Shown here: positions 1 to 20,000 of the stretch, piece by piece
Position numbering within the stretch: the stretch's first letter is position 1
How the letters are laid out: the number at the start of each line of letters is the position of its first letter
DNA from: an uncultured virus (IMG/VR IMGVR_UViG_3300044912_000278)
Taxonomy: Duplodnaviria; Heunggongvirae; Uroviricota; Caudoviricetes
IMG/VR virus record: IMGVR_UViG_3300044912_000278
DNA length: 20,000 nucleotides
Reading direction: 5' to 3' (one strand)
Program-made: the position numbers and the translations under genes
Notes under the pieces: generated by a model
Told to the model about the DNA's origin: nothing
Database searches by the model: none
Seen by the model: only the letters and a program-made list of their open reading frames with translations

Positions 1-312
1 TAATTGACCGTTAACATTATAATCGCATGCAATGTTAAACACTTTAGGTTTACGACCATCACGTCTTGACATGTGATCAAATACATTATGTAGGATCTCA
101 TGCCCAATAACAAATTCAATTTGTTTTATTGATAGTGGCTCAAAAAAATCACGATTATAAAAGATATGACGACCATCTGTTGCTGCAGTTGGACACCAAT
201 CTGATCCATCTACAATTTTTAAACGAGTAGCCATATTTCCAAAAAATGGGTGGCGTAACAACAAACCTACGCGAGCTACGATAATTTTATCAACAATTGA
301 ATCTAAAGACAT
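1..312 (-). CDS. HEXXH metallopeptidase-like protein (DUF2201-type, usually with C-terminal VWA domain); runs off the window edge
   Basis: Not in the ORF track; translated by hand: MSLDSIVDKIIVARVGLLLRHPFFGNMATRLKIVDGSDWCPTAATDGRHIFYNRDFF...GHEILHNVFDHMSRR...FNIACDYNVN. PFFG, TAATDG, HEILH and NIACDYxVN motifs; SD TAAGGAG upstream; follows a MoxR-type ATPase. Confidence 0.85.
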   Translation of the reverse strand, partial: MSLDSIVDKIIVARVGLLLRHPFFGNMATRLKIVDGSDWCPTAATDGRHIFYNRDFFEPLSIKQIEFVIGHEILHNVFDHMSRRDGRKPKVFNIACDYNVNGQL

Positions 313-343
313 GAATTACTCCTTATAGTTATATAGTGCGTAA

Positions 344-372
344 AGTATAACACCGCCTTGCGGCGGTGTCAA
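344..372 (-). promoter_or_regulatory. sigma70-type promoter TTGACA-N17-TATACT
   Basis: tgtcaa at 367-372 and agtata at 344-349 on the + strand, 17 bp spacer, upstream of the HEXXH gene. Confidence 0.7.
350..369 (-). terminator. GC-rich hairpin ACACCGCC-GCAA-GGCGGTGT (possible terminator or stabilising stem) overlapping the promoter spacer
   Basis: Perfect 8 bp stem with GNRA tetraloop just after the ATPase stop; followed only by an imperfect U tract (TATACTTT). Confidence 0.5.
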
Positions 373-385
373 CTGTTTTTTAATA

Positions 386-1474
386 TTATTGACCGCTAGC
401 GGCAGTAATATATTTGCCATATTTACCGTGGAACTCATCAAAACAACTAATTTCTTCTGGATCAAGCGGTAATTTGTATGAGCATAATGCAAGTTTAGTA
501 CCCATAATTGCAATTTCTGTTTCGAAATTGTTCATCATAAATAAGAAATAATTATTAACTTGCTCGTTCCAATTAGGCACCTTTTTTCTAGCAGATTCTT
601 TTAATTCGTAACATAAACTAATTGTTAACGAGTACATTGCTGAAATCTCTTTTGTTTCACAAGTAGTTACTTTACCATTTAATACTGCAGTCGGATTAGG
701 TAGTTTACTTGAAAACTGTCTGTGAGCCATAAATTTAATAGCTAAGCCTTCACCAATTGAACCAGCAACTAAATCTGATAATGTATCTGCGTCAGTATCG
801 TTATCGTTAATTAACTCACTTACAAAGCTCCATGATCTAGGTGTAGCAAATGCACGTGAACTTGATTTAGAATCAAAAGTATAAAGATCGCTTTTGCATG
901 AAGTTAAAAATCCAATTACATCTGGATGAACTGCATTGTCAGTTGCCCAATCAAAGTAATCATCCCAATCAACTGCCATTTCTAAGTGAATAAATCTATT
1001 AGCTAATGGCGCAGGCATACGATATGTAACACCTTTGTCTGTTTCTCTGTTACCAGCAGCAACAATAACAACGTTATCAGGTAACTCGTATTGTCCTACA
1101 CGACGATTTAAAATAAGCTGATAAGCAGCAGCCTGTACACTCGGAGCAGCAGAATTCATCTCATCTAAAAACAAAATAACAGTTTTAAATTGTGATGCAA
1201 ACGCATTGCTTGGTAATTCTGACGGTGGAGCCCATACCATTGTTTGGTCTACTGAATCAAAGTACGGAATACCTTTAATATCAGTTGGTTCCCATAAACT
1301 TAATCGAACATCGATAACATGTGCATCTAATTCACTACCTAGCTGTTTAATAATATCTGATTTACCAATGCCTGGAGGTCCCCATAAAAAGATTGGACGT
1401 TTGCTGCTGAATGCTTTGCGTAAAGATTTTTTAGCTGATTTTGGTCCAACTGTACGTGATACGATGTTGCTCAT
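386..1474 (-). CDS. MoxR-type AAA+ ATPase
   Basis: Walker A GPPGIGKS, Walker B LFLDEMN, AAGNR sensor-1, PLANRF Arg finger, ATPRSW; SD GAGGT. Confidence 0.9.
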   Translation of the reverse strand: MSNIVSRTVGPKSAKKSLRKAFSSKRPIFLWGPPGIGKSDIIKQLGSELDAHVIDVRLSLWEPTDIKGIPYFDSVDQTMVWAPPSELPSNAFASQFKTVILFLDEMNSAAPSVQAAAYQLILNRRVGQYELPDNVVIVAAGNRETDKGVTYRMPAPLANRFIHLEMAVDWDDYFDWATDNAVHPDVIGFLTSCKSDLYTFDSKSSSRAFATPRSWSFVSELINDNDTDADTLSDLVAGSIGEGLAIKFMAHRQFSSKLPNPTAVLNGKVTTCETKEISAMYSLTISLCYELKESARKKVPNWNEQVNNYFLFMMNNFETEIAIMGTKLALCSYKLPLDPEEISCFDEFHGKYGKYITAASGQ

Positions 1475-1559
1475 AAATTAATACCTCATAGGTTATATAA
1501 AAAAGAAAAGTTAATAACTTGTGTAGCTAATGTTGTGTTGCTAACAAACTATGTAGCAT

Positions 1560-1587
1560 ATTATACAGCTTTTTTTGTAAGTGTCAA
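1560..1587 (-). promoter_or_regulatory. sigma70-type promoter TTGACA-N16-TATAAT
   Basis: tgtcaa 1582-1587 and attata 1560-1565 in the intergenic gap upstream of the ATPase. Confidence 0.75.
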
Positions 1588-1594
1588 GTATTTT

Positions 1595-1984
1595 TTATAA
1601 GTTATCTTGCCGTGCTTTCATTGCTTTAACAAGTCCGTATCTGCGAATATCGTCTGAGAAGAAATATAGTTCAACGCATTTTCGTTCGTCAAATACGGTT
1701 ATGCTTTTATATGTAAGATAATACGGGCAATCAAGATATCGTTCTAAAAATATAATTGTTTGCGGGCTTATTTCAATAGTATCAGTAAACGGGACTTCAT
1801 ATGATTTTAATTCTAACGTAGACGTTAAAAACTCAAAGCCACACTCACTTAACCGATATGCAGTTTGTTTACCAACACGAGATGATTGCCACCATTTACG
1901 TGAAAATAATAATACGTTAGTGTCATCCGAACTTTTACCCCATTGATCTAAAAATATTTTTGTTAATGTATCTCTAGGAATCAT
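1595..1984 (-). CDS. hypothetical phage protein (129 aa)
   Basis: ORF track; ATGA overlap with upstream gene; fits operon tiling. Confidence 0.8.
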   Translation of the reverse strand: MIPRDTLTKIFLDQWGKSSDDTNVLLFSRKWWQSSRVGKQTAYRLSECGFEFLTSTLELKSYEVPFTDTIEISPQTIIFLERYLDCPYYLTYKSITVFDERKCVELYFFSDDIRRYGLVKAMKARQDNL

Positions 1985-2256
1985 CGCACAGTAACTCCGT
2001 TAGTTAGCTTTACAACAGTGAAGTCACTGCAATTAAATTCACTATTTAGCTTAGTAGCTAAGTTGTGTGCATGTCCTGGATTCGAAAATGAAGATTTTTT
2101 ATATTTAGATCCAACTGGTAAGGTGGTGCTTTTTAAATTAAATGGTTCATCTTTATAAACAACTGCCCAAATTGCGTCGGCTTCTAAAATTTGATCTAAT
2201 TGTCCGGTATTTGGATCATAATGTTCTACTAATACACGCGGTTTTGGTCTTGCCAT
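1981..2256 (-). CDS. hypothetical phage protein (91 aa)
   Basis: Strong SD AGGAGG; preceded by ATAAATA box; MARPKP...KYKKSSFSNPGHAHNLA. Confidence 0.85.
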   Translation of the reverse strand: MARPKPRVLVEHYDPNTGQLDQILEADAIWAVVYKDEPFNLKSTTLPVGSKYKKSSFSNPGHAHNLATKLNSEFNCSDFTVVKLTNGVTVR

Positions 2257-2278
2257 ACGGTCCTCCTATTAACTACGT

Positions 2279-2286
2279 GTATTTAT
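2279..2286 (-). promoter_or_regulatory. T4-late-like promoter box ATAAATAC
   Basis: gtatttat on + strand in a 32 bp intergenic gap, about 23 nt upstream of the ATG at 2256; T4 late consensus is TATAAATA. Confidence 0.55.
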
Positions 2287-2288
2287 CG

Positions 2289-2537
2289 TTAATTAGTCTC
2301 GCTAAAATTTCCACCATCTAGTTGAATAGTAACAGTCTCATTAGTTGAATTAGTAGATAAAGATTCAACTAATGCAGAATAGTCTTGATTAAGCTGATCT
2401 AAAATTTCAGTTAGTGCTAAATTAAGTAGTCTAGCTTGCTGAATTGGCATTTTAACTTCTTTTTGTTGACTCAATTCGGTTGCACGTAATAGCTGTGCAA
2501 ATTGGGTAATTGGACTTAAATTAATTGAATTTTGCAT
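2289..2537 (-). CDS. hypothetical phage protein (82 aa)
   Basis: ORF track; short overlap with upstream gene; helical composition. Confidence 0.75.
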   Translation of the reverse strand: MQNSINLSPITQFAQLLRATELSQQKEVKMPIQQARLLNLALTEILDQLNQDYSALVESLSTNSTNETVTIQLDGGNFSETN

Positions 2538-3006
2538 TTGCTAACACCATTTTCATTTCTAGTTCTGATTTAAACGGACCTTTATGTGAGTTACGTTCAA
2601 TTGTAATCGCTTTAGGACAAAAACTTTTAACCCAGCCCTTTTCAAATTTAATAATGTAATATCCTGCGCAATACAAACTTTTACTTTGATCGCTTTTAGT
2701 AAATAACGGCAATTTACGACGAACATCGTAAATTGCATTGTACGGTGTACAGCTAGTAGGATATCCGTAACACTCGTTTAACGTAACGGCTGAAACTTTT
2801 ATATGATGATTAGACGTAAAAAAATTAGAACCAAATTCAGATGTAAGTTCTTCTTTTTTATTAAAACATAATTCACCAGTAGTACTACTTAATATATATT
2901 GGTCGTTTTCTTTTTTATGCAGGGTTGCAATTTTCAAACCGTCTTGTTCAACAATCCAAAATTTACCATCTACGATCGGTTTAGCATAAATCTCAAAGTC
3001 TACCAT
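2521..3006 (-). CDS. hypothetical phage protein (161 aa)
   Basis: ORF track; tiles with neighbours; PLFTKS..SKSLYCAGYY..KFEKGW..SFCPK. Confidence 0.85.
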   Translation of the reverse strand: MVDFEIYAKPIVDGKFWIVEQDGLKIATLHKKENDQYILSSTTGELCFNKKEELTSEFGSNFFTSNHHIKVSAVTLNECYGYPTSCTPYNAIYDVRRKLPLFTKSDQSKSLYCAGYYIIKFEKGWVKSFCPKAITIERNSHKGPFKSELEMKMVLANAKFN

Positions 3007-3200
3007 TGATCAACACCTGTAATTTCAACAGTTTGAGTAGTAGCAATACCATTTACTACATACGGAAATGATATTCCTAGTACATAGCCAATTCCGCTTG
3101 ATCCGTCGTAACACACATCAATCTTGTCTACTTCTGGAAATTTTTCTAATACTGCTAATATTTCAGTGAGTTCTTCTTTTGTAATTGTAATTTTTTTCAT
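3000..3200 (-). CDS. hypothetical phage protein (66 aa)
   Basis: ORF track; fills the gap between exonuclease and 161 aa gene. Confidence 0.75.
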   Translation of the reverse strand: MKKITITKEELTEILAVLEKFPEVDKIDVCYDGSSGIGYVLGISFPYVVNGIATTQTVEITGVDQW

Positions 3201-3202
3201 AG

Positions 3203-4189
3203 TTATGTTGTTGGGTAGTTTGCTTGAAACGGTTCTGCAAATGGTTGAATATTATCAATCATTCTTCGCATATCGTATGATTGACAAAACTTAATCATAC
3301 GTGAACCGACTTGTGTAATACATTTTGGTTTAGAATTAACGCTAATTGTTTCGTTAATGATTGCGCGTACATCTTCCGGTTGCTGTGTTAGGTCGATCAA
3401 CACTCGATTACGATTATAGTCATCTATCACACGATGTTCTACACCATTATGATCAGTCCATCGTTGTAATAAGAAATTATTCCACGCATATCCTTGCGTC
3501 GCACGATCTTCAAATGCTTCAGTTAATCCGATCTTCTTTTTAGTACCTTTAGTTCTAGCACCGGGATATGCTGAAAACACGTTATCACTAGTATCACCTC
3601 TTATGCATTTTTCGAATAACATCCATTCTGGATCAAATGGCATTTTATTTTCGCCTGTTTTTTTATCTTTAACGGGTTTACCTTTTGCATCAAAATATCC
3701 TTCATGCGTAATATGATGGTCTGCTACACCGTTATATTGACTAACCGTAGGGCTAATCAATTGTTGAAAGTCAGTGTCTGTACTAACAATAACATGTGTA
3801 GCATCTGGATGTGCTTGAATAAATCCTGCAATTAAATCATCTGCTTCTAATCGTGAATGTTGTAATACAGTACAGTTAGTTTTTTCAGTAATAAAGGTTG
3901 CAAAATCTCCATAGGCTTCCCAGAATAGTTTGTCATCTTCTTGTTCTTTAACAGTCATAGCAGCACGAGTTACTGCTCGGTTGCGTTTATATGGTTCGTA
4001 AAAATCTTTACGCCAACTCCGACCTTCTAAACAAAAGATTACGTGTTCACCGTTAAAATCATTCCATGCTTTTTTAACACTATTAAATGTAATGTGTAAC
4101 GCCATTCCGAGTTTTAAATCGGATGTGCCTTGAACTGAATGTCGTGCGCGATAAAACAAGTTTGATAAATCGACTAAAATAAATGCCAT
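3203..4189 (-). CDS. rnh: FEN-like 5'-3' exonuclease / T4-type RNase H
   Basis: ILVDLSNLFYR, YKRNR, LEADDLIA, IVSTDTDFQQL, GDTSDNV acidic motifs of the 5' nuclease family; SD AGAGGA. Confidence 0.9.
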   Translation of the reverse strand: MAFILVDLSNLFYRARHSVQGTSDLKLGMALHITFNSVKKAWNDFNGEHVIFCLEGRSWRKDFYEPYKRNRAVTRAAMTVKEQEDDKLFWEAYGDFATFITEKTNCTVLQHSRLEADDLIAGFIQAHPDATHVIVSTDTDFQQLISPTVSQYNGVADHHITHEGYFDAKGKPVKDKKTGENKMPFDPEWMLFEKCIRGDTSDNVFSAYPGARTKGTKKKIGLTEAFEDRATQGYAWNNFLLQRWTDHNGVEHRVIDDYNRNRVLIDLTQQPEDVRAIINETISVNSKPKCITQVGSRMIKFCQSYDMRRMIDNIQPFAEPFQANYPTT

Positions 4190-4197
4190 TGTGTCCT

Positions 4198-4359
4198 CTA
4201 TTGTTGAAAGTTAAAAGTATATTCCGGTTTGACTATAAACTTTGCTTCCCACCCGTTAACAGTAGGCCTAACATATTCTAATTTAATAGTAGGATTGTTA
4301 TATAATACATCATAATTGCCGGGTAGTTGTTTAGTTGGGCCTGGTCCAAGTGTTCTCAT
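4198..4359 (-). CDS. small hypothetical protein (53 aa), below ORF-track cutoff
   Basis: Hand translation MRTLGPGPTKQLPGNYDVLYNNPTIKLEYVRPTVNGWEAKFIVKPEYTFNFQQ; fills the gap exactly; weak SD AGGT. Confidence 0.6.
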   Translation of the reverse strand: MRTLGPGPTKQLPGNYDVLYNNPTIKLEYVRPTVNGWEAKFIVKPEYTFNFQQ

Positions 4360-4367
4360 GTTGTTAC

Positions 4368-4805
4368 CTATTGTGTTTTATTAATTTTAAGAAATCCAAA
4401 ATCTTGATCAGATACGTCAATTCCTTCGGCTGCAGCAGCATTGTAACAGATATCTCTATACCAACGACCTACAATTTCATCTTCGGGATCACCTTCGTAA
4501 CCGTATCCATCTTGTTTTAATTTTTCAACCCAAAACTCATTCCAGTCAAGTTCAAAAAAACCATTTCTAACATTTTGTTTATTAACCTTAAATCCGATCA
4601 CATCGACCCACGGTTCTTTCTTTAATGTAGCAATTTCTTTTGGAGTAAGAGGCGTTTGAACAACTTCTTCTTTAACTTTAGGTTGTCTTACTTTACGTTT
4701 TTTAATAGCTTGTTGTTTAGATAATTGTGCTTCTTTTAATTGCTGTTGCAATGCCAACTCATCATTACGATCACCGAATAATTTTTTTATAATTTTTTCA
4801 AACAT
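4368..4805 (-). CDS. hypothetical phage protein (about 145 aa)
   Basis: Start revised to ATG at 4805 (TAATG overlap with queE stop); EPWVDV...GFFELDWN...IVGRWY. Confidence 0.8.
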   Translation of the reverse strand: MFEKIIKKLFGDRNDELALQQQLKEAQLSKQQAIKKRKVRQPKVKEEVVQTPLTPKEIATLKKEPWVDVIGFKVNKQNVRNGFFELDWNEFWVEKLKQDGYGYEGDPEDEIVGRWYRDICYNAAAAEGIDVSDQDFGFLKINKTQ

Positions 4806-5644
4806 TATGTTCCCCAACCGTTGCCAAATAGTGGAAGATGTAGCCTATCACTATATCGCAATCCATATTTTAATGCAAGTTCTGCTACTGCTTTGTTGTT
4901 TAAATGATAAACATCTTCAACACCGCCAACTGGCATTAAATAAACATCACCTCTAAAACCAGCTGCTCTATACCATTCTAATGCTTCTAGAGCTTCAATA
5001 ACATCTTCTTTAGTTGCAACTACAAATTTTAAAAATGAACCATAACTTGATAGTTGGTACTCAGTTACAATTTCAGGACAAATTGCCTTATCTTTTAGTT
5101 CTCCGCTTACACTTAGCTTAGGACTAATTGAAAATGTTACTTGATATCGTCTTTTTCCAAATATGTAATCTTCTAATTCTTCTGATAATACTTGTGTGCC
5201 GTTAGTTTCAAACGTAATGTTTTTTAAGTCTTCTAACTTTGGATGATTTAACAATTCTGGATATATCTTTTGCCATCCAGGTAACAATGGTTCACCTCCT
5301 GTAATTACTAAGTGTACATTACCCCATCTTTTATTAGGTAGCAGATTAATCATTTTATCTGCAATTTCATCGATAGTCATTATAGGACTTAACTGTTTAA
5401 ATTTTGGATGCCAGCTTGCATAACTGTCACACCCGGTAGTTACTAATGGTAGTTCATCATATGAATGATATTGTATACCATTATTAGCAATTGCATCTGC
5501 TTGTACACTTAGTTCACCTTTAGGCATACCAAACCCTCTACAAGAAAAATTGCACCCAAACGTTCTAAGGAACACACTTGGCACTCCCATAAATCTACCC
5601 TCACCTTGTAATGAGTAAAATATTTCTGATACTTTAAGTGTCAT
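4805..5644 (-). CDS. queE: 7-carboxy-7-deazaguanine synthase (radical SAM)
   Basis: VSEIFYSLQGEG, VFLRTFGCNFSC...GCDS, VITGGEPLL, FETNGT, SISPKL, KFVV, YLMP, RLH motifs; clustered with folE. Confidence 0.92.
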   Translation of the reverse strand: MTLKVSEIFYSLQGEGRFMGVPSVFLRTFGCNFSCRGFGMPKGELSVQADAIANNGIQYHSYDELPLVTTGCDSYASWHPKFKQLSPIMTIDEIADKMINLLPNKRWGNVHLVITGGEPLLPGWQKIYPELLNHPKLEDLKNITFETNGTQVLSEELEDYIFGKRRYQVTFSISPKLSVSGELKDKAICPEIVTEYQLSSYGSFLKFVVATKEDVIEALEALEWYRAAGFRGDVYLMPVGGVEDVYHLNNKAVAELALKYGLRYSDRLHLPLFGNGWGT

Positions 5645-6084
5645 TTGTTATCCTGTGTTAATTGTTTACGAAACTCGTAGCAATCTTTAACTGCAGACGT
5701 TAATGCGTCTGCATAATTTAATGTTTGTTGTTCAGACATTATAGTCGATTGTTGATATTTAAGATAACCATCAAACCACAAATTCCATGTAATTTTACAA
5801 CGATGATGAAATCCATTAAGAAAACTTAATGTAGTATATGCAACCGTACTTAAAAATACATTTTTGATTTTATAAGTTTCTGCAACATCGAATGGTCTAT
5901 CCCAATATGCAGTTTTTTGTGTAGTAAAGGTAGTTACTGTAACATTAAATTCATCAGCTTCTACCATAAACTCGATATCATCATCTTCGTTACCGCATTT
6001 GCATTTAATTGCATACATTTTACTATCACCCCAGTCATTTGTTTGCATAATGCCTACTGCTGGAATTTGTGGTGTTAATTTCAT
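5641..6084 (-). CDS. hypothetical protein (147 aa) between folE and queE
   Basis: ORF track; SD AGGAGA; ATGA coupling to queE; CKCG motif. Confidence 0.8.
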   Translation of the reverse strand: MKLTPQIPAVGIMQTNDWGDSKMYAIKCKCGNEDDDIEFMVEADEFNVTVTTFTTQKTAYWDRPFDVAETYKIKNVFLSTVAYTTLSFLNGFHHRCKITWNLWFDGYLKYQQSTIMSEQQTLNYADALTSAVKDCYEFRKQLTQDNK

Positions 6085-6092
6085 AAATCTCC

Positions 6093-6764
6093 TTATTTGT
6101 TTACAATACTCATAAATTCTGCACGAGTAGTTGGATCGTTTTTAAATGCACCACCTAACTTACTAGTAATAGTAGTGCTACCTGTGTCTTCTACACCTCT
6201 TGCGGCAACACAATAATGTTTTGCATCGATAACTACTGCAATATTATCAGTATCTAAGATGTATTCTAATGCGTGGAATACTTGTTCTGTTAATCTTTCT
6301 TGTACTTGTGGACGTTTTGAAAAGTATTCAACTACGCGGTTAATTTTGCTTAGACCAAGTACAACGTCGTTTGGAATATAACCAACTGTTGCAAATCCAT
6401 CAATTACTACAAAATGATGTTCGCAATTACTTTGCACGTTAATGTTGCGTTCAATTAACATTTCATTGTACCCCATTTTATTTTGTATAGTAGTACACTT
6501 TGGAAATGCGTCATAATCAAGGCCCCAAAATATTTCGTTAACGAACATTTTTGCAACTCGTTTAGGAGTGTCTGCTAAACTGTCATCTAATAAGTCTAAC
6601 CCTAATGTTACCATAATATCATAAAACTTATCCTGAATGATATTAATTTTTTCTGATGTTGTTAATATTTTTTCAGTCACTGGTGTTTCAACACCTAAAC
6701 TTACTAAATGATTGTGTATTGCTAAACCTAATGCTGGATCTGTTTTTAATTTATTAAAGCTCAT
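6093..6764 (-). CDS. folE: GTP cyclohydrolase I
   Basis: DTPKRVAKM, SNCEHHF, GLSKINR, RPQVQERLT, HYCVAARGV. Confidence 0.97.
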   Translation of the reverse strand: MSFNKLKTDPALGLAIHNHLVSLGVETPVTEKILTTSEKINIIQDKFYDIMVTLGLDLLDDSLADTPKRVAKMFVNEIFWGLDYDAFPKCTTIQNKMGYNEMLIERNINVQSNCEHHFVVIDGFATVGYIPNDVVLGLSKINRVVEYFSKRPQVQERLTEQVFHALEYILDTDNIAVVIDAKHYCVAARGVEDTGSTTITSKLGGAFKNDPTTRAEFMSIVNK

Positions 6765-6790
6765 TTTTAATTCCTTGTTTGTAAGTGTAC

Positions 6791-6819
6791 ATTATACAGT
6801 AGTATTTAGGTTTTGTCAA
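6791..6819 (-). promoter_or_regulatory. sigma70 consensus promoter TTGACA-N17-TATAAT with an embedded CTAAATA late-like box
   Basis: tgtcaa 6814-6819, attata 6791-6796, tatttag 6803-6809; directly upstream of folE. Confidence 0.8.
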
Positions 6820-6973
6820 TTGTTTTAAACATTGCTAATTCATCTTGTAAGTATTCTACGTAATCTTGAAGTCCGGACAACATACGAGGATCACCGGTAC
6901 CGGCATGTTTGTCAATATCATTTTTTACATTTTTAATTTTTTCTTGTAGTTCTTCTTTAGTTAAATCTGTCAT
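6806..6973 (-). CDS. small coiled-coil-like hypothetical protein (55 aa), below ORF-track cutoff
   Basis: Hand translation MTDLTKEELQEKIKNVKNDIDKHAGTGDPRMLSGLQDYVEYLQDELAMFKTIDKT; strong SD GGAGG. Confidence 0.75.
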   Translation of the reverse strand: MTDLTKEELQEKIKNVKNDIDKHAGTGDPRMLSGLQDYVEYLQDELAMFKTIDKT

Positions 6974-7289
6974 TGTTTCCCTCCGATCTTGCTATTTCTA
7001 AAAACATTTTATATTTTTCATATGCTGCGTTAACAGTTGGATTAGAATCTCTAACATACATATCTTCATAATGTTTTTTATTCCATTCTTCACATTTTTC
7101 AGCTTTGTCGATCAACTTTATAAAATCTTTCTCGTTTAATTTAACAGTTAAAGACCTCGTAACGTTTGCTCGTTCGCTTGGAATTGATGCCTTTGACCAA
7201 TCTATCGAATAAGTGTTATCTGCAGAATAATATTGTTCAATGTCTATGCTTCGTATACCGTATTTCTGTGTTATTTCGGATAGTTCCAT
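6957..7289 (-). CDS. hypothetical phage protein (about 110 aa)
   Basis: Start revised to ATG at 7289 (TAATG overlap with the PRTase stop); C-terminal NPTVNAAYEKYK. Confidence 0.75.
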   Translation of the reverse strand: MELSEITQKYGIRSIDIEQYYSADNTYSIDWSKASIPSERANVTRSLTVKLNEKDFIKLIDKAEKCEEWNKKHYEDMYVRDSNPTVNAAYEKYKMFLEIARSEGNNDRFN

Positions 7290-7819
7290 TACTTTTTCCA
7301 GTAGTTTTCCCAAGGAAAGTCAATCCATATAGGATCTTCTCGTTTGTCAAATTCTTCTGCGCAATAATCAACATGCGCGTTACTTGCAGCATTATCAAAT
7401 ATTACAGCAAATCTTACATTCCTGTGCCACACATCATGATCCCATCGTATATCATTTGGTAAACACAATGATTTCCAATCTTCTTTAATCCAATCAAGTG
7501 TTGCACCTGAGTCATTAATATCATCAACAATTAGAATGTTTTTAGCTAGACCAACACTTGCTAATTCATCATCAGTGACTCCAAATGCATCACACGCCAT
7601 CCATGCATTGTGTTCATTATCATCCGGATGATCACGTAAGCTAACGTGTAATGTTAACATTTTAACACCTAGGTATTGGCTTAGTAAGTTCGCGGGGATA
7701 AGTCCCCCGCGTGTAATGCCTACAATATAATCTGGTTTCCACTCGTCTTTTTGTATTTGACGTGCAATTTCCAATGCTGCACCTTCTAATTGTTTCCAAC
7801 TGTATTTTACTACTTTCAT
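7289..7819 (-). CDS. type I purine phosphoribosyltransferase (Gpt/Hpt-like)
   Basis: IVGITRGGLIPA loop, PRPP-binding ILIVDDINDSGATL, C-terminal WIDFPWE. Confidence 0.9.
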   Translation of the reverse strand: MKVVKYSWKQLEGAALEIARQIQKDEWKPDYIVGITRGGLIPANLLSQYLGVKMLTLHVSLRDHPDDNEHNAWMACDAFGVTDDELASVGLAKNILIVDDINDSGATLDWIKEDWKSLCLPNDIRWDHDVWHRNVRFAVIFDNAASNAHVDYCAEEFDKREDPIWIDFPWENYWKK

Positions 7820-8268
7820 TCGTCGTCCTTTGGAAGTATGCTGTCTTCGTAACAGATTGTGTAAATTGATTTTAAATTCTCATATGCTTTGTCTAGGCCA
7901 GGGTAATCATTGCATAGTTTTCTGAATGCATTCCATTCAGGAAAGTTATCTTCAAATGGTTTACCATATGCAGCCCAACTAGAAGTAGACCAAGTATTTC
8001 CTCCTATTCCGTTATATGCGTAATAGTTACTTGTTAAATTAGTAGAATTAAATCCGGTTATAGTATTATGGCCATACATGCCATTACTTCCAGTGATAGT
8101 AATTGTATCACTCGCTGCTGTTCCACACATAACATTTGACGCTGTATATGCTGATAATGTACTGGCATCAAACGCAGGTATACTGTAACGTGTTGGATCC
8201 CCATCCATAGTAAATGTAATAGTATCAGATCCGGTTGATGTAGTAATAGTATCATTTAAAGTTGTCAT
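7816..8268 (-). CDS. hypothetical protein, Thr/Ser-rich N-terminus (start 8268 or 8283)
   Basis: ORF track; low-complexity N-terminus then YPGLDKAYENLK helix; ATGA coupling to PRTase. Confidence 0.75.
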   Translation of the reverse strand: MTTLNDTITTSTGSDTITFTMDGDPTRYSIPAFDASTLSAYTASNVMCGTAASDTITITGSNGMYGHNTITGFNSTNLTSNYYAYNGIGGNTWSTSSWAAYGKPFEDNFPEWNAFRKLCNDYPGLDKAYENLKSIYTICYEDSILPKDDE

Positions 8269-9352
8269 ATAATACCCTTGCATTAAAAAATTCTTTTGTT
8301 AAGTAATCTGCTTGTTTTTTAATATGCAACGCATATTCGTCGTATTTTTCTATATAATTAATAATTTGATTACATAAATCAAAACTGTGTGCCTCGTAAT
8401 CTGCAAAACATTCAGTCCACTGTGATGGATATTTAAAATGATACATATACATTTCTTTATAGCTAAGTCTGTTAGGCACCATTGGTATAGCTCCAAGTAA
8501 TGCACCTTCATAACAACTAATGCCTAGTGTTTCTTGTAAATTAGCACTAAACACAATCTTTGCTTCACTTAACAATTTATGATATTCGTCTTTAGTAAGT
8601 GTTTCTTCTTGGCATATAACAAAGTCATATTGTGGTAATTGATCTTTTAATGCTTTAAAAATATCAACTTGTTTTTCTGATGCAATTCTGTGCGGAAACA
8701 CGATTAAATCACGTTTCTCTGCATTTAAATATGGTGTAAGTTCGTCGGCTAAATATTCCATTGGCCATCCAGTGCGAACAATTTTACCATCGTCGTACCT
8801 TTCATTCCAATCTTCGTCAAACCACGGATTTTCACTAATCATGCCGTTGTTTAATAGTTGCTCCATAAACATTCTCACATGAAATTCTGTTGCAAAATAA
8901 TTATGATCAAATGATGCATAATAACTTTTTTCAGCAAGTTTAACCCAACCGTGATCAATCCCACCTAAAAAATCATGTTTGTCATAACTGCCAGCATGCC
9001 ACAGTCCGTGAAATGTCCAATTTAATCTCATCAAATCTTTAATATATTTTAAATTTATAATTGCTGGATTCCAAGCATCTGTAAATAAGAAATGATCATT
9101 AGTTGTTGATTTATCATAATTTTTTAAAAATCCAACAAGTTGCGATCCCTTCCATACGTTAGTGTCTATAAAGTTTAAGAATGCACCGGGTGTTACATCT
9201 GATGATTGTTGATCACCAGTAATTTGAATAATGTTAAAGTTATCGCCAAGTTGTTTTTTAAGTTGTTTAGGTATATATTCAAACCATTGACTAGTATAGC
9301 GAGTGTCAAGTGGTTCAAGTGCAAAAATCCAAATAGTAGGTTTTATTTTCAA
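8252..9352 (-). CDS. GT-B fold glycosyltransferase (GT4-like, retaining)
   Basis: FPHRIASEKQ motif and E-x7-E signature (ETLGISCYE) followed by GAIPMVPNRLSYKE; TTG start with SD AGGAG. Confidence 0.85.
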   Translation of the reverse strand: MKIKPTIWIFALEPLDTRYTSQWFEYIPKQLKKQLGDNFNIIQITGDQQSSDVTPGAFLNFIDTNVWKGSQLVGFLKNYDKSTTNDHFLFTDAWNPAIINLKYIKDLMRLNWTFHGLWHAGSYDKHDFLGGIDHGWVKLAEKSYYASFDHNYFATEFHVRMFMEQLLNNGMISENPWFDEDWNERYDDGKIVRTGWPMEYLADELTPYLNAEKRDLIVFPHRIASEKQVDIFKALKDQLPQYDFVICQEETLTKDEYHKLLSEAKIVFSANLQETLGISCYEGALLGAIPMVPNRLSYKEMYMYHFKYPSQWTECFADYEAHSFDLCNQIINYIEKYDEYALHIKKQADYLTKEFFNARVLYDNFK

Positions 9353-9368
9353 AATAAACTCCTGTTAT

Positions 9369-9390
9369 GAAAGCTCCAAAAGGAGCTTTC
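9369..9390 (-). promoter_or_regulatory. 9 bp hairpin GAAAGCTCC-TTTT-GGAGCTTTC just upstream of the glycosyltransferase SD
   Basis: Perfect inverted repeat; no U tract on the coding strand. Confidence 0.6.
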
Positions 9391-9407
9391 GTGGTTAATA
9401 TTAAATG

Positions 9408-9662
9408 TTATGATTTTTTATAATTGTTAGTTTTTGGTCTAACATTATTGGGCCATGGTTTATTGCCCTGGTATGGTTTTCTAGGACGCTTACTTGCCAT
9501 ATACGCACCATACGATTTAGTATCTTTGCGATACAAATCTGCTGGATCAAATTTACGTAATTCAATTCTACAAAAGTCACGAAATGCTTCAAGATCTTCA
9601 AAGATTTTAACAACATCTGGACGACTTTCAAAGTATGAGAATGTTTTGTAATTTTTAGCCAT
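9408..9662 (-). CDS. small basic hypothetical protein (84 aa)
   Basis: ORF track; KIFEDLEAFRDFCR...FDPADLY, basic tail; preceded by TATAAATA. Confidence 0.8.
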   Translation of the reverse strand: MAKNYKTFSYFESRPDVVKIFEDLEAFRDFCRIELRKFDPADLYRKDTKSYGAYMASKRPRKPYQGNKPWPNNVRPKTNNYKKS

Positions 9663-9696
9663 TTTATTTTCTTCCGTTTTATAATAAAGTTATGGT

Positions 9697-9729
9697 AGTA
9701 TATACTAACAACCTCTGTTAGTGTATACT
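9697..9729. repeat. 14 bp inverted repeat (one mismatch) with 5 nt spacer
   Basis: agtatatactaaca-acctc-tgttagtgtatact in an intergenic region. Confidence 0.75.
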
Positions 9730-9760
9730 GTAAATTGTACATCTGGTTTAATACTAGGTT

Positions 9761-9768
9761 TATTTATA
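9761..9768 (-). promoter_or_regulatory. T4 late promoter consensus TATAAATA
   Basis: tatttata on + strand, intergenic, upstream of the 84 aa gene and the glycosyltransferase. Confidence 0.6.
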
Positions 9769-9792
9769 CATGAGTTTTACATGTGATTAGTT

Positions 9793-10152
9793 TTAGTTGT
9801 ATTCGGTATATGATCCATTTTCACCATCTTCAGAAACTTCAATCCACACTTCTTTATGTGGGTATTCATCTTTTATGTTCCAGTATAAATCATTGCTTAT
9901 CATTTCACAACTTTTATTATCTAATGATAATGTTGAAGTAATGTACAATGATTCTAACCATCTTTTAAATTGTATAAACTCTACATCTCTGTCATCATGT
10001 GTAACTTCAAGCCATACTTTAAAATGAAATATGTGTCTATGCGGGTGTCCTAAAAACGATACATCTGCTAAGTTAGGATCAGTTAGTGCTGCAGGATAAC
10101 AATGGATTCCTTCTTTCTTAAAAGTGACCCAGATCATTTGTTTATTAATCAT
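9793..10152 (-). CDS. dpdL: T-fold QueD-like protein with LxxxHRHxF motif; DpdL-like (predicted CDG decarboxylase)
   Basis: EGIH...FLGHPHRHIFHF...DRDVEFI...SCEMI...VSEDGENG. The QueD CxxxHGH motif is replaced by LGHPHRHIF, which matches the DpdL signature as I recall it. Confidence 0.7.
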   Translation of the reverse strand: MINKQMIWVTFKKEGIHCYPAALTDPNLADVSFLGHPHRHIFHFKVWLEVTHDDRDVEFIQFKRWLESLYITSTLSLDNKSCEMISNDLYWNIKDEYPHKEVWIEVSEDGENGSYTEYN

Positions 10153-10673
10153 TTAAGTACCTTGTCGTTATTATAGTTAAACCAGTTAGTGAACTTCTTG
10201 TGATCTTGTAGATCGTGCAAGCTATGTGTCCACACGCCGGGGTTAGTTGCGTTAAATGTAGTGTCGTCAATCTTAACCATTGTATTATAACTCCAATCCT
10301 TAATATTTGCAACCGGAATTCTAATTTGTGGTATAAAATTATTATACTTGCATAAATTAGTATTTGTGTTAAAATCGATTACTGCTGTAAATGGAATATC
10401 TAATGAACACAGTTTTCCTGTTTTTAAAAAGTGCGCAATAGTGTTATTCCAGTTGAGCCATGCACCTGGTGTATCTGGATTAAAACTATGGTTTGCACCA
10501 AAGAAGATATGTGTAATATCCTCTGTAGTATCTAACCGGTAATGGATTGCTTCTGTAGTTTGAATACCAACAATAAATAATGTTTTTAAACCATATGCTG
10601 GAGTATGCTCTACTTCATCTCCAACAAAAAATTTAGCAGTGTTAGTAGTTGTGTTGTTGTATGTTCTATTCAT
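10149..10673 (-). CDS. hypothetical protein (174 aa) coupled between dpdA and dpdL
   Basis: Overlaps both neighbours; FFVGDEVEHTPAYGLKTLF, HIFFGANHSF, KIDDTTFNATNPGVW. Confidence 0.85.
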   Translation of the reverse strand: MNRTYNNTTTNTAKFFVGDEVEHTPAYGLKTLFIVGIQTTEAIHYRLDTTEDITHIFFGANHSFNPDTPGAWLNWNNTIAHFLKTGKLCSLDIPFTAVIDFNTNTNLCKYNNFIPQIRIPVANIKDWSYNTMVKIDDTTFNATNPGVWTHSLHDLQDHKKFTNWFNYNNDKVLK

Positions 10674-12297
10674 CTTTAATGCTATCTTCTAAGTTAGATA
10701 AGTTAAGTTCTTCATCAACGAAATCATCGTCATCGTCATCAAATGACCATAATTCATTAACCTTTGTATCAGGATTGATTGTTTTTTTACCAGTATTCCC
10801 GCGTGTACCAGGTATTGCTATCCACAGTTTGTTATATGTTTTAATAATTGCCAATGCGTCAACTAAATTATCAACTGCAAAGATTGAATCAATAACATCT
10901 CTAACATATACGTGTTTAAATTTTTCATCCACTAACATATTAGGCAAAATACCGTTATCGTATGCTCGATTTGCCTGTTGTACAGCATCCAAGTGACTCC
11001 ATACGTTGTGCCCCATTAATATAGCATAACTAAAACTATCCCAACTAGTTCTACCTACTTTATTAACTTTATTAGCATCACCCATTGTAATCCAATATTT
11101 AGGATCATTTAAGTATAATGGATCTGAAAATAATAATGCATGATCAATGTTATCATTATCAACTTCTGTCCAGTTAGGAACACCTTGACTGTATATACAT
11201 ATATCTTTAATTGGTACTTGATCGATTAACGGACTTGGATTAAACACTTTAAAGATCTTATCTTGAATAACTGCATCTTTAAATAGTCGAGTATCAGTTG
11301 AATATTTTTTATCATCAGCACTTGGCACCATTCGATACACCCATTTAGATCTATCTTCAACTTCGGTAGTAATATAGACTTGACCATTTGCAGTAGCTAA
11401 AAATGGACTAGCACAATCGTAACTAATAGTAAAGTTTGGATTATGATATTTACGTACTGCCCGTTGAATGTCTGTTAATAAACATGCCCATTCTAATTTA
11501 CTTGTTCCTAAAAAATGCATCCAATCTTGATGCCCTTGTTCTAGTAATCCGTCAAATCGCAATGTAACTAATCGTCTAAGAACTAGGTCAGCATCACACA
11601 TGTTTTGTCCACCCATTGCCCAACCATTAAACGCCTTGTCACCGTAGATAGTAGGATCGCAATATTTCTTCATACGTTGGTACCAATCTTCTGCATCAGT
11701 GTGTGTTTCGCCTTGCAATACGTTTAAGAATTTGCATTTACCAGAGCGATTATTAACAAAATAATCATTATTAATATAAGTACCTTGTACTGCATCCATG
11801 TAATCATTAATACCTGTTGCTGCTTGCCCTGCAGGGCTACGTGCAACCCACGCAGGAATATCAAGACACATACCGTAATCCATTAACTCGTCCATCCATC
11901 GTAATACTTGTTCACGTTTCTTTTGTGCTTTAGGACAAGCAGGATCTTTCCAATCAGCCGGCCACACACCTTTACCAATCTGGAAACCACCTGAGTCACC
12001 TAGTACCCAACTTGTAGTTCTGTCTCTGTTACGAAACATGTCTTCGCTTTCGTCAAACTTATCTAAATCTAAGTTTGCGTGTCCTGCTGAATATAAGCAC
12101 CATTTGTAGTAGAACTCTCCTTTTTCAGGTTCTAAATAGTTAAGTCCTTCTACTCCAGCTTTAAATGATGCAGGAATACGTGAAGGTTCAACATAATTAC
12201 CGTAACGTTGTTTTCCAATAAACGTCGAGTAAAAACCCGACGTTGCTGGTAGGAAAACAGCATAATCATTCTGCGTTGCTGTTAAGTTCCGATTCAT
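10666..12297 (-). CDS. dpdA: TGT-fold DNA 7-deazaguanine transglycosylase (DpdA family, possibly DpdA2-like)
   Basis: TGT motifs in order: GDSGGFQIG, MCLDIP, NVLQG, GWAMGG, MHFLGT, ISYDCASP, GHN; context with folE, queE and a T-fold gene. Confidence 0.85.
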   Translation of the reverse strand: MNRNLTATQNDYAVFLPATSGFYSTFIGKQRYGNYVEPSRIPASFKAGVEGLNYLEPEKGEFYYKWCLYSAGHANLDLDKFDESEDMFRNRDRTTSWVLGDSGGFQIGKGVWPADWKDPACPKAQKKREQVLRWMDELMDYGMCLDIPAWVARSPAGQAATGINDYMDAVQGTYINNDYFVNNRSGKCKFLNVLQGETHTDAEDWYQRMKKYCDPTIYGDKAFNGWAMGGQNMCDADLVLRRLVTLRFDGLLEQGHQDWMHFLGTSKLEWACLLTDIQRAVRKYHNPNFTISYDCASPFLATANGQVYITTEVEDRSKWVYRMVPSADDKKYSTDTRLFKDAVIQDKIFKVFNPSPLIDQVPIKDICIYSQGVPNWTEVDNDNIDHALLFSDPLYLNDPKYWITMGDANKVNKVGRTSWDSFSYAILMGHNVWSHLDAVQQANRAYDNGILPNMLVDEKFKHVYVRDVIDSIFAVDNLVDALAIIKTYNKLWIAIPGTRGNTGKKTINPDTKVNELWSFDDDDDDFVDEELNLSNLEDSIKDE

Positions 12298-12682
12298 CTT
12301 CTTCCTGTTTTGGGGTTAATAAATTACTAAGTAAAGTTTTAGTAACTTGTAAATTAGTTTCTACATCTGTAATTCTATTAGCTGCGCTTACAAACTGCGG
12401 ACTTGCAGTAACATGTCCGACTATATGCGAATTAAGAGTGTAATTTGTATATGGGTTTCGATTATACTCTTCAAGTGTGGTTAATCTTGATTCAAGTCCT
12501 TGCACACGTTGTTTTATGTATTCGTAATCAACATAAAACTGTTCAAATGGTCCTGGCATAGCATAAGATGGCATATCTAATTGCGCTAACATTGTTACTT
12601 TATCAAGAGATGACTTAACACTTTCATTTTGATTAACATACACAACGTCTAATAATTTTAATGCTTTTCTAATATCTATCAT
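12266..12682 (-). CDS. hypothetical protein (138 aa), coiled-coil segments
   Basis: ORF track; TAATG coupling with clamp gene; 32 nt overlap with dpdA start. Confidence 0.7.
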   Translation of the reverse strand: MIDIRKALKLLDVVYVNQNESVKSSLDKVTMLAQLDMPSYAMPGPFEQFYVDYEYIKQRVQGLESRLTTLEEYNRNPYTNYTLNSHIVGHVTASPQFVSAANRITDVETNLQVTKTLLSNLLTPKQEEDESELNSNAE

Positions 12683-13419
12683 TATTTTGTGTGTGCAGGT
12701 AATGTATAAGTGTATACTGCATTTCCGCTATCAACGATAATTTGTAACGAACCTTGATCAGATACTCGCATCTTAATATCACCGTTTAAATTTAAAATGC
12801 TTAGTACATGTGTAATTGGCCAAGACCATGTATTTTTTAAATTAGCAGTGATTCCTGGATGAAATACGTATGATCCTGCATGTGTGCTAGCATCACCAAA
12901 TCTAAATACTAAGTCATTATTAACAGTAGCTAATTGAAATACAGTTTCTTCAGTATGAGCAGCAGCCTGATGTTTTAATCGTTGTATACTTACAATAGAT
13001 GGACTAAATTCAATTTCGTATGTAATTTCTACTTTAAGTTTAGGTCTTCTAACTTTGGCATTAATGATTTCTTGATTCATAAATCGATAATCATTTTCAT
13101 AATCGCCAGTTTCATTAGAAAAGTGAAGTCCGGTTGGTAATTGTTCATCATCTCTAGTTTCGTAAACAACTTTAATATTTGCATCTTTTTTATATTCTGG
13201 ACATTTAAGATGAAGATCTAATTTATTTAAGTTAGGCATTCCAAAAATACTTTCGCCTAATTCAGGAACAGGAGCATGTGTAGTTGCTAATAGCATTACT
13301 GATCTATCTTCAGCAATGGATTCGATAATAGCATTGTTTGAGGTCGCAGTTACTTTAACTAATGGTAAAATGCTTAATGTATGTGTATGTGCTACTAAAT
13401 CTTGTAAAAATGTTTTCAT
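12682..13419 (-). CDS. probable DNA polymerase sliding clamp (gp45/PCNA-like), 245 aa
   Basis: Start revised to ATG at 13419 (MKTFLQ, SD GGAGA); clamp-like size and beta-rich pattern ending YTYTLPA; adjacent to polB. Confidence 0.7.
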   Translation of the reverse strand: MKTFLQDLVAHTHTLSILPLVKVTATSNNAIIESIAEDRSVMLLATTHAPVPELGESIFGMPNLNKLDLHLKCPEYKKDANIKVVYETRDDEQLPTGLHFSNETGDYENDYRFMNQEIINAKVRRPKLKVEITYEIEFSPSIVSIQRLKHQAAAHTEETVFQLATVNNDLVFRFGDASTHAGSYVFHPGITANLKNTWSWPITHVLSILNLNGDIKMRVSDQGSLQIIVDSGNAVYTYTLPAHTK

Positions 13420-13441
13420 ATAATGTCTCCTAGTTGTGTAT

Positions 13442-13470
13442 ATTATATTATAGTTGTGTTGTTTTGTCAA
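13442..13470 (-). promoter_or_regulatory. sigma70 consensus promoter TTGACA-N17-TATAAT
   Basis: tgtcaa 13465-13470, attata 13442-13447; positioned to drive clamp-dpdA-dpdL. Confidence 0.8.
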
Positions 13471-13478
13471 GCGTTTCG

Positions 13479-16142
13479 TTAATCAAAATCAAATAAGCTA
13501 TTAAATGTATTTCTATCTGATGTATCAACTAATTTCCAATTTAAGATACCGATTAAGTTATCTAGTTTGTTATCAATAATAGTATCTTCCATTTCGTTGT
13601 GATCGAATGGCAAGTCTTTAAACCATTGTGGCAATCGTAATTCGTCTACTGGATATGCAACACTTGTAAAGCCTAACGGGTTTTGTTTAAGTTTGCATAC
13701 AATAACTTTTGCACCATCTGTAACACTCATTGAGTATTTGTCACCGTACATACGTTTTAATGTATTCCAATTTAAACTTGCTCTAACATGACCTGGCATA
13801 TTAACTTTCCCATGCTTAGTTTCTTTATCTAAGTATGTTGTAATATTATTTGCACGTTTTGGTGAACCTTTTTCCCAGCCCGGCCTAGCTTTAAATACTA
13901 ATCTAAATTTGGTAATATAATCTAATACATTTGTTTCAGTATCACCTGATAATACCATTTTTAATACAGTAGCTAAAAAGTCTTGAATGAATTCTGGCGT
14001 ATCACTACGTTTCAAATCTAGTCCCATAACTTTAATTTCACCAATGCTGCCATTTGTGTCTTTACGTTTACCTTCTTTATCATATACAAGCACTGCATAT
14101 CGTTTTTTAGTAATAAACAATGATTTGCTACCAATAATCTCACGACCTGCTTTAATAACATCACCGCGTGTCTTTGGACAATGGAATGCATCTAACATAA
14201 ACTGTTGGAATGTTCCATTAACTTGATCACCAATTTGATCGTACAACTGAATAACCGTTTCTCTAGTCCATGGTAAACTTCCGTTATCAATATCTTTCTG
14301 CAATATTTTGTATGCTGAAAAATAACATGAGTCAGTATCACCATATATAATAGATTTTCCTGTATGATTATACTCACCGGTAATAATTTCATTTACTGTT
14401 GCAGCCATATGTTTCGCAATTTGCCTACCAGTTAACGTAGTTGATTGTCCAATCCGTTTGTCAAAGAATCTACACCCTGGGTTAAGAATTGCACCATACA
14501 AACTATTTAGGTTAATCTTCTTAACTAGCTGACGTTTATCCCAGTACTCTTCTTCAATCTTATTACCTGCATTGATTGCTTCTTTTAGCTTTTTCTGCAT
14601 ATCTTTACGTTCTGCATACCAACGTTTAAGTAATCCAGGAATAATACCTTCAGTTTCATACGAAAAGATAGTACCATTTGCTGAAATAACCCACGGTTGA
14701 TTACTTTGGAATATTAATCGATAAACTTCGGCTGCACTTAGTACATCAGTATCACCATTTTCCCAATCAACTATAATGTCGGTACCTATTTCTTCATTCA
14801 TTACAGACGTATACTCGAGTGTACCAAACAATCCCTCCCATGCTGCAGCAAATGACTTTCCTTTTGCTAGTTGCATAGAAATATATTCATCAGTTGCTAT
14901 AGGTCTTAACTGCCCTACAATAGTTTCCGGACCCATATTTAATGCTCGAATAGCACTTGGATATAGTGAATTAATATCTAGTGAACCTATCCAGTCGTGT
15001 ATACCTTCTTTAGGATATGCAACATATGCTCCAGCAGCTTGAATTGGTTCTGCTTTCCCTTTTCTATTAGGTACAACAAATCCTCGATGATGTGCTTCAT
15101 TAATGATAGCTTGCTCTGTTACTGCGACTGCACCCATTGTAGTCTGTAATAATACAGTATTTTCATGAGCAAGAGTGTTAGCTAAGTCAATAAATTTTAA
15201 TTTCTTATCAAGTCTGTCTAACAGCATAGTATCTTGTCTGTTGTACTCAATAAATGTTTTAAAGTCGTTATTATATAATTGATCAAGCGTGCCTTCGTAT
15301 TGGGTTTTACGTTCCCCTAACTCATATTCTGCAATTGCATCTAATCGAAAGCTGTGTCGTTCTTCATACGTATATTTTCTGTATAATTCTAAACTATCTA
15401 AATGCACACGACCAACAAAATCGTATGTAACGGCTTGTTTTCCATACTTTTCATATTCGCGACGTTTAGGTAATTGATTAAACAAGCAGAATCGACGAGT
15501 GTCATCTTTTGATAACACTTTAGTAACACGATTCACTGTATACGGAATATCAAATCCTTCACTATTCCATCCGCTAATGATATCAGCATCATCTAATAAC
15601 GTAAGAAATGTATCTAACATATCTGCTTCATTATCAAATAGAATAGTATTGGGGAATTCTTTAACTTGTTCTTTAGCTTGCTCTATAGTTAATGTTTTAG
15701 GAGGAACTGCTAGACATATAAGGGTTTCTAGCCATTGTAGGTATACTGCAATAGCTGTAATAGGCATAAACGCATCATCTGGTGATGCATATCCTCGTTC
15801 CGGATCAAAATCAACCTCGATATCATAAAACGCTATATTAAGTTTAGGTGCATCGTGATTGAGATAGTTATCTGACAAGCATTTAAAAATTGGATTAATA
15901 TCTGCTTCAAATAACTTTTGGTTACCATGTATTGCTAACTCTTTTCGGAACTCTTTTGTGTTGTTACAAACAACTTTTGATACAGGATCACTGTAAATTG
16001 ATTGATATTTCCCTTTTGGATCGGTATAATATAATGTAGGTTTAACGGGGATATCTTTATATTCTCGTTCACCTTTTGAATTTCTTTCTACAAGTTTAAT
16101 AACATCGTTTTCACGATCAAAATATGCATCAACATAACTCAT
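13479..16142 (-). CDS. polB: family B DNA polymerase (gp43-like) with 3'-5' exonuclease
   Basis: ExoI YDIEVD, ExoII GWNSEGFDIPY, ExoIII YNRQD, motif A LDINSLYPS, motif B KKINLNSLYG, motif C YGDTDS, KKRYA. Confidence 0.97.
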   Translation of the reverse strand: MSYVDAYFDRENDVIKLVERNSKGEREYKDIPVKPTLYYTDPKGKYQSIYSDPVSKVVCNNTKEFRKELAIHGNQKLFEADINPIFKCLSDNYLNHDAPKLNIAFYDIEVDFDPERGYASPDDAFMPITAIAVYLQWLETLICLAVPPKTLTIEQAKEQVKEFPNTILFDNEADMLDTFLTLLDDADIISGWNSEGFDIPYTVNRVTKVLSKDDTRRFCLFNQLPKRREYEKYGKQAVTYDFVGRVHLDSLELYRKYTYEERHSFRLDAIAEYELGERKTQYEGTLDQLYNNDFKTFIEYNRQDTMLLDRLDKKLKFIDLANTLAHENTVLLQTTMGAVAVTEQAIINEAHHRGFVVPNRKGKAEPIQAAGAYVAYPKEGIHDWIGSLDINSLYPSAIRALNMGPETIVGQLRPIATDEYISMQLAKGKSFAAAWEGLFGTLEYTSVMNEEIGTDIIVDWENGDTDVLSAAEVYRLIFQSNQPWVISANGTIFSYETEGIIPGLLKRWYAERKDMQKKLKEAINAGNKIEEEYWDKRQLVKKINLNSLYGAILNPGCRFFDKRIGQSTTLTGRQIAKHMAATVNEIITGEYNHTGKSIIYGDTDSCYFSAYKILQKDIDNGSLPWTRETVIQLYDQIGDQVNGTFQQFMLDAFHCPKTRGDVIKAGREIIGSKSLFITKKRYAVLVYDKEGKRKDTNGSIGEIKVMGLDLKRSDTPEFIQDFLATVLKMVLSGDTETNVLDYITKFRLVFKARPGWEKGSPKRANNITTYLDKETKHGKVNMPGHVRASLNWNTLKRMYGDKYSMSVTDGAKVIVCKLKQNPLGFTSVAYPVDELRLPQWFKDLPFDHNEMEDTIIDNKLDNLIGILNWKLVDTSDRNTFNSLFDFD

Positions 16143-16321
16143 GCTGCACCGCCGTTGCGATCGCGATTAGTTGCATGATCATTAATCCATTCCATAAATG
16201 CTTCTTCTTCACTACGTAGTGTTGCGACATCTTCATTAATGTGTTTTTCTATACCACATTCATTTCTTTCAACACACACGTCAGGATTATGACATGTTTC
16301 GCATATTGTTAAGTTTTCCAT
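16139..16321 (-). CDS. small Cys-rich protein (about 60 aa) translationally coupled to polB
   Basis: Start revised to MENLTICETCHNPDVCVERNEC (ATG 16321, GAG upstream); ATGA overlap with polB. Confidence 0.65.
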   Translation of the reverse strand: MENLTICETCHNPDVCVERNECGIEKHINEDVATLRSEEEAFMEWINDHATNRDRNGGAA

Positions 16322-16337
16322 ATTGTATCTCAGTTTA

Positions 16338-16387
16338 TGTGATTTGTGGCTCACAAATACCATTTTGCAGCTTGTGGCCTGCCTACC
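16338..16387 (-). promoter_or_regulatory. tandem stem-loop element: GGTA-G-GCAG-GCCACAAG-CTGC and GGTA-TT-TGTGA-GCCACAAA-TCACA
   Basis: Two hairpins with different stems but the same 8 nt loop GCCACAAR and the same 5' GGTA, immediately upstream of the polB unit. Confidence 0.7.
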
Positions 16388-16406
16388 GTTTCGTGTTATA
16401 CTTATG

Positions 16407-16661
16407 TTAAATACGTTTTGTAACGTCTAAGATTGCTTCAACTTCTTCCCAATCTTCATTATGATCTGCCCAATTTCCTTTATGCGCTATCTTAATAGCT
16501 TTATTAATTACAGCAGGTTTAACTTGTAGTTCTTCTGCTACTGATTTTACAGTATCGCGTAAACCGGTTTGCAAGTCTTCAATTTCACGCAATACAAGTG
16601 AACCTTCATTGATTAATTTGTCAAGTTTAGATTTTTCTTCAGGACCGTATGCTCTGCTCAT
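16407..16661 (-). CDS. dsbA: T4 DsbA-like double-stranded DNA binding protein / transcriptional regulator
   Basis: 84 aa helical protein KLDKLINEG..VLREIEDL...DTVKSVAEEL.VKPAVINKAIKIAHK; SD GGAGA. Confidence 0.7.
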   Translation of the reverse strand: MSRAYGPEEKSKLDKLINEGSLVLREIEDLQTGLRDTVKSVAEELQVKPAVINKAIKIAHKGNWADHNEDWEEVEAILDVTKRI

Positions 16662-16693
16662 TTAATGTATCTCCGTTGTGTAGTAAAGTATGT

Positions 16694-16722
16694 ATTATAT
16701 ATTAAAATGCTCAATATGTCAA
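16694..16722 (-). promoter_or_regulatory. sigma70 consensus promoter TTGACA-N17-TATAAT
   Basis: tgtcaa 16717-16722, attata 16694-16699; immediately downstream of a terminator, upstream of dsbA-polB. Confidence 0.85.
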
Positions 16723-16743
16723 CTGGCATGGTAAAATGAAGAT

Positions 16744-16769
16744 AAAAAAAGGCAGATTAATCTGCCTTT
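16744..16769 (-). terminator. intrinsic terminator AAAGGCAGA-TTAA-TCTGCCTTTTTTT
   Basis: Perfect stem followed by 7 T on the minus strand, about 20 nt after the stop at 16788. Confidence 0.88.
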
Positions 16770-16787
16770 ATTTAGTACTAGTAAATA

Positions 16788-17654
16788 TTAGTGTGATAAA
16801 CTTTGCATTTGTTGTTGTACATCAGCTACATGTTTTTGTACGTCCGGATCACTGGTTTGACTAACAGATGCTAACAGGCTATTTAATTTAGCCATAATCG
16901 CAGCTTCACTGTTGTCAAATTGTGTCATATCCGGTGCTGCAGGTGCAGATGGTGCTGTCGGTGCTGTTGATGCTGCCGCCGGTTCATCAGATGGTTGATG
17001 TGATCTAGTATGATCTGCAGGCGTAGCACCTCCGCCATCAATACCTAGGTATTTTGCTTTTGCTGCGCGAGTTAATGGTCCTTCTTTACCGTCAAGTTCT
17101 AAATTTGCACCAAATTCATCATTTAAGAATTTTTGCAATTTTTGAACTTTTGGATCGCCTGTAAAATTAGCTTCTGGTTTAGCATCAGTTCCTGGTTTAA
17201 CTTCTGGTTTAACTTCTGGTTTAACTTCTGGTTTAACTTCTGGTTTAACTTCTGGTTTAACTTCTGAGTCGTCTGACCATGGCATTGTTGGCATCGATGG
17301 CATCGATGGCATTTTTCCTGTATCAAGTGCATGCATACCTGCAGCACCTGCTCCTGCAATACCAGCAACTGAAGTACGTCCACCCCATTTAGCTGCTGCT
17401 TTATCTGCATCGCTAGCTGCATTCCATGCACTTGCTGCGCCTTTGGGCTCTTTAAAACCTAAACCTCGTGCATAATTAAGTGCAGCAATTCCTTTACTTG
17501 CTAGCGATTCATTAGCTATTGATTCCATGTGTTCTTTCAATGAAGAAGACGCATATGTAGGAGTAGTTATTTCTGCAGTATGTGACGGATTGTCAATTAA
17601 TGCCAATCGATCGCGTAATAAAGCAATTGATTCTGTTAATGTAGTTGGTTTCAT
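16788..17654 (-). CDS. low-complexity putative virion protein with peptidoglycan-binding-like motif and (EVKP)6 repeat
   Basis: VQKLQKFLN...LELDGKEGPLTRAA resembles PG_binding_1; Gly/Ala hydrophobic stretch VAGIAGAGAAG. Confidence 0.8.
   Translation of the reverse strand: MKPTTLTESIALLRDRLALIDNPSHTAEITTPTYASSSLKEHMESIANESLASKGIAALNYARGLGFKEPKGAASAWNAASDADKAAAKWGGRTSVAGIAGAGAAGMHALDTGKMPSMPSMPTMPWSDDSEVKPEVKPEVKPEVKPEVKPEVKPGTDAKPEANFTGDPKVQKLQKFLNDEFGANLELDGKEGPLTRAAKAKYLGIDGGGATPADHTRSHQPSDEPAAASTAPTAPSAPAAPDMTQFDNSEAAIMAKLNSLLASVSQTSDPDVQKHVADVQQQMQSLSH
17192..17266. repeat. perfect 12 bp tandem repeat (ctggtttaactt) x6, encoding EVKP
   Basis: Six identical units 17192-17263 plus a partial unit. 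Confidence 0.95.
17281..17312. repeat. 9 bp tandem repeat (ggcatcgat-like) encoding MPSMPSMPTMP
   Basis: ggcattgtt ggcatcgat ggcatcgat ggcat. Confidence 0.8.
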
Positions 17655-19204
17655 ATTCTATTTTCTCGTATATAAGTTTTAATTGCTGCTCTAGTTAGCG
17701 GACCCATCTTGCCATCTGGCTCTAAATGTGCGCCTAGCGAATTTAAGTATTCTTGAAATTGTTTAACACCTAGTTTAGTTGCTGAAGTAGTCGCTGTATG
17801 CGCAGCAGGCACACTTGCAGCTGGTTTATCTAACGGTGGCGGACTAGGCATTGCTGCAGTCGGAGGTGCAGCTTGAGGTGGTTTAATTGCTATATCTTTT
17901 TTACCCACATCTGACGGTTTTGCCGCAGTAGCTGGTAATTGTTGCGCACGAGCTTGATCCTTAGCTTTCTCCATATCTAATGTTCGACCGATATTTATTG
18001 CATCTAACCCTAATGATGCTGCAGTACCAATTCCGGGAACTAGCGATACTAAACCGGATGCTGCAGCAATACCTGAACCTAAATAATCACCTTCTTTTGC
18101 TCGATCATATGCATCATATGCACCATATGCTGCGCCTAAACCCGGGATGAGTTTAGAGCCAGCCTTTGCTAATGCAGCTTTTCCTACAGTAGGTGCAGCA
18201 CTTTTTGTTGCAGAACCTGCTAATTTAGCCATATCTAGTGGGCTAGATTTTATAGCACTTTTTGCTGCAGCAGGTTTAAATTTGCTTGTGTCCATTGCGT
18301 TATACTTTGCATCGTTTACGCTCGCTGATGGCATTGGACTAGATCCATCAGCGTACCCAAAAGCCTCTAATAGTGCATCTGCTACGCCGTTAAATGATTC
18401 ATGCACTGCAGGTGTTGTAGGACGTGGAAGATTTGCCATCATTGCATTTAATTGTGCCCCTTTGTTACCCATGCCTGCTGTTATATCTTTAAGTGACGAA
18501 GATGCTTGATTTAAGTAATTTGCAATATTAGGTGGCGGTGTATTTCCTGAATATTGGGTGCTATAGTTACCACTACCGTTAGCAGGAACAGGAACCCCAT
18601 TAAACCCGGGCACTTTCATACCTTTAAGCATATCAGGAACTTGTTGCATATTAAATCCAGGTGATTGCATATTGCCCTGACTTGCAAAATTAGGAGTAAT
18701 TTGAGCTTGACCTGGTGTCTGTGACGTAACAGGTGCTGCACCTGCTGATGACATCGTAGCAGCAGCTCGTTTATTATGTAAATCAGTTAACTGTTTAAGT
18801 AACTCGTCAATTTGATGTAATTTATCAGCTAATTCATTATGTTGTGTAGAAATAGCCGCACTTTGAGTTTTTAAGTTGGCATTAGCAGCATCGAACACTC
18901 TATTGTTATCGAACCAGCCTGCTTGTGGAAGTTTTGCATTTGGTGGAAGTAATCCAGCAGCTGATAATTTTTCAGCAACTTCAAATGGAACTTCATCATC
19001 TTCATCACCGTCTACATCAACAAAATTGCCAGTAACTGGATCAACTAATCCTTCAAGATTGTTATCTTTTGCTAGCTTTGCTAATAACGGTAATCGTACT
19101 TTATCGTCTTGTTCGTATCCAGTAGTAGCAGCTACTACTGCACTCAATGTTAAACCTTCATTTAACATATCTAGTTTATTCATTAATGTTCTAAAATCCA
19201 TCAT
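17651..19204 (-). CDS. low-complexity putative virion protein with glycine-zipper-like segment and C-terminal peptidoglycan-binding-like motif (517 aa)
   Basis: KLIPGLGAAYGAYDAYDRAKEGDYLGSGIAAASGLVSLVPGIGTAASLGLDA; VKQFQEYLN...LEPDGKMGPLTRAAIK; SD GGAGG. Confidence 0.82.
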   Translation of the reverse strand: MMDFRTLMNKLDMLNEGLTLSAVVAATTGYEQDDKVRLPLLAKLAKDNNLEGLVDPVTGNFVDVDGDEDDEVPFEVAEKLSAAGLLPPNAKLPQAGWFDNNRVFDAANANLKTQSAAISTQHNELADKLHQIDELLKQLTDLHNKRAAATMSSAGAAPVTSQTPGQAQITPNFASQGNMQSPGFNMQQVPDMLKGMKVPGFNGVPVPANGSGNYSTQYSGNTPPPNIANYLNQASSSLKDITAGMGNKGAQLNAMMANLPRPTTPAVHESFNGVADALLEAFGYADGSSPMPSASVNDAKYNAMDTSKFKPAAAKSAIKSSPLDMAKLAGSATKSAAPTVGKAALAKAGSKLIPGLGAAYGAYDAYDRAKEGDYLGSGIAAASGLVSLVPGIGTAASLGLDAINIGRTLDMEKAKDQARAQQLPATAAKPSDVGKKDIAIKPPQAAPPTAAMPSPPPLDKPAASVPAAHTATTSATKLGVKQFQEYLNSLGAHLEPDGKMGPLTRAAIKTYIRENRI

Positions 19205-19790
19205 TTTCCTCCGGTGCCGGTTGATTAGGAACTATTTCATCATAATCATGCATAGTTAATACATCTCCGGATTTACTTAATTCAATTAACCGCGAGGTAA
19301 CATCATGTAAGTCCATGTCAGTTTGTGCATCTTCCCTAGCATATTCTAATATTCGAATTAATAACGGAATATCCATTGTTACTACATCTTTTGGGTTGTC
19401 TATAGATTCTACCGGACTACTATCCTGCATACCAGGACCAGCGACTGATTTAAATCCTGGATTTAAATCAGCGGTTGCTACTGATTCTCCCATTATTTTG
19501 TATGCAATTTTACGAGCATACATATTTAGATCTACTTTTTTTGCATAGTATTCTTGCTCATGTTCTTCAGCAGCTTCGGCCATATATTGTTTAAGTAATG
19601 ACGGTTTTGCAGGCTGTTTCTCATCTAGCTTAGTATAATGTTGCATAGCCATTTGAACAGGAAGTGCAACTTTATGTGGAGTAGAACCTTCGGTCACAAT
19701 TGACATGAATTTCTTCATGTCATTTGCACTTTCTATAGGAGCAGATGTCTTAACAGAATCCATTGCCTGTAGAATCTTCTTCATATCCAT
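19191..19790 (-). CDS. hypothetical phage protein (199 aa), possible head-internal protein
   Basis: ORF track; MDMKKILQAMD N-terminus; C-terminal DVVTMDIPLLIRILEYARED domain. Confidence 0.8.
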   Translation of the reverse strand: MDMKKILQAMDSVKTSAPIESANDMKKFMSIVTEGSTPHKVALPVQMAMQHYTKLDEKQPAKPSLLKQYMAEAAEEHEQEYYAKKVDLNMYARKIAYKIMGESVATADLNPGFKSVAGPGMQDSSPVESIDNPKDVVTMDIPLLIRILEYAREDAQTDMDLHDVTSRLIELSKSGDVLTMHDYDEIVPNQPAPEENDGF

Positions 19791-19792
19791 AA

Positions 19793-19999
19793 TTATCTAA
19801 TTACTCGTGAAGTAATTTCTCTCAAACGGCTTAATTCAACTGATTCTTTAACTACTTCTTTTTCTTTAGAAGATTTAATAGCTTTATCAATCGAACCTTT
19901 GTGTTCTTCTTTACCCGATTCAATTTTGCCATCACCGTCATAATCTTTATCAGCTTTTTCTTTAGCAGATTCTTTAATATTTTTCCACATTGCAGCAGC
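19793..19999 (-). CDS. C-terminal part of a charged phage protein, 5' end outside the window
   Basis: Frame stays open to the window edge (AAAMWKN...); contains DxDxDG loop DYDGDGKIESGKEE and C-terminal VKESVELSRLREI. Confidence 0.75.
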   Translation of the reverse strand, partial: AAAMWKNIKESAKEKADKDYDGDGKIESGKEEHKGSIDKAIKSSKEKEVVKESVELSRLREITSRVIR

Positions 20000-20000
20000 A

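What the first reader, a model, noticed from the sequence alone, without database searches (positions are those of the whole stretch)
8252..9352. GT4-like glycosyltransferase with no visible hydroxymethyl-pyrimidine partner
Seen: GT-B motifs (HRIASEKQ, E-x7-E), TTG start, position two genes downstream of dpdL. Established: T4 alpha/beta glucosyltransferases are GT-B enzymes acting on hmC and need a dCMP hydroxymethylase. No thymidylate-synthase-fold or TET/JBP gene is present here. Inference: the acceptor may be the deazaguanine itself (for example the CDG carboxyl or an exocyclic amine), although a protein or cell-surface target is possible.
Basis: partly seen in the sequence, partly recalled or inferred. 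Interest (0 to 1): 0.7.

Follow-up and report, generated by a model that had tools for sequence, protein, structure and literature searches.

The report
Sugar transferase inside phage deazaguanine genes
A fragment of an uncultured giant phage carries a working-looking sugar-transferring enzyme inside the gene set that swaps guanine in DNA for 7-deazaguanine, which predicts, but does not show, a sugar-bearing purine in DNA.

Summary
The ORF at 8252-9352 (- strand, TTG start, AGGAG site 6 nt upstream) is real. Its model (pLDDT 93.6) is a complete two-domain GT-B fold, closest to retaining GT4/GT5 enzymes (Z 24-26). The donor-side residues R222, K227 and E274-x7-E282 are kept. It is not a T4 AGT/BGT relative beyond the shared fold.

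The neighbours are DpdL (LxxxHRHxF motif), a TGT-fold DpdA3-type transglycosylase, FolE, QueE and a purine phosphoribosyltransferase.

In related viral contigs with enough flank, DpdL accompanies the enzyme in 66 of 66 and DpdA in 48 of 48. The link also holds in five cultured phage lineages (PA5oct, ACP17, Phosso, BUDD/X1, BCSR5), in 7 of 8 distant viral loci, and in 10 of 10 alphaproteobacterial chromosomal loci. At least 5 of those 10 also carry a YhhQ-like transporter.

The closest complete relative has no ThyA-fold enzyme and no QueC.

Best reading (about 0.5): a tailoring glycosyltransferase that puts a sugar on a 7-deazaguanine. Acceptor atom, sugar and timing relative to DNA insertion are unknown.

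My searches found no paper describing such a base. This scan reached the same reading eight times before, on other DNA.

The parts
8252..9352 (-). GT-B (GT4-like) glycosyltransferase, 366 aa, TTG start
   Evidence: ORF; model pLDDT 93.6, pTM 0.91; GT-B retaining enzymes, Z up to 25.7; large family
9359..9363 (-). AGGAG ribosome-binding site, 6 nt before the TTG
   Evidence: sequence read directly
8669..8692 (-). HRIASEKQ (residues 221-228); R222 and K227 are the GT4-type Arg/Lys pair
   Evidence: near-invariant; the role of the pair is recalled knowledge of GT4 enzymes
8507..8533 (-). E274-x7-E282 motif (ETLGISCYE)
   Evidence: E282 invariant and E274 at least 90% conserved
9408..9662 (-). 84-aa protein of unknown function between DpdL and the glycosyltransferase
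   Evidence: no family; present in 49 of 66 related loci with at least 1200 nt of upstream flank
9793..10152 (-). DpdL (QueD paralogue, LGHPHRHIF = LxxxHRHxF)
   Evidence: motif defined in PMC10516641 section 16; 52% identical to PA5oct QCG76199.1, which that paper's Data S1 lists as DpdL
10149..10673 (-). 174-aa conserved protein of unknown function
   Evidence: no family; atlas scores under 0.9; in 61 of 63 related loci with at least 2500 nt of upstream flank; weak homologue upstream of ACP17 DpdA
10666..12297 (-). DpdA3-type DNA guanine transglycosylase, 543 aa, TGT fold with DSGGFQ
   Evidence: invariant D101 S102 G103 G104 Q106, D294; model pLDDT 86.7; every listed Foldseek match is a tRNA-guanine transglycosylase, best E 8.3e-8; 36.6% identical to PA5oct QCG76197.1, listed as DpdA3 in Cui et al. 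Data S1
7816..8283 (-). 155-aa protein of unknown function; its start overlaps the glycosyltransferase stop by 32 nt
   Evidence: no family; found in only 13 of 80 related loci
7289..7819 (-). purine phosphoribosyltransferase (closest to xanthine/guanine PRTase)
   Evidence: PF00156, E 2.9e-16; xanthine PRTase model, E 6.8e-15, below cut-off; 41 of 46 related loci with at least 7000 nt of downstream flank
6093..6764 (-). FolE, GTP cyclohydrolase I
   Evidence: PF01227, E 6.2e-60
4805..5644 (-). QueE, 7-carboxy-7-deazaguanine synthase
   Evidence: phrog_2076, E 2.8e-56; Radical_SAM

Best explanation
The gene encodes an active NDP-sugar-dependent glycosyltransferase (GT-B fold, GT4-like, probably retaining). 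It is an optional tailoring step of the QueC-free, DpdL-type 7-deazaguanine DNA-modification pathway. FolE, QueD (encoded elsewhere in the genome) and QueE make 7-carboxy-7-deazaguanine. DpdL is proposed to decarboxylate it to 7-deazaguanine. The DpdA3-type transglycosylase swaps the base for guanine in DNA. I infer that the glycosyltransferase adds a sugar, taken from a host nucleotide sugar, to the deazaguanine. This could happen on the free base before insertion or on the base once it is in DNA. The phage DNA would then carry a sugar-bearing deazaguanine that shields it from nucleases. Shown here: the fold, the intact donor-side residues, the TGT fold of the neighbour, and the conserved linkage. 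Inferred: the enzyme activity, the acceptor, the sugar and the timing.
For: Fold and donor-side residues:
- The model has pLDDT 93.6.
- Its best matches are sucrose-phosphate synthase, BshA and MshA, at Z 24-26 over 300-316 residues.
- R222, K227, E274 and E282 are conserved.
- 28 of 50 family members match PF00534 at E <= 0.01. The BUDD and BCSR5 homologues pass its cut-off.

Context in the window:
- DpdL, a TGT-fold DpdA, FolE and QueE are the neighbours.

Linkage in related DNA:
- In 80 related viral loci, counting only those with enough flank, DpdL is present in 66 of 66, DpdA in 48 of 48, FolE in 41 of 46 and QueE in 36 of 37.
- In PA5oct the gene lies between the proteins that Cui et al. 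list as DpdA3 and DpdL.
- It is also inside the cluster in ACP17, Phosso, BUDD and BCSR5. At least two DpdA types with no detectable sequence similarity to each other occur there.
- 7 of 8 distant viral loci (25-30% identity) carry DpdL, FolE and QueE.
- 10 of 10 bacterial chromosomal loci with flank have a DpdA-like gene next to it.
- In at least 5 of those 10, a YhhQ/Vut_1-like protein lies just upstream of the glycosyltransferase, and between it and the DpdA-like gene in three. From my own knowledge, YhhQ is the preQ0/preQ1 importer.

Published hints:
- PA5oct DNA resists five restriction enzymes and is read as G-modified, with the chemistry undetermined.
- HuiG shows that a glycosyltransferase can act on a 7-deazapurine.
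Against: - All support for the acceptor is gene context. No chemistry was done.
- The 80 close loci are one lineage with one gene order, so they count roughly as a single observation.
- DpdL clusters also exist without this enzyme: phiST, whose DNA carries plain dDG, RHph_I1_18, Ahp1 and others. The enzyme is therefore not needed for the base swap.
- If DpdL does remove the carboxyl, 7-deazaguanine offers no obvious oxygen acceptor in the major groove.
- In Phosso the only detected homologue of the window's DpdA lies about 170 kb from the glycosyltransferase.
- In the PhiXhv-12 group the distant homologue sits with GlmS and a PIG-L deacetylase, away from FolE and QueE.
- The window protein itself does not reach any Pfam glycosyltransferase cut-off.
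- The best structural neighbours use small-molecule or sugar acceptors, not DNA.
Confidence: 0.5

Rival explanations
1. The enzyme makes a soluble glycoside that never enters DNA. The product could be a deazaguanine glycoside of the huimycin type, or a pterin glycoside made from the FolE and T-fold branch, as tetrahydrobiopterin glucosyltransferase does. It would serve as an inhibitor, a storage form or a way to dispose of a by-product.
For: The top structural neighbours take small acceptors: BshA, MshA, LmbT, sucrose-phosphate synthase, and tetrahydrobiopterin glucosyltransferase at Z 20.5-20.6. HuiG glycosylates a free 7-deazapurine. The conserved N-domain residues are mostly aromatic and acidic, with few basic ones. 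The tightest phage neighbour is the T-fold protein DpdL.
Against: In bacteria the constant neighbour is the DpdA-like transglycosylase, not FolE or a T-fold gene. The cluster sits among replication genes. A free-base glycoside could also be the very substrate that DpdA inserts, which would merge this rival with the best reading.
Confidence: 0.2
2. The glycosyltransferase has nothing to do with deazaguanine. It glycosylates host surface polysaccharide, a virion protein or another protein, and its position is inherited gene order.
For: GT4-like enzymes are common in large phages for surface or protein glycosylation (review passage). Fold matches include the protein O-GlcNAc transferase GtfA and the teichoic-acid enzyme TarM. 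In PhiXhv-12 the homologue sits with sugar-supply genes, away from FolE and QueE.
Against: The linkage recurs across lineages with rearranged clusters, with different DpdA types, and in bacterial islands that hold little else. No membrane segment or other surface-polysaccharide gene was seen near it in the window.
Confidence: 0.15
3. It is a T4-like DNA glucosyltransferase acting on hydroxymethyl-cytosine or hydroxymethyl-uracil made by an enzyme outside the window.
For: It has a GT-B fold like T4 AGT and BGT. The contig is only 27% complete. A ThyX gene lies 2.3 kb outside the window. 3 of 5 large relatives carry a ThyA-family gene.
Against: The closest complete relative, G001 (100% complete), has no PF00303 match. 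The three ThyA matches score about 344-355 bits over the full model, which is what ordinary thymidylate synthases give. No T4 AGT or BGT family or structure appears in the listed matches. The conserved partners are deazaguanine genes, not hydroxymethylases.
Confidence: 0.03
4. The transglycosylase and the glycosyltransferase act on tRNA or on a protein rather than on DNA. Precedents are glycosylated queuosine in eukaryotic tRNA and deazaguanylation of proteins in type IV CBASS.
For: The TGT fold alone does not tell the substrate. A TGT-family enzyme conjugates a deazaguanine to protein in CBASS (abstract only). Glycosylated queuosine in tRNA is recalled knowledge, not from any call.
Against: The DpdA3/DpdL set in phiST gives DNA in which every G is dDG. 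PA5oct DNA resists restriction at G-containing sites.
Confidence: 0.05

Closest known systems
DpdL/DpdA3 7-deazaguanine (dDG) system of Cellulophaga phage phiST (Cui, Hutinet et al., NAR 2023, PMC10516641)
   Same: FolE, QueE, a DpdL with the LxxxHRHxF motif and a distant TGT-fold DpdA; no QueC. The window's DpdA and DpdL are homologues of the PA5oct proteins that the paper's Data S1 lists as DpdA3 and DpdL.
   Different: The window GT query found no match in phiST (tblastn, E <= 1e-5). The paper's main text has no word starting 'glycosyl', and its one supplementary file held as text does not contain 'glycosyltransferase'. Here a glycosyltransferase, a purine PRTase and a conserved 174-aa protein are added.
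HuiG, glycosyltransferase of the huimycin cluster (Kutzneria albida; PMC7439116)
   Same: A glycosyltransferase encoded beside FolE, QueD and QueE homologues. It is proposed to attach GlcNAc to the 2-amino group of a 7-deazapurine. Huimycin-type clusters carry PF13439, a GT4-type N domain.
   Different: HuiG acts on a free base in secondary metabolism, in clusters without DpdA. The phage family shows no PF13439 match. I could not compare the two sequences directly.
T4 alpha- and beta-glucosyltransferases (AGT, BGT)
   Same: Phage-encoded GT-B enzymes that sugar-coat a modified DNA base; they are the functional model for the best reading.
   Different: No sequence or family match, and they are not among the listed fold matches. 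Their acceptor, hmC, needs a hydroxymethylase that is absent here and in the complete relative.
BshA / MshA (UDP-GlcNAc-dependent retaining GT4 enzymes of bacillithiol and mycothiol synthesis)
   Same: Among the best structural matches, at Z 23.5-24.2 over about 300 residues. In their pathways a PIG-L/LmbE-type deacetylase follows (recalled knowledge). A PIG-L-like gene lies beside or near the homologue in PhiXhv-12 (annotated) and in BCSR5 and BUDD (weak: E 4.7e-5, below cut-off).
   Different: 10-13% identity; their acceptors are malate and inositol phosphate; the window cluster has no detectable deacetylase.
Bacterial Dpd system (DpdA/B/C with restriction genes)
   Same: Bacterial mobile islands that pair a DpdA-like gene with defence genes. 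In the Ochrobactrum locus L117, Mrr, GmrSD and integrase genes lie nearby.
   Different: The islands found here have DpdA-like, YhhQ-like and glycosyltransferase genes and two unknown proteins. I identified no DpdB or DpdC in them, but I did not search for those specifically.

Membership tests
GT-B glycosyltransferases, GT4-like (Pfam Glycos_transf_1, PF00534) | Two Rossmann-like domains with an inter-domain cleft (GT-B fold) | tested here: met
   Model pLDDT 93.6, pTM 0.91. Foldseek best E 9.5e-11. VIA Z 25.7 with rmsd 3.1 over 316 residues to 6kih, spanning residues 4-366.
GT-B glycosyltransferases, GT4-like (Pfam Glycos_transf_1, PF00534) | E-x7-E motif in the C-terminal domain | tested here: met
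   E274-TLGISCY-E282. E282 is invariant and E274 at least 90% conserved in 50 sequences.
GT-B glycosyltransferases, GT4-like (Pfam Glycos_transf_1, PF00534) | Arg/Lys pair that binds the donor diphosphate (GRxxxxKG-type) | tested here: met
   R222 and K227 in FPHRIASEKQ, both at least 90% conserved. Their role is recalled from GT4 structures and was not measured.
GT-B glycosyltransferases, GT4-like (Pfam Glycos_transf_1, PF00534) | Score above the curated Pfam cut-off | tested here: inconclusive
   The window protein has no PF00534 hit at E <= 0.01, only PF04577 at 19.3 bits against a cut-off of 27. 28 of 50 relatives hit PF00534 at E <= 0.01. The BUDD and BCSR5 homologues pass with 45.7 and 42 bits against 26.4.
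GT-B glycosyltransferases, GT4-like (Pfam Glycos_transf_1, PF00534) | Transfers a sugar from a nucleotide sugar | not testable with these tools
   Needs an enzyme assay.
T4-type DNA glucosyltransferases (AGT/BGT) | Sequence membership in the AGT or BGT families | tested here: not met
   No such Pfam family at E <= 0.01. No PHROG family at all.
T4-type DNA glucosyltransferases (AGT/BGT) | A hydroxymethyl-pyrimidine acceptor supplied by a ThyA-fold hydroxymethylase | tested here: not met
   PF00303 is absent from the contig, which is 27% complete, and from the complete relative G001. The Tet/JBP search found nothing, but its control did not ring either.
T4-type DNA glucosyltransferases (AGT/BGT) | Closest structural similarity to AGT or BGT | tested here: inconclusive
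   Neither is among the rows listed. A cyanophage 'DNA alpha-GT' is rank 23 in BFVD with TM about 0.45-0.51, a generic GT-B level.
DpdL-type phage 7-deazaguanine DNA modification system | DpdA: TGT-fold transglycosylase with the catalytic DSGG motif | tested here: met
   D101, S102, G103, G104, Q106 and D294 are invariant in 26 sequences. Model pLDDT 86.7. Every listed Foldseek match is a tRNA-guanine transglycosylase. A sequence profile found no PDB TGT.
DpdL-type phage 7-deazaguanine DNA modification system | DpdL: QueD paralogue with LxxxHRHxF in place of CxxxHGH | tested here: met
   LGHPHRHIF in the 119-aa ORF. Motif as given in PMC10516641. 33% identity to the phiST gene region.
DpdL-type phage 7-deazaguanine DNA modification system | FolE, QueD and QueE present; QueC absent | tested here: inconclusive
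   FolE and QueE are present. QueD was not found in the 27%-complete contig but is present in the complete relative. QueC is absent in 5 of 5 relatives and was not reported for the scanned ORFs of the contig.
DpdL-type phage 7-deazaguanine DNA modification system | 7-deazaguanine actually present in the DNA | not testable with these tools
   Uncultured phage; needs mass spectrometry on a cultured relative.
HuiG-like 7-deazapurine N-glycosyltransferases | Sequence relatedness to HuiG (PF13439-type N domain) | tested here: inconclusive
   No PF13439 hit in the window protein or in 50 relatives. The HuiG sequence itself was not at hand for comparison.

The most novel reading that the evidence does not exclude
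These phages, and a set of alphaproteobacterial mobile islands, make a glycosylated 7-deazaguanine in DNA. That would be the first sugar-bearing purine described in any genome. The sugar could be added to the free base, which an enlarged DpdA pocket then inserts much as eukaryotic TGT inserts bulky queuine. Or it could be added to dDG already in DNA, possibly at N2 or directly at C7. The missing glycosyltransferase would also explain why dpdA plus dpdL alone gave no product in E. coli.
Probability: 0.4. Interest if true: 0.85.

Novelty: new variant of a known kind. Interest (0 to 1): 0.62.

Why it matters
Known DNA glycosylation in phages is on pyrimidines (hmC, hmU). The eight known deazaguanine DNA bases carry no sugar. 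A conserved glycosyltransferase locked into the DpdL/DpdA3 module, in a family with over a thousand 50%-identity clusters, predicts a widespread and undescribed purine hypermodification.

It also gives a concrete candidate for the unidentified G modification of the P. aeruginosa jumbo phage PA5oct. That bears on restriction, on END-nuclease and glycosylase defence, and on sequencing of such DNA. The prediction can be tested now, because cultured carriers exist.

Tried and rejected
- **Complex prediction.** DpdA (residues 1-500) with the glycosyltransferase, each given as an alignment, scored 0.00 in two runs against a mark of 0.32. The verdict was 'no answer', so it says nothing either way.
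- **Sequence searches against solved structures.** The single-protein search found nothing useful. The profile search found only a weak C-domain match to glucosyltransferase 8xsg (E 1.3e-5). Its paper, seen as a search listing only, concerns a glucoside glucosyltransferase.
- **DpdA profile against PDB sequences.** It found no TGT. The fold search was needed.
- **Whole-window megablast against phage records.** No match.
- **Atlas search of the 174-aa protein.** All scores were under 0.9, with a DUF6273 lead only.
- **NCBIfam on the unknown proteins.** It named only the PRTase.
- **Overall charge as a test for DNA binding.** Rejected. The family median pI is 5.6, but the DpdA family, which must bind DNA, is equally acidic at 5.7.
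- **Structural comparison with T4 AGT/BGT.** They are absent from the listed rows, which does not exclude a lower-ranked match.
- **Tet/JBP search.** It found nothing, but its control did not ring.
- **Model coordinates.** They were not available to scripts, so no surface or pocket analysis was possible.
- **Cui et al. supplements.** I searched only the one file held as text, for six terms. The ACP17 accession numbers I tried were not found there.
Full report
**The observation**

The ORF at 8252-9352 on the - strand is 366 aa and starts with TTG. An AGGAG lies 6 nt upstream at 9359-9363, and homologues begin at the same residues, so the TTG start is credible. HRIASEKQ is residues 221-228 and E-x7-E is E274..E282, both read.

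The protein is not a chance ORF. All 8000 candidates scored had E <= 1e-3 among 90%-identity clusters, many of them on contigs of 200-390 kb. In addition, 1081 representatives of 50%-identity clusters matched at E <= 1e-3, and 196 at E <= 1e-30. None carried a precomputed Pfam domain.

**What the protein is**

On its own the sequence gives only a sub-threshold Pfam hit (PF04577, 19.3 bits against 27). It has no PHROG family, no NCBIfam family and no PDB sequence match.

- With a 50-sequence alignment (A1), AlphaFold gives pLDDT 93.6 and pTM 0.91.
- Foldseek against the PDB returns retaining GT-B enzymes: glycogen synthase (E 9.5e-11), BshA, MshA and sucrose-phosphate synthase.
- The second-look aligner gives Z 25.7 (rmsd 3.1 over 316 residues) to sucrose-phosphate synthase. 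BshA and MshA score Z 24, and tetrahydrobiopterin glucosyltransferase scores 20.5-20.6. All span residues 2-5 to 366.
- In A1 the invariant residues are Q71, W94, G121, E141, G195 and E282. R222, K227 and E274 are at least 90% conserved.
- 28 of the 50 members match PF00534 at E <= 0.01. The distant BUDD and BCSR5 homologues pass its curated cut-off.

I therefore read it as a catalytically intact, GT4-like GT-B glycosyltransferase from a divergent, mostly viral family. T4 AGT and BGT share only the fold. No Pfam family of theirs is hit, and they are not among the listed fold matches. A cyanophage 'DNA alpha-GT' ranks 23rd in BFVD at TM about 0.5.

**The surroundings**

The window is positions 70506-90505 of a 99,737-nt IMG/VR contig estimated to be 27% complete. 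The contig has T4-like capsid and portal genes. All genes around the finding are on the - strand. In order they are:

- PolB;
- a phrog_12062 protein;
- a 138-aa ORF;
- a 543-aa protein;
- a 174-aa protein;
- a 119-aa protein;
- an 84-aa protein;
- the glycosyltransferase;
- a 155-aa protein;
- a phosphoribosyltransferase;
- a 118-aa protein;
- FolE;
- a 147-aa protein;
- QueE;
- a 149-aa protein;
- a 5'-3' exonuclease.

The 119-aa protein carries LGHPHRHIF. This is the LxxxHRHxF signature that Cui et al. give for DpdL, their proposed CDG decarboxylase (I read sections 16 and 17 and passages).

The 543-aa protein has no Pfam hit, and a profile of it finds no PDB sequence. However, 26 homologues share an invariant DSGG.Q and D294. 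Its model (pLDDT 86.7) matches only tRNA-guanine transglycosylases among all listed Foldseek rows (best E 8.3e-8). It is 36.6% identical to PA5oct QCG76197.1. Cui et al.'s Data S1 lists that protein as DpdA3, with QCG76199.1 as DpdL.

The PRTase is closest to xanthine/guanine PRTases, though below their cut-offs.

**How firmly the enzyme is tied to these genes**

1. *Close relatives.* 593 of 600 pattern matches in viral contigs encode relatives, and the best 80 loci were kept. Counting only loci with enough flank, DpdL is present in 66 of 66, DpdA in 48 of 48, the 174-aa protein in 61 of 63, FolE in 41 of 46, QueE in 36 of 37 and the PRTase in 41 of 46. These share one gene order, so they amount to roughly one lineage.
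2. *Cultured phages.* tblastn finds homologues in 22 phage records.
   - In PA5oct the gene lies between DpdA3 and DpdL.
   - In ACP17 it lies between a DpdA and DpdL, flanked by QueD, FolE and QueE.
   - In Phosso it lies between DpdL and FolE.
   - In BUDD it lies beside a gene annotated as queuine tRNA-ribosyltransferase, with DpdL, FolE and QueE.
   - In BCSR5 it lies beside a 446-aa protein and QueE, with DpdL 2.7 kb away.
   - The DpdA of BUDD and ACP17 shows no detectable similarity to that of the window and PA5oct, so the enzyme accompanies at least two DpdA types.
3. *Distant viral homologues.* Among 8 loci at 25-30% identity, 7 carry DpdL, FolE and QueE. The eighth has only 1 kb of upstream flank.
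4. *Cellular genomes.* 19 loci were found.
   - Eight are MAG contigs with the phage gene order.
   - Ten lie in alphaproteobacterial records, several of them on contigs of 0.5-3.9 Mb: three Pelagibacterium, Ochrobactrum, Aurantimonas, Devosia, a Rhizobiales isolate, Azospirillum, an uncultured Roseobacter and an alphaproteobacterial MAG. All ten have a DpdA-like gene within about 2 kb.
   - One further locus (Caballeronia) is cut at the contig end.
   - In five of the ten, a YhhQ/Vut_1-like protein lies just upstream of the glycosyltransferase. In three of them (L117, L119, L120) it sits between the DpdA-like gene and the glycosyltransferase (PF02592, E 2e-7 to 1.2e-5, around the cut-off).
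   - The islands are bounded by resolvase, integrase or transposase genes. In one case Mrr and GmrSD lie nearby.

**Against over-reading the link**

DpdL clusters also exist without this enzyme. Of 28 phage records with DpdL, 17 are in the glycosyltransferase list and 11 are not. The 11 are:

- five Cellulophaga phage records (phiST and relatives; phiST DNA is fully dDG);
- RHph_I1_18;
- Ahp1;
- two Vibrio phages;
- a Synechococcus phage;
- a Chryseobacterium phage.

Conversely, the five records of the PhiXhv-12/Ep026 group have the distant homologue next to GlmS and a PIG-L-type deacetylase. Their FolE and QueE lie about 110 kb away. The enzyme is therefore an optional add-on, not part of the core base-swapping machinery.

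**The hydroxymethylase question**

- PF00303 is absent from the contig, but the contig is a fragment.
- The closest complete relative is G001 (372 kb, terminal repeats, 100% complete; glycosyltransferase 70% and DpdA 80% identical). It has no PF00303 match and no QueC, and it has a QueD elsewhere.
- Three of five large relatives have a ThyA-family gene at 344-355 bits over the whole model. That looks like ordinary thymidylate synthase.
- The window's contig has ThyX instead.
- Tet/JBP was not found, but the control for that search did not ring.

Nothing points to a hydroxymethyl-pyrimidine acceptor.

**Mechanism**

Shown:
- an intact GT-B enzyme;
- an intact TGT-fold neighbour;
- the deazaguanine synthesis genes;
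- the recurrent linkage.

Inferred:
- The enzyme adds a sugar to a 7-deazaguanine.
- If DpdL is a decarboxylase, the CDG carboxyl is an unlikely acceptor, because DpdL always travels with the enzyme.
- The exocyclic 2-amine has a precedent in HuiG.
- A bulky C7 substituent on a free base can, from my own knowledge, be handled by TGT-family enzymes, as with queuine. The order of glycosylation and insertion is therefore open.
- The PIG-L-like genes near the homologue in BCSR5, BUDD (weak) and PhiXhv-12, and GlmS in the latter, hint at GlcNAc followed by deacetylation in those lineages. PA5oct has a short epimerase-like gene in the cluster. The window cluster has no sugar-supply gene, so a host nucleotide sugar is assumed.
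- The PRTase may recycle the guanine that DpdA releases, or may activate the deazaguanine base. This is speculation.

**Literature**

- Cui et al. 2023 do not mention the enzyme. No word starting 'glycosyl' occurs in the main text, and 'glycosyltransferase' does not occur in the one supplementary file held as text.
- They report that ACP17 and phiST dpdA plus dpdL gave no dDG in E. coli.
- A 2025 preprint infers a modified G in PA5oct from resistance to five restriction enzymes, without identifying the base (passages).
- Searches combining deazaguanine with glycosyltransferase, glycosylated, UDP-GlcNAc, glycosyl, jumbo phage, DpdL and PA5oct listed no paper describing a glycosylated deazaguanine in DNA. 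I judged this from listings and abstracts, and from passages of the papers opened. Subscription journals are not covered.
- This scan reached the same reading eight times before, on other DNA. I repeated the key tests myself.

**Verdict**

The finding is a new variant of a known kind of system, resting on gene context and structure prediction only. It can be tested directly in cultured phages.

Noticed in passing
contig C1:67394-68173 (-), = L006:13395-14174, 2.3 kb outside the window: A ThyX flavin-dependent thymidylate synthase (PF02511, E 1.2e-40). Three of five large relatives carry a ThyA-family gene instead.
   Followed up: partly
window 9369-9390: A perfect 9-bp stem with a 4-nt loop (GAAAGCTCC TTTT GGAGCTTTC on the - strand). 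It lies between the stop of the 84-aa ORF and the glycosyltransferase ribosome-binding site. No T-run follows, so it is not a canonical terminator.
   Followed up: no
window 7289-7819 (-): A purine phosphoribosyltransferase closest to xanthine/guanine PRTase, conserved in the cluster (41 of 46 loci with flank). PA5oct has a shorter one. It may recycle the guanine expelled by DpdA or activate the deazaguanine base.
   Followed up: partly
L115-L124 (alphaproteobacterial chromosomes): Mobile islands with two unknown proteins of about 300-380 aa, a DpdA-like gene, a YhhQ/Vut_1-like protein and the glycosyltransferase. They are bounded by resolvase or integrase genes. In the Ochrobactrum locus L117, Mrr and GmrSD genes lie alongside.
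   Followed up: partly
L091:5750-8984 (Xanthomonas phage PhiXhv-12): The distant homologue sits directly after GlmS and a PIG-L-type deacetylase, which suggests a GlcNAc-then-deacetylate route. The phage's FolE and QueE lie about 110 kb away, and no DpdA was recognised.
   Followed up: partly
window 10666-10794 (residues 501-543 of DpdA): The DpdA ends in a disordered, very acidic tail (DDDDDDFVDEE...; pLDDT under 50) that is not part of the TGT fold.
   Followed up: no
window 16788-17654 and 17651-19204 (-): Two low-complexity proteins. One has six tandem copies of a PEVK-type repeat. The other ends in a peptidoglycan-binding domain (PF01471, E 2.6e-5).
   Followed up: no
contig C1:95660-98845 (L007:9661-12846): A phage-encoded ClpB-like double AAA+ chaperone (762 aa) next to a DnaJ homologue.
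   Followed up: no
window 1-1474 and contig C1:69636-70817: A MoxR-type AAA ATPase followed by a DUF2201 metallopeptidase/VWA protein; the pair is also seen at the end of the PA5oct locus.
   Followed up: no
contig C1:40975-54042 and 59145-67337 (+): Two giant ORFs of 4355 and 2730 aa among tail genes; neither was scanned.
   Followed up: no

Follow-up and report, generated by a model that had tools for sequence, protein, structure and literature searches.

A tandem RNA motif in the leader of DNA polymerase messages from giant freshwater phages

Messages for a family B DNA polymerase (polB) in a clade of uncultured phages carry a conserved, strand-specific, single-copy RNA structure that is fixed against the ribosome-binding site of the first cistron. 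One example lies in the window, by which we mean the whole 20,000-nucleotide stretch of DNA analysed here, from the uncultured virus IMGVR_UViG_3300044912_000278. Judged by comparative sequence analysis, this element is a well-supported member of a large, uncatalogued family of cis-regulatory RNAs. By analogy with the leader of T4 gene 43, we propose with moderate confidence that the motif is a translational operator that throttles polymerase translation at the ribosome-binding site, and that it is most likely bound by the polymerase itself.

The window lies within a 99.7-kb viral record that is estimated to be 27% complete. Among its relatives is a complete genome of 372 kb that has terminal repeats, which makes the window's virus a giant phage, and the public runs that contain the stretch are lake-water metagenomes. 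Three samples of related loci were drawn from viral contigs. Sample 1 came from a polymerase-anchored search (80 loci at 71-100% identity); sample 2 was also polymerase-anchored, seeded with a divergent N-terminus (80 loci); and sample 3 came from a strict DNA pattern of the motif, which matched at least 120 stretches, 80 of them examined. At least 145 distinct motif sequences were obtained, from a large uncultured clade of giant freshwater phages.

Leader anatomy and family consensus

The features of the window that are discussed below are as follows.

16330..16389, minus strand: whole leader motif, as matched by the covariance model R1; two tandem hairpin units, each a putative pseudoknot, up to the SD-like GAG
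16367..16387, minus strand: unit 1; GGU, spacer AG, 4-bp stem, 8-nt loop GCCACAAG
16338..16361, minus strand: unit 2; GGU, spacer AUU, 5-bp stem, 8-nt loop GCCACAAA
16319..16337, minus strand: unpaired tail that holds the AUG of the first cistron (16321-16319) and, ahead of it, a weak SD-like GAG (16331-16329)
16139..16321, minus strand: Cys-rich ORF of 60 aa that separates the leader from polB; stop codon overlapping the start of polB (AUGA)
13479..16142, minus strand: family B DNA polymerase, 887 aa (Pfam DNA_pol_B 3.5e-37, DNA_pol_B_exo1 3.3e-18)
16407..16661, minus strand: DsbA-like gene, 84 aa, upstream of the motif and outside it (Pfam Phage_DsbA 3.4e-05, below the cut-off)
16694..16722, minus strand: sigma-70-like promoter TTGACA-17-TATAAT (12/12) ahead of the DsbA-like gene
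16769-16748: terminator-like hairpin preceding the promoter of the DsbA-like gene, the sole such site in a scan of 15900-17000

On the minus strand, unit 1 begins with GGU (16387-16385), and its stem pairs GCAG (16382-16379) with CUGC (16370-16367) around the loop GCCACAAG (16378-16371). The linker AAAAU joins this stem to the GGU of unit 2 (16361-16359), in which UGUGA (16355-16351) pairs with UCACA (16342-16338) around the loop GCCACAAA (16350-16343). Unit 2 is followed, in order, by UAAACU, GAG, AUACAAU, and AUG. These two hairpins with 8-nt loops, each after a GGU, read exactly as a first-pass annotation of the same DNA had written them (minus strand 16387-16338). Within the 20-kb window, both strands included, exact GCCACAAR is confined to two copies that lie 28 nt apart in the leader, and the covariance model R1 scores the leader at 66.3 bits (E 1.5e-19), the runner-up site in the window having 7.8 bits (E 0.79). 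Peculiar to this leader are the inserted 60-aa cistron, the weak SD (GAG), and a C that replaces U at position 5 of both loops.

Two units are present in every member of the motif. Among 98 distinct rows, loop 1 reads GCCAUAA(A/U/G) in 92, its last base never being C, and loop 2 reads GCC-NN-AA-(A/G), in which positions 4-5 are free. The loops and the GGY triplets are nearly invariant while the stems vary freely, and such conservation looks like the pattern of a recognition element. Spacing is also constrained: the two loops lie 28-30 nt apart in 140 of 145 distinct sequences, and the distance from the end of hairpin 2 to the start codon is 9-19 nt (mode 12) in 149 of 162, the remaining 13 being the insertion cases and locus L293. 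GGAG occurs within the tail after hairpin 2 in 139 of these 149 sequences, and the units end 2-5 nt before the SD. The start codon is AUG in 130 and UUG in 27 of the 157 sequences (of 162) that are in register. The SD itself lies outside any conserved pairing in the family alignment, where no anti-SD was seen either.

The first-pass annotation had also drawn attention to an alternative fold of unit 2 (AUUUGUG-AGC-CACAAAU) that might allow switching. This fold needs AC at positions 4-5 of loop 2, which the family leaves free; the loop that supplies it, GCCACAAR, accounts for only 10 of the 98 distinct loop-2 sequences. A conserved switch is therefore unlikely, and the proposal was set aside.

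Covariation in the stems and between triplet and loop

Folded as a single sequence, the window's leader shows no exceptional stability (z = -0.85, equalled by 41 of 200 shuffled sequences), and its minimum free energy structure takes up the alternative fold for unit 2 and not the family hairpin. Because the window's own folding is unremarkable, the case for structure is comparative and not thermodynamic.

A MAFFT alignment of 65 distinct 90-nt sequences (A1) was scored for the two helices, each taken as 5 bp. Paired cells amount to 88.8%, as against 70.8 ± 0.9 in shuffled data, and compensatory cells number 151, as against 44 ± 7, a count reached by none of 500 shuffles. Changes on both sides are found in nine of the 10 pairs. 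When the structure was slid by 1-3 columns as a control, only 15-43% of cells were paired. RNAalifold, run on A1, independently yields the same two hairpins, with compensatory changes in all eight of its pairs. The outermost pair of helix 1 is optional, being unformed in 44 of the 65 sequences; all four core pairs of unit 1 covary in the family. Helix 2 is paired in 95-98% of cells, and both partners of its two central pairs have changed in 24-61 sequences. An alignment of 98 distinct rows fitted to the 61-position model R1 gives a similar result (91.3% of cells paired; 243 compensatory cells versus 71 in shuffles). Both stems are thus shown by covariation to be real, and the covariation first noticed between the two units of a single leader extends through the family.

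It had likewise been suggested that GGU could pair with the GCC of the loop as a pseudoknot. A GGY triplet precedes both hairpins and lies 6-7 nt ahead of the loop in 123 of 127 unit-1 sequences. In unit 1, the triplet and loop combinations among 127 distinct sequences are GGU/GCC (99), GGC/GCC (22), AGU/GCU (three), GGU/ACC (two), and GGU/UCC (one); in unit 2, they are GGU/GCC (125), GGU/ACC (six), and GGC/GCC (two). With one exception, the changes leave the triplet able to form three pairs with bases 1-3 of the loop. These pairs were counted by script; MAFFT had right-justified the unit-1 sequences, leaving the GGY columns out of register. A few odd triplet/loop states that appeared under a looser pattern were rejected as spurious matches elsewhere in the loci.

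The change of G to A in the triplet occurs only in the three sequences with C to U at the partner position of the loop, so that every GCU loop carries AGU; if relatedness is ignored, the odds of this coincidence are 1 in 333,375. The carriers (L061, L255, and L268, with copies) are only 80% alike to one another, and each belongs to a different polymerase lineage. Their nearest polymerase relatives are all in the GGU/GCC state, that of L268 being 97.6% identical. This distribution suggests that the double change arose repeatedly or that leaders have been exchanged. A GGY:GCC pseudoknot in each unit is thereby supported by covariation that rests on few change events. The predicted geometry comprises a 3-bp GGY:GCC helix, a first loop of 1-3 nt, a stem of 4-5 bp, and an A-rich third loop of 5 nt, and it agrees with that of a compact H-type pseudoknot.

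The same data bear on whether the motif functions in RNA at all. An element that works at the DNA level (a replication origin, say, or a promoter, an operator, or a repeat bound by protein) would fit the motif's single copy per genome and its place beside replication genes. However, the stems vary freely with complementarity kept, unlike DNA palindromes that bind proteins, and the motif keeps a fixed orientation and a fixed spacing from the SD and the start codon. Moreover, the U:G pair of the majority pseudoknot (99 of 127 sequences) would be a C:A mismatch on the opposite strand, which argues for an RNA of the sense strand. We consider a role in DNA very improbable.

Association with the polymerase gene

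Regions upstream of related polB genes were collected, as the first-pass annotation had proposed. The motif is present in all 80 loci of sample 1, where it immediately precedes the SD and start of polB in 67 and a short inserted ORF in 13 (L001-L009, L069, L058, L059, and L062). In sample 2, it lies directly before polB in 76 of 80 loci, and an inserted ORF is found in three (L215, L216, and L218); L293 lacks the motif out to 500 nt from polB. For sample 3, which was not anchored on the polymerase, the polymerase start lies 16-25 nt past the pattern in 76 of the 80 loci examined and ~200 nt past it in three; polB is no more than ~215 nt downstream of the motif in 79. In L171, polB is ~650 nt downstream, with none within 400 nt, and a ~205-aa ORF intervenes. 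Other genes between leader and polymerase were found in 13/80, 4/80, and 3/80 loci across the three samples.

The position that had been assigned to the motif, upstream of the DNA polymerase, thus describes the family well and the window less exactly. Here the leader directly precedes the 60-aa ORF, whose stop codon overlaps the start of the polymerase gene. This ORF is kept as a protein in L002, L004, L005, L007, and L069 (57-63 aa: CxxC...C...CxC, FMEWINDHATNRD) and has no match in Pfam or PHROGs. An SD-like GGCGGUG lies inside its 3' end; together with the AUGA overlap, this arrangement is consistent with control of polB through translational coupling. In loci of the L218 type, the inserted ORF has 205 aa and polB carries an SD of its own, 12 nt past the stop of that ORF; there the leader would directly control another cistron. 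Identification of this inserted ORF as a 2OG-Fe(II) oxygenase was left unconfirmed, as it matches PHROG 2954 (annotated as ferrochelatase; 9.4e-43) and nothing in Pfam.

The polymerase of the window is less than 60% identical to all 2686 matching records. Its best cultured relative is that of Atu_ph07 (45.4%), and it is ~26% identical to T4-type gp43. No motif was found, by model or by eye, in the phages with the nearest cultured polymerases (Atu_ph07, 45%; CBB, 42%; XacN1, 31%). A BLASTN search of the region against cultured phages gave no match for the leader; the sole match (108 nt, 74%) lies inside the DsbA-like gene of PA5oct-type phages.

Within genomes, the motif is equally restricted. 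R1 gives one strong match per source in 100 of 100 related viral loci (45.8-78.4 bits). There is one strong match in the 99.7-kb record and one in each of five long relatives (5/5), all at the polymerase locus; three further matches in the long relatives are weak (E 0.59-0.97). A script that scanned for single units (GGY, a stem of at least 4 pairs, and a GCCNNAAN loop) in the 99.7-kb record and the complete 372-kb genome found only the two units at polB in each, where Markov simulations predict 0.67 and 2.1 matches, respectively. Searched against 185,579 prokaryote species, each represented by one genome, the strict pattern produced a single chance match, with no hairpins and no polB.

This distribution is relevant to the possibility that the leader is an operator for some other trans-acting protein, whether a phage repressor or RNA-binding protein or a protein of the host, that blocks the ribosome-binding site. 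The structural evidence for such an operator equals that for control by the polymerase. A dimeric or two-domain RNA-binding protein would be a better partner for two equal units than a polymerase would, and the leader stays with whichever cistron is first after a gene insertion. However, general repressors like RegA of T4 have many targets, according to the available part of PMC3014915, whereas exactly one site per genome is found here, even with the single-unit scan. In addition, no candidate gene consistently adjoins the motif: the gene upstream varies from locus to locus, even though the motif remains with polB, and the small ORF is limited to a subclade. On balance, we regard a different protein as an unlikely effector.

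Upstream of the leader, the DsbA-like gene also matches PHROG 639 (transcriptional regulator; 1.9e-12). The arrangement of its promoter and the preceding terminator-like hairpin recurs in L002-L009 and L069. As no terminator lies between the DsbA-like gene and the leader, the two could be co-transcribed. The leader itself was considered as an intrinsic terminator and rejected, because its hairpins are followed by AAAAU and UAAACU and because the terminator scan lists only 16769-16748. No tRNA or tmRNA was found by the corresponding scan. For the ORF at 10666-12297, a role as a tRNA-guanine-transglycosylase or DpdA-like protein, which a GDSGGFQ motif had suggested, was not upheld, as Pfam and PHROGs give no match.

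Some observations raise the possibility that the motif sits at the very 5' end of a transcript. A 200-nt contig from the metatranscriptome run X24 is identical to 16193-16392 and ends 5 nt upstream of the first GGU; this contig end shows neither a transcript end nor a strand, and DNA may be in the library. In many loci, moreover, the motif is preceded at a distance of 14-20 nt by an A/T-rich box that resembles TAAATA. Both would suit a structure that acts without an effector, either as a 5' end that protects the message from decay or as a standby or insulator that fixes initiation at a low rate, and the UUG start codons noted above (27 of 157) would agree with such a structure. However, simple protective hairpins need no invariant loops, no conserved GGY triplets, and no fixed loop spacing, and the X24 contig end is no proof of an RNA end. 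A structure of this kind therefore appears to us a distinctly improbable account of the motif.

Known leaders and the probable effector

The motif matches no family in Rfam 15, either over the window at the gathering score or, at E values up to 10, over 16280-16430. This comparison had been recommended at the outset and, together with the covarying stems, it bears out the view of the leader as a conserved RNA motif that acts in cis, is tied to polB, and had not been described. Full-text literature searches produced no description of the motif; they returned only the T4 literature and a bulk catalogue (PMC10690425). That catalogue holds 10,006 viral structured-RNA candidates, three of which are listed in the available part as lying upstream of POLBc genes. 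One of the candidates, DNAVirus_1784, has 79 nt and 23 sequences, all from freshwater lakes, and 16 of them lie within 25 bp upstream of POLBc (PMC10690425, summary data). It is flagged there as terminator-like, with no function given, and the main text of PMC10690425, as far as available, never says "polymerase." DNAVirus_1784, which was compared by its summary rows only, may be this motif or a part of it, with a possible bearing on priority.

The closest parallel is the operator of T4 gene 43, which the first-pass annotation had already invoked. As read from the T4 record, this operator is AGCCU-AAUAACUC-GGGCU followed by AUAAACUAAGGAAUAUCUAUG, and it lies 18 nt before the AUG. Unit 2 shares its 5-bp stem and 8-nt loop, and it lies 16 nt before the start codon; the likeness of architecture that had been pointed out thus holds for unit 2. 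As with gene 43 of T4, RB69, and RB49, the motif occupies the leader of a family B polymerase gene, adjoins the ribosome-binding site, and has a conserved loop sequence. The gene 43 loops contain UAAC in T4 and RB69 and UAAA in RB49, according to the portion of PMC3014915 at hand. In the family, UAA occurs in loop 1 (GCCAUAAN; 92 of 98 distinct rows), while positions 4-5 of loop 2 are free; the window's own loops read CACAA.

There are also clear differences. The T4 operator is one hairpin, for which the available part of PMC3014915 gives no evidence of a pseudoknot, whereas the motif has two units, each with a supported pseudoknot. The sequence AUAAACU, which had been named as common to both leaders, is indeed in the T4 record; in the family, however, it is found only in the window's small-ORF subclade (the window, L005, the L007 type, and L114), and the family consensus at this site is CAUA(A/U)GGAGAA. 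Because it is confined to so small a subclade, the match to T4 is probably a coincidence. When R1 was run on the T4 gene 43 region with filters off, there was no match at the leader, and the best match elsewhere had an E value of ~1. By this measure, the motif is not homologous to the T4 operator. By analogy, it would work most like the gene 43 operator, yet it stands outside that family.

The leader of T4 gene 32, which encodes the single-strand-binding protein, contains an H-type pseudoknot and is under autogenous translational control (PMC3014915, in part). Like that operator, the motif places pseudoknots of this type, if correctly predicted, in the leader of a phage replication gene. The gene 32 element is one larger pseudoknot far from the ribosome-binding site that nucleates cooperative coating of an unstructured stretch, as described in the accessible part of PMC3014915. 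In contrast, the motif consists of two tiny pseudoknots that abut the SD, where the gene 32 leader has a long unstructured region between its 5'-terminal pseudoknot and the ribosome-binding site, and the gene is polB; the motif therefore does not belong with operators of the gene 32 type.

Among cellular leaders, two further comparisons are instructive. The thrS operator of Escherichia coli carries, ahead of the SD, a pair of hairpins whose loops are alike; each hairpin is bound by one subunit of a self-repressing dimer, and the loops mimic the anticodon arm of tRNA. The motif resembles it in having two hairpins before the SD, but protein and sequence are unrelated. The second comparison is with very small riboswitches. 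Guanidine-II (mini-ykkC) RNAs form a very small aptamer just before the SD, with two similar hairpins, conserved loops, and free stems, and preQ1-I riboswitches are H-type pseudoknots of ~34 nt with an A-rich loop, also just before the SD.

Resemblance to these classes raises the possibility that one or both units bind a small molecule or ion and that the folded state hinders ribosome entry. The compact H-type pseudoknot geometry, the invariant loop bases beside free stems, and the tandem, near-identical units with tight spacing before the SD would all be appropriate for such a sensor. However, loop sequences differ from those of guanidine-II and preQ1-I RNAs, as does the polarity of the pseudoknot, in that the 5' strand of the motif pairs with the loop. 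No Rfam family was found even at an E value of 10. Moreover, known riboswitch classes usually serve several genes of one pathway, whereas the motif is found before a single gene family in one phage clade, and its strict pattern, save for the chance match, is absent from the genomes of 185,579 prokaryote species (one genome each). The SD is in no conserved pairing, and no anti-SD was seen. We therefore view a riboswitch-like sensor as quite unlikely. A more specific proposal, that a tandem riboswitch gates the polymerase in giant lake phages by sensing an ion or a metabolite of the nucleotide pool, such as a dNTP or the precursor of a modified base, seems to us improbable. If it were true, no earlier riboswitch would be known to act on a replicative polymerase, and the motif would represent a new class of very small aptamers.

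We return to the preferred reading, a translational operator bound by the polymerase. The leader of the polymerase message folds into two tandem hairpin units, each with a probable GGY:GCC pseudoknot, and unit 2 ends just before the SD. A trans-acting protein presumably reads both units through their conserved loops and GGY triplets; once bound, it would block entry of the 30S subunit and so limit translation of the polymerase. By analogy with gene 43 of T4, RB69, and RB49, this protein would most likely be polymerase that is not engaged on DNA. In the window, the leader would act on the 60-aa ORF and reach the polymerase by translational coupling through the AUGA overlap. The polymerase is the most economical candidate for the effector because the site is unique to its own message and because gp43 of T4, RB69, and RB49 provides an autogenous precedent, repressing its own translation through a leader hairpin and the ribosome-binding site (PMC3014915, in part).

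Some features fit the polymerase less well. Its identity to T4-type gp43 is only ~26%, and some T4-related polymerases do not autoregulate, as noted in the available part of PMC3014915. The need for two sites in a polymerase is not obvious. The lack of homology to the T4 operator by model R1, the missing motif at L293, and the unremarkable stability and weak SD of the window's own leader likewise weigh against this reading. Insertions, moreover, place another cistron directly under the leader (the 60-aa ORF of the window and the 205-aa ORF of the L218 type).

To our knowledge, experiments have established that a replicative DNA polymerase controls its own translation only for T4 and its close relatives. 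The motif described here is a structurally different leader, with twin putative pseudoknots in place of one hairpin, and it would guard the same gene. Whatever its effector, the motif has no Rfam entry and its covariation signal is clean, so that a family model and simple bench tests could follow directly. If the polymerase does bind its leader in these giant phages, then such control would be older, or more often reinvented, than has been thought, and the motif would represent a new RNA-protein recognition module of ~60 nt with clear rules.

Genes between the leader and the polymerase

The tandem hairpin-pseudoknot leader and the family B DNA polymerase gene (polB) are separated in the window by a small open reading frame.

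16139-16321, minus strand: Cys-rich small ORF between leader and polymerase (57-63 aa in its subclade)

This ORF occupies the leader-polymerase gap in one subclade, comprising the window and the related viral loci L002, L004, L005, L007 and L069. Its products have the pattern CxxC..P..C...CxC, followed by FM(E/S)WIN(D/E)HATNRD, and searches of Pfam and PHROGs returned no matches. In L058 the ORF is 50 aa long and has a comparable arrangement of Cys residues. A different ORF, of ~205 aa, is inserted between leader and polB in L171 and L218 (one contig), L215 and L216. It matches PHROG 2954, annotated as ferrochelatase (E 9.4e-43), and a Pfam search gave no match. In these loci, the leader remains 5' of the inserted gene, and polB retains a Shine-Dalgarno sequence (SD) of its own, with UUG as start codon, 12 nt past the stop codon of the inserted ORF.

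UUG replaces AUG at 27 of the 157 distinct polymerase starts among the relatives. Genes under tight control often have weak start codons. Among 80 polymerase relatives collected with the N-terminus of the L131 polymerase as query, L293 (62% identical to that query) is the sole case in which the motif was not found within 500 nt upstream of polB. No clear SD precedes its polB, and L293 may represent a natural loss of the leader.

Other ORFs of the window

Three further minus-strand ORFs have recognizable sequence features.

10666-12297, minus strand: ORF of 543 aa containing LGDSGGFQ
16788-17654, minus strand: low-complexity Ala/Pro-rich protein of 288 aa with six tandem KPEV repeats
17651-19204, minus strand: low-complexity Ala/Pro-rich protein of 517 aa with a Pfam PG_binding_1 match (2.6e-05)

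The two Ala/Pro-rich proteins carry a similar LEPDGK-GPLTRAA segment at the C-terminal end of each chain; in the 517-aa protein, this segment is the part that matches PG_binding_1, a peptidoglycan-binding domain. LGDSGGFQ is the catalytic motif of tRNA-guanine transglycosylase/DpdA-type enzymes, and the 543-aa ORF may encode one; it had no matches in Pfam or PHROGs.

Candidate early and late promoters

Promoter-like sequences lie upstream of both the DsbA-like gene, which precedes the leader, and an ORF elsewhere in the window.

16694-16769, minus strand: terminator-like hairpin, then a sigma-70 consensus promoter (12/12), 5' of the DsbA-like gene
9761-9768, minus strand: sole exact copy of TATAAATA in the window, 19-26 nt 5' of the start of ORF 9742-9401

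Because this arrangement is kept in L002-L009 and L069, a single early host-type promoter may serve both the DsbA-like gene and the polymerase unit.

A comparison of the 45 nt that precede the motif, covering 146 distinct relatives, shows that many loci have a TAAATA-like A/T-rich box 14-20 nt 5' of the first GGY triplet, regardless of which gene is upstream. This box may be a T4-late-type promoter, which would put the motif at the transcript 5' end. At the corresponding position, the window (16392-16420, minus strand) has only CAUAAGUA. One contig from a metatranscriptome has exactly the sequence of 16193-16392 and stops 7 nt past CAUAAGUA, a weak hint of a transcript 5' end at the motif. Across the whole window, TATAAATA with at most one mismatch is rarer than expected (44 matches versus 80.6 +/- 9.2). 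This depletion, together with the lone exact copy before ORF 9742-9401, would fit the presence of T4-like late promoters in this phage.
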